The position numbers and the translations under genes are program-made. From the NCBI GenBank assembly GCA_003427395.1, contig BFEA01000003.1, positions 6,674,189 through 6,738,188 on the forward strand: a stretch of 64,000 nucleotides of DNA, given 5' to 3'. A model generated the notes under the pieces. It saw only the letters and a list, made by a program, of their open reading frames with translations, was not told the DNA's origin and ran no database searches. Of the stretch, positions 1 through 64,000 are shown piece by piece (within the stretch, counting starts at the first letter, position 1; the number at the start of each line of letters is the position of its first letter). Source of the stretch: Chara braunii (taxonomy: Eukaryota > Plantae > Charophyceae).

Positions 1-390
1 CAAGCAGTTTGCGGCAGAGCACACTGCAAATGTGAGAGATAGATTGGCAGCCCTCTCCGCATTGCAATCTGCTCATGCAGATGAGCTGATGACATTGAAG
101 AAGGAGATGACGTCCATCAAAAGCACGTTGGACCCTAATGTGGCAAGTTGCAAGGTCGGGCAAGTCCAACCACACCACCTTCTTCCCCCACGAAGACTGT
201 AAAGGGGAAACTGAGGGGGAATGGTGCCACCCAAATTTACAGGCGGACGGGATGAGGATGTAGATCCCTGGTTGTAAGCTTACTAGGGACACTGACAAAA
301 CTCATTTCGTGTTCTTCGCAATGTTGGATGCAGCGAGAGAGTGGGCGGACAGCGAAGTGTTGCAGGCAAGTGGAGATATTGCTAAGCACG
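1..390 (+). pseudogene. Decayed Ty3/gypsy gag fragment, 5' part
   Basis: Manual translation gives a coiled-coil-like stretch then MVPPKFTGGRDEDVDPWL*, a gag-type PxKFxG..EDV..W motif. The frame resumes after the SINE TSD at 2427. Confidence 0.6.
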
Positions 391-401
391 CCAAGTGTTC
401 T

Positions 402-2426
402 TTTTTTTCCCCTTGAAAAGCTGGCAGGGGTGTTGACGACAGTGCCGGGTAACGATGTCCAATAGGAGGCTGGGCGCACCGTGTTCAGCACTCCATCTTG
501 GATAGATGGACCCACCCACAGACAGGGAACAGTCAAGGACAGGACACTCAACCTCGACCACACCACACTAGGGCAGGTATTAGTCCACTGCACTTCTTTA
601 TTGCTGGCAACTGGCTGCGCTGTACCCAGGCTCAAGTTCCAGGGGCCCAAGGTGACCTGTCGGGTGGCATGCACTGTTACATGCTGCGCCTGCAACAGGC
701 TGCACGCCGTGCACGGGCCGTTTCCAGGCCCGTGACGTTTTCAGGCCAAAAGCCTGAAAACAAGGGCCTACAGGCCGTGTGTCATTTCAGCCTGAAAGCC
801 TGAAAACAAGGGCCTACAGGCCCTGTGTCGTTTCAGGCTAAACCAGGGCCTTTCACCAGCCCTGAGTGTTTTCAGCCTGAAACTGCGGGCCATTTTCGGG
901 CCCTCATCAGTTCGACCTGCCCTGAAACTCAGGCAACAAACCAGGGTCTTAGCACAGGCCATTTCGGGCCTGTTTTCAAGACAACCCCTGGTTGAGCTTC
1001 AACGCCAGGGTCTGGCACGTCTCGGCATTAGCAAGAGCAGCCTCCTGGACGGGCCAGCACTATATAGGACTGGCCCGCCCTGCAGGCAGGCAGGTAGTTC
1101 CTAGGTACTTCCCAGGCACGTCACGTGCAGTTCAGGAGGCAGGAGGTAGTCTTCAGGATTCGGCAGCAGCACTCTGAAGGAGCGCTGCAGGAGTAGTAGT
1201 AGCGTTAGCAGTAGTCTTCAGCGTTGGGCGCTAGTAGCGTTAGCTGTAGTCTTCAGCGCTGGGCGCCATAGCAGCTAGAGTAGTACTATAGAGAGAGAGA
1301 TTGGGTGGAGGCCAGGACTTACCTGCAGCGACATCGCTCCAGCTTCACCTTCGAGGTACCTGCAGCACAGCGCCACCTTCACAGGTTAGTACCTGGCATA
1401 TGAGAGAGAGAGAGTTCTTCTTCTTTCTCTTCTCAGTCCACCATCTCCATCTCACCCTCTCTCTACCTGACTTCAGTGCATCAGCAGACTATGAGAGAGA
1501 GAGAGAGAGCTTGGTGACATTTGGATCCAGACTTGACATTGGACTTCAGACATTTTGACGAGGGATTATTTGGGACTTGTAACAAAGACTTGGTGTTGAC
1601 GACTTTCCCATCTCCCCCCTCCTCTTCTTCGTCTGTGCATGATCTGGACCTGGCGCCTTCCTCCTGTGTATAGCGCCAGGCTCCCTTCACACTTCGTGAT
1701 GAGAATGATGTCTGTTGGGTCTGCGTGGCAACATTGATTGGGCTAGTCATTGGTATTCTAGCATTCTGCTACGCTATCTTGCACTACGTGATAGAGGTCC
1801 GTTTCGGTCAGGTCAGGACTTGTATCTAAGTCTTCCCTGCGCTATAAAGCACCATGTTTGTATGTATCAGAATGTACATTACTTGTTGAGATTCTACTTG
1901 CACTGCATTGTCCATTCAGTCCTTTTTATCACATTGCCGATCCTCGGGTTTTATATGTACATCGCCCAACTGGGCATGTAACATGCACTGTCGCCTATCG
2001 CCAAGGGGGGTGTCGTAGGCCTGCTGGGGGAGCAGCAAACCCTGGCCTCCCTTCCCTGTGATTCAACTGAGTCCACCCCTCCCCCGCCCCATTCCCCCAT
2101 GAACCCGCATAACCCAAGGAGGGCGTACAAGTGGTCACGTTGGTCGGCACCCTCCGGCCTGAGAGCGCGTGCACTGGAACAGACTCAATGTAGCAGTCAC
2201 AATGGCTAGATCCCACAGTTCGGGTCTGTCTAATACCTGACTTGTGTGGATAAGCACCGGCGCTTGTGCAGATCAGCACCTGGTGTGTCCCTGGCCTGCG
2301 TCGGTCGACGTCCATCGGCCGAGTGCGCACAGTTGAGAGTTTGAGAATTTGAATTCACGGCCTCTAACCCCAATACGCATTTGACACCGGTCCGCTGCCC
2401 ACTGAGCTATGACCCTGGACAGTATA
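402..2426 (-). mobile_element. tRNA-derived SINE family 1, copy 1 (~710 bp net), interrupted by a solo LTR
   Basis: 11-bp TSD CCAAGTGTTCT at 391-401 and 2427-2437. Short A tail (T run 402-408). Minus-strand A-box TAGCTCAGTGG (2399-2409) and degenerate B-box GAATTCAAATT (2346-2356). Body is homologous to 54185-54899. Confidence 0.85.
675..1983 (+). mobile_element. Solo LTR (1309 bp), distantly related to the family B LTR
   Basis: Termini TGTTACATGC...GCATGTAACA form a perfect 10-bp inverted repeat. 5-bp TSD TGCAC at 670-674 and 1984-1988. The 1560-1700 segment resembles the reverse complement of the B LTR. Confidence 0.9.
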
Positions 2427-2437
2427 CCAAGTGTTCT

Positions 2438-2690
2438 ACATGGCTGAAATTTTCCCAGAAGTGCAGGGAGCGGTACACAACTGTCACTAGTCAAGATCAG
2501 TACAAGCCCGATATGTTGAGTTATTCATACAGGATTTGATCTGGGAATTTGATCAAACCTTGCCGACACAAAAGTCTGAATTGGAGAAATCTCCATTATG
2601 TATGTTAAACTTTTCATAAGGGTTCTTCGAAAGAGGATCATGAGCCACCTGCGTCCCCAACGCAAGGAGGTAAGGACGTACCACAAGATG
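2438..2690 (+). pseudogene. Decayed gag fragment, continuation
   Basis: Removing the SINE restores GDIAKHAKCSTWLKFSQKCRERYTTV, resembling the gag W..F....RERY helix. Confidence 0.55.
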
Positions 2691-2983
2691 ATAGAGGCTT
2701 TAGGAGGTTGAAGAGGATGTGGAGAGTGTTCCTGCGCACGCACAAGATGAACCTGGACACACTGCCGCAGCAGCTCACGACAGTCTGCATTCTTCACAAC
2801 ATCCTTCTCGACACAGGAATCGACTTTGATGAGAATTTTCTGTGGGAAATCGATGAGAACGGAGTGCGGCGCCGAGTGGACCTCGACATTCATCGCCCTC
2901 CACAGCGAGTGGTAATGACAACGCCGACAGACGGGGTGTACGAGTTGCACATTGCCTTGGCGGAGCGCATGAAACACACGTGA
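2690..2983 (+). pseudogene. PIF/Harbinger (HARBI1-like DDE_Tnp_4) transposase C-terminal fragment
   Basis: RGFRRLKRMWRVF...TVCILHNILL matches the ERAFGxLKxRW...CxxLHN C-terminal signature. The N-terminal DDE core is absent. Confidence 0.8.
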
Positions 2984-4071
2984 TTCGTCGTCGTGCTTGG
3001 AGACGTTGCGCATTCTGGTTGGATCGTCCTGTGTTTCGCCGCGCATTTCGTGGTTGTCCAATGTCGTCTGTTTCTTCGAGCGCCTTCGTTGCTCGCGCGT
3101 GGGCATGTGGCTGGCGGCGGTTGTAGTGGAAGTCGCCATCGTGGCGATCATGCGATGATCGCCTCCTCGACCACTTCCGCAGTCTCGCCGCACACGAGGT
3201 TGTATTCTTCATTTTCTGTTTTGTCAATGTGGCGATGGCACTAGGCAGGGTGACCATTTGCGCTGCTCCGGGTGGGCATTTGCAGACGTGGGGGTCGACG
3301 GTGGGTTTTGTTACTCGGCCAATTCGTCGAGGTCGGTCATGTGGCGCAGACTGGGTGAAGGGAACCATAGAAGAACAGCGAGTACGAAACTGTGTTCGCC
3401 GCCTCCTTTTTAATGTTTTGATCTTCGCCTTTCTGTTAGCATGGATAACATGCGCATTGTGGTGGCGGTGGTACTTTGCAATAGGAATTCTTTCGTGTTC
3501 TATTCGAACAGTGTTTTCTTTTGGTTTACCATGTTGCTCATGCATTCGCATGCCTGTATTTTTTCGTCCTCCATTGACGGGACTTCTGCATGTGTCATCC
3601 AAGTGCCTTTCAATGTTCGGATGTGACTGCCATGTTCAGACTTCATGCTTCACTTCTATTGTGCTGAAGTTTAATTTATGATTTTGCATTTCCCGTGGTT
3701 TTTGGTTGCGCTTTGTTGTCGTCTATTGTTCTTTTCCAAAATTTGGTGAAGCTGTCATATCTCAACCAACGACATGAAGAGCATCAAGCCGGAATGCCAC
3801 TATTAGAAGGATAAGCAAAGGTCGATGCACAGACACGCATCCGTTCAACAGTGTGCAGGCCCTCGACAATCACCATACGTCGCATTCACAACGCACGAAA
3901 AAGAAGTATTCATGACACCCATGTTGTTACATAATGAACGAACAAAGCGCCGGTGCGCAGTTCTTCACAAACTTTTGCAGTGAACGGCATCAAAGAGACT
4001 ACTGCTCTTATCAGTACCATTAGCACTGGCGGGGGCGTTTTCGCCAAAAAAAAAAAAAAAGAGACTACATA

Positions 4072-4550
4072 TGTAACGGGAGTGAGGCTGAGGGTGAGCC
4101 GAGGGAGAGGAGAGAGAGAGGGAGAGAGTGAGAGCACACACACACACTCACTCACTCGACACAACGGACTCGGACTGAGGGTTGGACGCAGACACAGTGG
4201 CAAGGCACAAAGTCGAAGTCTTGGATTCCCAATGCCGAAACGGCAAGTCACACTGAGTACAAGTACAGCAGCAGAGAACTGGTACGAGACTGGTCCCCGT
4301 ACCGTACGGGGAGCCGGTATAAGTACCGGTGACACGTACGGTACCAGGGGCATTTCTGCAAAGGCCCCGAGGGCAGAACTGAAAAATGCAGTATTTGAAA
4401 GTGGCGCCCGAATTGCAGCATGGCGCCAGTTGTCCAAAATCCTATGGTACCAAAGGAGGGGTTTGGAAAAAGGGTGCCAGGCCGAAAACGGGATGCAGCC
4501 GAAACAGCAAAAGATAGACCAGGGATCGAGCCCTGGCGAAGTCCGTAACA
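4072..4550. mobile_element. Solo LTR (479 bp)
   Basis: Termini TGTAACGG...CCGTAACA (7/8 inverted match). 5-bp TSD ACATA at 4067-4071 and 4551-4555. Confidence 0.85.
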
Positions 4551-4781
4551 ACATACACTTCAAACATAACATCAATCATAGCAGTAGTGAGGGTGGGCTA
4601 AACAGCCCTCATCGGCGATGGCACGAATGTCTAACCTATGGACGAACGACACATGAAACTTGCGCCGCTTGCACTGCTCATCTGCCACTGCCGACGTTCC
4701 ATGCACTGCTCCCACTAAGTTGCGTACTCCTAGGACGCGCCTCCCATGAACCCCCTTCAAATGCACGCGGAGTCCACGACA

Positions 4782-5870
4782 TCAAAGACTCATACCATCC
4801 ATGGAGGCGAGACACCAACATCCACTACTACCCTGCGTCAACTCCTCGAACACCTCATCAAACGCCCCCCCCTTCAAGGGATTGCCACCGTTTTGACTGC
4901 CATCATCCTTTTCGGCGCCCGCCGAAGGACCAATGCCGAGCCATTGATGACTCTTGGCTTCGTCTGCGTCCTTCAAGGCCACGTTATGGTTGAACTTGAG
5001 CTCGCGATCAAGCCAATCAGGTATGCAATGTGGGTAGTCACCTAGCGTGAGGTGGGGTTTCCCAAGGTGATCCAAAACGACGTTCTCGGTGTCAAGAATG
5101 TGTCTCCTCCCGTTAAAGATGTAACAACCAGTGGCAATTTAATTTAGTGTTGGTTTGGCAAGCATGATCGCTTAGAAGGATGCCTCGTAGTGGGAACGCT
5201 CGTCGTCGCCGCCGATGCGCATGATCCACATGCATGCGCTAAGGAGTGTTCGAAGACAATCGGCGAGCATGTTTAGTCTCTCCTGCTTCAAACGGCCGCC
5301 GTCGTCCAACACTCTGCAAGGCGGACAATTGTCGTCTCTTGCTGCGCCGCCATGTCGTCGTCCGCAGGCCTGTCGATGATCTTGACCCCCGCGAACCACA
5401 GAGGCACATACATCTTTATCTGCGAAGTGTAGAAGATCAGAGCCAGGGGAACCACGCTCGCGCACTCCAGACCTTGCGAGACAGCTCACGCTAAGTCCGT
5501 AGTGTAGTCCACGGTGATGTAAGATTCTGTGCGAGCGCAGCCATTCAACCGGGACGACGACCTGAAGATCCACCCGTGGATCGTGCGCAGCACAACATTC
5601 TGGGTGTTCCTCGCCCGGTAAAGAGCAGGTTCTCGCTGCGCGGGGTCGTCTATCTTGAAGCGCGGCACATCGTTCAGCCGCATGATGAGCATGGGCGGGG
5701 GCTCAGCTCCTGCATCTCCGTTGGCGAGGGCGATGAAGTAGTCCGCACAGTTGACAACCGCCTCCCGCAGCGGTTTCTCTTGCCCTTGCCCCTAAAAAAA
5801 CATCTCGCAATTCACCCACAGCTTCGACTGCGCCTCCAGATTGTCGTCCTTATTACTGGTCTTCCTCCTT
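4782..5870 (-). pseudogene. Frameshifted ORF remnant convergent with the transposase, probable Harbinger accessory gene
   Basis: Overlapping ORF pieces 5486-5692, 5172-5573 and 4782-5075 read as one frameshifted protein. The convergent two-ORF layout fits PIF/Harbinger elements. Confidence 0.5.
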
Positions 5871-5901
5871 CTTTCTTCTGCTTAGAAAGGAATAGGGATA
5901 C

Positions 5902-6007
5902 AGGCTTGACATGATAATTCCAGCACGAAGAAAATGCCCAGGCAAAAGCTGCAAAAGCCGCAAAAGCCACAAAACCCTTTTTCGTCTGGAATTATCATGT
6001 CAAGCCT
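5902..6007. repeat. 106-bp element with perfect 22-bp terminal inverted repeats (MITE-like)
   Basis: AGGCTTGACATGATAATTCCAG (5902-5923) and CTGGAATTATCATGTCAAGCCT (5986-6007). The spacer holds GCAAAAGCY repeats. No clear TSD. Confidence 0.75.
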
Positions 6008-7058
6008 CCAAAAAATATGTCATTTATTCGGGCGCAATGCCCAGGCAAAAGCCGCAAAACCCTTTCGAAATGATTTTCTTTTTTTCGTCTTTTCTTTTCA
6101 GTTTTCCTTTTCGCTTTCCCTTTTTCTTCCCAGGATTTCACAGTAAGGGTATATGATTCAACATATGTACGTACCTCTCGAGTTCTGGTCCTTGTTTAAC
6201 AAAAGAGACCTTGTGGTCCCCACCGCCATTTCTGCACCATCATGGGTACTATGGCATCAAAACTCAGTTTCAAGTTTCAACACTTTACCTTTCCTTGCAT
6301 CTGTACCAGGTTCTGCTTCTGCACCTGCACTTGTACAAGGTCCTGCATCTGCACCAGGTCATGCAATTGTACCAGGTGCTGGATGTGCACCTAGACATCA
6401 ACCTGCTTCTCTGTCTGCAATTCTCCTTGCACCTCTAGCCTGCTGCTGTTCAGCCACCTGGGGCAAGATAGAACGTACCTGCATTCTTCATTCATGGCCG
6501 CTCAATGCGCTCATCCTCTCATTTGATGTTCATAAATCAAGAATCCAGGCAAGTGGCTGTTCGTGTGCTGCTCGCATTGACGAGGGCGATGAAGTGATTG
6601 ATGTAATTGTTGTAGCAATTGGCATATTAATCACATAGTACTTTCTTTTTCTGAATTTTGATCTGTTATGTAACTTAATTAATTTGAAGGGATCACACTT
6701 GTGAATCTTCGTTTCACATTGAGAGTTTAATTTGTGATATTCAATTTTTCAGAAAGGGAATGGTTCAATGGTTTGAGAAATTAATTCGAGTTTCATTTTG
6801 CTCTGAATCATAGGTGTGGGATTGCATACGTACCTCCTGCACCTCCTTCAAAACTCAGAATTTAAAATCAACTCCTCTCGAGCTCAACGATCTTCGATTT
6901 ATGCCGCATACGGCGACATGATTATGAGGATGATCGCCATCACTATCATTTTGTACTTTTTATTTCATCTAACTATAATTTTTCTGTCTTATTCGTATTC
7001 TTTTGGCTTGTGTTTTTTTTTTCCCCAAAGCTTATGGAGATTCTCAAGGTTCTACAAN

Positions 7059-7115
<57 letters not shown>

Positions 7116-10100
7116 GCGCGCGCGCGCTATACCAAGTACTGACCTGCGAAAGGTGGTGCTTTGATGCAGGTGCGGACGTGCTGAAGACAAAGCTGGAGCA
7201 AGGGCTACGCAGGTAAGTCTCAGGTAAGTCCTCAGGCCGCCATCACCATCTCTCCCTCCCTGCACTGCTCTACCGTATCAGTGCCCAGCGCTGCAGACTA
7301 GTCCTATCGTCGACTACTACTCCGCTACTGTCGTCTGAAGTATGCCTCCTCGATCCTCGACTCAAGAATGAGGAACTGAGGCCGGACCCAGCTATATGTA
7401 GCACTGGGTTGGCCTCAGCCGCTAAGTCCTGGCGCTCAAACTGAGGCTGGGCCTCAAAGTTTGGCGCCCAAACTGAGGCTGCTCCAGCGCCTACCGAAAC
7501 GACGCGGCCTCAAAGTCAGGCCTTGGCGCCAAAACGCGCGCCAGGGCCTGTACTCAAAACGAGGCCTACAGGGCCTCTTCCTGGTACCGGTCCTACTCGG
7601 CCTAGACTCGGCCTACCAACCCTACGGACCCTGCTGAGGGTCGAAACGATGCAAACCCTACACCTACGGACCCCTAGTCTACCTGGTCGGGCCCTGTTGG
7701 GCCCGTGTGGTACTGAGTATGCCACACTCCCCCCTTCTTGAAAGACCGAGCTTACCTGCGAGGGCGAAGCTGTCTGTTGGAGGGAGGGACTGAAGTCCGG
7801 GTGGGAGGCTGTGCAGCTTCCGTGGCTAGCCGTTTTTTCTCATGATCGACGTAGACATCTGGTGCGGAGGCTTGCAAAGCTGCCCAGGAAATCCATCGCG
7901 TGTCGTCGCGTTCGCACCATTTGAATGTGACCTTGTACTGCATTGGCTTGTTGTCGTGCTTGCGATGCGTGATGACGCGGTCGTCGGTCGACTTCCTGAT
8001 GACCATCCATGGAAGGAGGGTCTTGCGATCGTCGGCCCGGGAAGTCATCGCTCTTGGCTGGGGTATATGTGGTCAGCTTGGAGGCGTGGAAAACCGGGTG
8101 CATTGTGAGGTGCGGCGGATTTCGATCACAAAGGAGGGGCCATCGGGCTCATCGCCCGCGGCTGATGTGACGGGCCATGGTCCAAACCACTTTGGAAGTA
8201 GCTTGCGGGATACATCTTGTTCAAGCGCAAACTCCTTCATGGAGACCCAAACAAGGTCGTCGGCGCGGATAGGGCATGGCACGCGACGCCTGTTAGGTTG
8301 CTGTTGCATGCGGACTTGAGCCTTTTGCATGTTGGCGCTGGCTTTAGCCAGCAGGTCCCTATACTTCCGAACGGAGGCGGGAGAACAAGCGGCGTCAATG
8401 TCTGCAGTCCTTGGAAATGGAAGATCAGCGAAGATACGGCCTTTCCTGCCACCGTGGTGCAACTCGAAGGGAGTCACGCCGATCGCCGGGTGCAACGAAG
8501 TGTTGTAGGCAAATTCGATGTCGGGGAGGCGGTCAACCCAATCCTTCTGATCCGTACGGATGAGTGTGCGAAGTATTACTTGAGCGGCTTGATGTGCCCC
8601 CTCCGTCTGCCCGTCCGTTTGCGGATGCCGAGCCGAACTTGGTTTCATCTCGATGTCGGACTCTTTCATGAGGGAGGTCCAAAATGCCGACATAAAACGA
8701 CTGTCGCGGTCGCTGACGATGTCTTCCAGAACACCGTGACCGCATATCCAGCCAGTGTGTAAAAGGCGCGCAAGTTCAGGAGTCGTGGCGTAGTACTTGC
8801 AAGGAAGAAATCGTGCGTACTTGCTCAAACAGTCAACGACCATGAGAATGTCGTGGTGCCCGAAACAGTCGCGGGGGAACTGGCCGATGACGTCCATAGC
8901 AATGGAGAGGCCGGGTTCCCGCGGGATAGGCAACAATCGTAACTCACCGTAGGGGTTGTGATTGTGGGGTTTGCTTCACTGGCAAACTTCGCAAGAGTCG
9001 CAATACCGAGTGACGTTGGTAATGAGGTCCGGCCACCGGAATCACTGCTGAAGCCTTGCGATCGTACGGTTGACTCCGAAGTGGCCGGCGAGTCGCGAGT
9101 CGTGGCATCTGCCGAGGAGGTGAGTCCGTAAACGACGGTCGTGTGGGACGCATAGTGAGTACTTGCCTCGTGAGTGAAGAAGCAAGTAGCCATCGACGAC
9201 GCGATAATGGCTGGCCGGCAGGTAATCCGAGGATAGTTGCTCGTAGAGTGTGGCGTATTCCGAATCGGACTTGTATGCTCGCACAAAATGCTGATGAAGG
9301 GCGTCGTTGAAACCGGACGCGTGGTGAGTCAATGCACAAAGATTTGATCTTCGCAAGAGAGCATCCGCGGCTCGGTTGGAGAGGCCCGAAATGTGTTTCG
9401 GTGTGAATTCGAACTGATCGATGAAGTACATCCATCGAGCGATCGTGCTGTTCACCGTGTCTTGCGTCTTGTAGTAGGTCAATGGGTTATTGTCCGTAGC
9501 CCAAGTGAACCTACGACGACCGAGGAGGAAATGTTGCCAAGGCTTGAGTACCGTGAAGAACGCAAGCAACTCCTTCTTCCGCGCATCATCAACCAAGTTG
9601 ATGGGGGCACCTTTTGGCTGAAGTACTCAATCGGATGCCAATCTACTCTGTCGTGTTGTTCCAAAACTGCACCCATGCCGTAGCCGGAAGCGTCCGTAGT
9701 CACTCTCGTAGGCAAGGTGGGATCGTAGATTCTCAGGACGGGAGCGAGGAGCAACGTCGTCTTAAATTTGTGGAACGAACTGCGGACTTCGTCGGTGAAC
9801 TGGAAGGGCACAATTGGAGACTGCAATCTTGACAAGGACGAGGCGATCCGTGCGTATCCTTTGATGAAGCGTTGCTAGTACCCGGCCAATCCCATAAAAG
9901 AACGGACTTCCGTGGTGTTGGTCGGTTCTAGCCACTCTTGGATGGTCTTGATCTTGTCCGAGAGTGGACGGATGCCTTGCGGCGTCACAAAGTGGCCCAA
10001 GTACTCGAGCTCTTGCTGCGCGAATTCGCACTTGGCTCGGTTGGCCTTGTACTTGACCGTACGTAGCCTGTCCAAAACAGCACGTAGATGCACGATGTGC

Positions 10101-10968
10101 TCGTCCAAAGTCCGGCTATACACCAAGATGTCATCGAGGTAGATGAGCACGAACCGGTCCAACATGTCGCGAAACTCTATTGTCATTGCCGCTTGGAAGG
10201 TGGCCGGGGCATTCGTGAGGCCGAATTGCATTACGACCCACTCGAAGTGCCCGTACTGTGTCTTGAACGCGGTTTTGTATCGATCTCTTGGATGGATCTC
10301 GAGCTGGTGGTAACCGGCCTTGAGGTCCAACTTGGAGAAGTACTTGGCGCCGCCCAATCGTTGGAGAAGATCGTCGATGCGTGGGAGCGGGCCGACATTC
10401 TTAATTGTTTGAGCATTAAGCTTACGATAGTTAATGCATAAGCGCAGTTCCTTGTTCTTCTTCCGGACGAAGAGAACGGGTGCACCGTAGGGCGAGCAGC
10501 TAGGGCGAATCCAGCCCTTGTCAATGAGGTCATCAAGTTGTGTTCGCAGCACTTCGAGTCCCTCCTCGCTCATGCGGTAAATACATTCGCGCGGAGGTAC
10601 GGCCCCATCTTCGAGGATGATCTCATGACGAATTGGCCGATTCGGTACGATTCCGACGGGGGCTTCAAAGACGTCGCCATAGGAGTCAAGAAGCTGTAAA
10701 ATGCGTGGATCCAGTGGTTGTTCCGCCGCTGGCTCGTCGGGAGGGGGGAGGGCTTGCAAGAAGCAAATGCCCATTTCCTCCACGTCGTTCCGTGCGATGG
10801 AGTTGCGAATGCTTGCCGCGGAGACCACGTGACAACCAATCGAAGGGTGAGGTGGGGGTGTCGTACATGGCCCAAGTATCCCGTTCCGGTCACGAACGTG
10901 AACGGTGCGGCGGTAGAAGTTCACCGGGTGGTCCTCGCTGCGCAGCCACGACATGCCCAAAATCATGT
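7059..10968 (-). mobile_element. Partial duplicate of gypsy element B (3' LTR part, PPT, chromodomain, IN, RNase H, RT); probable assembly artefact
   Basis: Appears identical to 19623-23532 at offset 12564, including all stops and frameshifts in the ORF track. Bounded by a single N (7058) and a Nextera adapter. Confidence 0.9.
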
Positions 10969-10999
10969 TCTTATACACATCTAGATGTGTATAAGAGAC

Positions 11000-11001
<2 letters not shown>
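10969..11001. other. Nextera mate-pair junction adapter (Tn5 mosaic ends), library contamination
   Basis: TCTTATACACATCT (10969-10982) followed by AGATGTGTATAAGAGACAG (10983-11001). Confidence 0.97.

Positions 11002-11053
<52 letters not shown>
11002..11053. repeat. (GT)n microsatellite
   Basis: Direct reading. Confidence 0.95.
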
Positions 11054-11056
<3 letters not shown>

Positions 11057-12219
11057 ATCTCTCATTTCCCCCCTGTTCACTTCAGCCTCCGTCAGTCCGT
11101 CTATCCATCATATCCATCAGTGTTTCGTTGGCTTCTGTCCAATGTTCGATAACTGAATAACATCACTCCGTCCATCTGCACCATCCAGCTGCTCCATTCA
11201 TCTGCTCCATCTATCCATGCATCCGTCCATCCATCCATTCCTTTATCCACCCACCCATGTAGCCGTCATATCACCAATCTGCCCATTCAAAAATCCGGTA
11301 TGTAAATTCTGTGAGTCCGTCCTTCTATTCCGTGGATGTGTATCCAGCATTCAAATTCTGTAATGCGACACTACCGTGGTTGGACTGGGGTAATGCCAAT
11401 TGTGCAGGTGTCCACTATGCAGGTTTCCACTGTGCAGGTTTCCAATGTGCTGGATTGGATAGGTTACTAGTTAGAACGTTTCCTAGCCATGGTGGCAACC
11501 CCTCGCCATGGTCATAGTGCAACCTGTGACCCACCACCACCCCCTCCTCCTGCCCTCCCTTCCCACCACATGTCAGACTCTGTGGAGAGTTCATCTTCTG
11601 TAATTCTATTACCAGTTGTTTGCGAAGAATTATTAGTGCACAATTCTGGATTTGGGGCGTTTAGACATTGTTGCAGACCTATAGCGACAAGAGGAGGAGA
11701 GGAGGAGGAGGAGGAGGAGGAGGAGGAGGAGGAGGAAGAGGAGAGAGGAGGGGACCCCAGGGGAGAGGAGGAGAGGGGAGGGGAGGGAAAACGAAGGACG
11801 GGATAGAGAATGAGGAGGAGAACAGCGAACTAACATTTCGTTAGAAATGACATTTCTTTTCATTGCACGAAATAAAATGTCCAAAATTTCCCAGGTTCTT
11901 TGTGTACCTTTTAAAAGCATACTAGTAAACACCCAGAAGGAAAGCCATTTCACAAACAGCAATCCTTTGTCATAAAATGTACAGGAATTAATACTAAATC
12001 ATGCCTTATAGTGTTATTTACTACGCCACTCCGGTCGCCCGGCCATGCGGCACGGTTGTACAGTCCGAGCAAGTCGCCCGGGGGTCACCTGCATGGGGCA
12101 TTCTGTGCAGGCAACAATCAGCCATTCTTGTTTTGGGGGGTGGAGCACCTCTGCGCCCACCTGCCTCTGTTCGAATCCGGGCTGACTCTTTGCTTATGAC
12201 ACACTCTCAGGTTTAGCCT

Positions 12220-12590
12220 GAACCAGACTCAAACAAACTCAGAACAGATTAAAAACAGACTCAAAAGTTCAGACCAGACTCAAACACACTCAAAGAGTCA
12301 AAACAGATTGAAAACAGAATCAGACAGACTCAGATGGACCTGCAGACTCAAAAGAGACTCACACAGACTCACACAGACTCAAAACAGGCTCAAAAAGACC
12401 TGTGACGGACTCAAACAGACTCGAAACTGACTCAGAATAGAATTAGACAGACTCAAACAGACCTACAGACTCGAAACAGAATCAAACAGACTCAAAACAG
12501 TAGCAGACAGACTCGATCGGATGTATGGACTCAAGCGGACTGAAAACAGATTCGAACAGACTTAGGAGTCAAAACAGAATACCCCCATCC
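12220..12590. repeat. Degenerate ~10-bp minisatellite (AAACAGACTC)
   Basis: Many consecutive variants of [A/C]AACAGACTC. Confidence 0.85.
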
Positions 12591-12599
12591 AAACAGCTA

Positions 12600-13097
12600 T
12601 CTCATGTTGGAGCCCTACCATCAAAGACTGGCGCAGAATGATGCCAAGCAAACACGGCACACCAGGAAACAGAGAAGAGGTCCTGAGACAACCTCTTTTC
12701 TGCAACCCCTGGATCACAAACCCTAGCGGAACGCCGTGGACACTACGCACAAGGGACCGGAGATGTTTGTCCAGGGTGGAAAAAGGGGTGTGGCAGGTGA
12801 AGCACATCTGGGCAGAAGATCGAGGGCGATGGTATACAGTACAGGAGCGTCGCCGTCACTTCACAAACAGCCTCCCCAAATGACAACAATGGCTGAAGAT
12901 ATTTTTGGAACTCTGCTGAGGCTCTGGGAGCTGAACCCAGTCGACCAGGCTGCCCACTGGGTCTGAAAACAGCCTGTGGCCAAAGAAGCGAAATCCGCTC
13001 GGCACCCCGCCCGGGGCATCTGCACGGCCAGGCGGCCGAGTGGCCTTCCGGGCAGATTTGCCCGGCCCATGCGCCAGGCCAAACAGCCTGGGTTATT
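12600..13097 (+). pseudogene. Probable LINE ORF2 post-RT fragment
   Basis: EVLRQPLFCNPWITNPSGTPW...KGVWQVKHIW....RW resembles the xPLFxNPxI...G...xxDxW block found downstream of L1-type RT. Confidence 0.5.
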
Positions 13098-13101
13098 GAT
13101 G

Positions 13102-14104
13102 TGCAAGGAAAATGAGCGAGAGCAATAGACAGAAAACCAAATTGCAACATTACACTGAAGTCCAGATAACTGTGTACCAAGCAGAAAGAAATATGCACTG
13201 AGATACAAGGCAAATAAGAGCAATGCAATGAACTCAAATGTTAATGTCAGTCCTTCTCGCCACCATCAACAATGTATCCAATGCCGCCCTTCTCTTTTGG
13301 CGCTCAGCGCCCAGCCTACAACTACTCAGTATCTATACTAGCCTACAGCTACGACATGCAACCAGGAAACACTCCAGTCGAAGACCAATGTACATGATGA
13401 CTTCGCAGACTGCCGCATACACATTAGGTATGTGTCTCTTCTCTCTCCCGCTCGTCACCTCGTTCCCCACAGTGTGAGTCTCCCTACCACCCGAAGACCA
13501 CCATCACCCACCGGCGAACCAGCGAGCCAGCTTGGCTATGGCTGCTCGCTCCCGGTGCCTGCTTGCAGCGTCCCTTCCCCAAGCGTCCATGTGTGGCCTC
13601 CAGCCGCCAGCGCCTAGGCGATCTCCAGTACTTCAATGAGGCAGCACTGTCGCCCAGTTGCCTGCGGCCAGAATGCCTGGCTGGGAGCCCGTCGCCCGAC
13701 ACTTTTCTTTATGGAAAGTTTGGGCGTGTGCTGGGGCTCAGTAGCTTCATGTCGTGTCAAAGTGTCTGCGCCCAGGCCCAATTCAGACATTGGCCTGGCC
13801 CCGATGCAGTTAGGCTGTGCGACGTGGCTCATCTCACTTGCTGCGTCCTGATTGGCCGAACGGCCTGTTTCCACGCCGCTGCCTTGAAGGCTTGAAAAGC
13901 CTGGAAGGCTCATGATGTCGTGGTCTCACAGCATACGGGGGTCCTGTAACCAACTGGCACCCAGTAACTGTCTGGCGCCCCAAGGCCTGGAAAATGCCCT
14001 GAAAGTAGGCCCCTTGAAGAATACAGGCTCGCCTTCACTTAGGGCGGGCACGAGTAAGGAACAGCAGGGCCCTTATATGACTAGCAATGGCTCATTCCCT
14101 CACA
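13102..14104 (-). repeat. 3' LTR of element A
   Basis: TGCAAGGAAAATGAG...CTCATTCCCTCACA, collinear with 28649-29602. Confidence 0.85.
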
Positions 14105-14143
14105 CTCCCTCCTCCTCAGCTTTGAAAGTCCGATGAGATGCTT

Positions 14144-16100
14144 CTACGCAGTGGTTTTCCCCTTGAGTTTTCGATCATACTCTGCAATGATCTGAGGGGC
14201 TGTCTTCATCAGCTCCTCCTTCATGGACCAACGATCTTCCTTCGGATCTGTATGATGCCTGAATTTAACCTGGTATTCCCTTGGAGGTTTCAACAGTCTT
14301 CCTCTGCCGGCTGGCTTTGGAACAGGTATGTCCCGATGATCAACTATGTCGTCGATGTCCACAAAGCCATCAATGGTTGGGGGCAGCGTTGATCTCCTTG
14401 ATAGAAATTGGTCTGTCTCAGCGAAAGGTGCAAGCTTTGAGGCGTGAAATATAGGGTAAGTGCGTAGGTGACCAGGGATAAGGATGACGTAGGAGGGACC
14501 ATCCGGATTTTTCCCAACAACGTCAAGGACTTCCCACGGACCGAAATACTGAGGTATTAGCTTTCTAGAGATGTCGGTCTCCTGTCCTAACTCGCGGTCT
14601 CTTGTCCTAACTCGCTATATAGACTGTCCTTGATGCCTGTTCTTAGATGCTATCATAGCAGCTTGAGCTTTCATGATGTTTTCAACAGCCTGCTGCATTA
14701 ACTTTTCATACTGGACGCCAGATTCAATGGTGTCAGGTGTTGCAGCTGGTCAGTTTTCAGGGAGACGAAAAACTACTACTGATCTAGGCGTCCAACCAAA
14801 TGCAGATCATTCAGAGTCACGGCCGTGGTGTTGTGAATCACAATGTTCTTCAAGCTGGCAATGAGAGGAAGTTGGTTGCCCATCCGCTCAGCTTCTTTTT
14901 TCATATTTCACTTGTAATACAGACATCTCTATCGCTCACAATAGACTTGGGCAGTCCGAAGTCACACACCCAATTATCCTTAAATAACTTGATGATGTGT
15001 CCGGTCTCCGGCATGGCGACTAACCTAGCGAACTTCGTGAAACGGTCCACGATGACAAAGACATGTCGCTTGCCACCCTTATTGGTCACGAAGGTATCCA
15101 TGAAGTCCACGGAGATTGGAGACACTCTGCGGCGGACCAGCAGGAATGGGCAAGGGCTTTAACAATTCGAGAGAAGATTATGTTTTTGTCTTGTCTCGTT
15201 GGCAAACTTGACAAGTCTGTACGTAACGTGTCACGTCCTCAAGCATAGTGGGCCACAAAATCGCTGAACAAGGTTATCACTTGTCTTCTTATAGCCAAAG
15301 TGTCCGGTCGCATCATGACACTCACCTAAAAATAAACTGCGCAAAGACTCACTACATGGAACAAATAGTCTTCTATTCCCAGCCTTTTCAAGAAAGAGCA
15401 ACCCATCCACCACCACAAGCTCGTTCGTCGTAGCTTTGTCTTTGGCCTCGAGCTTGCGGATGATGTACATCATCACGACATTTTCCTTGTGGGTGTCCAT
15501 CATGGACCGAGTCAATTCATTAGATAGGCCAAACTCGGTTATCATCGCACCAGAAAGTCCGCCTTACGTGAAAGTGCATTAGCAACCTTATTCTACTCCC
15601 CCTTCAAGTACTCAAGCTTGAAGTCATACTGACCCATGACTTCAATCCATATTTTCAGAGCATCTAAAATGGTAGGCTGCGTCTTAATCCATGAGAGGGT
15701 CTGATGGTTAGATCTTACATAGAAGAATCTGCCCAAGAGATAGTGCTTCCAATGGATCAAAGTCTTGTAAAGGGCATAAAGTTTGAGCTCATAGGTGGAT
15801 TTTGCCAACTTCTTAGATGACATCTTATTACTCATGTACTCGATAGGCCTCAATGTTTTACCCTCCTGTTGAGCTAAAACCGCATCAATGTCATATTGGC
15901 TTGCATCCGTTGTCACAATGAAGACTTTTCAAGATCGGGGAGCATCAAGCTTTCATGATGCGTGAGAGCATACTTCAATCGCTTGAAGGCTCTCTTGCAA
16001 TCATATGTCTGCTCGCACGGCGTGTCAAGGCGTGTAAGATCCGTCAAGCGGGCTAGGATTGTACTATAATTCTTTACGAAATTATGATAATATATCATCC
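14144..16100 (-). pseudogene. Element A pol remnant: RT thumb, RNase H, integrase, chromodomain
   Basis: TTDASQY (RNase H), ECHDATGHFG (IN zinc motif), ISVDFMD...IVDRFTK...SIVSDRD (IN core), DIDDIVDHR...EYQVKF (chromodomain). Many stops. Confidence 0.9.
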
Positions 16101-16853
16101 TCCCCTAGAAAAGGACCTGGCCTTTGTCACAGACTGAGGTCGTGGCCAGTCCCTGATACTAGCCACCTTTGCATCTTTCGGCCAAAGTCCATCTGAAAGT
16201 TCTTATTTGACCACTCTTTTTTAAGGTCCTCTAAGGCCTTAGACACGTCTAACGAACAGAGCATCATTTGGTCTATATCTGTCTGAGGAGTGACTGAAGA
16301 GTCAATAGCTTTGTGCATCTCCTGAAGTGGTGAGGGAATGTCCGCCACCTCAACCCGAGCAGAAGCAGTTATAACTTCTACTGGCCCGACGTGTTTCCAT
16401 GGGACGTACTCGCAAAATGACCTTTCTGGGTAGAAGATCCGCCAGCATCCGCTACGGGTTCTTGTTCTCACACTTGTATTGGGTGTGAACGTACTGGCCA
16501 CAATTAATACAAGCCCCGCGAACGTAACAGTCTCTCCACACGTCCTGCTCAAGTTCGACTTTTACTCAAGCTGGTGCATTGGGCGAAAGCTAGACCTTGC
16601 CCTGACTCTTAGATGAGCCTCCCTTGCGCTTGTCAATCGTCTTAGCCTTTGTTGTAGCTTCGACGAGGTTTCCTCCCTCAACACTATCCTCGCTGCCAAC
16701 TTTGTATCCCCCACAAAATCGATGATATCATCTACCTCCTCTCGATTCCCTTTTGAATCGATGTACATAAGGGGACCCTTCTTCCTCTAATCTTGTGTGA
16801 TCTTCTTCTTCCTCCGATCAACAGATCCTTGTTGCACGCTCCCTAGCTTAGCT

Positions 16854-18241
16854 TCAGAAATATAAGGTCTTCTTGTTGAAGAAGCCAACCAACATATTCT
16901 TGATGTCTGTAAGTAGACATTGTAAGTATGTGGTCAACAACATATGTCCGTTATAGCGCACTCCGGGGACCATGATTAGTTTCTCCATGGCGTTTATAAG
17001 CTCGTGTGCCATCCTATACTTCTTGGAGTCAAGTTTGGCTAACGCGTTGATGGCCAGCTGCGCTTGCTGCAGGTTGTGCCACCGCTCCTCTACCATTGCC
17101 AGAAACGCCGTGCCCTATCATCAAAATTCCGACCGAATCCTTGTGCTACTAGATCGTGCAACCATCTTGCTGATCCTTTCAGATTGGATGCAGCCACGAT
17201 TACTTCCTGATCAATGCGCGTCAACTTGGTGCTAACGCATGTTAGCACTGTTCTCAACCATGTGTTGAGATCCTCCTCGGAGTCCTTATCACCTGTGAAT
17301 GGCTCCGGAGGGGCCAACGCTATCTTAGGGACCAATTGTGGCTGTGATCCAGCAGCCTGTGCTTGTGGCTGCACTGGTTGCTGAACCAGGCGTTGTCTTG
17401 TAGCTACAACAGCTTGTTGAGCAGAAGAAGATGTCTGAGCTTGCGCACCTACAACTAGCTGTCCACCTGATAAAGGTATGCCAAAGTGAGAAACAAAGGA
17501 CCCTGCCATCGCCAGTAACATAGACAGCGAATGGACCACAGGCTGCGGCCTGATACTAGGCCCAACTATTATGGATGGGGCTGGCCTTCCCAAACCACGA
17601 ACGGCTTCAAGTACCTCGTCCAAAGTGAACTGGATGTAATCCATCCGGCTGTCCTGAACAGCCATGTACTCGTCCATGCCCGGCACTCGGGCTTTCAAGG
17701 CTTTCGTGGTATCATCAAGGATGGACTCACCTAGTCCCTCTATCGTAGCCCAGTCAGCCTCCCTGCTCTCCAGTCTAGCTTTCCTATTTTTGGCTGTCGT
17801 TGCTCTGTCTGTTGCATCGCTGACTTCAGCTTTTAGCCGAAGGCGGATATTCTCTGCTTCTTGGATCTCTAGATCCTCCCTAGTGAGTTGAGGTGGCTGG
17901 CTGAACTGCGAGCCAACCATCTGACTTGAGGATGGACCCTGTGTCACTCCACTGGAGATTGACTGTGAGACAGACTGTGTGCCCTGTGTCTGCTGGCCCT
18001 ATGAGGTCGCTGCTGCAGAGGACGCCATTGTGTTTGCAGATGCTGCTGCTCTCACTAACGCTTGCCCTGCTGCTGCTACTACCTCTCTGGCCCTCTCCAA
18101 ACGCTGCACAGCACCTTCTGCCCGCAACCTTCTCTCATCACTGGGTAACAGCATCTGGAACACGACAGGTATGCTACGAGCTTCCCTCCGTGTCAGTCTC
18201 CTATCGTCAGCTCTAGCCTCCTCACTAGGTGTTCCACTCAT
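16854..18241 (-). pseudogene. Element A gag remnant
   Basis: ORF 17090-17947 contains PPEPFTGDKDSEEDLNTWLRT; adjacent frameshifted pieces continue it. Confidence 0.8.
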
Positions 18242-19181
18242 CAGCTATAGCAGCTCACAATCTTTTTTTTTTTTTTTTTTTTTGGGGGGGGGGGGGGGGG
18301 GGAATCAACCCCATGGGACAGCTTGAGATGCTGGTAGGAGCAGTCGCCTCAACTAGTGTCCTCGCGGGAACCTACCACAGCATGGTGTCTAACCGAGATG
18401 CAAAATAAATAAATAAAATAAATATTCAGTCTGAAACTCAGAGAGAATATTCAGGCGGTGTAAACAGCAAATACACAGTTTCTGCAAATGATCCTGTCTC
18501 TACTTTGACTAGTTCTGAAACAACATCAATGCATAGAACTCGAAATGTTACACTGCTAGAGTACTACACTATTGCTGTCTGTCAGGTGTCAGCAGTCTGT
18601 ACACACCTCAACTGATCAAAATAAAAAATAAAATAAAATGCACAGATATATGCAGAATGGNTCAGCAGTCTGTACACACCTCAACTGATCAAAATAAAAA
18701 ATAAAATAAAATGCACAGATATATGCAGAATGGAACTATGCAATAATTACGGATGAGCATCAACTGGAATCTCCCGTTCCCCCTCTATCCCTTCCCCCTC
18801 TATCCCTCTTGATTGTCGTCGTCAAGACGTTCCTGGCTGCATCTGAAAGTAGCAGTGACTATTGGTGTGCACAACGGCCTACCCCTGTGCCCAGGTGAGT
18901 GGAAGGCTGGACAGCCCAGACTGTACTATTTTTATCCTCGTGTACACCACAAGTTGGATGTCCTGCTGGAGTGTCTTTAACACTGGTCCGGTACTCATTG
19001 ATCCCCCAAAGGGCTGGCCTCCCCAACACCCTTTCCATGCGCAGCAGGACCTCAAATGAATGCAGCAAAGCATGCTTGCTCTCCTCCCATGGATTGGCAT
19101 GGTGACCCGTGCTTCATCCAGGGCCCTTCAGAGGTACCACCCTATCCCACCAGATACACCTCTCGAGGTAGAGTGCTCATG

Positions 19182-19622
19182 TGTCGCATGCCAAGATGGC
19201 ACAGACCAGAACCAAGAACCGACCTCTCACAGATAGAACAGGATAGCACAGCNNNNNNNNNNNNNNNNNNNNNNNNNNNNNNNNNNNNNNNNNNNNNNNN
19301 NNNNNNNNNNNNNNNNNNNNNNNNNNNNNNNNNNNNNNNNNNNNNNNNNNNNNNNNNNNNNNNNNNNNNNNNNNNNNNNNNNNNNNNNNNNNNNNNNNNN
19401 NNNNNNNNNNNNNNNNNNNNNNNNNNNNNNNNNNNNNNNNNNNNNNNNNNNNNNNNNNNNNNNNNNNNNNNNNNNNNNNNNNNNNNNNNNNNNNNNNNNN
19501 NNNNNNNNNNNNNNNNNNNNNNNNNNNNNNNNNNNNNNNNNNNNNNNNNNNNNNNNNNNNNNNNNNNNNNNNNNNNNNNNNNNNNNNNNNNNNNNNNNNN
19601 NNNNNNNNNNNNNNNNNNNNNN

Positions 19623-19679
<57 letters not shown>

Positions 19680-20290
19680 GCGCGCGCGCGCTATACCAAG
19701 TACTGACCTGCGAAAGGTGGTGCTTTGATGCAGGTGCGGACGTGCTGAAGACAAAGCTGGAGCAAGGGCTACGCAGGTAAGTCTCAGGTAAGTCCTCAGG
19801 CCGCCATCACCATCTCTCCCTCCCTGCACTGCTCTACCGTATCAGTGCCCAGCGCTGCAGACTAGTCCTATCGTCGACTACTACTCCGCTACTGTCGTCT
19901 GAAGTATGCCTCCTCGATCCTCGACTCAAGAATGAGGAACTGAGGCCGGACCCAGCTATATGTAGCACTGGGTTGGCCTCAGCCGCTAAGTCCTGGCGCT
20001 CAAACTGAGGCTGGGCCTCAAAGTTTGGCGCCCAAACTGAGGCTGCTCCAGCGCCTACCGAAACGACGCGGCCTCAAAGTCAGGCCTTGGCGCCAAAACG
20101 CGCGCCAGGGCCTGTACTCAAAACGAGGCCTACAGGGCCTCTTCCTGGTACCGGTCCTACTCGGCCTAGACTCGGCCTACCAACCCTACGGACCCTGCTG
20201 AGGGTCGAAACGATGCAAACCCTACACCTACGGACCCCTAGTCTACCTGGTCGGGCCCTGTTGGGCCCGTGTGGTACTGAGTATGCCACA
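19182..20290 (-). repeat. 3' LTR of element B (contains an N gap)
   Basis: Collinear with 27060-28253 and adjacent to the PPT AAGAAGGGGGGAG on the minus strand. Confidence 0.9.
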
Positions 20291-20315
20291 CTCCCCCCTT
20301 CTTGAAAGACCGAGC

Positions 20316-22399
20316 TTACCTGCGAGGGCGAAGCTGTCTGTTGGAGGGAGGGACTGAAGTCCGGGTGGGAGGCTGTGCAGCTTCCGTGGCTAGCCGTTTT
20401 TTCTCATGATCGACGTAGACATCTGGTGCGGAGGCTTGCAAAGCTGCCCAGGAAATCCATCGCGTGTCGTCGCGTTCGCACCATTTGAATGTGACCTTGT
20501 ACTGCATTGGCTTGTTGTCGTGCTTGCGATGCGTGATGACGCGGTCGTCGGTCGACTTCCTGATGACCATCCATGGAAGGAGGGTCTTGCGATCGTCGGC
20601 CCGGGAAGTCATCGCTCTTGGCTGGGGTATATGTGGTCAGCTTGGAGGCGTGGAAAACCGGGTGCATTGTGAGGTGCGGCGGATTTCGATCACAAAGGAG
20701 GGGCCATCGGGCTCATCGCCCGCGGCTGATGTGACGGGCCATGGTCCAAACCACTTTGGAAGTAGCTTGCGGGATACATCTTGTTCAAGCGCAAACTCCT
20801 TCATGGAGACCCAAACAAGGTCGTCGGCGCGGATAGGGCATGGCACGCGACGCCTGTTAGGTTGCTGTTGCATGCGGACTTGAGCCTTTTGCATGTTGGC
20901 GCTGGCTTTAGCCAGCAGGTCCCTATACTTCCGAACGGAGGCGGGAGAACAAGCGGCGTCAATGTCTGCAGTCCTTGGAAATGGAAGATCAGCGAAGATA
21001 CGGCCTTTCCTGCCACCGTGGTGCAACTCGAAGGGAGTCACGCCGATCGCCGGGTGCAACGAAGTGTTGTAGGCAAATTCGATGTCGGGGAGGCGGTCAA
21101 CCCAATCCTTCTGATCCGTACGGATGAGTGTGCGAAGTATTACTTGAGCGGCTTGATGTGCCCCCTCCGTCTGCCCGTCCGTTTGCGGATGCCGAGCCGA
21201 ACTTGGTTTCATCTCGATGTCGGACTCTTTCATGAGGGAGGTCCAAAATGCCGACATAAAACGACTGTCGCGGTCGCTGACGATGTCTTCCAGAACACCG
21301 TGACCGCATATCCAGCCAGTGTGTAAAAGGCGCGCAAGTTCAGGAGTCGTGGCGTAGTACTTGCAAGGAAGAAATCGTGCGTACTTGCTCAAACAGTCAA
21401 CGACCATGAGAATGTCGTGGTGCCCGAAACAGTCGCGGGGGAACTGGCCGATGACGTCCATAGCAATGGAGAGGCCGGGTTCCCGCGGGATAGGCAACAA
21501 TCGTAACTCACCGTAGGGGTTGTGATTGTGGGGTTTGCTTCACTGGCAAACTTCGCAAGAGTCGCAATACCGAGTGACGTTGGTAATGAGGTCCGGCCAC
21601 CGGAATCACTGCTGAAGCCTTGCGATCGTACGGTTGACTCCGAAGTGGCCGGCGAGTCGCGAGTCGTGGCATCTGCCGAGGAGGTGAGTCCGTAAACGAC
21701 GGTCGTGTGGGACGCATAGTGAGTACTTGCCTCGTGAGTGAAGAAGCAAGTAGCCATCGACGACGCGATAATGGCTGGCCGGCAGGTAATCCGAGGATAG
21801 TTGCTCGTAGAGTGTGGCGTATTCCGAATCGGACTTGTATGCTCGCACAAAATGCTGATGAAGGGCGTCGTTGAAACCGGACGCGTGGTGAGTCAATGCA
21901 CAAAGATTTGATCTTCGCAAGAGAGCATCCGCGGCTCGGTTGGAGAGGCCCGAAATGTGTTTCGGTGTGAATTCGAACTGATCGATGAAGTACATCCATC
22001 GAGCGATCGTGCTGTTCACCGTGTCTTGCGTCTTGTAGTAGGTCAATGGGTTATTGTCCGTAGCCCAAGTGAACCTACGACGACCGAGGAGGAAATGTTG
22101 CCAAGGCTTGAGTACCGTGAAGAACGCAAGCAACTCCTTCTTCCGCGCATCATCAACCAAGTTGATGGGGGCACCTTTTGGCTGAAGTACTCAATCGGAT
22201 GCCAATCTACTCTGTCGTGTTGTTCCAAAACTGCACCCATGCCGTAGCCGGAAGCGTCCGTAGTCACTCTCGTAGGCAAGGTGGGATCGTAGATTCTCAG
22301 GACGGGAGCGAGGAGCAACGTCGTCTTAAATTTGTGGAACGAACTGCGGACTTCGTCGGTGAACTGGAAGGGCACAATTGGAGACTGCAATCTTGACAA
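20316..22399 (-). pseudogene. Element B RNase H, integrase and chromodomain (frameshifted)
   Basis: TTDASGYGMGAVL; CHDSRLAGHFG; IAMDVIG...IVSDRD...HPQTDGQTE; PKWFGPW; DRVITHRKH...QYKVTFKW. Confidence 0.92.
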
Positions 22400-22438
22400 G
22401 GACGAGGCGATCCGTGCGTATCCTTTGATGAAGCGTTG

Positions 22439-24303
22439 CTAGTACCCGGCCAATCCCATAAAAGAACGGACTTCCGTGGTGTTGGTCGGTTCTAGCCACT
22501 CTTGGATGGTCTTGATCTTGTCCGAGAGTGGACGGATGCCTTGCGGCGTCACAAAGTGGCCCAAGTACTCGAGCTCTTGCTGCGCGAATTCGCACTTGGC
22601 TCGGTTGGCCTTGTACTTGACCGTACGTAGCCTGTCCAAAACAGCACGTAGATGCACGATGTGCTCGTCCAAAGTCCGGCTATACACCAAGATGTCATCG
22701 AGGTAGATGAGCACGAACCGGTCCAACATGTCGCGAAACTCTATTGTCATTGCCGCTTGGAAGGTGGCCGGGGCATTCGTGAGGCCGAATTGCATTACGA
22801 CCCACTCGAAGTGCCCGTACTGTGTCTTGAACGCGGTTTTGTATCGATCTCTTGGATGGATCTCGAGCTGGTGGTAACCGGCCTTGAGGTCCAACTTGGA
22901 GAAGTACTTGGCGCCGCCCAATCGTTGGAGAAGATCGTCGATGCGTGGGAGCGGGCCGACATTCTTAATTGTTTGAGCATTAAGCTTACGATAGTTAATG
23001 CATAAGCGCAGTTCCTTGTTCTTCTTCCGGACGAAGAGAACGGGTGCACCGTAGGGCGAGCAGCTAGGGCGAATCCAGCCCTTGTCAATGAGGTCATCAA
23101 GTTGTGTTCGCAGCACTTCGAGTCCCTCCTCGCTCATGCGGTAAATACATTCGCGCGGAGGTACGGCCCCATCTTCGAGGATGATCTCATGACGAATTGG
23201 CCGATTCGGTACGATTCCGACGGGGGCTTCAAAGACGTCGCCATAGGAGTCAAGAAGCTGTAAAATGCGTGGATCCAGTGGTTGTTCCGCCGCTGGCTCG
23301 TCGGGAGGGGGGAGGGCTTGCAAGAAGCAAATGCCCATTTCCTCCACGTCGTTCCGTGCGATGGAGTTGCGAATGCTTGCCGCGGAGACCACGTGACAAC
23401 CAATCGAAGGGTGAGGTGGGGGTGTCGTACATGGCCCAAGTATCCCGTTCCGGTCACGAACGTGAACGGTGCGGCGGTAGAAGTTCACCGGGTGGTCCTC
23501 GCTGCGCAGCCACGACATGCCCAAAATCATGTCGAACTGTGTGTCCAATATGTCAAAGGACACGGCCTCGCGTGCATGGGGGGCGAAGTACACAGGGACG
23601 GAGTCAACACACCGGTCAATGGACTTGTGCATATGACCGTCGGCCAACGTGACTTGCGTGTGAAGTCTTGGCTGATGTAGTTGCAAGTAGCTCCACAATA
23701 AATCAAGGCGCTGCAGGTCACCTTCCCGATCTGAATGTGGACGTAGAGTAACGGTGCGTCGATGTTGTCGTACCGTTGCGTGGCGTACTCGTGGTCAATC
23801 TTTGCAATGTACTCGTGAAGGTCAACAACCGTTTCTCCATCTCCCATCACCGGAGTTGGTACTGCAACGTGCAAGTAGTTGTGCAGTTCTTCCATTAAGG
23901 CGTTGCAATGCGGCTTCGACAAGGAACCAGATGGGGGAAGAGGCATCCATTGGAAGTCCTCTGGCGTCAATGGGTCCAGGTCCTCAAGTCTAGACCATAC
24001 CAACGAGTCCCCGAGTAGTGTCGGTGAGGATGCTGGTTCACTTGGTGATGGTGATGAAGTCGCGCACGCACATGACTCTTGCACGTGGAGAGGTTGGTCC
24101 AAAGGCGGGACCAGCTGGACAGCATAGTCTTCGTAACTTTCGTGAAGACTGGCGACATACGCATGTTCCCCGGACCTGGAGGAGGTTGCCAGCAAGGCAA
24201 CCGTGTCCGGCAGAGTAGGAAGTGGAGTCGCCTCACTTCCCGCGGAGCTCAGTTTCCCGAGCTTTGTCGTGGACGGACGTCTTCTTTGCCTTTGACGGGG
24301 CAT
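22439..24303 (-). pseudogene. Element B protease and reverse transcriptase
   Basis: ALIYCGAT (catalytic Asp lost), DMILGMSWL, PYGAPVLFV, FSKLDLKAGYHQL, YLDDILVYS. Confidence 0.93.
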
Positions 24304-26000
24304 TGCGACGTCGTGTGCTTGGTGCTATTGCACCAATAGCAACAGTTCCACTTCTGGCGTAGCTTGTATTGCTCCTCCTTGAGGCGGAACTGCTTTCACG
24401 GCTCGTTCGGCTGTCCAACTTCTGTTGACGCAGATTTCGCCTTTTTCTTCTTGTTGTTGCGTCGTAGCGGAAGGGCGTTGACTCCGTCTCCTTCACTAGA
24501 CTCGTGAGTCAACGCCTGGTCGTCCTCTTGTCCGTCGCATTGGACAGCAGCGACTTGCTGCGGTCACGGGCCTTTGCCCTTCTCCACAAAATTTGGTTGG
24601 CTTCGCCGCTTGTTGGCATCCCATCGATTTGTTTGGATTACTTTGCGCGCCTTTTCCACGATCTGGTCGAAGTCCGTGTACAGGCTGGGCTCCCCAAGTG
24701 CCGTACTCAATGCGTCGACCGACTGCTGGAAGAATTCGTGACGAAGATGTACAAACGGTATATCTAGGTTCGGAATCGTCACAAGTTTTTGCCATTCGGT
24801 TAGCCATTCGCGTGTTGACTGGCTGCCTTGACGCATGGTGAAGATCCTGTTTGCGCCTTTGCCTTGTGCGTCGTCGATGATGACGCGTTTCCGCCACTTC
24901 TCGATCATGGCCTCCCAAGTGATCTTGGTGTAAAGCTTAGCGACTTCGACGCCTTCGGTTTGAGCTAGGTGCTTGAGCCACACTTGGCTGGCACCGGTGC
25001 TGCAGAGGTAAAGCGCTGAGATCTTCGACCCTGGCGGGACGAAGTGGATGGAGAGCTTGTTGGTGAACCCTTGCCACCAACTGATGGGGTCCGCCTTGTG
25101 GTAGTCATCAAACTTGTCGATGTTGAACCTCAGCATCTTCTATTGTTTAGACGTCAGGCTGTTGCAGGTCCCAGTTGGTTGCTGCTGCAGCTGACGCAGG
25201 TCCGCTTGTAGGGCGGCGATTTGCTGGCTGATGGTCGTCAGTCGTTGAAAACTGTTCAAGTTTCTGAGGAGCACGACCAGGTGATCCATTCGTCCTTCCA
25301 GCTCGCGGATCGATGGATCGATACGTGAGGATGTCGTGTGTCGGTGCGGCACATCATCCGTCTCCAGCATGTCGAGGCGGGGGTGGAGGCTCTTGAGAGT
25401 CTCCTCATAACTGGCGATGACATTTGCCCGCCGGGCGAACTCCACTTGTTGCCAGTTACAAGTGAGGATGACTTGGTGCATCATGCTGGCGAGGGCTGAC
25501 TTGGTCTGATCCTCCGCAGTTGGTTCCGTCGTCGCCGCTGGATCAACATTCCATGCTTGGAGTGCGGCGGTATGCAAGGCTTCCTGCTGCATGAGGACGG
25601 ATGCGGCATCTTTTCGAGCTTTGTTATGGTTGGCAGCTGCTTCCTCGTGCTGCCGGCGCCGTTGCTCGGCGTCGCAAGCAATGGCGTTGAGGCGTGCCGC
25701 TTCAGCTGCCGCCTCGTGTTGCTGTTCCTCTTGTACTTGTTGCATGTAGGTGCCCAGGCGGGCCAGAAAGACCGTCATGGTCTCTCCTTGCTGCCAGACT
25801 GGCGCAGCGTCGAGGGCTCCCGCAGGTGTCGCAGTGGAACCCACCTGCTGGACCTGTGGGACCGGGGGGTTCGAGCTGCCGGATGCGGCATTGGGGTTGC
25901 CCTGGGCGTCCATTTCAGAGGGGAGGGGCAGGGGTAGCTGCTGTTCCGCTGCGGCTGCCCGCCCTTCACGTGCTGCGATGCGTTCGCTGCGTCGGAGCAT
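24233..26000 (-). pseudogene. Element B gag (in-frame stop at 25140-25142)
   Basis: ORFs 25140-26000 and 24564-25136 share a frame; KFDDYHKADPISWWQGF and F.MRQG gag features are present. Confidence 0.85.
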
Positions 26001-26035
26001 AAGCTGAACTGCTGTACGGTGTCGGCTGACGCGGT

Positions 26036-26235
26036 ACTGCTGACGTGGCCCGGCTGCTTATGTGGCTCCTGCTGATGTGGCACTTGGCTGACGTGGCACC
26101 TGCTGACATGGCACCTGCTGACATGGCACTTGCACTTGCTGGCATGGCACTTGCGGCAGTTGCCGACATGGCACTTGTGGCAGTTGCTGACATGGCACTT
26201 GCTGACGTGGCCTTGCTGACATGGCACTGACATAG
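26036..26235. repeat. 15/21-bp tandem array of CTGAC(G/A)TGGCAC in the B leader
   Basis: About ten consecutive TGACRTGGC-like units. Confidence 0.9.
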
Positions 26236-27044
26236 TACAGAGAGGGGTGGGAAGAAACACGCAGACAGGCAAACACCGGACTGCAATTTTCCAATCCTGG
26301 GTACTAATCAACAGAAAAAAATAAAAAGAAAAAGATTTCTCCTTTTTTTTTTGTTGAAAATCTGTCGATTAGAGAATTTAGGAAGGCATCTATCAGATAA
26401 CGAGCTGGAATCAGAAACGGTTCAGAAAAAAATTCTCGGAACTATACTGCCGAAAAAAATTACGAAATAACTCTGACTTAAAAAAAAAAAAAAACGAAAT
26501 CGGACGTAATCTAATTCCTAGCGGCTAACCCTAAGTCCGTTGAGACACAGTTCCGCGGAATTCGCGGGATGGCCGGAACTTTTCCGAAGTTTCCAAAATT
26601 CGCGGAATTCGGAGAATTCGCGGAATACGCAGAGTGCCGAAATTTTTGGGATTCCGAAATTCGCGGATTTCGCGGAATGCCGAAACTTTCGGAAATCCGA
26701 GATGCACGGATTTGAAAGTTTGAACTTAAGAAGTTAAGAATTAGTATTTATAACAACAATAAGAAAACGAGAGAAAAGGAATTGGCAAAATTTTAATTCG
26801 TTAATTCATCTTGATTAGGTTTAGCGAATGCTAATCGCGGATTAGCGTTAAGTGTGATTAGTGCAAATCCGGGGTTAGCGCTATTTAGTCCTAATCAAGG
26901 TGACAACTTTAACATAATTTTTTTTTTTTGCAGAAATTTGACGAATCCCTACTTCATTGATCAATCAGTTAATCAATCAACCAATCAATCAATCAATCAA
27001 CCAAGTTGGTTTCTTGATTGGGCAGATGCTCTTTCGAGAGGTCT

Positions 27045-27056
27045 GCTCCGATACCA
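27045..27056 (-). promoter_or_regulatory. Primer-binding site (tRNA-iMet) of element B
   Basis: Minus strand TGGTATCGGAGC versus canonical TGGTATCAGAGC, 3 nt from the LTR. Confidence 0.9.
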
Positions 27057-27059
27057 AAC

Positions 27060-27524
27060 TGTCGCATGCCAAGATGGCACACAGACCAGAACCAAGAAAC
27101 GACCTCTCACAGATAGAACAGGATAGCACAGCAGAAGGCTGGAATACAAATGATCAGACCCAATCAATGTCGAAATGCAGACTGGACATACATCATCATC
27201 ATCACACGGTGTGAATGGCCTGGCACTGAACGCCAGGACGAAGGTGCCAGGCCTAACTCATACACAGATGAGGAGGGGGAAGAGACGAAGGAGAAGGGGA
27301 AGAGATGAGAATGTCGTCAACTCAAATGTCGCTGATATCAATCCCAAACAGTCCCCCCAAGGTCNNNNNNNNNNNNNNNNNNNNNNNNNNNNNNNNNNNN
27401 NNNNNNNNNNNNNNNNNNNNNNNNNNNNNNNNNNNNNNNNNNNNNNNNNNNNNNNNNNNNNNNNNNNNNNNNNNNNNNNNNNNNNNNNNNNNNNNNNNNN
27501 NNNNNNNNNNNNNNNNNNNNNNNN

Positions 27525-27606
<82 letters not shown>

Positions 27607-28253
27607 CGCGTGCGCGCGCTTTATACGAAGTACTGACCTGTGAAAGGTGGTGCCTTGATCCAGGTGCAGACGTGCTGAAGACGAAGCTGGAGCAAGGGCT
27701 ACGCAGGTAAGTCTCAGGTAAGTCCTCAGGCCGCCATCACCATCTCTCCCTCCCTGCGCTGCTCTACCCTATCAGCGCCCAGCGCTGGAGACTAGTCCTA
27801 TCGTCGACTACTACTGCGCTACTGTCGTCCGAAGTATCGTCGACTACTACTGCGCTACTGTCGTCCGAAGTATGCCTCCTCGATCCTCTACTCAAGAATG
27901 AGGAACTGAGGCCGGACCCAGCTATATGTAGTGCTGGGTCGGCCTCAGCCACTCCTGGCGCTCAAACTGAGGCTGGGCCTCAAAGTTTGGTGCCCAAACT
28001 GAGGCTGCTCCAGCGCCTACCGAAACGACGCGGCCTCAAAGTCAGGGCCTTGGCGCCAAAACACACGCCAGGGCCTGTACTCAAAACGAGGCCTACAGGG
28101 CCTCTACCTGGTACCGGTCCTACTCGGCCTAAACTCGGGCTACGGACCCTGCGGACCCTGCTGAGGGTCGAAAAGACGCAGACCCTACACCTACGGGCCC
28201 CTAGTCTACCTGGTCGGGCCCTGCTGGGCCCGTGTGGTACTGAGTATGCCACA
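27060..28253 (-). repeat. 5' LTR of element B (contains an N gap)
   Basis: TG...CA termini, adjacent PBS, followed by the TSD. Confidence 0.92.
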
Positions 28254-28648
28254 TCATGACCCCTTAAAACCAAGAGAGGACTCTCAGGACAGGACTCTCT
28301 TCATCACGGTAAGAAGAAATGAGGTGGGTAGATAAGGTCAGGAACAAATGTACCTAGAGATAGTTGCCCCCAACCACAGATTCTCACCAATTGAGCCGAC
28401 ATGCATTTTGATGACCGGTCGTTGCCTTGGCACTATGCACAATGCAATGCAGTGCCACCTCAGCACAAATGCCACGTCAGCATGCTTTGCCAATACCGTA
28501 GCCTTACAGCCCGATCCTCCTTCCATAGATCGGACTCCAAACCAGCCAGCGTTCAGTATCCTCACTGCGATGAAGTCCCCTCAACAAACCAAGTAACCGA
28601 AACACCAGCGCCAGTGAGGCAACATCTGAGCCAGCTCCAAAACCAAAT

Positions 28649-29602
28649 TGCAAGGAAAATGAGTGAGAGCGATAGACAGAAAATCAAATTGCAACATCAC
28701 ACTGAACACCAGAATAGTCGTGTGCCAAGCAGAAAGCAATATGCACCGAGATACAGGCCAAATAAGAGCAATGCCATGAGCTCCAATCTCAAACTCATCC
28801 CTTCTTGCCACCATCAACAATATATCCAATGTCACCCTTCTCTTTTGGCACCTAGCACCCAGCCCACAACAACTCAGTACCTATACTAGCCTACAGCTAC
28901 GACTTGCAAACGGGAAACACTCCAGCTGAAGACCAATGTAAATGACGAAGTCACCAATGCAGACTGCCTCGTACACAGCAGGTATGTCTATGTGTCTCTT
29001 CTGTGCCCCTCTCATCACCACAGTGTGTCTCCCTACCACTCGAAGACAACCGTCACCCACCAGCAAACCAGCGAGCCAGCCTGGCTTTGGCTGCTCGCTC
29101 CCGCTGCCTGCTTGCAGCGTCCATGCGTGCCCTCCAGCCGCCAGCGCCTAGGCGACCTCCAGCACTTCAATGAGGCAGCACTGTCGCCCAGTTGCCTGCG
29201 GCCAGAATGCCTGGCTGAGGGCCCAACACTTTCCTGGGGCCCAGTAGCTTCATGTCGTGCCAAAGTGTCTGCACCCAGGCCCAATTCAGACACTGGCCTG
29301 GGCCCAATGCAGCTAGGCACGCCCAATTGTGCGACGTGGCTCATGTCACTCTCTGCACGCCTGATTGGCCAAAAGGCCTGTTTCCACATTGCTGCCTGGA
29401 AGAGTCTGGGAGGCTCATGATGGCTTGGTCTCACAGCATGCGGGAGCTCTGTGACAAACTGGCGCCCAGTAACTGTCTAGTTCCCCAAGGCCTAGAAAAT
29501 GCCCCATAAGTAGGCCCCTTGAAGAATACAGGCCCACCTTCACTTAGGGCGGGCAGGAGCAAGGAACAGCGGTGCCCCTAGGTGAGGGCTCATTCCCTCG
29601 CA
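28649..29602 (-). repeat. 5' LTR of element A
   Basis: TGCAAGGAAAATGAG...CTCATTCCCTCGCA, adjacent to a degenerate PBS. Confidence 0.85.
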
Positions 29603-30922
29603 GATGCTTACGGATGGGTAAACATCATTGTAAGGCATGATTTAGTACTCCTTTCTGCACATTTTGACAAAGGAATGTTATCTGTAAGACGGCGCTCCTT
29701 CTGGGTGTGTACTAGTGCGAGTTCAAAAAAAGACACACAAAAACTTGAAATAACTTCACGCCGTTCACGGACATTTAATTTCGTGCAATCAAAAGAAAAA
29801 AAGTCATTTTGAACGAAATCATCAAAATGACAGTTAGAAAAAGTGCGAGAAGTAGAGGAGGAGGAGCAAGAGCAGGGGAGGGGAAACAAGGAAGGAAAAG
29901 ACAACAAGGGAGAGGGCAAGGGCGAGGGTGAGGGAAAAAGAATATGGGGGAGGGGGGGNNNNNNNNNNNNNNNNNNNNNNNNNNNNNNNNNNNNNNNNNN
30001 NNNNNNNNNNNNNNNNNNNNNNNNNNNNNNNNNNNNNNNNNNNNNNNNNNNNNNNNNNNNNNNNNNNNNNNNNNNNNNNNNNNNNNNNNNNNNNNNNNNN
30101 NNNNNNNNNNNNNNNNNNNNNNNNNNNNNNNNNNNNNNNNNNNNNNNNNNNNNNNNNNNNNNNNNNNNNNNNNNNNNNNNNNNNNNNNNNNNNNNNNNNN
30201 NNNNNNNNNNNNNNNNNNNNNNNNNNNNNNNNNNNNNNNNNNNNNNNNNNNNNNNNNNNNNNNNNNNNNNNNNNNNNNNNNNNNNNNNNNNNNNNNNNNN
30301 NNNNNNNNNNNNNNNNNNNNNNNNNNNNNNNNNNNNNNNNNNNNNNNNNNNCAATGAGAGGCCGGGGTCCTCACAATTCAACCCGGAGTTATCCATGACT
30401 AAGTACTGAGAAGAGGAGATTCTCTTTTTTTTTCTTCTTCTTCTTTCTTTTTTGTCCTTTCTTTTTTTTGTTCCTTTTTGTTTCTTTTTTCCGTTTAATT
30501 TCTTTAATTTCTTCTTTTCTCTTTTTCTTTTTTTTTTGTTCTTTTTCATTCCTTTTGGGGATACCATAAGCTAGAAATGTCCTGTGATGCATTTTGGGAT
30601 CAGTCCTCTTGGGGCGACATCGGTTCATTAAACTTCATTTTTCTTTTCTAAGACCAAGCTATATTTTTGTCGCAACTTCATTTTCACTGCCTACCTACCA
30701 CTACTCTTAAGCCTATGCAGGGGACCCTTGCAAGCACAGCTACCTCTCATAATCAAGGGATGCATATTGGCCCCCGCTCTAATGGGGCCGCCATGGGGGG
30801 GGGGCAGGGGGGGTGCGAGGCTGGGCAAACTAATGTAAAGACGGAACATTTTGCGAGTAGCTGCACCTCCCGTCTACTTCCCCCACCCCTATCGGGTAAC
30901 AGCAGTGTCTAATCCCAACACT

Positions 30923-30982
<60 letters not shown>

Positions 30983-31269
30983 ACTTGCTATAGACTCAGT
31001 ATAGAGGTAAAACTGTTTCGTTGTTGGAATGTCCCAACTAGAATGTGCTTCTTTTTGTCTGCAATAGGACTAAGCTGCTTTAATTTTGGTTCTACTCATC
31101 TGGGTGGCTTAGGATCTGTTGTGGTGAAAATCCACAACACACATTCCAGTCTTGCTAGCTCTCTGCTCTTGTAGTTTGAGCGGCTAGGCTCGGACCTGTA
31201 CTAGCAGGTCACACTCATGGTAAGGCTTCTAAGTTCTAGCTATGGCATACTTTTCTAATTCGACCAATG

Positions 31270-33596
31270 TAGTTGGGCCGGATAAATGCAAGGGCTTCTC
31301 CTACTGAGGTGGTTTGGTCAAAAGAGCTACCCCGACGCCATGCTCGCAACCGTGTGGAACAACGTCATCGCTGTCAATCTACACTAGCCAGGAATACTAC
31401 ATATCGAGTCTGATGCCAACAATGTGGTGACAACTTCTTCAGTGGTGCAGGTCTGCATATGCACCAGACAAGGGGTGCAACCACCTGTTCAACATATGCA
31501 CGACGAGCAGCCACTTTGGGCACAAGCGCGGCTGATCAGCTTCCGCTTCTTGCATCTGACCCACCCATTTCTCATCCGCCTAGCCCCGCTTGCTCCCTTG
31601 CCCCAATTGACAATACCACCTTCTTATCACTTTATGGAGCCCCAGGCTGAAGATGATCTCTCTGCGGAGTGTTTACTAGAGCCAATGGAGTCAATACAGC
31701 TGGAGGAACCAGACAGAAACAGTTAAGACCACAATGAATCTCCGCCTACCGTGCAATCTGCAGAAGTGAATGAAACCCCCTCTGCTGCAGAATCAGATGA
31801 TTTGATCGTGCTACAGCGAGGCCACTATGAGTACTATGCCATTAATATATGTTTCCTCGCTTGCAATTGCAACCCGTTAATGTATGTCTCCTCGCTTGCA
31901 ATTGCAACCCTTATATGCTTTCTGATTTAAATTTGCAGATATCGTCCACTGGATAGAAGAAGGCACCGTATTGTCTACCCAGAGGACGACAGTAGTGCTG
32001 GACCCGTTTTCCAGCAGGTGAAGCTCCCCACCAAAAGATGGAGCCTCCCTGGGAATGCTAGAGGGGTGTGCTCTTACCAGCTCCCCTAGCATAACCCGGG
32101 TGTGTTTTATATTTTTTTTTAAAAAGTATTGGACCTGGTGTGAACATAGAGGTCCTGTCTATGGCATTTATGGGAAGACGACTACAACTGCAACTTGCTC
32201 CACAGAATCACATGTTAGGCATGGATCCAAATATCCATGCGTACATAGTACATACATCTTGCATCGTCCAAGTCATTTCAGTGTTCTAACCTTTACGAAT
32301 CATTCATGGACCCTATGGGACAATGGTGGTAGGGTGAACACGGCGGAAAGTATTAGCTCTTTCTATCACCAGTAGGTAGATTCTCACTTGGTCTGGCTCG
32401 TCCATCAGGAACAGTATGTCTTTATGCACTTGCAAGCACTACAGCCTCCGGAGAGCAATCCAGATTAACCTCCTCCTTCCACCGTACATGGTCAGGCAGC
32501 ATCCCAACCCTATGCAGATTGGACGGATTCTACCACGGACAGCCGTTGTGCCCTCCCATTGTGTCGTACAGAGCTACAGTTCGGTTAGCATGCACACAGC
32601 ATAGCCTCTGCTCCAAACACTACCACGAAAACTACTCATCCCCCCCAGCCCCTAATTATTTGCCCTGCATGCCATCGTGGCCTTGATTTGTCATACTTAA
32701 AATAGTTGCGAACGTCATTCTGCTTTCCTGCTGGTATGTCAGCAACATAACATGTGTCATCATGGTTCCAGGAAGCTATCACAGAAAGGGTGTGTCCCTA
32801 CTGTGTGGACTATCCCCGATGCCTTCATCCTCCACATCCTCTCCTAGCATGTCTCACATAGAGTGTTGGGCAACCACTTACTGCAACCGCAAACGGATTT
32901 CCTTCTTTGTTGCTAGACGAACGATAGACCCAGCAGCTTGAGGAGGAAAATAAACTACCATATGAACCACCTATAGAGCGCTGTACTGGAAGGTTATCAC
33001 CACCAGGGCGAGCTGCTGCAGACCAAATCCTGCAGCAGTCAAACACCCGTGCTTGGGATCAATCCCCGTCTTCGTATGCCCATAGAGAGGGGATAAATAC
33101 TGGGGAAACCCAAAAAACGTGCTCAATGCCGCTCCCTGATGACCCACATAAGATTCAACTATCATCTGGTTCGCATGCCTTGTGCATTGAGGACTATGAA
33201 GGGATATCCGATGTGTGTTTTTGTTTTCATGTGTATGATGACAGTCAATACTGCACTCATGTACGACACCCTGACATGCTATGTCCAATTTGTAGACAGG
33301 AACTGGAACGATAATGCCTCTACAATTGCGGTCAGTGCGCCTCCGTCTTCCTAGAATGTAGGAGGCACGTAGTCTGTGACATATGTCTATGTCGTGCCAT
33401 TCGATGCAGTGACTGCTACTACGAGAATTGGATGTGATGCCTCTACAGTGCACATCTGAACCAGTCCTTTCTGGTTTGTAGGGGTCACCACGTACAGTAG
33501 GCAACAACTGCTCCTCAACTCCAAATCTCTGCAACCCAAACACAGACTGGCCCCTTGTGCCATTCTAGAGTAGACTGCTTCAGCGGTGAGTATTAA
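31270..33596 (+). pseudogene. Decayed long ORF: C2H2/C2HC zinc finger, Pro/acidic linker, possible Cys-protease His motif, Cys-rich cluster; unclassified TE-like
   Basis: CQQCGDNFFSGAGLHMHQTRGATTC (31414-31488), HFSVLTFTNHSWTLWDN (32274-32324), CPIC/CGQC/CDIC/CSDC (~33280-33420). Interrupted by stops and frameshifts. Confidence 0.5.
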
Positions 33597-33655
33597 GAAC
33601 CTTGTGCATCATATCTTTGTTCGAGAGGTGGTTAACGGGTCCACTAATATTCAAC

Positions 33656-34555
33656 CAATGAACCGGTTAAGTGGTCCACCTCTTTGGTGGTAGGTCATAG
33701 GTTCAATTCCTAGTGAGTTGATCTTGGACTTCTTGTGTATAACAAGCACTAATGAACCGGTCGGACGCCCTTGCAATAGTGTTTGGTTGAAGTCTGGCCG
33801 GTGCCGTGAGTTGTCCCTCACGTGCATTCGGGTCGAGTCGAGTCTGGGTACACTGGGTCATGGTTGATCCATGCTGGGGTGGGGTGAAATGTCCCTCACG
33901 GGGCTTCACTCTCATCCCATCTCACTTTACCTATTGGTTAAGTGATCCACCTCTTTGGTGGTAGGTCATAGGTTCAATTCCTAGTGAGTTGATCTTGGGC
34001 GTCTTGTGTATAACAAGCACTAATCAACCGGTCGGACGCCCTTGCAATAGTGCTTGGTTGGCTGGTGCCATGAGTTGTCCCTCATGTGCATTCGGGTCGA
34101 GTCGAGTCTGGGTACACCGGGTTATGGTTGATCCATGCTGGGGTGGGATGAAATGTCCCTCACGGGGCTTCACTTTCATCCCAGCTCACTTTACCTATTG
34201 GTTAAGTGATCCACCTCTTTGGTGGTAGGTCATAGGTTCAATTCCTGGTGAGTTGATATTGGGCTTCTTGTGTATAACAAGCACTAATGAACCCGTCAAA
34301 CGCCCTTGCAATAGTGCTTGGTTGAAGTCTGGCCAGTGCCATGAGTTGTCCCTCGCGTACATTCGGGTCAAGTCGAGTCTGGGTACACCGGGTCATGGTT
34401 GATTCATGCTGGGGTGGGGTGAAATGTCCCTCACAGGGCTTCACTTTCACCCCAGCGCACTTTACCTATTGGTTAAGTGATCCACCTCTTTGGTAGGTCA
34501 TAGGTTCAATTCCTAGTGAGCTGATCTTGGACTTCTTGTGTATAACAAGAAAAAA
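33656..34555 (+). mobile_element. Retroposed tandem multimer (3.3 x 271 bp) of a tRNA-like unit
   Basis: GGTTAAGTG recurs at 33665, 33936, 34200 and 34471. Each unit has the B-box GGTTCAATTCC. A6 tail at 34550-34555. 15-bp TSD CCACTAATATTCAAC at 33641-33655 and 34556-34570. Confidence 0.88.
34184..34253 (+). ncRNA. tRNA-like cloverleaf in the array unit (Lys-CTT-like, not a canonical tRNA)
   Basis: Acceptor GCTCAC/GTGAGT, D-loop GG, CCAC-CTCTTTG-GTGG arm, variable loop AGGTC, T-arm TAGG-TTCAATT-CCT(A/G). About 2 nt short at the T/acceptor junction. Confidence 0.6.
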
Positions 34556-34605
34556 CCACTAATATTCAACATTTACACAGGTACTGAAGTTTTGAAAGTA
34601 GGGGG

Positions 34606-34747
34606 AAGGGGCGGAGGTTCAGGTTTTTCACCATCTTCACCACTTCAAAGTTTTTGGAATCGTCAACGTTAATATACATCTAGACTATGAAATTTCTGGA
34701 ATTTTTGGAGTGGTGAAGGTGCTGAAAATTATGAACAACCTCTCCTT
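34606..34747. repeat. Imperfect ~45-bp-arm inverted repeat (old MITE-like)
   Basis: TTTTCACCATCTTCACCACTTCAAA versus TTTGGAGTGGTGAAGGTGCTGAAAA, with outer AAGG/CCTT. Confidence 0.6.
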
Positions 34748-34994
34748 AAACCACCACTACCTCCGAGCCTGTTTTTGTCAACCCCAATTTTCACTGCGTA
34801 CCGAGTTTTGTCGAGCCTAGGTTCCGTTTTATTTCTGATCTGGTACTCTCCTGAAAAGAAAAAGAAAAAAAAGTGCGGCCAGACTTTCAAAAAACGACCC
34901 ACTCGCAGCCAAAAGAAAATAAAAGAAAAAAAACAGACACCCCTTTCAACGTGATACCTGGTAGATACCTAGCCCAAAGTCGTTGTGTGAGTAT

Positions 34995-36231
34995 TATAAT
35001 GAACCCAGTATGGCAGATACTCATCAGACGCCGAGGTACAAGTAGTCTCAGATCTGTAAAAAGTCTCCAGTTAATGTGAAGTGATATCTGAAACAGTATC
35101 TCGTTACCAATAGACGAAGAGAGTGGAGGGGGAATAGACAGAGGAGAAGGTGGAAGAGATAATTACACAAGAGTAGTCACAATCCTTCCCACTCCTTCTT
35201 CGGGCTTCCCCTCGCCTCCACGTCAACAACCAATATACAGTAACAAGTCTGATAAATCCTGATCACACAGAAGTGCCACATGGCACTCTTATCTCGCGGA
35301 GACCATGAAGACAACATCAGTATACGGTAACGACGTCAACCTCAGGTGAGTACTAGATCCCAATCATCCACAGATTCCGATCTCCCTCCTTGTCGCAACC
35401 AGTCACCTCATGTAGACAGCGTGGCCAATGCCACGTCAGCTATAGAGACATGTGGCATGCGCCACATCATCAATGAAGATAGATGGCAGCGCCACATCAG
35501 CAACACAATGCAGACAGATGGCAGTGCCACATCAGCAATGTAGACAAGTGGCATGCGCCACATTAGCCATGTAGACAAGTGGCATGCGTCATATCAGCAA
35601 TGTAGACAAGTGGTATGCGCCACATCAGCAATGCAGACAAGTGGCATGCGCCACATCAGCCATGTAGACAAGTGGCATGTGCCATATCAGCAATGGTTGG
35701 CGCACAGTAGAGAAAGCGCCAGCGTGCTGCCACAGTCTTGCGTCGTCGTGCACAGCGCCAGCGTCAAGCCAGCGTCGAGCCAGCGTCAAGCCAGCGTCAA
35801 GCCAGCGTCAAGCCAGCGTCGAGCCAGCGTCGAACCAGCGTCAAGGCAGCATAGCAAGACTGAATGTTGACCACCCGGAGACCCAGCCTTATGTTGCATT
35901 TGGCAAGGTTGTCTCGCTTCAAGTCCCCTTTCCACAGTCGTACTGATTGACGCACAGTCGAGGGTCTGGATTGTACAGTTGCAGATTTCCCCTTGGTCCT
36001 GATGTTGTCTGGGTACCTGCATACAAACAAGTGTGTGCGTCTGATCGGTGGCCTGGGCTGGGTACACTTTGACTTTGACTATTGGATGTCTGACAGTTGA
36101 CTTTAGTTAATTGTCACACGTTCAGGTCTTGAATCTTTTTGTGGGGTTCTTTTCCCCCTTCGGCCTGGGACTGAGTGCGGCCTGGTAAGGCCCTTAGACA
36201 ATCTACGAGACATACGACATGGGTTATTGCA
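34995..36231 (-). repeat. 3' LTR of element C, with internal ~31-bp and 11-bp tandem arrays
   Basis: TATAATGAACC (TG mutated)...TTATTGCA. Arrays of GTAGACAAGTGGCATGCGCCACATCAGC and GCGTCAAGCCA. Confidence 0.92.
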
Positions 36232-36289
36232 TTCCTGCCGGCCCAATTTTCGAGTTTCGTCGCAGAAAAGACATTAATTTCCTTTCAAC

Positions 36290-39200
36290 CGACATTTGTA
36301 TGTAGCAACAATGTCAGGAGCAGTAGGTAAGAGTTCTTTCTTACTAAACCAACTGGCTTCAGATGGAGGTTGAGATTTGAACTATACCTTATACTGCTTT
36401 TGTGGTCTTCCTCTGCCACCTGTAGAGAAATAGCCATGTTTCAAAATCTTCTCAACTTCATATCCTCCATTCATGGAGGGTGGAAACATAAATGGCCTGT
36501 TACGAAATTTATCTCCTTCTACATACGGTAGCAGTTTAAACGCATGGAAGATAGGATAGGTCCTTAGGTGTGGGGGTACGTCTATCCGATACGAAGGTCC
36601 ATTTGTATCCCCAATCACCTTGAGAACTTCGCAGGGTCCATAATAGACAGGCAACAGTTTTTGAGATACGTTTTTTTCTAAGGCAAATTCTTTAGACTTT
36701 ACCCATACCAGATCTCCTTGGAATTGCGATGGCCGATGATGTTTGTTGGCCTGCTCAATCATCTGAACTTGGGCTTTTTGTATATTTTCTTTTACCTTTT
36801 TAGTATCTTTTTCATACAAAACTGCAAATTCAGGGGTTCCTGGGGGTAGCCTCTGAATTTGATCCCGAGTTAAAGCATCAATGGGACGTCGAGGCTTCCA
36901 ACCTTTATGTACTGCATTAGGTGTCCTACATGTAACAGTATGTATACTGTTATTATAAGCACTAACAATTTTAGGTAAGTTCTCATCCCAATCTATTTGA
37001 TCGGGTCAGACATACATCTGCAAAAGTTGTTGGCATAGACGATTCATTTGTTCAGTTTGGCCATTCGTTTCAGGATGTCTACCTGATGACATGGTCAACC
37101 TGGTGTCATAGACTTCCATCAACTTTTGCCATTGTAGACTAGTGAACCAAACATCCCTATCAAAGACAATGGTTTTCGGGAATCCATACTCAGAAACCCA
37201 TCGCATCTGGAACTTTTGGATGACTAATTCGGTTTTGGCTTGGGCAGGCAAAGGAATGAATATAGCATACTTTGAGAATTTATCTACAATGACCATTACC
37301 TGACTGTTGCCATTTCGACTCTTAGTGAGACTCATAAAGTCTATAGAGATAGACTCACCTGGCTCACTTGGAATAGGCAATGGTCTCGGCAGTCCCAACG
37401 GATCCTAATGCATGGGCTTGTTCCCTTGACAAACGAGACAAGTCCGCACATACGTTAGTACATCCTCTTTCATTCCTTCTCATTCAAAGCGTTCCTGAAC
37501 ATCGGCATACGTCTTCTTAAAATCAAAGTAACCCTCAACATCATGGCATTCCCCAATGATTAAACTCTTGATTTGTTCTTGGTAAGGGATGCATAATCGT
37601 TCTTCGGTTTTATCCACGTAGAAGAGTAAGCCATCAGTCATTTGATACTCTGAGAATAGTTCAGGGTTCTTTCATAGGGTCCCAATAATAGGATTTCAAA
37701 TAGGATCACTCTCAAAACCCTTACCGTGCCTTACGCGTTTGTTCCTTCAGTTCATTCCCAATATCGAGATAGGAGACAATGGTTCCAAAGAAATCTGCGC
37801 GTCTGGACAAAGCATCCGCAACAACGTTAGACTTTCCTTTGATTGTTTTTAACTCAAAATCAAAGGTATCAATGAAAGCGGACCATCTTACTAGCTTATC
37901 AGAGAGTCTCGACTGTGTCTTAATCCATTTCAGAGTAGAATGATTTGAATAGACGGTAAAGTGTTTCCTTAACAAGTAGTGTTTCTAGGTGTCTAGTGCA
38001 GAGACCAAGACATACAACTCCCTTTCATAGGTAGAGTTGGTCACTTTCTCTTTTGGAAGTCTCCTCCACATAAACCCTATTGGTCTATATCCCTTACTGT
38101 TGTTCTGTTGTAGCACAACGCCAATCTCATACTGACCTGCGTCAAACGTGACGATGAAAGGAAGAGAAGGGTCAACAATCTTTAAGACAAGGTAGTGAGT
38201 CAGAACATGCTTTAATGTCCTAAACAATGACTCACAATCTTTGTCCCACAACCAAGGTTTTTCCTTCTTCAGCAGTCTTCTCATAGGAGCAACTACCAAA
38301 AGAAGTTTTTGACGAACTTTCTGTAGTAACTACCAAGTCCTGTAAAATATCTCAACTCTATTATAGTCTTAGGTTGGAGCCAGTCTCAGATTGTTGTGAT
38401 CTTCTTTTCTTCAGGCCTTAGTCCTTCTTCGTTCACTATATGCCCTAAGTACAAGACTTCAGGCTTAGCAAACTCAGACTTCTTCGGGTTTAGTTTAAAG
38501 TTGCCTTCGCGCAACTTCTGCAAAACCATTCGTAGATGTTTCTCACGGTCTTCTAGTATCTTACTATACACTAAAATGTCATCGAGATAAACTATTACGA
38601 ACTGGTCCAGCCATTGACGAAACAATTCATTCATTGACCTTTGAAAGGTCACACGTGCATTAGTCAATCCAAACGGCATAACCACGAACTTGTAGTGACC
38701 ATACCTTGTTCAAAAAGTCGTTTTGTATTGATCCTCAGGAGCCACCTCGATCTGGTGGTACCCTGACTTCAGATGAGTCTTACTGAAGTACCTGCAGCCT
38801 TGCAACTGGTCCAACAGGTCGTCAATGCGTGGAAGTGGTTCCGCATTTTTCACAATGACGGAATTCATCCCTCTATAGTCAATGCATAGTCTGAGCTCAC
38901 CTTCCTTTTTGGGCATGAATAAGATAGGGGCACCATAAGGAGATGAGTTAGGGCAAATCCATCCCTTGTCAGTAAGTTCTTGCAGCTGTTTTCGAAGTTC
39001 CTCAAGTTCTCTGGGAGACATTCGGTAGATGGGACCCTTGGGAATCTTGCTTCCGGGAATAATCTCGATCGTGTGCTTAATAGCACGCTCAGTGATTCCT
39101 GTCGGTTCAGTCTGCAAGTCCTTATATTCGTCGAGAAGTTTTTTAATAGAAGGAGGATAGGATGAGGAACACTCACCGACTCGTTTAACGAGTACCATCA

Positions 39201-39684
39201 TTAAATCCTGATCCAACTTTTTCTTCGAGACCATCGATCGGAAGCCTGGGTAACTCATACAACAGAAAAACATAGTAGAGTCAGAGCCAGACCTATGGTA
39301 CAACTTTATTGCTCGAAGGTCGGACTTCTCGTCCTTTAGTTTTACAATCTTTTCTTTGAATTTAACTTTTGGGTCGTATTCCTCATGCCAATTCATACTC
39401 AGAATCAAGTCAAAGGGCAATTTTTTCTCTAGAAGGAGGGATACTTCATGTAGGATTTTATTTCCTTCCTTAGTCCGGAAATAACACTTGACACGATCGA
39501 CGTATTGAAAGACAGTGATCGTGCTTTTGTCAGCCAGCATAGATGTGATAGGTCGAGGTAAATGTTTTACTTTCATTCCCAAATGCAATTTGCGTATTGC
39601 CTTCTCTGAAATGTAAGACCGCGTCGATCCTAGATTTAACACTGCACCAACTCGCGTTTGCGCAATCTCAATATCCGCGATCAT
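36290..39684 (-). pseudogene. Element C pol (PR-RT-RH-IN-chromodomain), frameshifted
   Basis: VLNLGST (PR, D>N), YLDDILVYS, FDAGQYEIG, ISIDFMS...HPETNGQTE, YEVEKILKH...QYKV. Confidence 0.93.
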
Positions 39685-39949
39685 TAACTCACCCTTAGAC
39701 TTTGCTTTCTTAGCCTACGAACTTTGAAGTGCTTCGAGTTCATCACCGAGTTCATCAAGGGAATCGTTCAGTGAGACAGAGCAAAGAACAGTGTCAGGGT
39801 GCTCTGGACGATGGGTTGAAGAAGAGTCATCCTCTGCCATAAGAGTTGAGAGGTTAGAAGGGTTATTGGCGCCTTAACTTTATCTACACCCTTCGATTCA
39901 GTAGGAGCAGATGCTACTCCTACTGGTTGCTCGCTTTTGGGTTATGAAT

Positions 39950-41600
39950 TAGTGGGCACCAGGCTATCACATGCCCAACGGTCCCACACTTGAGGCACTG
40001 ACAATTGTTCATTTTGGACTGTCATTCCTCACGTGGCATCCCCATCTTTTCCCAGGGCTTCCTGAACACAATGTCAAGGTGCTCGGGAAACGAGCGTGGC
40101 CTCCTTTTCTTCTTCCATTGGCCTTGGCCTCCCTTGTTAGCCATCACGGCAGTGACGTCACCCTTCCCAAACTCACTGCCGCCATTAGCTACTCCTCCCT
40201 CGGACTCGTCAATGGGTAACTTTTCTATCATCTCGTGATCGAACACGAGAAGCATGTGATCCTGGCGCTTTTACCGTCAAAGGACCTGCTTGCCATACCC
40301 ACCGACCGGTCCAAATTTCACTACTGAAGCATAGGAACCCTTCACCTGTGCGTTTATCAACTCTCGTTGGAGAGCGAGATCGTGAAATTGTCAATAATTA
40401 TACTTACCAGACTTAGCCTCGGCCACGAGTTGTTCGTGAATTGGCTCGGGCAAAGCTCGTGAGTAGATATACAAGACCTGGTTATCTTGCAAATTCAGTT
40501 CAGGTACCTGCAAAAGACGATTCACTTCACGAGACAACGCATCAACGCAAGACCAACACTTTTGTCATATTGTGGTGAGTTCGTCAAAGGTCTTGTCGGT
40601 CGTCGTTTTGTCGAGAAATCTCTCCTTAATCTTTTGGAGAAATTGTCTCAACGTGAGGGTCTTAGCCCACTCACCAATATCTTTAAAGCCAGCAGCGTTG
40701 GCCTCGGACAACACCCACTCTTTAGCCACTCCCCCCTGACACGACGTGGAGAAGGCCACATGACTCTCAGGCTCGACTGGAGCGGTGCCACAATAAGTTT
40801 GGATCTCTGCGATCCACAACAACATGTTTTCATCTTTCTTGTTGTTGTAGGTGAACGACAACTTTATTTTCATTTTTTCCTTTCTCTTCGGTTTTTCTAC
40901 CTCCTTTGGCCGGTTCTTCCTTCTTGGCGGTTTCTTCTTTCTTTCCTGTCGGTCTCTCAAGTTCTTTCTTAGAACCTTCGGGTTTCTCCGGCGTGACTCG
41001 CTTCATTGCATCCTTCATTCATTTTTCATGGGGTTCCTTCTTGACTACCTCCCCCTTGATCTCCTCCTCAATTCCTACCTTATCCTTCTCTTTCAAGAGT
41101 CTAGTCATTGTCTCCCATGAGGCTGCGTTGCTATCAATCTTCTTTTCGAGATGAACAAGGTAGACCACTAGATTGTAGAATGGATGCAAGCTCGCTGCCT
41201 GCTTCTTCGTAGTGAAATTTATGCCTAAGTTCTTCAATTATTCTCTCTTCTTCTGCTTGCGCTTCATGCTGTCTCTGGAATTCCTCAATCTTTCTTCTTA
41301 CTTCTCTCAATGTATTTTCGATTTGCCTTACGTTTTCCTCCATATCTCTTCAGACAGTTGTGGTTCCTTCCTTTCTTCTTTCTTCTTTTTTTTTCTTTCC
41401 TTTCTTTCCCGGTCCATATTTTCCAGATTCTCAGCGACATACAGGTCAAAGGTCATTCGCCCTTGCTTTATGAGGTCCTCGACTCTCTTGTCGGTCTCCA
41501 TCATCTAAACGGTTGTTTCTGCGGCTCTCAGTTCACCTTCTGCGGCACGCAGATTGAACTGATCGTGAACTAGCCGTTCAATTTCTGAATCGGCGCCGTG
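39950..41600 (-). pseudogene. Element C gag with zinc knuckle
   Basis: FTYNNKKDENMLLWIAEI in ORF 40565-40960; QCLKCGTVGHVIAWC read at ~39955-40000 on the minus strand. Confidence 0.85.
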
Positions 41601-42766
41601 TATCTCACCGAGAAGCTGGTGTAGAAGGTCGATCAAAGTCTATCTCCTCGCATCAATTTGACCACGGGTCTTTAGTTCCCCCCCTTCTTCATTAGCATAG
41701 AGGGTGAGAGTGATGGGAAAGAAGAAGAGAGGTATGAAACTTGTGAGAATAGAGGCACGCAGACATTTCCAGAGATAAGTCATTTTTCCTAGCGTGAATA
41801 TGCCGCACAATAAATAAAATTAAAAGACAAAAATAAATTTCACGGCACACCCAAGTCCTACAACAAGAAATAATCGAGGCAGATAAAAAGAAACAGCTTC
41901 GCAAATAATTTTCTAAATCTAACTTTTGTTGTCTGTTCTATGTGTGATGACGTCCTACAGCAGGTGTATAGGTACCGCAACCACGACTAGTGTGATCAAG
42001 ACAACAACACACTTGTGAGTAAACACATCAACCACAGAACAACCAATAAGTGAGTAGGTTAGCCAACACAACAACACAATCAATGGTTAGCTTCCTTCCT
42101 CTACGGTTCTACCATCTGCAGAAACAATGCAACCAAACACAAGGGCCAGCACTCGACACTACAACAAATCGTGAAGCCGTACCATCTGCCGGCACACAAG
42201 TGCACACTCGACAGTTCCTCCACAGCAGCGTGTTATGCATGCCACGTGTCACCCCTGGGATGCCAACGCAGCAGCTCTATAGAGTCTGCCATGTCAACGT
42301 CATGGACCTAAAAGGTCTACGAGGGGAGGATGCCATGTCAGCAATGCATGTCTGCAACACACACAATATTGGCATGCCATGTCAGCGCTTCATTAGCAGG
42401 CTATCGCAACACAAGTATGTACCACGTCAGATCATGCCCTGCCTGTTGAGAATGCCACATCAGCACTCCACGTCATGCCACGTAGGCAGTGAGCCACATC
42501 AGCGGTCCTGATCTCACACTTATCTCTCTCTAGCCCAGTGCCACGTCAGCCTGTTGCCAACGAAGCTCTCGCCGGTATCTTGAAATCTGCAGTGTAGCCA
42601 CGTCATCATCTTCAAGAGAGGCCGCACGCATGTGCCGTACTCAATGTTTAGACTTGCGGTATTGACCACGTGCGTTAATAAGCGTGTTTCGTCTTGCACA
42701 TGCGGCACCTCCCACTTACCTGGGTGCCACGTAAGCACCTGACAGCAGATTGAGATGAAGGAGTAC

Positions 42767-42778
42767 GCTCTGATACCA
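42767..42778 (-). promoter_or_regulatory. Primer-binding site (tRNA-iMet) of element C
   Basis: Minus strand TGGTATCAGAGC. Confidence 0.95.
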
Positions 42779-42781
42779 AAT

Positions 42782-44001
42782 TGTAATGAACCCAGTCTAG
42801 CAGATACTCATCAGACGCCAAAGTACAAGTAGTCTCAGATCTGCACAAAGTCTCCAGTTAACGTGAAGTGATATCTGAAACAATATCTCGTTACCAATAG
42901 ACGAAGAGAGTGGAGGGGGAATAAACAGAGGAGAAGGTGGAAAAGATAATTACACAAGAGTAGTCACAATCCTTCCCACTCCTTCTCCGGGCTTCCCCTC
43001 GCCTCCACGTCAACAACCAATATACAGTAACAGGTCTGATAAATCCTGATCACACAGAAGTGCCACATGGCACTCTTATCTCGTGGACACCATGAAGACA
43101 ACTGCAGTATACGGTAACGACGTCAACCTCAGGTGAGTATCAGATCTCAATCATCCACAAATCCCGATCTCCCTCCTTGTCGCAACCAGTCACCTCATGT
43201 AGACAGCGTGGCCAATGCCACGTCAGCTATAGAGACAGGTGGCATGCGCCACATCATCAATGAAGACAGGTGGCAGCGCCGCATCAGCAACACAATGTAG
43301 ACAAATAGCAATGCCACATCAGCAATGTAGACAAGTGGCATGCGCCACATCAGCCATGTAGACAGTGGCATGCACCATATCAGCAATGTAGACAAATAGC
43401 ATGCGCCACATCAGCCATATAGACAAGTGGCATGCGCCATATGTCTAGCGCACAGTAGAGAAAGCGCCAGCATGCTGCCACAGTCCTGCGTCGTCGACCA
43501 CAGTGCCAGCGTCAAGCCAGCGTCCAGCCAGCGTCAAGCCGGCGTCCAGCCAGCGTCGAACCATAGTCGAGCCAGCGTCGAACCATAGTCGAGCCAGCGT
43601 CCAGCCAGCGTCGAGGCAGCATAACAAGACTGAATGTTGACCAACCGGAGACCCAGCCTTATGTAGCATTTGGCAAGGCTGTCTGGCCTCAGGTCCCCTT
43701 TCCACGGTCGTACAGATTGACTCACAGCCGAGGGCCTGGATTGTACAGTTGCAGATTTCCCCTTGGTCCTGATGTTGTCGGGGTACCTGCATACAAACAA
43801 GTGTGTGCGTCTGACCGGCGGCCTGGGCTGGGTACACTTTGACTTTGACTGTTGGATGTCCGATAGTTGACTTTAGTCAACTGTCACACGTTCAGGTCTT
43901 GAATCTTTTTGTGGGGTTCTTTTCCCCCTTCGGCCTGGGTCTGAGTGCGGCCTGGTAAGGCCCTCAGACAATCTACGAGACATACGGCATGGTTTATTGC
44001 A
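42782..44001 (-). repeat. 5' LTR of element C
   Basis: TGTAATGAACC...TTATTGCA, collinear with 34995-36231. Confidence 0.93.
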
Positions 44002-44721
44002 GTATGCCCTCGATGAGGGCGTTACGGCAAGGGTGTCAGGTCCATGAAAGAAGAAAGAGAGGAAAAAAAATTGAAACTGAACTTAGGGCGGGAAAGCGGG
44101 TTCATACATTCTGCAAAGTAATAGCGTGGTTATGCCCTCCTCCACAAAGTGTCAGCAGCAACGGACTGCGTCGTGCCTATCTGGCGGGGCCCAAAACAAA
44201 AAAAAGTACGAAAACAAAAAACACAAACAATGAAAACCCGAAACTGACCACTACAGCGGTTATATATGAACGTGTGAGATTTGGTGTGAGCACAACTTGG
44301 TACACGACCTTCCCCGACATGATCTTTTGTTTTTATTTTTGTTTTTCGAAGGGGCCCTCAAGGCCCAACTGCCGAGCCTCGTCCAACCCCCGAAACTTCC
44401 GAAAAAGTGGGAAAACAGCCACTTTTCTCATTTCTCCCAACACTGGTCGATAGTGGTGGTTTAAAGAAAACAAAACAGGGCGAGGCGGGGGGGGTTCAGA
44501 ACTTTCAGCATGGGTGGGCACCCATGCAGCTTCTTCCTCGCGCAGCGCCAGCGCCCTTTCCCTTCGGGCATGGTGGCCACCCAACAAGCAAGCGCTACCA
44601 GCAGCGCTGCCGCCATCCAGCCAGCAAGAATGTCACAAGTGAGTGAGTGTCACTTGCATTTGCCCTGTCTGGCTGGGCAAGGCAGACCCTGGCTGTGCGG
44701 CCTGCGTCCCAGTAGTTGTAC

Positions 44722-45159
44722 TGTTGCATACCAAGATGGTACAGACCAGAACCAAGAACCGATCTCTCACAGATAGAGCGGGATAGCACAGCAGAAGACT
44801 GGAATACCAATGATCAGACCCAATCAATGTCGAAATGCAGACTGGACATACATCATCATCATCGCACGTTGTGAATGGCCTGGTGCCGCACACAGGGACG
44901 AAGGTGCCAGGCCTAGCTCATGCACAGATGAGGAGGGGAAAGAGACGAAGAAGAGGGGGGAGGAGATGAGAACGTCATCAACCCAAATGTCGCTGATATC
45001 AATCCCAAATAGTCCCCCCAACATTTCTGTCCAATGTCGAGTCTAAATCCCAAGTGCCGTTAATCTCTCTCTCTCTCTCTCTCTCATAGCCGGTAAGAAG
45101 AAGTCAGAGCGCTGGGAGGGGAAGAAGAAGGTGGTGGACTGGAGGAGGAAGAAAAAGGA

Positions 45160-45224
<65 letters not shown>

Positions 45225-45938
45225 NNNNNNNNNNNNNNNNNNNNNNNNNNNNNNNNNNNNNNNNNNNNNNNNNNNNNNNNNNNNNNNNNNNNNNNNNNNN
45301 NNNNNNNNNNNNNNNNNNNNNNNNNNNNNNNNNNNNNNNNNNNNNNNNNNNNNNNNNNNNNNNNNNNNNNNNNNNNNNNNNNNNNNNNNNNNNNNNNNNN
45401 NNNNNNNNNNNNNNNNNNNNNNNNNNNNNNNNNNNNNNNNNNNNCGCAGGTAAGTCTCAGGTAAGTCCTCTGGCCGCCATCACCATCTCTCCCTCCCTGC
45501 GCTACTCTACTCTATCAGCGCCCAGCGCTGGAAGACTAGTCCTATCGTCGACTACTACTGGACTGCTGTCGCCCGAAGTATGCCTCCACTCAATCCTCTA
45601 CTGAATGCCCTGACTGAGTCCGGACCCAACTATGCATAGCGCTGGGTCGGCCGCAGCGGCTGAGTCGTGGCACCCAAACTGAGGCTGGGCCTCCAGCGCC
45701 TACTGAAACGGCGCGGTCTCAAAATCAGGGTCTGGTGCCAAAACCCGTGCCAGGGCCTGTAACCGAAACGAGGCCTACAGGGCCTCTAACTGGTACCGGT
45801 CCTACTCAGGCCTAAAAACTGGCCTACTGAACCTGCGGACCCTACTGAGAGTGGAAACGACACCGACCCTATACTCTACGGACCCCTAGCCTACCTGGTC
45901 ATGCCCTGCTGGGCCCGTGTGGAACTGAGTATGCCACA
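44722..45938 (-). mobile_element. Solo LTR of family B (contains an N gap)
   Basis: TGTTGCATAC...GTATGCCACA, collinear with 27060-28253. TSD TGTAC/TGTGC (4/5). Confidence 0.88.
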
Positions 45939-46860
45939 TGTGCCCAGGGCCCTTCCAGGTTGTGCCTGGTGCTCAACTGTAAATGCCCTGGGCCTCAGCA
46001 TCTCTGCTGGGTCTCCAGCATCTTCAACTGACCGGGTGACCGATTGGTTGAAGATGCTGCACGTTCTGGATCATGTCAGCCTTTACCTAGGGCCCTTTGA
46101 TTTTGCTCAGGCCCGCCTTCACTTAGGGCGTGCGCAGGCCCTTTACAAGGCCGACGGCCCTTATGCTTCACAAATCCATGGCTTGCCGGTGGAAAAGGAA
46201 CCGAACTGACGCTCTACAGAATGAATATGGAGCCAGCCTCAGCCAGGCCCATAAGTATCTGTTTTTTGAACTTTTTCTCTATTCAAAAAATAAAAATAAA
46301 AATAAATCATGACTTGCTGGTGGAAAAGGAACTGGACTTGTGCTGCTCAGAATGAATACGGAGCCAGACCCACAAGGACTCGTTGTTCCTCAAAAGAAAA
46401 AAAATAAAAATAAATTAAAAATTAAGAACAAAATGACGAGAAATAAGCAGGACAGCAATCACAAGTTCACAACGCATGCATGAGCCCACACAGAAATCGA
46501 CTCGCAGTCAGACCAACCAATGCATGTAGAAAGAGTGAAGAAACAGTTTTTCACTTCTTAACAATTATATAAAAAATCAGTTTAAGATTCTGAAAATTAA
46601 CTGCTGTTAGTTGAGCTGTGTTGACACGTGAAGGTGAAACATGAAATTTTAAACTTGAAACTCGAAACTTGCCAGTGAAACTTGAAATCACGCATTGATC
46701 CAGATGGGTTCATTAACCTCATTTCTTTCCTTTTTCAATGATTTTGTTTAGTTTATAACTTTTTTTAATCTACTGATTTTAATATCATTTTATGATTCAG
46801 TTAGATATGACAATGGTTTGTAAAACTGTAATTTGATACATGGGACAAAGTACGACATAC

Positions 46861-47035
46861 CCTTTTTTTTATCTTTTCAAAGTTCTCGACAAGTGTCCTT
46901 GCTATCCCATCTTTTTCCTCCATAGCCGTTCTGACTGCAGCACTCCATAACCCTTTCTCCTCCATCTTTTTCTTATGCTGCTCCAAAATCGTATTTTTTA
47001 TTTCCTCTGTTGCACCTGTATATTTCTCCTGATAA
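46861..47035 (-). CDS. Candidate isolated exon, charged helical peptide of unknown function
   Basis: CTGCAG acceptor and AGG|GTATGT donor bound a stop-free frame YQEKYTGATEEIKNTILEQHKKKMEEKGLWSAAVRTAMEEKDGIARTLVENFEKIKKR in AT-rich flanks. Confidence 0.35.
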
Positions 47036-47129
47036 CTGCAGACTCAGAGACAGATACCAAACCAACCTTAAGTTCGCTACTTGAAAACACAGAGAAGTAG
47101 GATATGAGAAAAGCAGGAATTGAGGAACA

Positions 47130-47339
47130 CAAACAAACAAACAAACAAACAAACAAACAAACAAACAAACAAACAAAATTGTAATAATAAATTAATGATA
47201 AAAAGCGGATGCCCGCTGCGGCTACGCGCAGCGGACAACCCCCACCTCCCCTCGCTCTCTCTGTTGCTTTCCACCCTCACTCCCCATCCATCGGTTTCAT
47301 CCCGGGAAATCCTCCTAGAGATTGGGAAAGAGGACCCGG

Positions 47340-47421
<82 letters not shown>

Positions 47422-47452
47422 AAGCAGCCCCAACCCGTTCCCAGCTTTCTCG

Positions 47453-47499
<47 letters not shown>

Positions 47500-47500
47500 T
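47130..47500. repeat. Microsatellite cluster (AAAC)n, (CT)n, (GATT)n
   Basis: Direct reading. Confidence 0.95.
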
Positions 47501-47664
47501 CGTGTTCGGTATTTGCATGTTCGTATGTGCATGCCTGACCGTTATTTGCATGCCGGAATCTGGACAGGGATGTCCACGTGTTGCATCCCTTTATAATTTT
47601 TATTCGTAGACAGAGAATAAAAAACACTCTGGGGGAAAACTCTTGCTCGGTTCTGCTCGAGTAT

Positions 47665-48470
47665 AGTGTCCTCCTCTTCACCATTGTATGTGTGTGTGTG
47701 AGTCCTCTGCCCTCCTCCCTCATCCTCCTCTGTCCATCCTCTTTTCTCCTCCTCCGTCGATCATCCCTCCTACATCCATAGTCCTCGTGTGTCACCCTCA
47801 TGTGTGTGTGCGTGTATGTCCTCCTCCCTCCTTCCATCCTTCATTCTCCTGCCTCAATCATCATCATCGTCCTCTCCTCGTCCTCTCTCCTCAACCACCC
47901 TCCTGGTCCTCCAAAAGACACTCACATGGCACCATCATCCTTCTTGTTCTCGTGCTCCATCGTTGCGTCCTTCTCCTCCTCCTCGTCGTCCTCCTCCTCA
48001 TGCTCCAGTGTAGCATCCTCCTCTTCCTCATAGTCCATTGTTGCCTCCTCCTCCTCCTCGTGCTCCGTTGTGTGTGTGTGTGTCCTCTGTCCTCCTCCCT
48101 CATTGCCCTGCCTCCATCCTTCCTCCTCCTCCACCCTGGATCCTCCCCCCTCCATCCATGGTCCTCCTCCTCCTCGCCCCTCCCTCATCCTATGCCTCCA
48201 TCTTCCATCCTCGTCATCCTCCTCCCTCCTCCTCCTTCCTCTGCCTCCATCCTCCTCCCTCTGTCATCATCGCCTTGAAGTTCCTCCCTCCATCGGCATC
48301 GCCCTCCTCCCTACGCCTCCCTCCTCCCCGTCTGTCTTCCTCGTTCGTCGTCCAGTTGAGCCCGACCATTGTCAATAGCGCTTGTCCGCTTTCTTCCTTG
48401 ATCATGTCCTCCTCCATCCTTTACCTCCTCCATCCTTTACCTCCACCATCCTCCCTCCTCGTCCATCCTC
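47665..48470. repeat. Pyrimidine-rich low-complexity (CCT/CAT) tract
   Basis: Direct reading; recurring GTGTGTGT-CCTC blocks. Confidence 0.85.
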
Positions 48471-48869
48471 CGATAGCGCCCGTCCAGTTGAGCCCGACCA
48501 ACCTTGCTCGTCGCCTCCTCCAGGTTATCCCACTGCGCCCGGTGGGAGATATCCCTTGCCATCCACGGCCGTCGTCCGGGCCTAGGTCCCACTTGCACGA
48601 ATTACAAGACTCTGACCGTAGATACCAAAGATCAACGGCCGAAATCTCCCAATTTGCGCAAGTGGGACCTTGCCCCCGGCCGGCCCTGCCCCTTCAGGTT
48701 GATGCGGTGCCCTCCTTCACCGGCGCGCAAGGAACAATCAGGTGGAGAACGGGTTCTGCATTCATTTTTGCCGCCGGCACTCTCCATCCGACCGTTTGCC
48801 ATACGGTTTGGTCCCGCCCATCCCTGGCACTCGTCGCCTCGTCTCCCCGATAGCGAAAATAAAAAGAAG

Positions 48870-49369
48870 GCCTGCGGGCCTAGCTCAGTTGGTAAGGCGC
48901 AGACGCTGCATTCAGGAGGTCGTGGGTTCAATCCCCATTTGCCTCGCGTACGTGCCTCGGCAAGCTTGGTGATCTACCAGCTAGAGATAACCCGTTGCCC
49001 CCCTAAGCCAGCATTGGCAGGACCTTGGTTGTTGTTGGTTGCTATGCAGCTACAATATTGGCCATTAGACACCGCCATGTGGGGTTTGGGGGCGGGGTAG
49101 GGGGAGGTGCAGTGACTGGCCATTGCTCGGCGCTAGGACCGCCGATTTCCCCCATCGGCAATGCCTCCCCACCCCTCTTCACCGTGATGAGGGACTGGTA
49201 CAGCCTTGCTCTCGCACCACTGCTGTGGTGCAACCTACCCCGTGGGCTGGGGAGAGATCCGGGTTGGTTGGTGTTCCCCCGTACTACATATACACTAGTG
49301 AGAGGATGAGATAGATGAGTACTAGCAAAGAAAAATGAGATAGATAAGAAAAAAGAAAAAAAAAAAAAA
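48870..49369 (+). mobile_element. tRNA-derived SINE family 2 (~500 bp)
   Basis: A-box TAGCTCAGTTGG (48881-48892), B-box GGTTCAATCCC (48925-48935), poly-A tail, candidate TSD AAAAAGAAG at 48861-48869 and 49370-49378. Confidence 0.85.
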
Positions 49370-50093
49370 AAAAAGAAGAAACAAAACGAAATGACGCCAG
49401 CCCCACACCAAAAGCACTGGAGGGGGAAAAAAACAAAATGAAACAACGCGCCCCACACCAAAAGCATGGGGGGGGGGGGGAAAGAGAACGAATTGACATG
49501 AAACAACATGAGCCCCAGACAAAAAGCACCGCAGCAAAAACACAACAAAACTCACCACACCCCTGCTTTGGGCCAGAGCGATTTTCCTAAAAGTGGTTGT
49601 GGGTTCTTGTGGGGATGGTCATGCGAGACCCGCTATTTTCTTTAAGGGTCTCGCCACAGCAATGTCGAAAGCACCAGTTTCGACATTTTTTCTTCGCCAC
49701 ATAGACTGGTGAAGGAAAAACGTTGAAACGGGTTCGACATTTGTCAGAGGAGAGCCTTTCCACATGGGTGGAAACTGCCAGCCTGCGGCGGGCCGAGTTT
49801 CAACATCTCGGAATGGAGGTGGTGAAAGAAGAGTGAGTTTCAACATTTGTCAGGGTCGGTTCAGAAGAGTGCCTTCTCCTTCTCTTCCTTGCGTTTCTAC
49901 AGCAGTGTCGAAAAACGCAGCCTTGGAGGTGAGCAAAAGATAAGACAATCAAAATAAATAAAGAATAAAAAAACTTTGTCCGTGCATCTTTCCACGTTGC
50001 AGGCCAAATTCAGTCGCATATTCAACGTCTTGAGAGCAGTTCCGCGAGGCCCACTGCTCTCCCGACATTGGAACCTCGGCGACCGAGGCTACA

Positions 50094-50204
50094 ACAAATT
50101 CCCCGCCTCCGCCACACAGCAATGTCGAACAAGGGGCAACGGGTGCAGTGCCTCGACATCCCTTGTGTTCGACATTGGCTGTGTGGCGAAGGCGGGGAAT
50201 TTGT
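50094..50204. repeat. Near-perfect inverted repeat within a field of TGTCGAAA/TTCGACA motifs
   Basis: ACAAATTCCCCGCCTCCGCCACACAGC versus GCTGTGTGGCGAAGGCGGGGAATTTGT (1 mismatch), extended by AATGTCGAACA/TGTTCGACATT. Confidence 0.85.
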
Positions 50205-50788
50205 CGAAAGGCCGAATGTCGAAAAGAGTCTGACACTTGTCGAAAAATTTGTTGTTTCGAGGGTGGTGCAGCGAGGCCCTAAGAGTATTGGGAATGAAAA
50301 TGCTGAGAGAGAAAGACACAGAATGAGGCAGAAAATTCAAACTCAACAGATAGAAACAGGAAGTAACAAGATCGACATACAGGCAAGCAGACAGCCAAGC
50401 AGCCAGATAGCCAGACGGACAGACAGACACACAAACAAACAAACAAACAAACAAACAAACAAACAAACAAACAAACAAACAAACAAACAAACAAACCACA
50501 GGAAGACAAACAGGGGGACAGAGTGGGTGGGGAGGCCACGGCAGGAGAGAAAAAGAGAGAGGAGGCACTCGGGGTGGGCCACAGAGGGAAAAGAAAAAAT
50601 AACACACACTGTCAGAGAGAGAGAGAGAGAGAGATCATTTTGTGTGCATTGAGACCCGAACAAGATTAAAAACAAAAACCTTCTCCTTTTGTAACTTTTG
50701 TCTCACTTTTTAAATCTTTTTACTGTCCTGGACTGTCTTCAATGACTCTTCATGACATCGGATCAGCAGCAGGAAACCAACAGTATGG

Positions 50789-50944
50789 CCGCTGAGTGTC
50801 TTCTAAGGGCATGTCATTGGTATAATAGCCCATTTTTTCCTTCTGTATATAATAGTCTATCGTTTCCGCTGACTGTCTTCTAAGGGCATGTCATTGGTAT
50901 AATAGCCTATCTTTTCCTTCTGTATATAAGAGTCTATCGTTTTC
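50789..50944. repeat. 77-bp tandem duplication
   Basis: CCGCTGA(G/C)TGTCTTCTAAGGGCATGTCATTGG... occurs twice. Confidence 0.85.
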
Positions 50945-51151
50945 TTCTGTTCCTCTCATTCCTCATTCTATTTTTTAACCTATTATATGTTTCCCAGGAA
51001 TCAGCATCCGGATTTGGTTAACCAAGAATAGAATGGGTTCTGTTTATAATACTTTATATGTGTGGTTGAGTTAAATAAAGAACATTAGAAGAGAACAAAA
51101 GTCCCAATAAAAGGAAAATACCCTAATGTAACTGACCTGTAGAAGCACATG

Positions 51152-51228
<77 letters not shown>

Positions 51229-52245
51229 ATATATATATATATTATAAATAAATTAAATATAATATAAATATTATATGATACAACATGTTCCCATACACAT
51301 GCGAGATGGCGCAGAAGACTTGGAGAGGAAATCCACACCACACCGGAGCGAGATACGCACAGGGGAAGCTCAAAACCCAGATTGGATTGAAATAAAACTC
51401 AATTCATAGTCCCTGTCTCTCTCCAGTCCAATCAGTTGCACAAATCTCAACCGAGTATAAACAGCATTGAACAAACTCAAAACATGGTTTCTCCAAGCCT
51501 CTGGCATTTTCCTCCTTCCTCCAGCATCCTGCCCACTTCTAAGTATGGCGCTTAGGCCAGAACCGAGCGCCTAGCCCCAAAACCCTGCAGACCACCAGTG
51601 CCTCCCTCGTGCAACCTCATCTGCCGTAGCGCCTCTTAGGAATCACTCAGATGCATCAATGCCAAGTCAGAGACCACTTAGGATGGACAGCGCCAGCTCC
51701 AGAATAACGAAGGAACCTCCAGCTTGAAGAAGAAGTACAGCTGCCTCGCAAAGGAAAATTTGGCAGCGCCAACCCCAACAGCACAAATATGGTGTTGCCC
51801 AGCTCAGCACCTGAGGTGCATGCTTCAACACTGCTTCCAAACCCTAGCAGCGGACTCCCAGCTAGAGCGCTGCTCCTGCAGCCGAGCGGCGCAATAAGAA
51901 CTCCAAACATCGTTTCACCAATGAAACACCATCAGGTCCCGAAGACCCCAAACACTACGAACTAACTCTATTTTAAGTTCTACACTAACCTACTGGACCG
52001 GACTCCTGGGACTTTGGACACAGCTAGCAGCTATGGGTCTTTGTTTTCCAGCAACAACGGTATCAATCTGAGGCAGTAACAAAGCAAGAACCCGTTTAGG
52101 CTTGAACGAGGTTTATGACATGCAGTACCAGCATTTAACAGTGGTTTGAGGGAACTGACAGAAATGTCCCTGTGGGTTTAGGCATGTTTCAGTTACCGGT
52201 CAGGACCCAGAACTCGAAAAAATTACAACAATGACTCGGTTAGTG

Positions 52246-55200
52246 TTACAGCCCGCTGAGAAAATCCAAGAACATTGCATTTCTACCCTCGTGGGGAGCA
52301 AGGACCTCCGAGTCGATAGTGGTCATGAGCGAAATGGTGGGGCAGCAGACCCTTCTGCTTTGCGTCATGTGCCAATACGAAGTTCCTTCTGTGTAAAGTT
52401 GGAAACCACCGGTTCTTAGTATTTGGTTGGAAGATAAATTTTGCAAGATACTCACGATTGGGGCCGGTACCCCATTAATCCTCAATCCACTCAACGTCGT
52501 AGCCCTTTTCAAGGATTGGTGGTCCAAATTGAGGGGGTCTGTCTGGGAATGCATTGGAAGGTGTGAAAGGTAGCAACTTTGATGTATGGAAGACAGAGCC
52601 AGTCATGAGATGAGATGGTACATCCAATACGGAAGATGGACCAAAGGGATGAGATCCCACTGTATTTAGAACCTGCCATGGACCATAGTACAAGGGCAAC
52701 AACTTCAGGGAGATGTCTTCTTCATAAGAAAACTCAGATCTCTTGACCGAAGCCCAATTTCCTGGTCGAAGAGGGGAAGGCAGTCGATGTTTGTTAGCTT
52801 GTTCAATCCTTCTCTTTTTGTGCTTTAAACATGTAGTTCGTGCTTTCTCTAAGGCCCGTTCGTAACTCTTGACAATTTTTGTGGTGCTAGTAGTTAGTTT
52901 GGGCTTAGCCTTGTCGACGATACCATCGAGTGGTTGTCTAAGATCTCTACCTTCAGGGTGTGAATCCTGTTGAGGTATGGATAGAGGTATTGTACATTAG
53001 TTGGGCCCAGGACATGTGTTTGTCCCAATCCTGTTGTTTACGTGTGATCACAAATATCAGCAGCAGCTGGAGCAGAATGTGGTTCATCACTTGGCCTATC
53101 CATTGGCCTCAGGAAGTCTGCCAGAAGTCATGTCTAGTCTAGAGTGGAGATAGTCCTTGCAGAAGGACTTTCACTCATTGCTGTAGAATTGTGGGTCTCT
53201 GTCGCTAACAATGGAGGCTAGGTGTCCCTGGGCACTCAACCCACATCTTAGAGAAGACCTCTCTGATTAGAGGCACCCTCACCCCGCCTGACAAAGAAAT
53301 AAACTCTGCATACTTAAAGAAACGATCAACAGAAATCGCAACCTGTCTCATCCCACGAGGGGTGGTCTTGTCGAGATCACGAAAGTCAACTGACACTGAC
53401 TCGCCACGACGATATGGGATAGGGAACCATTTCATAAGTCCCATAGGAGGTCGCCTGTGGATCTTGCTTCTTCGACACATCTCCTACATTGTTTTTCATG
53501 TCTAACCAATAGAATCGTTGGACCAGGGTCACCTACATCTTCGTGAACCCAAAATGCCCACGAGCATTATGACTCTCAACAATGAGATAAGTCTTTATCT
53601 TGTGGTCACCAGGGATGCGCAAATGTTTCTTCCTCGTGCTAACTATGTAGAAGTAGCCTGAAGTCGGGGCATATCCTAACTCAAAGTTGGGGTCTGTTTG
53701 CAGATTTCTGAGGATGGTGACAAAGAAAGGGTCTTGAGGCAACACATCTGCAATGATCTTTCTCATGAAATCCGTGAAGGAGTAAGAATGCATAATGGCA
53801 ACAAAGGTGTCAGGTCTACGAGAAAGGGCATCGACTACCTTGTTATAGCAACCGGTGTTGTGTTTCATTTCAAAGCCAAAGGCGTCTATGAACTGAATGT
53901 ACCTTCCCAATTTGTCATTTAACTCCTGTTGGGTCTTCATCCCCTGCAAGGTTGAATGATCAAAGTAGATTTTGAAGTGTTTTCTAAGCAAGAAGTGTTT
54001 CCATTGTTTCAGGGCATACACAAAGGTGTATAGTTCTTTGTCAGAAGTAGAAGGTTAGATCCTTCTTACTTTAATCTACTTACTCGTGAATTCCACGGGC
54101 TTCAGGCCAGTCCCATTATCTTGTCAGGGGTCTGCCCCAACACCATACTGGCTTGCATTTGTGGATAGCAAAAATGGCAAGGTATGTACACACGGCCTGA
54201 GCTTAGTTAGGAGAGCACCGATGTCAAATGCGTGTTGTGGTATAAGGGTGCAAGTTCGAATCTTCGGACCTGCGCCCTGTGCATTCGGCCAGGGGGCGTC
54301 GACTGACGCAAGTATGTGTGCACACGGGGCAATGCAAGCGGTCAAATGCTCAAAACCCGGCCGCTCAAAGGGGTTTCAAGGTAGAGCTTCAAACTGTGGG
54401 ATCCATCCATTGTGGCTGCCACATTGGAGGTTGCCCCTCTGGGCATGCCACATTGCATTGCTCTGTGTGGTTTCCAAAGAGCATTGCTTGCGCCCCCTCT
54501 TGGCTTGTGGGGGGTAATGGGGGGATGGGGCAAGGGGGGGGACTCAGTTGGGAAGAGCAGGGTAAGAAGCCAGGGTTCGATATTCCTCTAGTAGACCAAC
54601 GACACCCCCTTAGTAGCAGGCGACAGGGTGCTTGATTGCCTCCCAAATGGTCACCTTGGGGGAGCCCGGAACCTGAATCAGGGTATAGCGCGCCAGTTGC
54701 TGGCAATCGAGAAACATCGGTCTCGCTTGCTACCTGCCCAAGTGTGTGTGTGTGGTCGAGATTGAGGGTTTCTTCCTTGAGTGTCCCCTGTCTATGGGTG
54801 GATCCACTGTGACGACATGGAGGGATGAACACAGTGGTCCATCCCCCGTCGGACATCCGCATCCTTCACTGTCCCTGACACCCCTCAGAGCCTTCTAAAA
54901 AAAATGGCAAGGTAGGCTTAGAAAGTTTCAACATAGGTGCCTTGATAAGGGCTTTCTTCAATCTTTAATAAGCTAAATGGCACCGAGGAGTCCACTTGAA
55001 GGGGACATCCTTAGCCAATGCATTAGTCAGGGGAGTGGTTATGGTAGAAAAGTCTTTGATGAGCTTCCTATAGTAAGCAACCAGTCCCATGAATGACCTA
55101 ATATTTTGGACCATCTTAAAGGCTTCAGGGACTATGCCTTTTGAAGAGAACACATGACCCAAGTATAAAGATAGAAGAGGCCCTAAAGGCTGACTTTTTC

Positions 55201-56533
55201 TTGTTTATCATGTACTTGTTCTCTCTTAGGACTTGAGGAACCTCCTTCAAATGTTCTGCATGTTCCTTGATGGTCTTGCTGAATACTTGGATATCATCCA
55301 AGTAGACAACTACAAAGCGATCAAGGAAGGGCTTGAAGATTCGATTCATTTTTGTTTTGAAGGTCCCAGATGCATTGCAAAGTCCAAAAGGCATGACTAG
55401 ATACTCATAGGTGCCATACCTGGTCCTGAAGGCGATCTTACGGACGTCTTACTCAACCATTTCGATTTGATGATAAACCAAACTTCGTAGTGATTTTGTT
55501 GAAGGCCTTACAACTTTACACCATGTCCAAGAGGTCGTCAATTCTAGGCAAGGGCTCACAGCTCTTCCAGTAATCTTGTTGAGACCTCTATAGTCAATGC
55601 ACATCTTGAGTTCCTCATTCCCTTTTGGAACAAGGAGGATTGGTGCTCCGTACTCAGATGAGCTACAGTGGAGTCAACTCTTCTCAATTAGAGTCTCTAA
55701 CTGTTTTCTAAGTTCATTGAGTTCAACATGGAACATCCTATAGACTCTTCTTTTAGGGATGGTAGAGTCGGGGAGGATCTCAATGCGGTGCTTGGTCTGT
55801 CTGTGGAATAATCCAGTAGTCTCCTAGGCCAAATCGACACACATTGATAACCTGCTGGATAACTGGGTCACATTGAGGGGTGGATTTGTCAGTTTGAGTA
55901 ATGTATGCAACGGAGAGACTTTCATGGTTAGTTTCTTAAGACAAGTTGTAGAATTATCTTGCCCTGACACAATAGCGACTTGTCTTAGGCTACTAGTCTG
56001 TATCTAGGACACATTGCCTTACCTCACCCTTGAAATTATTCTAAAGGATCATAGGGGTAGTCCAGTTGATAGTTGGCTTAGTGGTGCTTAACCACTTTAG
56101 TCTCAGGACCATGTCAAAGGGCAAATGAGGAAACACAGAGAATTTCAGACTGTCCGACTTCCCCCTTAGCATCAAATGTGACTGGTAGACCTTTGAGGAC
56201 CTACCGGACTATGACTGATTGGGAGCCCACTTGGATGTTCAACGGATGTTGAAGGTCTAAGACCGTGCGTCTCAGATCGAATTTCTGGAGTCCATGAGAG
56301 GAAATGAAGTCCCAAGTGGCCCCACAGTCTAGCAGGGTCTTGATTCGGGTCTTGTTCATGAGAGGCTTGAGTAGGATCAATTCAAATTTCAAGTTCCTAT
56401 TCTCCTTCAACTGGAAGGGACCAGAGTTGATCGTACTCTTCCTCAGATAAGGGCTCGTCAATAAAAGGCTCAATGCAGGCTTACAAAGAGTCAGCTGCAA
56501 CCAGTCTATACCTCGGCTTGGAGGCTGATTCAC
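52246..56533 (-). pseudogene. Element D pol remnant, interrupted by a SINE
   Basis: TLLDCGAT; MPFGLCNA...YLDDIQVFS; STNASQYGVGA; ESHNARGHFG; VSVDF...VDRFFKYA; PLYYGPW; YDVEWIED. Confidence 0.9.
54185..54899 (+). mobile_element. tRNA-derived SINE family 1, copy 2 (715 bp)
   Basis: 15-bp TSD AAAAATGGCAAGGTA at 54170-54184 and 54900-54914. Removal restores APMLKLSKPTLPFLLSTNASQYG. A-box-like TGAGCTTAGTTAGG, B-box GTTCGAATC (54254-54262). Confidence 0.9.
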
Positions 56534-56695
56534 CTTCAGCAGAGACTGATTCTTCTTCAGAAGAGGATGAATTCAGTTCAGCAGTGTTAAAGCACTAGTA
56601 GGCTTTCACACAAAACACAAACTAAAACAATGTTTCTCTGTTATGTTTATTTATAAGATTAGGGTTAGGTTTTTAACGACAAGTAGGTGTTAAGG

Positions 56696-56891
56696 CACTA
56701 GTACCTCCACCTGTGTTGGGAGATAGGGAAAACTGAAATTTTTCCCATACTCCTAAAAAATTGGGGGCTGGGATTGAGGACGGCCGTCGTTGATAAATCT
56801 CATCGGCGGCTGTCGTTTCGTTGCGGCCTCCTAAAAGATTGGAGACCCACCTGAGGTCTCCCTATTTTCCCAATTGGCAGAGGTACTAGTG
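56696..56891. mobile_element. ~195-bp MITE inside element D
   Basis: Terminal CACTAGTACCTC/GAGGTACTAGTG plus subterminal TTGGGAGATAGGGA/TCCCTATTTTCCCAA. Confidence 0.75.
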
Positions 56892-58879
56892 GTTTGAGTG
56901 TCTGTAGGCGAAATTAGGGCTGCAGGCACAAACTAGGTCTCAACCACAATAAATCTTCCAACAGATTCCCTCTTAATCTTGCCCAAACCCTAATTAGGTT
57001 TATTATCTCAAAAGATAATTCAGATACAATCAACATGCTGACTAGTATCAGATTGCCAAGCACTTTAGTGGGGAAGAAAGATTTAGGTTAGTTGAGATTT
57101 CAACAACTTCAGGAGGCAATTAATTTTGTTGTTTCAGACTATCTCTAGTTTTCAGTGCTGACCTAGACAAACCCTAAACCCTAAACCCTAACTGACTGCT
57201 TGCTTTCATCTACTGACAAAACAAACTGAGCGCTTAACAACCAGAACCAGCGCGGACCAGATTTCATCCCTTCTGATGATGGACTGACCAACAGACTCCA
57301 ATTAGGGACAGCGCTGGCTCAAAACAGATTGTGTTAACCCTAACTGTCGACAGGACAGACACTAGTGGACAGAAACCTTGATTTTAGAGTAGGAACATGC
57401 ATCGCAGGTCTGAAAGCAGGGACTTGAATCAAGAATAGAAGTAGATGAGAGATATATGGCAGATTTAGAAAGATTTTAGGTAAGAAACAGATTCGAAGCA
57501 TTCATGCAATTTGAAACCCTAGTCTAAACCCAGCGTTTCAACCGAAACCCTAAACTAGTAGTACATAGACAGTTTGGAACAAACTCGCAAATAAGAATCT
57601 TGATTGAAGATGCAGCACCAATCCGATTATCAATTTATCACCCAATAGCAGCAGCACCAGGCAAAGCACCAGTTTTCGAGGCTCAACTAGCTCAAATGAG
57701 TCAGCGCCTCATCCAGTTCTCTCCTGCTTCTTCATTTCAACCTCCCTACTGATTCGCCCGTTCAAATCTCCTGAAAACCACTTCGTCGGATGCAAAATTT
57801 CATGGAGATGCAGCACGCGGCCGGTTAGAGTTAATGAAAGCCTAATTGGACTAGCACCTGACTAGTTTAGGGTTGTAAACCCTAAACTCCGCCGACAGGC
57901 TATTTTAGGCTCTGCAACCGTAAATTTAGCTACGCTCAACAGCAGCTCCACTCGGAAACACCCTGCACAAGCCGACTTACGAAATTCACCTTTCTCCACC
58001 CTCACACATCACCTTTCGCCTCCTTCACCAAATCACTTCATCTGAAGATGGCAGAACCCTTATCTCCACCTCCAACAGCCTCCTGAAAGAAGATGGCGAA
58101 CAATTTGCTCAAAGATTTTTGTACGCAGTTGCAGCTCAGATACCAACTGTTATATAACTGATTGAAACATCATCGAACAAAGCATCAACATGTTCCCATA
58201 CACATGCGAGATGACAAGGAAGACTTGGAGAGGAAATCCACACTAAACTGGACTGAGATATGCGCAGCAGAAGCTCAAAACCCAGACACGATTGAAAGAA
58301 AACACAATTCATAGTCCCCCAACTCTCTCTAGTTCAATCAGCTGCACAAACAGCCCAAGAATCTCAACCGAACACAAACAACCTTGAACAAACTCAAAAC
58401 ATGGCTTCTTCAAACCTCTGGAGTCTTCCTCCTTCCTCCAGCGTCATGCTGCCCACTCCTGACTATGGCGCTCAGGCCACAACCCAGCGCCTAGCCTCAT
58501 AACCTTGCAAACCACCACCACCTCCCTCTTGCACCCTCAACTGCCCACCGCCTCTCGTCAGATGCATCAGCACCAAGTCAGAGACCACCCAACATGAACA
58601 GCACTGGAGAAAGACTCTCTAGTTTGAAGAAGAACAAGTACAGCTGACAAGAGAAAAATATGGCAGTGCCCAACCCTAACAGCACAAATATGGCAGCGCT
58701 TAACCCTAACAGTTGACTTGAGAGGAAAATACTCCCAGCCCTAGGCATTTACTACTTACCCCTTAGTATTATTTGTTTTAACTTTAAGGGTACTAGTACT
58801 ACTACGAACGGGACCCAAACTCTAACCAATCTACCCTGGCTACCTAACTTCCGTCTGAACAAGTGGTGCTAAGCCCAGA

Positions 58880-59732
58880 CTGCTGACCATTAGTTTGAAA
58901 CCGTAAACCCTAGTCAGTGGTCCATAAACCCTGGCCAGTTTAGGTTACCAAACCTAAATCCGAACCAGTGAATCTAAACCCTAACCAGTAGTTCCAAGCC
59001 CTGATCCCGAGCCGTAAAGGCAATAGCTCCTGAAACCCCGGCCAGTTTTTCAATTCAGAACCTAGGTCCTAACCAGAACCCTAACAAGTAGTTTTAAACC
59101 CTGTTCCCCAAGCATAAACCCTAGCCAGTGCTTTCCGAAACCCAGACACACAGTTTAGGCCGTCAAAACTAAATCCGAACCTGGACCCGAAACCATGGCA
59201 ACCGGCCGGACGTCTGGACCGGGATCCAGACAGACCGGCTGTCTGGGTCCGGGTCCGGGGTTCCAGTCTGGTAGGTCCGGATGGCCCCATTTCCCAAAAA
59301 ATCATTTTTTTTCTTGGGGTGCCTAGGACGTTTTTGGCGTCCTAGGGCGCGCCCAAAAAATATGTGCAGGATTTTTCGGCCGTCGGCAGGCCTACCGGAC
59401 GCCACCAGACCGTGTGGGACACCCACCTCTGCTGAGACGGGGGAAGCGAAAAGTGTGGAATCAAGTTTTCTAATCCGCTGTCCCTCGTGCCAACGCCATT
59501 TCGACCCTGGAGAACGCTGCTGCCACGCCATGTCAACCCTGGAGAACGCTGTCGCCACGCCATTTCAACCCTGGCGAACACTGCTGCCGTGCTGCTGCCG
59601 AGCTGCTGTCGTGCCCTTCCTCCATCCCTGCCTCCCTCCCTACCTCATAAGGTCCATCTTCCTTGCTTGCATTACTTCACAGAGGCTTGCGGCTTTTCTT
59701 CTTTACTTCGGGGTGGAAGGTAGAGACGTGGG

Positions 59733-59814
<82 letters not shown>

Positions 59815-60194
59815 NNNNNNNNNNNNNNNNNNNNNNNNNNNNNNNNNNNNNNNNNNNNNNNNNNNNNNNNNNNNNNNNNNNNNNNNNNNNNNNNNNNNNN
59901 NNNNNNNNNNNNNNNNNNNNNNNNNNNNNNNNNNNNNNNNNNNNNNNNNNNNNNNNNNNNNNNNNNNNNNNNNNNNNNNNNNNNNNNNNNNNNNNNNNNN
60001 NNNNNNNNNNNNNNNNNNNNNNNNNNNNNNNNNNNNNNNNNNNNNNNNNNNNNNNNNNNNNNNNNNNNNNNNNNNNNNNNNNNNNNNNNNNNNNNNNNNN
60101 NNNNNNNNNNNNNNNNNNNNNNNNNNNNNNNNNNNNNNNNNNNNNNNNNNNNNNNNNNNNNNNNNNNNNNNNNNNNNNNNNNNNNNNNNNNNNN

Positions 60195-60283
<89 letters not shown>

Positions 60284-61080
60284 TTCTTTACTTCTTAAGT
60301 GAACGTGGTGGGAGGACTCGGGGCAGCGAAGACGCTTGGGCAAGTTGGGTGGGAGATCACAAGGAGGACTAGCGATATCGGAGAGGAGGACGAGGGGCAA
60401 TGGGCAGGAGGACGAATAGAATGTGTCTTCCTTGTGGGCGACGAGTAATACTGTAACTTCACTGTTTATTACTGCAGAATGTTTGTGTTCCTTGTGCATT
60501 ACCGTCTCGTGTGCAGTATTAGTGGTGTATCATGCACTCTATTTTTTTTGCTCTCGGTCCGGACATTTTTTGGGTCCAGGATACCGGTCTGGACGGTCTG
60601 GATCTGGTTCTGTCCAGCTGTCTGGTGCATGTCCAGATTACCCGACGTCTGGACCGGTCCAGACAAATGTTTGGGCCTCGGTCCAGACATGTCTGGGTCC
60701 GGGTCCGCGGTTGCCATGCCCTAAACCCTAACCAGGCTTTCCAAACCCCGATCACCAAGCAGAAACCCTCGCTAGTTGCTCCCGAAACCTTTGCCAGTTT
60801 TAGACTTCAGAACCTTGATCCGAACCTGGCCAGTTTTAGACTTCAGAACCTTGATCCGAACCTGGACCCTAAACCCTAACCAATAATCCAAACCCTGATG
60901 CCCAAGCAGAAAACCTAGAAAGCAGCTCCCATAACCCTGCCACTTTTGGACTACAGAATCTAGAATGGAACCTGGACTCTAAAACCCTAACCAGCAGTTC
61001 AAACCTTGATCCCCATACGGAAACCCTAGTGTGTTGTTCCCGGAACCCAGATGCATAGCTTAGGCTTCCAAAGCCATCCT
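58880..61080. repeat. Degenerate satellite rich in AAACCCT(A) telomere-like motifs, split by a hAT-like insertion
   Basis: Recurring ATCCGAACCTGGACCCTAAACCCTAACC / GAAACCCT(A/G)GCCAGT units on both sides of 59194-60718. Confidence 0.65.
59194..60718. mobile_element. Non-autonomous hAT-like DNA transposon (contains an N gap)
   Basis: 11-bp TIR CATGGCAACCG/CGGTTGCCATG. 8-bp TSD CCCGAAAC/CCCTAAAC (7/8). Dense subterminal GTCCGG/GTCCAG/CTGGAC motifs at both ends. Confidence 0.8.
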
Positions 61081-61565
61081 CATTCCCTGACGAAGTGTAT
61101 CTGAACCCCCCTCCCTCCCTCTCACACTCCATACACTAGGGCTTTTTCGTTTTTTTTTTTTTTGTTTTTTTTTCTTTTCTTTTCTTTTCTTTTCTTTTTT
61201 CTTTTTTTTCCTTTATTTTTCCCTTACATTTATGGGTCAGATATGTTTCGGCGGCCGACTGGTCGGACTAAAAAGTTCCTCTTGGAGTCCCGCCTCTCAC
61301 GTACGGAAGGGAAATGAGACGCCACTCATCATCATTTCATAAAACCAAGAAGGGTCTTGCTCGGACTTTTTCTACAAAGCTCAGAAAGGTCAAACTTCGA
61401 CGAGAAGGTGAGTCTTTCTTAAAAATATATAATAGTAAGTATTATTTAATTATTAATAAATTCATTTTTTTAAAAAGAGGAGAAAGTATGCCAGTCAGCT
61501 GTCTCAGAGGCCTACAACATGCTTATACTATAGCCTTATAGCGTTATACTTTATATCAGTGATAA

Positions 61566-62141
61566 ATTAATAATGAAACAAGTGCGGTAGTAGCACACTT
61601 TCAAACTGTAAAGGCAAAAAAAACACTAATGGGCAACGGAAAAATGGCCGCAGTTCGAAAAGGCANNNNNNNNNNNNNNNNNNNNNNNNNNNNNNNNNNN
61701 NNNNNNNNNNNNNNNNNNNNNNNNNNNNNNNNNNNNNNNNNNNNNNNNNNNNNNNNNNNNNNNNNNNNNNNNNNNNNNNNNNNNNNNNNNNNNNNNNNNN
61801 NNNNNNNNNNNNNNNNNNNNNNNNNNNNNNNNNNNNNNNNNNNNNNNNNNNNNNNNNNNNNNNNNNNNNNNNNNNNNNNNNNNNNNNNNNNNNNNNNNNN
61901 NNNNNNNNNNNNNNNNNNNNNNNNNNNNNNNNNNNNNNNNNNNNNNNNNNNNNNAAAAAAAAAAAAAAAAAAAAAGGAAAGTGTGCTACAACCGCCCTTT
62001 TCAAACTCGGGGCCTGATGTTACCGCCTTCTGATGTTATGATTGCCTTTTCTAACTACAGCCATTTTTTCGTTGCCCATTATTGTTTTTTTTGCCCTATT
62101 GAACTTCGTTTGTGACACAAACGTACTTGCCCCATTAATAA
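61566..62141. mobile_element. Long-TIR non-autonomous element (Mutator/foldback-like), gap in the centre
   Basis: 61613-61665 is the near reverse complement of 62043-62095; weaker similarity extends ~45 bp outward. Confidence 0.6.
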
Positions 62142-62319
62142 TATACAGGCTGTCCCACAGCATTTAGGGCACCTCGGCCTTGGTACGATATATGTACAGA
62201 CTCTACAGAGTGTAGACAGTACAGTAGATTAACGGAATTCTTGATGGACTGGTCATCCGTACATGTCGACCTCACAGTTTAACGTTACTTCCAGAGATTG
62301 ACAGCTTTTTTTTTTTTTT

Positions 62320-62374
62320 TTCCTGTTCCTGTTGTTGTCGTTGTTGCTGTTGCTGCTCCTGCTGCTGCTGCTGG

Positions 62375-62405
<31 letters not shown>

Positions 62406-62460
62406 GGTGTTGGTGGTGTTGTTGGTGTTGTTGGTGTTGTTGGTGTTGTTGGTGTTGGAA
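62320..62460. repeat. Compound (GTT/GCT/GGT)n trinucleotide repeat
   Basis: Direct reading. Confidence 0.95.
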
Positions 62461-63139
62461 GAGGCATCTTCAGTTTTTTTAACACAGCTTTGACAGAGAG
62501 TTTGTACACTTTGATGAGTGAGAATTTGAGAAATCAGCGGTGGTTATACCACTTCCTGGTCTGTGTTGTACATTACTTCCTCCTTTTGTATTGGTTTTCG
62601 GGTGATGAACAGTGGTCTACATATAACAGGCCAAGGCAAGTCGGGGTCAAAACGTCTGATTTGCAGTGTGTTAAAAAATAATAAATTAATAATAATAATA
62701 ATAAAAGGGTCTTAAAGACTCTTAATTGCAGTTGAAAAAAAAAAAAAAAAAGGGTCTGAAAGACTCTGAAATTCTGAATTGCATTTGAGCCTTGAGGCAG
62801 TCAAAACCCACTGGAGCTCGAGAATTGAGGTACTTAGAGGCAGCACAGTTGTTTTGGTATATATAAATATTACAAAATAATAAAATGCAGTAGGAAGGCC
62901 GAGTGAGGGCATACTGAGAGACGAGGAATTTTTGTATTCAGCTCTGGACGTTATTGGGCCCAGATTCATCCAAGCCAGGCCCTAAGTGCAGTCAGATACA
63001 CTTCGGAAAGTTCTAGGGTGAGTATGCCCTCCCTCAGATAGTAAGTCCTCTTTCAGGAGCAATACATCCTAGTATCTGGGAACGGTCACTGTGCTATGCT
63101 TGAGATTATCATTCAAAGAATTTCACTGGGCTTGAGATT

Positions 63140-63620
63140 GTCAGCAGATAGTCTCAAATAGTCTGCACAAAGTGATTATCTCAATTTATCTGCAGATAGC
63201 CTGCAAATAGTCATCCCCTGCAGATAGTCTGCATATAGTGATTATCCGCAGATTGACTGCAGATAGTCTGCATATAGTGATTATCTGCAGATAGTCTGCA
63301 TATAGTCTGTAGATAGTCTGTAGATAGTCTGTAGATAGTCTGTAGATAGTCTGTAGATAGTTTCCAGATAGTGATTATCTGCAAAACCTCAGACACTCTG
63401 GAGATAATTTGCAGATAGTCTGCAGATAGTCTGCAGAAAGTGGTTATCAGCCGATAGTCTGCAGATAGTCTGCAGATAGTCTGCAGATAGTCTGTAGATA
63501 GTTTGCAGATAGTGAGTATCTGAGGACTTAGATAGTCTGGAGATAGTTTGCAGATAGGCTGCAGATAATCACTATGCTTTAAGGATAGCTGAGATTCTTC
63601 GAGATTATCTGCAGACTGTG
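63140..63620. repeat. 11-bp minisatellite CTG(C/T)AGATAGT
   Basis: Dozens of tandem units with interspersed GATTAT spacers. Confidence 0.92.
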
Positions 63621-64000
63621 CTCCTGGAGAGGAACTTGAGCGCAGAACATAATGCATATGCATTATATTCGAGGTTCATGAAAAAAAATTGAATAGAATG
63701 CATATGCGTTGTATTCGAAATTTCGGGCTAATCGAATAGGACGCACCCTATGCGTTGTATTCGTTTACAGCGCATATGCGTTATGTTTGGGGGAAGAAGG
63801 TAGCGAGGGGATACCCCTGGGGCAGTAGGCTGCTACAGCAAAGCTAAGTTTTTTTCTCAGATAAAAAAAGAAGCACCTTAAACAACCAGATTACAATGAG
63901 CCTCTTGAAGGGCCGCAGGAACTTCATCTTTTTGCAAATACGAAAAAAAAAGAATTAAGAAAAAAGAAATAAAAGAATGAGATTCTAAAAAAAAAAAAAA

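Follow-up and report, generated by a model that had tools for sequence, protein, structure and literature searches.

A tandem, tRNA-Arg-related, SINE-like array in Chara braunii with one A tail and one target-site duplication

We found that a non-coding, tRNA-related array of about 900 nt (33656-34555) in Chara braunii, made of 3.3 head-to-tail copies of a 271-bp unit, is one retro-insertion, and that members of this SINE-like family can be copied back into the genome as multimers. The array lies in a 64-kb stretch of assembly GCA_003427395.1 (64,000 nt of contig BFEA01000003.1, here called the window). SINEs are normally described as monomers. Our tentative preference among the possible mechanisms, which we would put a little short of even, is that a Pol III transcript, having read through a tandem and terminally redundant master copy, was retroposed in a single target-primed event. 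The positions of the array, its signals and the neighbouring retrotransposon are collected in Table 1.

Tandem Repeats Finder (33665-34549, period 271, 3.3 copies, 91% matches) and the repeat search (spacings of 271, 264 and 268-271) both recovered the head-to-tail organization that the preliminary description had read from the letters, and the details it listed for the array ends, the jump at GGT and the mimicry of the unit by the target were found to be correct on rereading the sequence. The unit phase was fixed by the block's own ends. According to the alignment and the nhmmer profile, each full unit starts with CACTAATG and closes with TATAACAAG. The array also ends in TATAACAAG, which within the array is always followed by CACTAATGAACCGGT. 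At the 5' end, the leader CAATGAACCGGT is followed by TAAGTGG, located about 180 nt further along the unit, giving the junction AACCGGT/TAAGTGG. The partial unit u0 (33656-33746 when taken with the leader) consists of the 3' part of the tRNA-like module and the 3' hairpin, joined to the leader at the shared GGT. Contigs from independent runs match stretches of the array exactly, and a 144-nt contig spans the u1/u2 junction with one mismatch; no assembly gaps were detected within 3 kb of the array. Chance or an assembly artefact as the source of the array was rejected on the basis of the repeat statistics, the independent contigs and the absence of gaps nearby.

Table 1. Positions in the window of the array, its sequence signals and the adjacent gypsy element
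Feature	Position	Strand	Remarks
Left TSD copy, 15 bp, CCACTAATATTCAAC	33641-33655	+	perfect 15/15 direct repeat
Leader, 12 nt, CAATGAACCGGT	33656-33667	+	5' end of the insertion; equals unit positions 4-15, 11/12 match
Partial unit u0	33668-33746	+	unit positions ~190-271 (nhmmer profile 187-271); alignment
Full unit u1, 271 nt	33747-34017	+	6 private substitutions; alignment, nhmmer
Full unit u2, 264 nt	34018-34281	+	7-nt deletion at unit positions 42-48; 7 private substitutions
Full unit u3, 268 nt	34282-34549	+	3-nt deletion in the anticodon-arm region; 13 private substitutions
A6 tail	34550-34555	+	sole run of at least 4 A in the array; directly abuts the right TSD
Right TSD copy, 15 bp, CCACTAATATTCAAC	34556-34570	+	perfect 15/15 direct repeat
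Degenerate tRNA-Arg-like module of u2	34184-34254	+	unit positions 174-244; Rfam tRNA model end to end
tRNA-Arg-like modules of the other units	33920-33990 (u1), 34455-34521 (u3), 33665-33719 (u0, 5'-truncated)	+	
A-box-like motif, starts	33664, 33935, 34199, 34470	+	9/11 match
B box, starts	33700, 33971, 34235, 34503	+	10/11 match
Terminal 5-bp hairpin CTTGT-GTATA-ACAAG (CTTGTGTATAACAAG)	34535-34549	+	last helix of the minimum-free-energy fold
Same hairpin closing the other units	33732-33746, 34003-34017, 34267-34281	+	
First T4 run past the array	34590-34593	+	~35 nt after the A6; where Pol III transcripts of the locus could first terminate
gypsy LTRs	34993-36231 and 42780-44001	-	1.2 kb, 89% identical
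gypsy protease and RT	38710-39684	-	part of the 34993-44001 element
gypsy integrase	37009-37398	-	part of the 34993-44001 element
gypsy Tf2-type SH3 domain	36385-36819	-	part of the 34993-44001 element

The one A6 tail and the one perfect 15-bp target-site duplication (TSD), both assigned to the whole array in the preliminary description, were confirmed; placed around the entire block, they support its proposal of a single retro-insertion. A pair of 15-mers like this TSD is expected by chance about 0.001 times in 1.6 kb. Neither an A run nor a target copy separates the units at the inner junctions (AACAAG/CACTAAT), and more than one unit, including the tail-to-head junction, was therefore already present in the RNA template or made in the cDNA. 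Both the single tail and TSD and these plain inner junctions are in favor of the read-through transcript. No paralogous empty site for the array was found in the window.

We detected 26 substitutions among the three full units, mostly transitions, and all of them are private to one unit (6, 7 and 13); where the family majority is reported, the private state is the deviating one. This pattern, also in line with the read-through model, fits units that were near-identical at insertion and decayed by about 2-5% each afterwards. An intact TSD and tail are compatible with the age of the units: comparing 0 changes in the 15 bp of the TSD with about 3% decay of the units gave P of about 0.3, which is not discriminating.

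With the phase set by the array ends, the module resembling tRNA was located in the 3' third of the unit and not at its head, where the preliminary description had placed it; the likeness itself was retained, in a degenerate form. The Rfam tRNA model aligned to the u2 module with 13.4 bits (gathering score 29), and ARAGORN detected no tRNA in the array. The relation to tRNA-Arg comes from a 22-nt probe with one degenerate base (R), drawn from the unit's variable-loop and T-arm stretch, which was found in six metagenome contigs among 241 million records, in five of them inside genuine tRNA-Arg (CCT/TCT) genes. The matched genes have G where the array has A, so the array matches the probe stretch at 21 of 22 positions. 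Identity of the module to these tRNA-Arg genes is 53-60% over the whole tRNA length, and the acceptor-like pairing is kept. The probe matches indicate descent of the module from a rare sequence variant of an Arg-type tRNA. The probe had no matches in viral contigs, and no copies of the family were present among the metagenome matches. Two of the five tRNA-Arg genes adjoin tRNA-Lys and tRNA-Gln genes.

Each unit has a B box and an A-box-like motif, always 36 nt apart, a point for the read-through model; about half or more of the family contigs have the canonical G at the B-box position. The insertion begins 8 nt ahead of the first A-box-like motif, at the point where initiation by Pol III is to be expected from the motif position, and this agreement weakens the earlier contrast with ordinary SINEs, namely that the insertion does not begin at the 5' end of the tRNA. 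The plus strand of the 900-nt array contains no T4 run, so that Pol III would not stop inside the array. Both the position of the first base and the lack of T4 are consistent with read-through.

The predicted fold of the plus-strand unit RNA is stronger than that of shuffled sequences (-112 kcal/mol vs. -86 +/- 5, z -4.9; z -2.8 for the minus strand), and the terminal hairpin stops at the very last base of both unit and array; both features are in favor of the read-through model.

The unit is multi-copy in two low-coverage Chara braunii DNA runs, with word depth in the hundreds to thousands. Depth per fifth of the unit, summed over the three units, was about 0.6k, 1.3k, 3.1k, 5.8k and 4.1k from 5' to 3', a rough measure, as contigs were apparently placed only at their best fit. 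Bins containing a junction had a depth of only about 50-100, vs. about 3,000 for the last 50 nt of the unit in u0. On this profile, 5'-truncated or short copies that end at AACAAG would make up most of the family, and no more than a few per cent of the family 3' ends would run into another unit. A usual 3' end at AACAAG and 5'-truncated copies are what the read-through model leads one to expect. Several contigs, 9-11% diverged from the array or with variant junction sequences, also cross the tail-to-head junction, showing that multimers exist at other loci, again in favor of that model. Contigs from other copies join 33738 to 33900, 34208 to 34438 and 34236 to 34465. Such joints imply variants in which the tRNA-like module and flanking sequence are rearranged, with periods of about 110 and about 42 nt; one of these variants was also present in a run guessed as RNA. 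Two contigs of low depth from a run only guessed as RNA match the array, one of them across a junction.

No second copy of the unit and no similar 3' end, as a candidate partner LINE would have, were detected in the 64-kb window by blastn and nhmmer. The unit was absent from ten loci (239 kb) of GCA_003427395.1 sampled via twelve retrotransposon-protein look-ups. Of the ORFs of the unit, regarded as spurious, the 70-aa one had no candidate relatives, and the 79-aa one matched only unrelated repeat proteins among 1.8 billion representatives. Nine ORFs of the window were absent from the protein collection searched.

In the read-through model, taken step by step, a SINE-like family of Chara braunii, related to tRNA-Arg, without coding capacity and with a strong RNA fold, would have a putative master copy that is tandem and terminally redundant. 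Pol III would start at the 5'-most A/B-box module of the master and, meeting no T4, the transcript would run through all downstream units and end past an A run. A LINE helper may then begin reverse transcription at the short A run after the 3' hairpin (...ACAAG), and a 15-bp staggered cut would give the target duplication; the number of units may have shifted later by unequal exchange. We favor this reading because it needs the fewest unusual steps, an ordinary SINE cycle with an unusual master, and it would account for the Pol III-like 5' start, the absence of a terminator, the presence of only one tail and the near-identity of the units.

Several observations stand against the read-through model. 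It predicts that the leader junction is common to other copies, and a single locus has been read. The A box is poor, and the tRNA model scored below threshold. The TSD start is without the A-rich motif typical of L1-type endonucleases. Reads of a raw poly(A)+ (oligo-dT) RNA run were few over the module, and the junctions and first 100 nt of the unit had none. The model also leaves two coincidences as side effects. First, the 3' end of the array coincides exactly with a unit boundary, and its 5' end is no more than about 3 nt away from one (chance of the latter about 3%). Second, the TSD begins with C followed by CACTAAT, the first 7 nt of the unit (chance about 3e-4, or about 0.03%, with a few registers allowed).

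The first coincidence is explained directly by template jumping, a rival mechanism that we regard as unlikely. The reverse transcriptase would reach the 5' end of a unit-length RNA (CAC...AAG) and jump repeatedly to the 3' end of another copy, and a final jump, at GGT, would have made the rearranged first unit. Penelope-like elements acquire their partial tandems by such jumping, and L1 its U6 chimeras. Seamless junctions would follow as well, and so would a depth at which only a few per cent of the 3' ends continue. The truncated u0 before u1-u3 resembles Penelope-like insertions, in which a 5'-truncated copy directly precedes full head-to-tail copies in one insertion, and the Chlamys clade of these elements is very abundant in C. 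braunii (PMC8557442). However, the Chara element is non-coding, its target is a unique-type sequence rather than a microsatellite of the (CA)n, (C)n or (TA)n kind, and the array has A6 and a clean 15-bp TSD instead of the 30-40-bp extension of Penelope-like elements. No promoter is known to start RNA at CACTAAT, the A and B boxes being 190 nt downstream, and the first template would need an A tail while the later ones would have none.

The second coincidence, the CACTAAT target, leads to two related readings. In the broader one, which appears improbable to us, the family would be a counterpart of retrozymes, with a tRNA module and no ribozyme, able to build arrays of its own: the nicked strand of the target would pair with the CACUAAU that comes after the 3' hairpin of a read-through or multimeric (possibly circular) RNA, so that sites would be chosen by the RNA, new copies would home to the 5' end of older ones, the stagger would be fixed at 15 bp and the Pol III promoter would be restored upstream of a full unit. 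The terminal repeats of LTR elements, which restore the promoter, provide an analogy for the tandem form in this case.

The narrower reading, self-homing or homology-primed growth, is in our estimate more doubtful still. Insertion would be directed to CACTAAT with a 15-bp stagger, guided by a helper endonuclease or by nicked DNA pairing with the same CACUAAU, here of a read-through RNA. New copies would land at the 5' end of old ones and produce arrays, and u0 would be a separate 5'-truncated copy with its own 15-bp duplication. Besides the start of the outer TSD, this agrees with the leader: when the last two target bases are counted (33654-33667), the match to the unit rises to 13/14 (unit positions 2-15), and this repeat stops 15 nt into the unit, the length of the outer TSD. 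Against it, three or four events would have occurred at one site, none leaving a tail, yet the outer event has A6; the full inner units are without a doubled 15-mer, and an extra homology-resolution step has to be assumed; and the reading is drawn from one locus.

The preliminary description had proposed two templates, a read-through multimer and a circular RNA of about 271 nt. With no T4 in 900 nt the multimer is plausible, and the search for a ribozyme and for junction-spanning RNA spoke against the circle, which we now consider highly improbable. A circle ligated at AAG/CAC and copied several times, in the manner of a retrozyme, would suit a highly structured unit RNA and units near-identical at birth. 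The 271-bp tandem units at dispersed loci also fall within the genomic form of animal non-LTR retrozymes, which are tandem non-coding units of 150-450 bp, from dimers to large multimers, with TSDs >4 bp when present (PMC7229834; bioRxiv 10.64898/2026.07.22.740005). The hammerhead of those elements was not found in the Chara unit; in its place the Chara element carries an A tail and a Pol III module of tRNA-like type. No Rfam ribozyme was detected at E<=10 on either strand of 1.5 units of the array with permissive filters, and the hammerhead core CUGANGA was absent from both strands of the array. A circle has no 3' end and no A6, leaving the tail and the fixed 3' end unexplained, and the depth profile suggests that a linear 3' end is preferred over ends at random phase. 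The oligo-dT run, as described above, had no junction-spanning reads.

HDV-like ribozymes have a nested double pseudoknot with P1.1 and a catalytic C in J4/2, and cleave at their own 5' end. By eye, P1-, P2- and P3-like pairings are possible at the unit start, with a 4-nt J3/1 and without P1.1 and P4, and the CAAG upstream of the unit start pairs across the putative cleavage site. An HDV-like fold at this position was not supported, and no HDV-type match was found in Rfam. No Rfam family reached its gathering score across the whole 64 kb.

A monomeric SINE insertion followed by local tandem duplication is very unlikely, the least probable of the readings weighed, since the SINE arrays that unequal exchange has produced in potato, bivalves and squamates retain tails or TSDs between units (PMC11481361), the Chara units are joined without either, and the duplication would have to cover exactly the element without its tail. 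A weaker form, in which an insertion of 1.3 units was expanded later, is possible and survives as part of the read-through explanation.

The array has most of the properties of a tRNA-derived SINE, but its promoter module is weak and recurs in every unit. It shares with these elements an A/B-box-like module, the A-rich tail and long TSD (here A6 and a perfect 15-bp repeat), a 3' hairpin of the kind recognised by some LINE partners, and a dispersed family with 5'-truncated copies. The unit is also short, non-coding (ORFs without relatives) and present in many copies in the two DNA runs, although the 239 kb sampled had no copy and the insertion itself is 900 bp long. The difference is that the promoter module is present once per 271-nt unit inside a single insertion.

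Close in organization are Sm-alpha and Sj-alpha of Schistosoma, short non-coding SINE-like retroposons with a tRNA-related Pol III module, copies of which have been called tRNA-Gln pseudogenes; one family of satellite-like elements of the W chromosome closely resembles SMalpha (PMC2770079, PMC8490949). The Chara element is likewise short and non-coding, with a tRNA-related Pol III module and a tie to tandem repeats. It differs in that Sm-alpha has an active type I hammerhead in each unit, while the Chara unit is without a detectable ribozyme; the sequences are unrelated, and the Chara element belongs to a streptophyte alga. The element is therefore less isolated than the preliminary description assumed, with Sm-alpha, the non-LTR retrozymes and the Penelope-type partial tandems being closer to it.

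To our knowledge, short retroelements arranged in tandem within a single insertion were until now linked either with hammerhead ribozymes (retrozymes, Sm-alpha) or with coding elements of the Penelope-like type. The locus described here, from a streptophyte alga, has this architecture together with a Pol III module of the tRNA type, and no ribozyme was detected in it. If the tandem form is needed to place a promoter before a full unit, or if targets are picked by pairing with the element's own 5' sequence, the family would provide a simple model for the origin of terminal redundancy and array growth in non-autonomous retroelements. If it is merely a SINE with a master copy that became tandem, it would be a modest addition to the C. 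braunii repeat catalogue.

The window is rich in retrotransposons. A Ty3/gypsy element lies beside the array on the minus strand (34993-44001). Insertion of the array inside the neighbouring gypsy LTR was considered and rejected, as the array is about 420 bp outside that element. Both LTRs contain a tandem repeat of 31 nt (35430-35695, 8.5 copies; a similar repeat at 43196-43442), and an 11-nt repeat was found in the first LTR (35757-35850). An RT ORF in the window has its closest relatives among Chara braunii proteins, with up to 91% identity. Two copies of one retrotransposon segment (7900-11160 and 20464-23700) lie 12,564 bp apart and have matching ORF layouts, including an identical 163-aa ORF (8944-9435 and 21508-21999).

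Next to the array, an inverted repeat within 34606-34819 (34606-34649 and 34704-34747, 44-nt arms, 77% complementary) looks like a MITE-type hairpin. The miRNA-like Rfam matches of the region are located in this flanking repeat, outside the array; they are sub-threshold matches to plant MIR families, the top one being MIR5380 (35.5 bits vs. 150). The adjoining stretch 34718-34819 exceeds the rest of the region in abundance (word depth 17,000-35,000 in the DNA runs), and RNA reads fall on both of its strands.
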